Positions 1-6,342 of a stretch of 6,342 nucleotides of DNA are shown one piece after another. Position numbers and translations under genes: made by a program. The notes beneath the pieces were generated by a model that ran no database searches, had not been told where the DNA came from, and saw nothing but the letters and a program-made list of their open reading frames with translations. The DNA comes from a virus: IMG/VR virus record IMGVR_UViG_3300045988_001374. One strand, 5' to 3'. Position 1 is the first letter of the stretch. Each line of letters begins with the position of its first letter.

Positions 1-89
1 CCTAGATATTTCTTAGTAATAGCAGCCTTACCAGTATTAGTAGAAGCAATCATAGAACCATAACCAAGCATATCAAGCAGCTTACAAGA
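1..89. repeat. Terminal redundancy, copy 1 (identical to 6254..6342); marks a circular genome linearised with an 89-nt overlap
   Basis: Base-by-base comparison: 1-89 equals 6254-6342 with no mismatch. The capsid reading frame runs continuously through the junction. Confidence 0.95.
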
Positions 90-533
90 ACCATAGACAA
101 TAGGAAGACCTGCATCGTCACGGGTATTAGTCTGGTCACCAGCATTAGCCGTCTGGAGGAAGAGACTAAAGGTACTCTGAGCAACATTAGGTACAGAAGT
201 AAGGGCAGATGTATTAGCAGTAGAACTAGCAGCGCTAGTCATGTAATCCGTCATCTGGGTAAATGCCTGCGGAAGAGCACGAGAAATCAGGCGTAACGGC
301 ACAGCGTAAAAGTCATAATACTCCTTAATACGAGTATAAGCAGCAGTGTTAACCGGAACAGTACGGGTAAACCAGTCAGAGGAAATACGATACTTAGTAC
401 CGGGAATAGCAATCTGCCAATAGCAAGGGAGAATCTCACCAACTTTGGCTGTAAACAATTTTTTCGAACTTAAGTCGAAAGAAGAGCGATGAGTAGGAAT
501 TTTCGCTCTGTCTAAAGGATTAAAATCACTCAT
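1..533 (-). CDS. VP1: Major capsid protein VP1 (F-like), N-terminal part; continues from 5059..6253 on the circular molecule
   Basis: ATG at 533-531, frame open to base 1. Hand translation: MSDFNPLDRAKIPTHRSSFDLSSKKLFTAKVGEILPCYWQIAIPGTKYRISSDWFTRTVPVNTAAYTRIKEYYDFYAVPLRLI... This resembles the conserved N-terminus of Microviridae capsid proteins (H-x-S-x-FDLS, G-x-L-P, PG, RT-x-P, F/YAVP-x-R). 533 nt + 1195 nt (5059-6253) = 1728 nt = 575 aa + stop, so the two parts are in frame. Confidence 0.9.
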   Translation of the reverse strand, partial: MSDFNPLDRAKIPTHRSSFDLSSKKLFTAKVGEILPCYWQIAIPGTKYRISSDWFTRTVPVNTAAYTRIKEYYDFYAVPLRLISRALPQAFTQMTDYMTSAASSTANTSALTSVPNVAQSTFSLFLQTANAGDQTNTRDDAGLPIVYGSCKLLDMLGYGSMIASTNTGKAAITKKYL

Positions 534-550
534 AATTAATAAAATTAAAA

Positions 551-2230
551 TTAAATCATGCGGTTGAAAATATTATTAGCATCATTAAGATTCTTATGCT
601 TAATCATATCACGACAGAATGTTGCACTACGGTACCGGAGTTGCTCAAGGAGGTGAATCGTTTCACTTGATACGGCCTGCAAGACATCAATCTCTTGCCC
701 GTTCTGAGGCAGCGCAAACATACAATCTGATATTTCCGGGTATTGGGAACGAAGGTCATATGCATCTCGTAAGCTTTCATAATTCTTTTTCTTCTCATAT
801 TCTATACCTTTTTTAAGAATAAACATAATACGACCGGCGTAAGAATCAATATTACAGCCAAAGGCAGGCAAATGCCAATTACGGAAGAACTTATAGACAT
901 ATAAGAATAGCCGATATAGCTTATTAATATAAGACTCAATATCGACATCACTAGAACTGTTACAGAACCTAGTAAGACACCTAGAAGAATGTAATATAAT
1001 CTTATCATCGTCAGTAAGAATAGGGTTAACCTTAAGATATTGATAATAAGTACGAACAAGACTCAAGATTGAATCCTGTTTATAGTCAATGAATCCGTAT
1101 TTTGCAATTCTTTTTGGCGTTGAGTGTACAGCGCGAAGAACTCGAGCAATCGCAATACTATCGTCATTGCGAGCAGACGAGAATCGGGGCAATAAGGTAC
1201 GGATATACGACATGGGGGGAGTTGACCGAATACTGAGGCCACTGAAGGCATAGATTCTGCCATTAACAACAGAATCGATTTTTTGTTCAATCTGCGCATA
1301 AGGCTCTTCACCTTCCACGAAATCGCAACCTTTCTCAAAGAATCCGATAGACGCTCTTGAGCGGGGTCTAAACGCACGGCATGAGCGATATAATAAGGGA
1401 GCAGCACTAAGGCTGTTAACGTAACTCGAAACGTATGAAGAAGCTCCACCGCGGGCAATCTGGAAATCTGAACGACCGAATTTCCAACTCTTATCGTGAC
1501 AGTATCGTAATACCTTTGAGACTTCTTCCGAGTTTGTGAATAATAAGATATGATAATGCGGACGGAAGTGAACAGGGCCGTACTCACCGACAGCGTAGAA
1601 ATGTAGCGTTTCATAAGAACCTAATTGTTTATACAAATATTTACGTAATCTTTTAATATAATTCTGAACATCAGCATAATTTAAAAAGGGAATAAGGTTA
1701 TCACGACCATATTGTCCAGAAGCGGGATAATCCGTTTTATCAACCGATTGCGTCTTATGGATAAAACTACGAATAGCATCCATACTAAGAAACCAATTGT
1801 CCTTAACAGGAGCATATTCCTTAATCTCACGGTCAAACGGCACTGTGCCTTGTACTTGCTCAAAGAATATATGACGCAATATGGAGTTATCATCACATTG
1901 ATATTCAGAAACAGGGATATACTTATGATGTTCATAACCAAAATGAATATCTCCCGAAATGCCTATAGCATCATCATAATCACTATGCAAAACCTTACAA
2001 GACATAAGGGGGACATGCTCATTATCATAAGTAAGTGTAACAAAATAAGAATACTTAAAAGCACTTCCAGCGGTCTTCACGCGCATGGACGCTTTCTGGG
2101 CTTTCTTATGGATACAATAATCGCATTGACCACAATCTACCGCAATGCGTGCACCATTATACCTATTTGTAATAAAAGAACGATGCTGACAATGATCAAC
2201 AGCCTTAAGCAAATCGGGAGAAAATTTCAT
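551..2230 (-). CDS. VP4: Rolling-circle replication initiator VP4 (HUH superfamily Rep, phiX174 gene A analogue), 559 aa
   Basis: ORF track. RCR motif I FVTLTY at nt 2027-2044. Motif II GEYG...RPHYHILLF with H-Y-H at nt 1538-1558. Motif III double-tyrosine YVSSYVNS (Y266, Y270; nt 1421-1435), comparable to YxxxY in phiX174 protein A. N-terminal Cys cluster C14, C33-x2-C36-x2-C39. Confidence 0.93.
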   Translation of the reverse strand: MKFSPDLLKAVDHCQHRSFITNRYNGARIAVDCGQCDYCIHKKAQKASMRVKTAGSAFKYSYFVTLTYDNEHVPLMSCKVLHSDYDDAIGISGDIHFGYEHHKYIPVSEYQCDDNSILRHIFFEQVQGTVPFDREIKEYAPVKDNWFLSMDAIRSFIHKTQSVDKTDYPASGQYGRDNLIPFLNYADVQNYIKRLRKYLYKQLGSYETLHFYAVGEYGPVHFRPHYHILLFTNSEEVSKVLRYCHDKSWKFGRSDFQIARGGASSYVSSYVNSLSAAPLLYRSCRAFRPRSRASIGFFEKGCDFVEGEEPYAQIEQKIDSVVNGRIYAFSGLSIRSTPPMSYIRTLLPRFSSARNDDSIAIARVLRAVHSTPKRIAKYGFIDYKQDSILSLVRTYYQYLKVNPILTDDDKIILHSSRCLTRFCNSSSDVDIESYINKLYRLFLYVYKFFRNWHLPAFGCNIDSYAGRIMFILKKGIEYEKKKNYESLRDAYDLRSQYPEISDCMFALPQNGQEIDVLQAVSSETIHLLEQLRYRSATFCRDMIKHKNLNDANNIFNRMI

Positions 2231-2232
2231 AA

Positions 2233-2541
2233 TTATTTACGGTTATCAATGACCTGACGACGATTACGATCGCCAAATGAAATATGAATAAACATAGGAT
2301 ACAATATCAGTTGATCAAACACATGAACGCTATCTGAATAGTTATGAATATGTTCAAGCAACCGATTATAAGTAGTAGAACCATACGGCTTAATATCAAC
2401 AGCTTCTCCAACCAAATGTTGGGAATTAGGAACACCTCCAGCAGCTTCATTTTCAGCAATAGAACGCTTAGCGCTTGTTACCGAAAAATGTAAGTTAAAA
2501 CACAGCAGATGCTCAAAAAAATCCATAAGAGTACTATTCAT
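2233..2541 (-). CDS. Zinc D,D- or L,D-peptidase of the M15 / hedgehog-VanX fold (Peptidase_M15_3-like), putative endolysin, 102 aa
   Basis: Motif VTSAKRSIAENEAAGGVPNSQHLVGEAVDI matches the family signature S-x-x-R-S...GG...S-x-H-x-x-G-x-A-x-D. Putative zinc ligands are H42 (nt 2416-2418) and D49 (nt 2395-2397), with the third ligand H86 in FIHIS (nt 2284-2286). The start ATG overlaps the stop of the upstream small ORF (ATGA). The stop lies 2 nt before the VP4 ATG. Confidence 0.8.
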   Translation of the reverse strand: MNSTLMDFFEHLLCFNLHFSVTSAKRSIAENEAAGGVPNSQHLVGEAVDIKPYGSTTYNRLLEHIHNYSDSVHVFDQLILYPMFIHISFGDRNRRQVIDNRK

Positions 2542-2621
2542 AGACCAATAGCGTTTAAAATATAACCTAATGCAGCGGAAACAGCTCCAATTATAATCTT
2601 CCAGACATTATTACTTTTCAT
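2538..2621 (-). CDS. 27-aa single-transmembrane peptide MKSNNVWKIIIGAVSAALGYILNAIGL (candidate holin-like or membrane-acting lysis partner)
   Basis: This is the internal Met of the 74-aa track ORF 2538..2762. The ATG at 2621-2619 overlaps the end of the 64-aa ORF by 11 nt, and the TGA overlaps the peptidase ATG (ATGA at 2541-2538). One charged N-terminus plus a roughly 20-residue hydrophobic helix. Third-position T in 14/27 codons versus first-position T in 5/27, like the bona fide genes. It fills what would otherwise be a 69-nt gap. Confidence 0.4.
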   Translation of the reverse strand: MKSNNVWKIIIGAVSAALGYILNAIGL

Positions 2622-2805
2622 CACTTTGAGTTTTAAGTTCAACAAAATCGTTCTCTTCTTTAATTGAATCCACAATAACAATAAGACCCAACGGAGAAAC
2701 TCGTTCAGAATAATTTCCAAGGCCATCGAGAGAATTAACGATATAAGGCGAAATAACATCACGACCCGTAGTTTTTTCCTTAACTGAAATAATAAACTTC
2801 TGCAT
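2611..2805 (-). CDS. Hypothetical protein, 64 aa, first gene after the long intergenic region
   Basis: ORF track. Hand count gives third-position T in 36/64 codons versus first-position T in 11/64, the same periodicity as the capsid and Rep genes. The composition is soluble and mixed-charge. It is preceded by a TAnnTTTG-type promoter candidate. I recognise no family. Confidence 0.6.
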   Translation of the reverse strand: MQKFIISVKEKTTGRDVISPYIVNSLDGLGNYSERVSPLGLIVIVDSIKEENDFVELKTQSDEK

Positions 2806-2855
2806 AATTGTAATAATTTTAAATGTTAATAACAGTTGTAACTTCTAACTGGGAG

Positions 2856-2886
2856 CAAATATACAGATTATTTTCATCAAACCAAA
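2856..2886 (-). promoter_or_regulatory. Candidate Bacteroidota-type promoter (-33 TTTG / -7 TAnnTTTG) for the 64-aa ORF, peptidase and Rep module
   Basis: On the - strand, TATATTTG (reverse complement of 2856-2863) and TTTG (reverse complement of 2883-2886) are separated by 19 nt. This lies about 50 nt upstream of the ATG at 2805. Confidence 0.35.
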
Positions 2887-2942
2887 AGAAAACTGTTTTT
2901 TTTAGATTCTACTATAGAGTGTGAGTTGCGCGTTTATAGACA

Positions 2943-2958
2943 AGAGAAGGGAGAATTC
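2943..2958 (+). repeat. Direct repeat AGAGAAGGGAGAATTC, left copy, bracketing the GC-rich island
   Basis: Matches 3251-3265 (AGAGAAGGAGAATTC) apart from one extra G. Confidence 0.5.
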
Positions 2959-3088
2959 GAGAGGATAACTCGAATTTACTTCGTACGCAACTAGGGGCTT
3001 CGCTTAATTAACAAGTGGATGTATACAGGGGTGTATAGGCACGGCAGGTCAGATAGAACCTGCCTTTGCGCACTCCGTGCTAAAATAC

Positions 3089-3132
3089 CGGAGCGGGGCG
3101 CTCCTATAAGGAAGTCGCTCCGCTCCGTTTTT
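3089..3132 (+). terminator. Intrinsic-terminator-like hairpin, best on the + strand, possibly bidirectional
   Basis: 12 consecutive pairs 3089-3100/3116-3127 (CGGAGCGGGGCG / CGCTCCGCTCCG, one G.T at 3097/3119), plus 2 further pairs, followed by TTTTT at 3128-3132. Read on the - strand, the stem is preceded by AAAAA and followed by GTATTTTA, and it carries a C/A mismatch. Confidence 0.55.
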
Positions 3133-3204
3133 CGACCAGGCCCTACGCGGGCAGCGGGTGTATATCACTCAAACGCCGTGATGGGCTTCTAGTCCTGAAG
3201 TGTG

Positions 3205-3360
3205 CTATCTCAACTGGGGGTAAAGAGAATAAGTATAAGAATAATCCAATAGAGAAGGAGAATTCTGCCATAAATTAATCCATTCAACACAATCTTCCAA
3301 TGTTCCAACCTTTGAAAAAACGACTTTACGTCCAAGTTTAATTCTTAATTCGTAATACAT
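3205..3360 (-). CDS. Possible small ORF, 51 aa (MYYELRIKLGRKVVFSKVGTLEDCVEWINLWQNSPSLLDYSYTYSLYPQLR), below the ORF-track cutoff
   Basis: Hand translation: ATG at 3360-3358, TAG at 3207-3205. It lies about 30 nt downstream of a TAnnTTTG motif. The codon-position T skew is weak (T3 24/51, T1 20/51), so the coding evidence is thin. Confidence 0.3.
   Translation of the reverse strand: MYYELRIKLGRKVVFSKVGTLEDCVEWINLWQNSPSLLDYSYTYSLYPQLR
3251..3265 (+). repeat. Direct repeat AGAGAAGGAGAATTC, right copy
   Basis: Matches 2943-2958 with a 1-nt indel. It lies inside the 3' end of the 51-aa ORF. Confidence 0.5.
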
Positions 3361-3392
3361 AATATATAAGTTTTTGGTTCTTTTCTGTATTG

Positions 3393-3426
3393 CAAAGATA
3401 CGGAATAGTTTGCAAAGTACAACAAA
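3393..3426 (-). promoter_or_regulatory. Candidate Bacteroidota-type promoter downstream of VP2
   Basis: On the - strand, TATCTTTG (reverse complement of 3393-3400) and TTTG (reverse complement of 3423-3426) are separated by a 22-nt spacer, slightly long. TTGCAAAG is repeated at 3390-3397 and 3410-3417. Confidence 0.3.
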
Positions 3427-3464
3427 GTTGGAGTTAAAAAGTGTTTAGCAAATGTTAAAGTACG

Positions 3465-4607
3465 TTATCGGCCGTTATAAATAGTAGTATTACGGGGGCC
3501 ATAGTCATTACGATAGATATTAGCACCGGGACGAAACGCGCCGACAAAATTACCAGCACCGGAGGCAATACTACCAACACCACGAGCAACAGATTCCCAA
3601 TAATGAGTACGGCCTTGTTTACGAACCAAGTCTGCGCCATATTCAGCAGCTTTCTGATTAGCCATAGAAGTTTTATACTCCGTATGTTTACGAAGCTTAA
3701 CATTCTTATAATCATAAGTAGAATCACGATACTGCAATTCATTAGAGGCGTTAGCTGCCTTAATCAAAGAATCAGCCGTCTCGGAAGCTATACGATTGTC
3801 AATTTTCTTACCGGAAGCCTCAGCAGCAGTAAGAATAGCACGCTGGATTTCAGTCTGTATCTGCTTCTCAGTAAGAGCACCTTGAGACTTGAGATTGGCT
3901 AAGGTTTGAGCCTTAATAAACAAATCAGCCTGTTGATTCTGATCCATATATTTATTCATAATACGTTGAGCCTCAGAATTAAGCAAAATCTGTGTTTCTT
4001 GAGCAGCAGATATACGTTCAGCAAACTGAGCATTTTTTAGATTCTGGGCCTCAGTAGACTGGTCTAGAGCAGCAGATATACGACCTGTTTCCTTATTCCA
4101 ATAACCGGAATCACCAATAGCTAGATTCTTCCAGTTAGTAAGACCTTTATAATAGTCAGACAGAAGAGGAGTTACCGTATCAGTCTGACGTGCACGAGAG
4201 TTTGATTCACCAGCAGAAGCCTCAGAAGCCTTAGCTTGGGCAAGGGAAGCAAGAGACTGAAACACGCTAGAAAAATTAGGCTTGTAGGCCTGCATACTAG
4301 GAACAGGAGCAGCAGTAGCAGCAGCTCCGCCTGAAGCAGGAGACCTAGAACCAGCCATAGCAGCAGAGCCTTGAACAAACGGATTCAAACCACGAGAAAT
4401 CATAGCGTTAGGAGAATTGTAGGCATTATTCATACCCCACATCTGTTGCTGCCAATCACGTTGAATTTGCGCCTGTTCTGCATTAAACGCGTTCTGTTCA
4501 CGCATCATACGGAGATTAACCTTATTCTGATGATTCTGATTAACCATACCGACAACATTGTCGGTAAGGTTTGCAGCTGAAGAAGCAATAGCATCAAATA
4601 AGCCCAT
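3465..4607 (-). CDS. VP2: VP2 minor capsid / DNA pilot protein, 380 aa
   Basis: ORF track. The N-terminal region ...REQNAFNAEQAQIQRDWQQQMWGMNNAYNSPNAMISRGLNPF... resembles the conserved VP2 motif of gokusho/alpa-type microviruses (REQ-x-AFN...RDWQ...M-x-N-x-AY...GLNP). It is followed by an Ala/Gly/Ser-rich linker and a Q/A-rich, probably helical region. The start overlaps the upstream stop (TAATG at 4609-4605). Confidence 0.85.
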   Translation of the reverse strand: MGLFDAIASSAANLTDNVVGMVNQNHQNKVNLRMMREQNAFNAEQAQIQRDWQQQMWGMNNAYNSPNAMISRGLNPFVQGSAAMAGSRSPASGGAAATAAPVPSMQAYKPNFSSVFQSLASLAQAKASEASAGESNSRARQTDTVTPLLSDYYKGLTNWKNLAIGDSGYWNKETGRISAALDQSTEAQNLKNAQFAERISAAQETQILLNSEAQRIMNKYMDQNQQADLFIKAQTLANLKSQGALTEKQIQTEIQRAILTAAEASGKKIDNRIASETADSLIKAANASNELQYRDSTYDYKNVKLRKHTEYKTSMANQKAAEYGADLVRKQGRTHYWESVARGVGSIASGAGNFVGAFRPGANIYRNDYGPRNTTIYNGR

Positions 4608-5047
4608 TATCCTTCAGAGGCAGGTGCGGAATCCGGAGACGGCGCTGCCTTATTCTCTGCCAATAAAAATTCAGCATAAGACGATAATTCTGACTTCTCG
4701 TTAGCCAGCTGTTGAAGAACAGCCTGACGCTCCGACATAGTCTGACAATGACGAGAAATAACACAATTAAAACGTTCTTCATCAGTCATACCATCCATAA
4801 CAGTAGATTGAGTAGGATGCATTTGAGCAAGAATGTTCTGAACGTTCATATCACCAAGCAAACGACGATATTTTTCTTGATTCAGCAAAATCTGCGTCAT
4901 ATCAGCTTGAATTAAATCACCATCCGGAGTTTCATCATACATAACTGAATCATACACAGACTGTTGATAACAAGGATTATCCTCAACCAATTCGGGAACA
5001 ACCTCGTTTTTAATATAATCAGGATTTTTATAAGCAAAATTTCTCAT
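4607..5047 (-). CDS. Hypothetical protein, 146 aa, possibly the VP3-like internal scaffolding protein
   Basis: ORF track. It is acidic, sits between VP1 and VP2, and is coupled to VP2 by a 1-nt overlap. The size is typical of microvirus scaffolding proteins. The functional call rests on position and size only. Confidence 0.55.
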   Translation of the reverse strand: MRNFAYKNPDYIKNEVVPELVEDNPCYQQSVYDSVMYDETPDGDLIQADMTQILLNQEKYRRLLGDMNVQNILAQMHPTQSTVMDGMTDEERFNCVISRHCQTMSERQAVLQQLANEKSELSSYAEFLLAENKAAPSPDSAPASEG

Positions 5048-5058
5048 AACAATACAAA

Positions 5059-6342
5059 TTAATAAGGTAAACCATTTCTATCCAAATTCTGTACGGCATA
5101 TACTTGGAAATTAACATTACACAGCAGCTGGTCAAATGCGACAGAGCAATTAGCAGCATCAATTTGAGGGACGAATATAGAATTCAGCTGTTGGGGACGA
5201 ACCTTCATAGACTGATAAGACCAAGCACCAGAAGAGGTCAATACTTGCCAGCCGTCAAGAGGAGCAGCCCATGACTGATAAGCAGCACCAGCACGGAAAC
5301 CGGCATGAACAGTATCAATGTTAGATTTCCACTGCCAGTAACGAAGATTATAACCAAGAGCACCAGAAACATTACGACCGGGATTATTCTGAAGATTAAG
5401 AGCAGGAACAGATTGCATACCAAGTTGGTCAAACGCAGGTTGGGGGAAGTCAGAGATAGCAGTAACAGTCAACTGGGGAGCCTGACCTGTTAAATTCCAG
5501 TCCAACATAGGTACAGCATGATATACACACATAATAATCTGATGCTCAGCACCACAATCATAAGTAAGAGTATGGCCAGAATTACTAGAGACACCTTTAC
5601 CGGCAATAGAAGCCTGCGAAGAATCGGCATCAAGATTAGTATTAACTACCTCATTGATATTGATTACACTAGACCAGCCTCCAATATAATGAGCATGATT
5701 ACCCATGTACTCGGGGGCTTTAATACCAAACTGGGCAGCCATCTGGTCTGAATAATCCTTGCTGCTGAATTGGACTACTTCTTTCCAGCGCTGAAGGTAT
5801 TCGGTTGCACGAATAGAAAGGGCGGATAAATCAGCATTTAAACGCATTTGAGCATTATTACCGGGACCAGCAGTAGAAAGAGCAACAGAAGTACCTGTAG
5901 TATTAACCAATACTCCCTGAGAAGAAGGGGCTATAATAGAAGTATTAGGAAAGTTAGACAAAGTGGAGATAGGCAAAGCAGCTACCGAACCATATTGAGA
6001 AGAAGGTAACATACCCATGAAATAGTCTTTCGGATAGTTAGCGTAACGCAGTTGAACCATATCCGTAACCAACGAAATATTGCCAGTACCAGACCAATAA
6101 TCAACATTGTAAGCATAAGCCTTGTGTTTTTCCCATTGAGAATTACTAAAGAAATCATAGTAAATCTTCTGATAAGCAAGGAACGGAAGAGCATTAACCG
6201 TCTGCGAAGTCTGATAAACCAAAGGATTATTAGCATCACCAAGAGCATCAACACCTAGATATTTCTTAGTAATAGCAGCCTTACCAGTATTAGTAGAAGC
6301 AATCATAGAACCATAACCAAGCATATCAAGCAGCTTACAAGA
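5059..6342 (-). CDS. VP1: Major capsid protein VP1, C-terminal part (frame open to the window end; 6254-6342 duplicates 1-89)
   Basis: The ORF track gives 5059..6324 from an internal Met. The frame stays open to 6342 and joins 1..533 through the repeat. TAA stop at 5061-5059. Confidence 0.9.
   Translation of the reverse strand, partial: SCKLLDMLGYGSMIASTNTGKAAITKKYLGVDALGDANNPLVYQTSQTVNALPFLAYQKIYYDFFSNSQWEKHKAYAYNVDYWSGTGNISLVTDMVQLRYANYPKDYFMGMLPSSQYGSVAALPISTLSNFPNTSIIAPSSQGVLVNTTGTSVALSTAGPGNNAQMRLNADLSALSIRATEYLQRWKEVVQFSSKDYSDQMAAQFGIKAPEYMGNHAHYIGGWSSVININEVVNTNLDADSSQASIAGKGVSSNSGHTLTYDCGAEHQIIMCVYHAVPMLDWNLTGQAPQLTVTAISDFPQPAFDQLGMQSVPALNLQNNPGRNVSGALGYNLRYWQWKSNIDTVHAGFRAGAAYQSWAAPLDGWQVLTSSGAWSYQSMKVRPQQLNSIFVPQIDAANCSVAFDQLLCNVNFQVYAVQNLDRNGLPY
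6254..6342. repeat. Terminal redundancy, copy 2 (identical to 1..89)
   Basis: Exact 89-nt identity with the window start. Confidence 0.95.

Follow-up and report, generated by a model that had tools for sequence, protein, structure and literature searches.

Mammals harbor few phages more abundant than gut microviruses, almost none of which has been cultured. Every microvirus, to our knowledge, needs a start site for its complementary strand, and we know of the conversion of a single-stranded into a double-stranded genome only for the coliphages phiX174, G4, St-1, and alpha3. The primosome assembly site of phiX174 is a single hairpin region of ~55 nt. The viral-strand origin of the same phage spans 30 nt and reads CAACTTG^ATATTAATAAC; besides CAACTTG^ATA it contains a key binding sequence and a spacer rich in A+T. 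In phiX174, as in G4, the Rep gene contains this origin. GCGAAGC and GCGAAAGC form extraordinarily stable mini-hairpins as DNA, the RNA versions being much less stable, and CGGCGAAAGCCG is found at the primase site of G4, GCGTTAGC at the sites of St-1 and alpha3, and CCGAAGG in ssiA of RSF1010 (PMC13037366). In other uncultured microviruses, conserved spacer hairpins have been proposed as the start of the negative strand (PMC9865509). Our search of the literature on structured RNAs in microviruses found nothing relevant.

The window analyzed here, the whole 6,342-nucleotide stretch of IMG/VR record IMGVR_UViG_3300045988_001374, is a circular microvirus genome in which every long open reading frame (ORF) lies on the minus strand, referred to below as the gene-sense or sense strand. 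The spacer between VP2 and a 64-aa ORF (2806-3464) measures 659 nt, or 10.5% of the 6257-nt genome, in agreement with the sequence-only reading, which had described it as unusually long at about 10%. The spacer holds the following features:

2919-3200, minus strand: the whole conserved structured element, supported by conservation in relatives and by formal pair counts
2856-2863, minus strand: Bacteroidota-type -7 promoter box TATATTTG, upstream of the 64-aa ORF (2805-2611)
3393-3400, minus strand: Bacteroidota-type -7 box TATCTTTG, upstream of a 51-aa ORF (3360-3205)

Bacteroidota -7 boxes flank the island on both sides and on the gene strand only, and the host of this phage is probably a member of the Bacteroidota. 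Scans for sigma-70 promoters and terminators gave nothing above chance except the P7 hairpin described below. The phage encodes no dedicated primase. The G+C content, which changes sharply at the element boundaries, is 52% over 2921-3205 and 58% over 3043-3200, compared with 23.5% and 30.5% in the flanks and ~40% in the genome; the earlier value of ~58% for the core is thus correct for 3043-3200 and too high for 2921-3205, and the flanks had been put at about 20 to 30%. The gene-sense strand of the island indeed lacks an ATG, and the direct repeats noted before are present (GGGTGTATA at 3029 and 3156, GGGCTTC at 2995 and 3183). A plus strand ORF of 57 aa (3019-3192) was rejected as a gene since indels break it in relatives, as were the “hypothetical proteins” that some records annotate over the island, which are not conserved. 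Annotators should treat such calls over the spacer with caution, as they are probably not genes.

The element is 74-88% identical in 34 GenBank microviruses and ~130 IMG/VR contigs, and the clade that carries it comprises at least ~130 genomes, from humans, dogs, lemurs, and rodents. It occupies the same spacer position in all relatives, in most of them directly after the VP2 stop codon, and its identity of 80-88% exceeds the genome average of ~75%, the element diverging in step with the phage genomes. A search of Rfam 15 on both strands at a permissive E-value gave a best match of E=3, far below the gathering score, so that the island matches no Rfam family; the sequence-only reading had not recognized a known RNA family either. 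The corresponding loci of mar56 and Dulem 245, two distant lineages, gave nothing in Rfam, and ARAGORN detected neither a tRNA nor a tmRNA in the island. When the island was compared by blastn with 50,697 phage records, G4 included, only gut microviruses were retrieved.

Such an island could also be host DNA that was passively captured, or a small mobile insertion, without function for the phage, a role that had been listed among the candidates. A G+C content of 52-58% in a ~40% genome, the sharp boundaries, and the modular content of the spacer would be compatible with capture. However, the island had no match in a plasmid collection, and a 21-base pattern had none in 185,579 bacterial and archaeal species genomes (one genome each). 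The constant position in all relatives, a divergence that parallels that of the phage with conservation nevertheless above the genome average, and the compensatory changes presented next, which imply selection on the fold, also speak against capture, and we find it hardly credible. In a separate search of the same genomes with the capsid protein, no integrated relatives turned up, and hence neither a host nor an attachment junction.

Pairing was tested on 114 unique homologues and, separately, on 76 dereplicated ones; RNAalifold on the raw MAFFT alignment yielded a poor consensus, and mutual information and helix enumeration were used instead. The island is a real, conserved multi-hairpin structure. 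Compensatory changes support nine helices, among them the eight covarying hairpins P1, P2, the 2978-2984 mini-hairpin, and P5 to P9. In the 76 dereplicated elements 98.2% of cells are paired, against 24-42% with the partners slid, and 20 of the 44 pairs have changed on both sides. Doubly changed cells number 211, compared with 62 +/- 6 in shuffles (0 of 500 shuffles reach 211). These compensatory changes indicate that selection acts on the fold. The two strands also fold better than dinucleotide-shuffled controls, with RNA parameters (z of -4.0 for the plus and -3.9 for the minus strand) and with DNA parameters (-3.6 and -4.3, the sense strand being slightly better), which bears out the description of the island as densely base-paired. 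The parts of the element are these:

2919-3012, minus strand: domain A, the core module and the only part common to the distant lineages mar56 and the Dulem 245 branch
2924-2992, minus strand: helix P1, 2924-2930 with 2986-2992, enclosing P2 and one mini-hairpin
2931-2944, minus strand: nearly invariant unpaired block, sense CTTGTCTATAAACG, conserved in the window clade and mar56
2954-2976, minus strand: helix P2, 2954-2961 with 2969-2976, with a 7-nt loop (sense TTATCCT); 7 of 8 pairs changed on both sides
2978-2984, minus strand: mini-hairpin, sense ACGAAGT in the window; closing pair covaries GC/CG/AT
2997-3003, minus strand: mini-hairpin, sense GCGAAGC in the window and GGCGAAAGCC in the Dulem 245 branch, a 10-mer also present in G4 hairpin I
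3004-3012, minus strand: A+T-rich block, sense GTTAATTAA; its edge at 3012/3013 is a homology break and hairpin insertion point
3013-3037, minus strand: hairpin 3022-3027 with 3032-3037, variable and dispensable; the Dulem 254 type lacks it, and others have a larger form
3043-3064, minus strand: helix P5, 3043-3048 with 3059-3064; 3 pairs changed on both sides
3070-3080, minus strand: helix P6, 3070-3073 with 3077-3080; pair 3072-3078 is AT in 86 and GC in 28, with no exception
3081-3089, minus strand: invariant block, sense GGTATTTTA, which with P7 resembles a sense-strand intrinsic terminator
3090-3104, minus strand: helix P7, 3090-3095 with 3099-3104; pair 3091-3103 is GC in 72 and AT in 37
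3114-3126, minus strand: invariant block, sense GGAGCGGAGCGAC, holding the mini-hairpin GCGGAGC (3123-3117)
3140-3152, minus strand: helix P8, 3140-3143 with 3149-3152, sense loop GCGTA; pair 3143-3149 is CG in 110 and TA in 4
3164-3182, minus strand: helix P9, 3164-3168 with 3178-3182; pair 3167-3179 is GC in 101, AT in 7, and CG in 4

Eight helices had been drawn by hand from the sequence, of which three were wrong and one was only partly right. Compensatory changes confirmed 2924-2930/2986-2992, 2953-2961/2969-2977, and 3043-3049/3058-3064. A local hairpin covaries in place of each of the three that failed, namely 2978-79/2983-84 for 2946-2949/2979-2982, 3140-43/3149-52 for 3138-3143/3183-3188, and 3070-73/3077-80 for the long-range closing helix 3068-3074/3199-3205. 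Helix 3089-3100/3116-3127 is supported in part, its covarying portion being the local hairpin 3090-3095/3099-3104, and 3022-3027/3032-3037 is mostly compatible with the data but sits in the variable, dispensable hairpin. The 5' arm of P7 can alternatively pair with 3116-3127, and pair 3096-3120 of this long hairpin is GC in 102 and AT in 7. The invariant block GATATACACCCGC (sense, 3166-3154) precedes P9.

The element is built of two domains, of which domain A is the only part kept where the rest is replaced; domain B (3029-3200) is replaceable, and the content of the spacer is modular. P1 occurs in ten complementary versions over the lineages (e.g., AGTTGCG/CGCAACT, AGTTCAA/TTGAACT, ATTTCTA/TAGAAAT, and ACTTATC/GATAAGT), and in mar56 and the Dulem 245 branch both P1 and P2 are entirely rewritten in sequence with complementarity kept, P2 reading GTTTTCGG/CCGAAAAY. 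The unpaired block at 2931-2944, which is followed by a pyrimidine-rich run (2945-2952), is CTTGCCTTATATTAG in the Dulem 245 branch. At 2978-2984 most relatives have GCGAAGC or CCGAAGG, the latter in 29 of 114 by motif count (the closing pair is CG in 36 of 114), and the Dulem 245 branch has CCC-GNAA-GGG, with the loop variants GAAA, GUAA, GCAA, and GGAA; in the sense reading only the N of G-N-A-A varies.

The presence of domain A in all lineages could point to a viral-strand (rolling-circle) origin, and HUH nucleases usually cut DNA shown in or beside hairpins. Domain A would then present the nick site of Rep (VP4), the hairpins would position Rep, and domain B could be a separate complementary-strand origin. 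Candidate nick sites are CCACTTG^TTAATTAAG (sense, 3012/3013) and CTTG^TCTATAAACG in the unpaired block (2944-2931). The sense sequence ACTTG, with TTAATTAA after it, is reminiscent of CAACTTG^ATATTAATAAC at the phiX174 origin, and it is exactly at 3012/3013 that the lineages cease to be homologous and that additional hairpins have been inserted, rolling-circle nick sites being known recombination hotspots. The bases 5' of the putative nick, however, vary by lineage (CTTG, TATG, TGTG, TTTG, and ACTG), the Dulem 245 branch lacks the A+T-rich 8-mer, and a minority has CTCG in place of the CTTG of the unpaired block. The element contains no CAACTTG, the sense strand having only the partial likeness CCACTTG-TTAATTAAG, and the resemblance to phiX174 (TATAGAC, CTTG...TTAAT), which is no more than a lead, is short, non-collinear, and of a kind expected by chance. 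Moreover, the counterpart origin of phiX174 and G4 is inside the Rep gene. We regard a rolling-circle origin as doubtful.

Which strand folds was addressed through wobble pairs and loop motifs. The G.T wobbles accepted in the sequence-only reading had hinted at the plus (antisense) strand, and a bias of the search toward that strand had been suspected, rightly: G.U and A.C cells are equally rare outside one long-range helix. An initial signal for a plus strand fold (731 G.U versus 26 A.C cells) came from that helix, of 11 bp (2990-3000/3183-3193), and the counts are equal without it. The plus strand fold was rejected, as the helix shows one-sided changes only, has a length that is about chance for 290 nt, clashes with the conserved mini-hairpin at 2997-3003, and has a 5' arm that is invariant even in genomes without the partner. 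In the 76 dereplicated elements G.U cells make up <1% of 3305, most of them from one misaligned pair.

These data bear on a structured noncoding RNA of ~280 nt and of a new class, which would be transcribed from the plus strand against all phage genes. Consistent with it are a plus strand RNA fold 21 kcal/mol better than shuffles (z -4.0), the 11-bp helix and a change from G.U to G-C in the basal pair of P2 that work on the plus strand only, and a T-run that in Dulem 245 comes after the helix closing domain A. That T-run, however, is found in only 3 of the 8 genomes of the Dulem 245 branch, and G.U and A.C cells are equally rare outside the 11-bp helix. Near the element the plus strand lacks a Bacteroidota promoter box, Rfam gives no match, and the small plus strand loops (UUC/UUNC) have no known meaning, whereas their complements are classic motifs. 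An antisense RNA is very improbable.

These complements were counted as xCGNAGx' and xCGNNAGx'. The element in the window has four on the sense and none on the plus strand (mean in dinucleotide shuffles 0.69, P=0.0034), namely GCGAAGC (3003-2997), GCGGAGC (3123-3117), ACGGAGT (3078-3072), formed by the sense loop of P6, and ACGAAGT (2984-2978). Over 114 elements the means are 3.3 on the sense and 0.27 on the other strand, and the respective counts are 8 and 0 in the mar56 spacer and 5 and 1 in Dulem 245. In the spacer after the pilot-protein gene of five gut microvirus genomes, the sense strand carries 21 motifs and the opposite strand 1, compared with 27 and 43, respectively, in the rest of those genomes (Fisher P=1.2e-6). 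As a positive control, GCGAAAGC (3977) in the G4 record falls within the primer site annotated at 3970-3997, and G4 likewise has a G+C-rich island in its F-G spacer (136 nt; 58%, compared with 46% in the whole genome). The strand specificity of the motifs overturns the hint at the plus strand: the functional reading strand is most likely the gene-sense strand, judging from the motif counts, and the structure would act as DNA and not as RNA. By analogy with phiX174, G4, and gokushoviruses, in which this is a family property, the gene-sense strand would also be the packaged strand.

A structured noncoding RNA or 3' untranslated region had also been proposed. On the sense strand the element could be the structured 3' end of a late mRNA (after VP2 or the 51-aa ORF), serving as terminator and as barrier to 3' exonucleases. 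One transcription unit should end at the element, because a gene-strand promoter follows it, and in most relatives VP2 stops directly before it. The terminator scan flags P7, GGAGCGCCCCGCTCC followed by GGTATTTTAG, with a short and interrupted U-run, and the long form of the P7 hairpin tolerates G.U on the sense strand only. Sense-strand RNA fits part of the evidence, since the GNRA-type sense-strand loops of the Dulem 245 branch (GAAA, GUAA, GCAA, and GGAA) are typical of RNA too. A terminator, however, can do without a length of 280 nt and without long invariant unpaired blocks, the candidate terminator is upstream of domain A, and no terminator-like site was found in the mar56 spacer. Furthermore, the stability of GNA triloop mini-hairpins is specific to DNA, and wobble pairs are almost absent. 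An RNA role is less likely than a complementary-strand origin, and a late mRNA 3' end is unlikely. A transcribed new RNA class of gut microviruses, as an antisense regulator or a sense 3' domain beyond termination, with the mini-hairpins incidental, seems improbable.

We favor, with a probability of roughly one half, a cis-acting replication element that would work as folded single-stranded DNA of the viral strand and serve as complementary-strand origin, a function deduced from sequence. A complementary-strand origin or primosome-loading structure was among the roles first proposed, and the covarying fold, the sense-strand DNA mini-hairpins, and the motif of the G4 primer site argue for it. 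We count on the same side the DNA-like pairing (G.U in <1% of 3305 cells), the better sense-strand fold with DNA parameters (z -4.3 versus -3.6), and the missing promoter box for an antisense RNA. After entry of the circular single-stranded genome into the cell, host single-strand binding protein would coat all but the stable hairpins. Those persisting would be the eight covarying ones (P1, P2, the 2978-2984 mini-hairpin, and P5 to P9) and three further GNA-loop mini-hairpin motifs (GCGAAGC, GCGGAGC, and ACGGAGT). The resulting protein-free, partly duplex patch would be recognized by the host priming machinery. This could be primase, working directly in the manner known from G4, St-1, and alpha3; a primosome of the PriA type, like that of phiX174; or RNA polymerase, the enzyme used by M13 and by the sso sites of plasmids. 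The primer made there would start the complementary strand, and the genome would be converted to the double-stranded replicative form.

Several points weigh against a complementary-strand origin. The packaged strand is taken from phiX174, G4, and gokushoviruses and not from the window clade, and the island has no sequence similarity to the origins of G4, phiX174, or plasmids. At ~280 nt it is much larger than the G4 origin (F-G spacer, 136 nt), and priming does not account for the long invariant unpaired blocks. Read in sense, P7 and the GGTATTTTAG after it may be no more than the terminator of the late operon. Finally, the basal pair of P2 is G.T on the plus strand in two lineages and G-C in a third, and the 11-bp helix is possible on the plus strand only.

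The element offers a sequence-defined candidate signal for second-strand synthesis in a large clade of at least ~130 genomes; its secondary structure has been tested, and the targets for mutation are clear. The data suggest that clusters of sense-strand GNA-loop mini-hairpins may be a general, so far unused signature of single-strand replication signals in uncultured single-stranded DNA phages, an interpretation better supported than that of a new RNA class. The 21-to-1 strand bias in five unrelated gut microviruses and the G4 control point to a computational marker, which would locate such origins and the packaged strand in metagenomic single-stranded DNA phages.

The closest described counterparts are the primase-dependent origins of G4, St-1, and alpha3 (Bullavirinae). 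Like these, the island is a G+C-rich stretch in a noncoding microvirus spacer, and the DNA mini-hairpin GCGNAGC or GCGNNAGC is present in it too, the Dulem 245 branch carrying the same GGCGAAAGCC as G4 hairpin I. Its several stable hairpins would also lie on the viral strand if, as assumed from the family, the gene-sense strand is the packaged one. Unlike them, it has no detectable sequence similarity to their origins, and it has long invariant unpaired blocks and a probable Bacteroidota host. Those origins comprise ~130 nt with three hairpins and one mini-hairpin, compared with ~280 nt, two domains, and 3-4 mini-hairpins here, and the G4 origin lies between F and G, whereas the island follows the pilot-protein gene.

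The sso origins (ssoA, ssoU, ssoT, and ssoW), the M13 minus-strand origin, and ssiA/ssiB of RSF1010 resemble the island in being noncoding, highly paired, and cassette-like, exchangeable between related replicons; they are orientation-specific, measure 150-300 nt, and work only as single-stranded DNA. The CCGAAGG of ssiA is the form of 2978-2984 in about 1/4 to 1/3 of the relatives. The island differs from the sso and ssi origins in lacking sequence similarity to plasmids, and an ssoA-type origin was rejected because CS-6, the ssoA marker hexamer TAGCGT/A found in a terminal loop, is absent from both strands of 2919-3200. The phiX174 primosome assembly site (n'/PriA) is, by description, likewise a hairpin region of a microvirus spacer that nucleates complementary-strand priming (PMC9865509). 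Spacer hairpins of the reekeekee- and roodoodoo-microviruses, also uncultured, show compensatory substitutions and have been proposed as the negative-strand start, with 1-2 simple hairpins of 13-64 nt (PMC9865509); the island, from a different clade, has two domains, nine helices, and strand-specific mini-hairpins.

The first and last 85 nt of the window are identical (1-85 and 6258-6342), which makes it a complete circular microvirus genome of 6257 nt with an 85-nt overlap; the capsid gene crosses the circle junction. All long ORFs lie on the minus strand (the gene strand) and were named from annotated relatives as replication initiator, peptidase, major capsid protein, scaffold, and DNA pilot protein (VP2). 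The long spacer noted in the sequence-only reading, about 10% of the genome, accounts for 10.5% and is arranged as follows.

2611-2805, minus strand, 64-aa ORF
2806-3464, spacer between the pilot-protein gene and the 64-aa ORF, holding the island (2919-3200) and one small ORF
3205-3360, minus strand, 51-aa ORF between VP2 and the island
3465-4607, minus strand, pilot-protein gene (VP2)

The 51-aa ORF has its own Bacteroidota-type promoter (TTTG ... TATCTTTG, box at 3393-3400, minus strand) and is common to Dulem viruses 254 and 255, whose records label it a hypothetical protein; most relatives lack it, and in them VP2 directly adjoins the island. Two TAnnTTTG boxes (Bacteroidota-type -7) flank the island on the gene strand, at 2856-2863 and 3393-3400. 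Judged solely from such boxes, with their upstream TTTG, the host would belong to the Bacteroidota. Just outside the element, 2896-2912 reads on the + strand as 6-10 T then (A)GATTCTAC, and on the gene strand as GTAGAATCT then an A-run; the T-run keeps its position across the clade and also occurs in two distant lineages, mar56 and the Dulem virus 245 branch. Divergent lineages repeat the order element, A-run, promoter (e.g., around 500-540 in L197). As first described, no ATG occurs within the island on the gene strand; the 58% G+C attributed to the island holds for 3043-3200 and drops to 52% over 2921-3205, with flanks of 23-31%. A 57-aa + strand ORF (3019-3192) and several database "hypothetical protein" calls (e.g., L003 412-708 and L005 706-1032) overlap the island and are probably annotation artefacts, because indels among relatives disrupt them.

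IMG/VR contig 3300045988_001507 carries an identical copy of the element. In GenBank, the closest genomes are those of dog-faecal Microviridae, lemur "Dulem viruses," and one human isolate. In 34 GenBank microviruses the island shows 74-88% identity, whereas its flanks are not always conserved, and about 130 IMG/VR contigs of microvirus size that carry it emerged from pattern scans and a profile search. Capture of host DNA, an origin proposed earlier, was rejected as extremely improbable after neither plasmids nor one genome from each of 185,579 bacterial and archaeal species gave a match. On either strand the fold is more stable than that of dinucleotide shuffles, with z about -4 for both using RNA parameters, and -4.3 on the gene strand versus -3.6 on the other using DNA parameters. 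Covarying, all-Watson-Crick pairs were recovered by mutual information with no energy model, and nine helices were fixed and then counted on 76 sequences dereplicated at 95%.

2924-30/2986-92, helix P1
2954-61/2969-76, helix P2
2978-79/2983-84, helix
2997-98/3002-03, helix
3043-48/3059-64, helix P5
3070-73/3077-80, helix P6
3090-95/3099-3104, helix P7
3140-43/3149-52, helix P8
3164-68/3178-82, helix P9

Paired cells amount to 98.2%, against 24-42% with partners slid, and 20 of the 44 pairs change on both sides. Doubly changed cells number 211, compared with 62 ± 6 in shuffles (0/500 reach 211), although kinship among the sequences makes these shuffle statistics overstate independence. All homologues are metagenomic. 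Pairing and compensatory changes therefore show that the island structure is under selection. Despite this kinship, domain A (2919-3012) is independently supported by three deep lineages. The original observation of the island is largely real. Both short direct repeats are present, and the eight hand-drawn helices divide into three that are fully confirmed, one mostly compatible, one partly right, and three wrong.

Four homologues (L136, L143, L148, and L153) keep only 2919-3012, followed by unrelated sequence, L131 has a partial deletion, and other genomes carry extra hairpins at 3012/3013, the edge of an A+T-rich block. These insertions (an extra 30-140 nt in L002, around 760-800, L014, L073, L047, and others) are often hairpins of the type CCTAGATC...GATCTAGG and resemble a small mobile or duplicated module. 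A Rep nick origin at the gene-strand junction CCACTTG|TTAATTAAG, a junction that is reminiscent of the phiX174 origin and coincides with the recombination hotspot, is doubtful, as conservation is lacking on the 5' side and the A+T block is missing in one branch.

In Microvirus mar56 (L195), with which only 34% of the genome is shared at the DNA level, the island was not detected by blastn; domain A is nonetheless present at the same genomic position, with both helices rewritten (ATTTCTA/TAGAAAT; GTTTTCGG/CCGAAAAT) and the unpaired blocks retained. A third branch, made up of Dulem virus 245 and seven IMG/VR genomes, repeats this architecture with different helix sequences, plus an outer closing helix. 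Domain A is thus the old core, and domain B (3029-3200) an exchangeable partner. Past domain A, the mar56 spacer (3401-3790) is rich in direct repeats (ACACCTGCGGA, TTCCGTACTCCA, and GCTGCGCTGTGGGGAAT, each twice), most families of which hold a gene-strand mini-hairpin (CCGCAGG in the ACACCTGCGGA family, GCGCAGC in the GCTGCGCTGTGGGGAAT family); GCGTAGC occurs twice.

The suggestion that the + strand folds did not survive. An 11-bp helix available only on that strand, 2990-3000/3183-3193, shows 731 G.U versus 26 A.C cells; sporadic G.U and A.C counts are equal once it is omitted, its every change is a one-sided transition opposite G or T, its 5' arm is invariant even in genomes without the partner, and it overlaps a conserved mini-hairpin. 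The small hairpin loops are UUC or UUNC on the + strand, a meaningless reading. Taken from the gene strand, the hairpins read GCGAAGC, GCGGAGC, ACGGAGT, ACGAAGT, and CCGAAGG, and in the Dulem 245 branch GGCGAAAGCC and CCC-GNAA-GGG (N = A, U, C or G). They are GCGNAGC and GCGNNAGC, DNA motifs of the "extraordinarily stable mini-hairpin" class.

Mini-hairpins on the gene strand and the other strand
Window element: 4 and 0
Mean over 114 unique elements: 3.3 and 0.27
mar56 spacer (otherwise unrelated, repeat-rich): 8 and 0
Dulem 245 spacer: 5 and 1
Post-pilot-gene spacer in five gut microviruses, of which two are unrelated to the element: 21 and 1
Remainder of the same five genomes: 27 and 43

Gene-strand dinucleotide shuffles of the window element average 0.69 mini-hairpins (P=0.0034). 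The strand bias in the five genomes (binomial P=1e-5, Fisher P=1.2e-6) is accompanied by densities of 6.5 per kb in spacers versus about 1 per kb elsewhere. Long post-pilot-gene spacers of unrelated gut microviruses, namely, bajarodmic virus 410 (L206, 3413-4254), Tortoise microvirus 40 (L207, 3653-4634), and Dulem virus 257 (L196, 3407-3580), have mini-hairpins on the gene strand only (GCGTAGC, CCGAAGG, GCGTAAGC), which hints at a general signature and possibly at other, non-homologous origin cassettes.

Three points favor, but do not prove, action of the island as DNA. Structured RNAs usually hold many more wobble pairs than these helices, where they make up <1% of 3305 cells and a single misaligned pair accounts for most of them. 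An independent RNA would lack a promoter box, both -7 boxes (TAnnTTTG) of the spacer being on the gene strand, and an antisense RNA is very improbable. Finally, it is in DNA and not in RNA that mini-hairpins with GNA triloops are special, their RNA counterparts being far less stable (r(GCGAAAGC) has a Tm of 39 C), according to a 2026 review by the motif discoverers (PMC13037366). The same review places CGGCGAAAGCCG at the site of primer synthesis by primase on G4 viral DNA, GCGTTAGC at this site in St-1 and alpha3, CCGAAGG in RSF1010 ssiA, and GGA and GAA loops in N4 virion RNA polymerase promoters. A late-mRNA 3' end or terminator, to which P7 followed by GGTATTTTAG would be suited, is unlikely and leaves unexplained the element size, the invariant blocks, and domain A beyond P7.

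The packaged strand is the gene strand in every studied microvirus, and the G4 record annotates its complementary-strand origin on the gene strand; the island is therefore read as folded viral-strand DNA, and this phage would by analogy package its gene strand. We give even odds (about 0.5) to the island being a complementary-strand origin, with an inferred priming function. Folded in this way, the viral-strand DNA would escape coating by single-strand binding protein and could then recruit the host priming machinery to start the complementary strand. The GGAGCG arm has a local pairing partner but can instead pair with one or the other of two GCTCC copies downstream, reminiscent of the switch from hairpin to mini-hairpin that has been proposed for G4.

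This kind of element is already known, since conserved spacer hairpins of other uncultured microviruses were suggested as negative-strand origins (PMC9865509). The large two-domain element and its mini-hairpin signature appear to be undescribed, literature searches having turned up nothing. The G4 F-G spacer, used as positive control, is likewise a G+C-rich island, and its only gene-strand mini-hairpin motif, GCGAAAGC at 3977, falls inside the annotated primer site (3970-3997). The proposed working resembles that of the G4, St-1, and alpha3 origins, the phiX174 primosome site, plasmid sso and ssi signals, and the M13 minus origin, a likeness of function and not of sequence membership in any of them.
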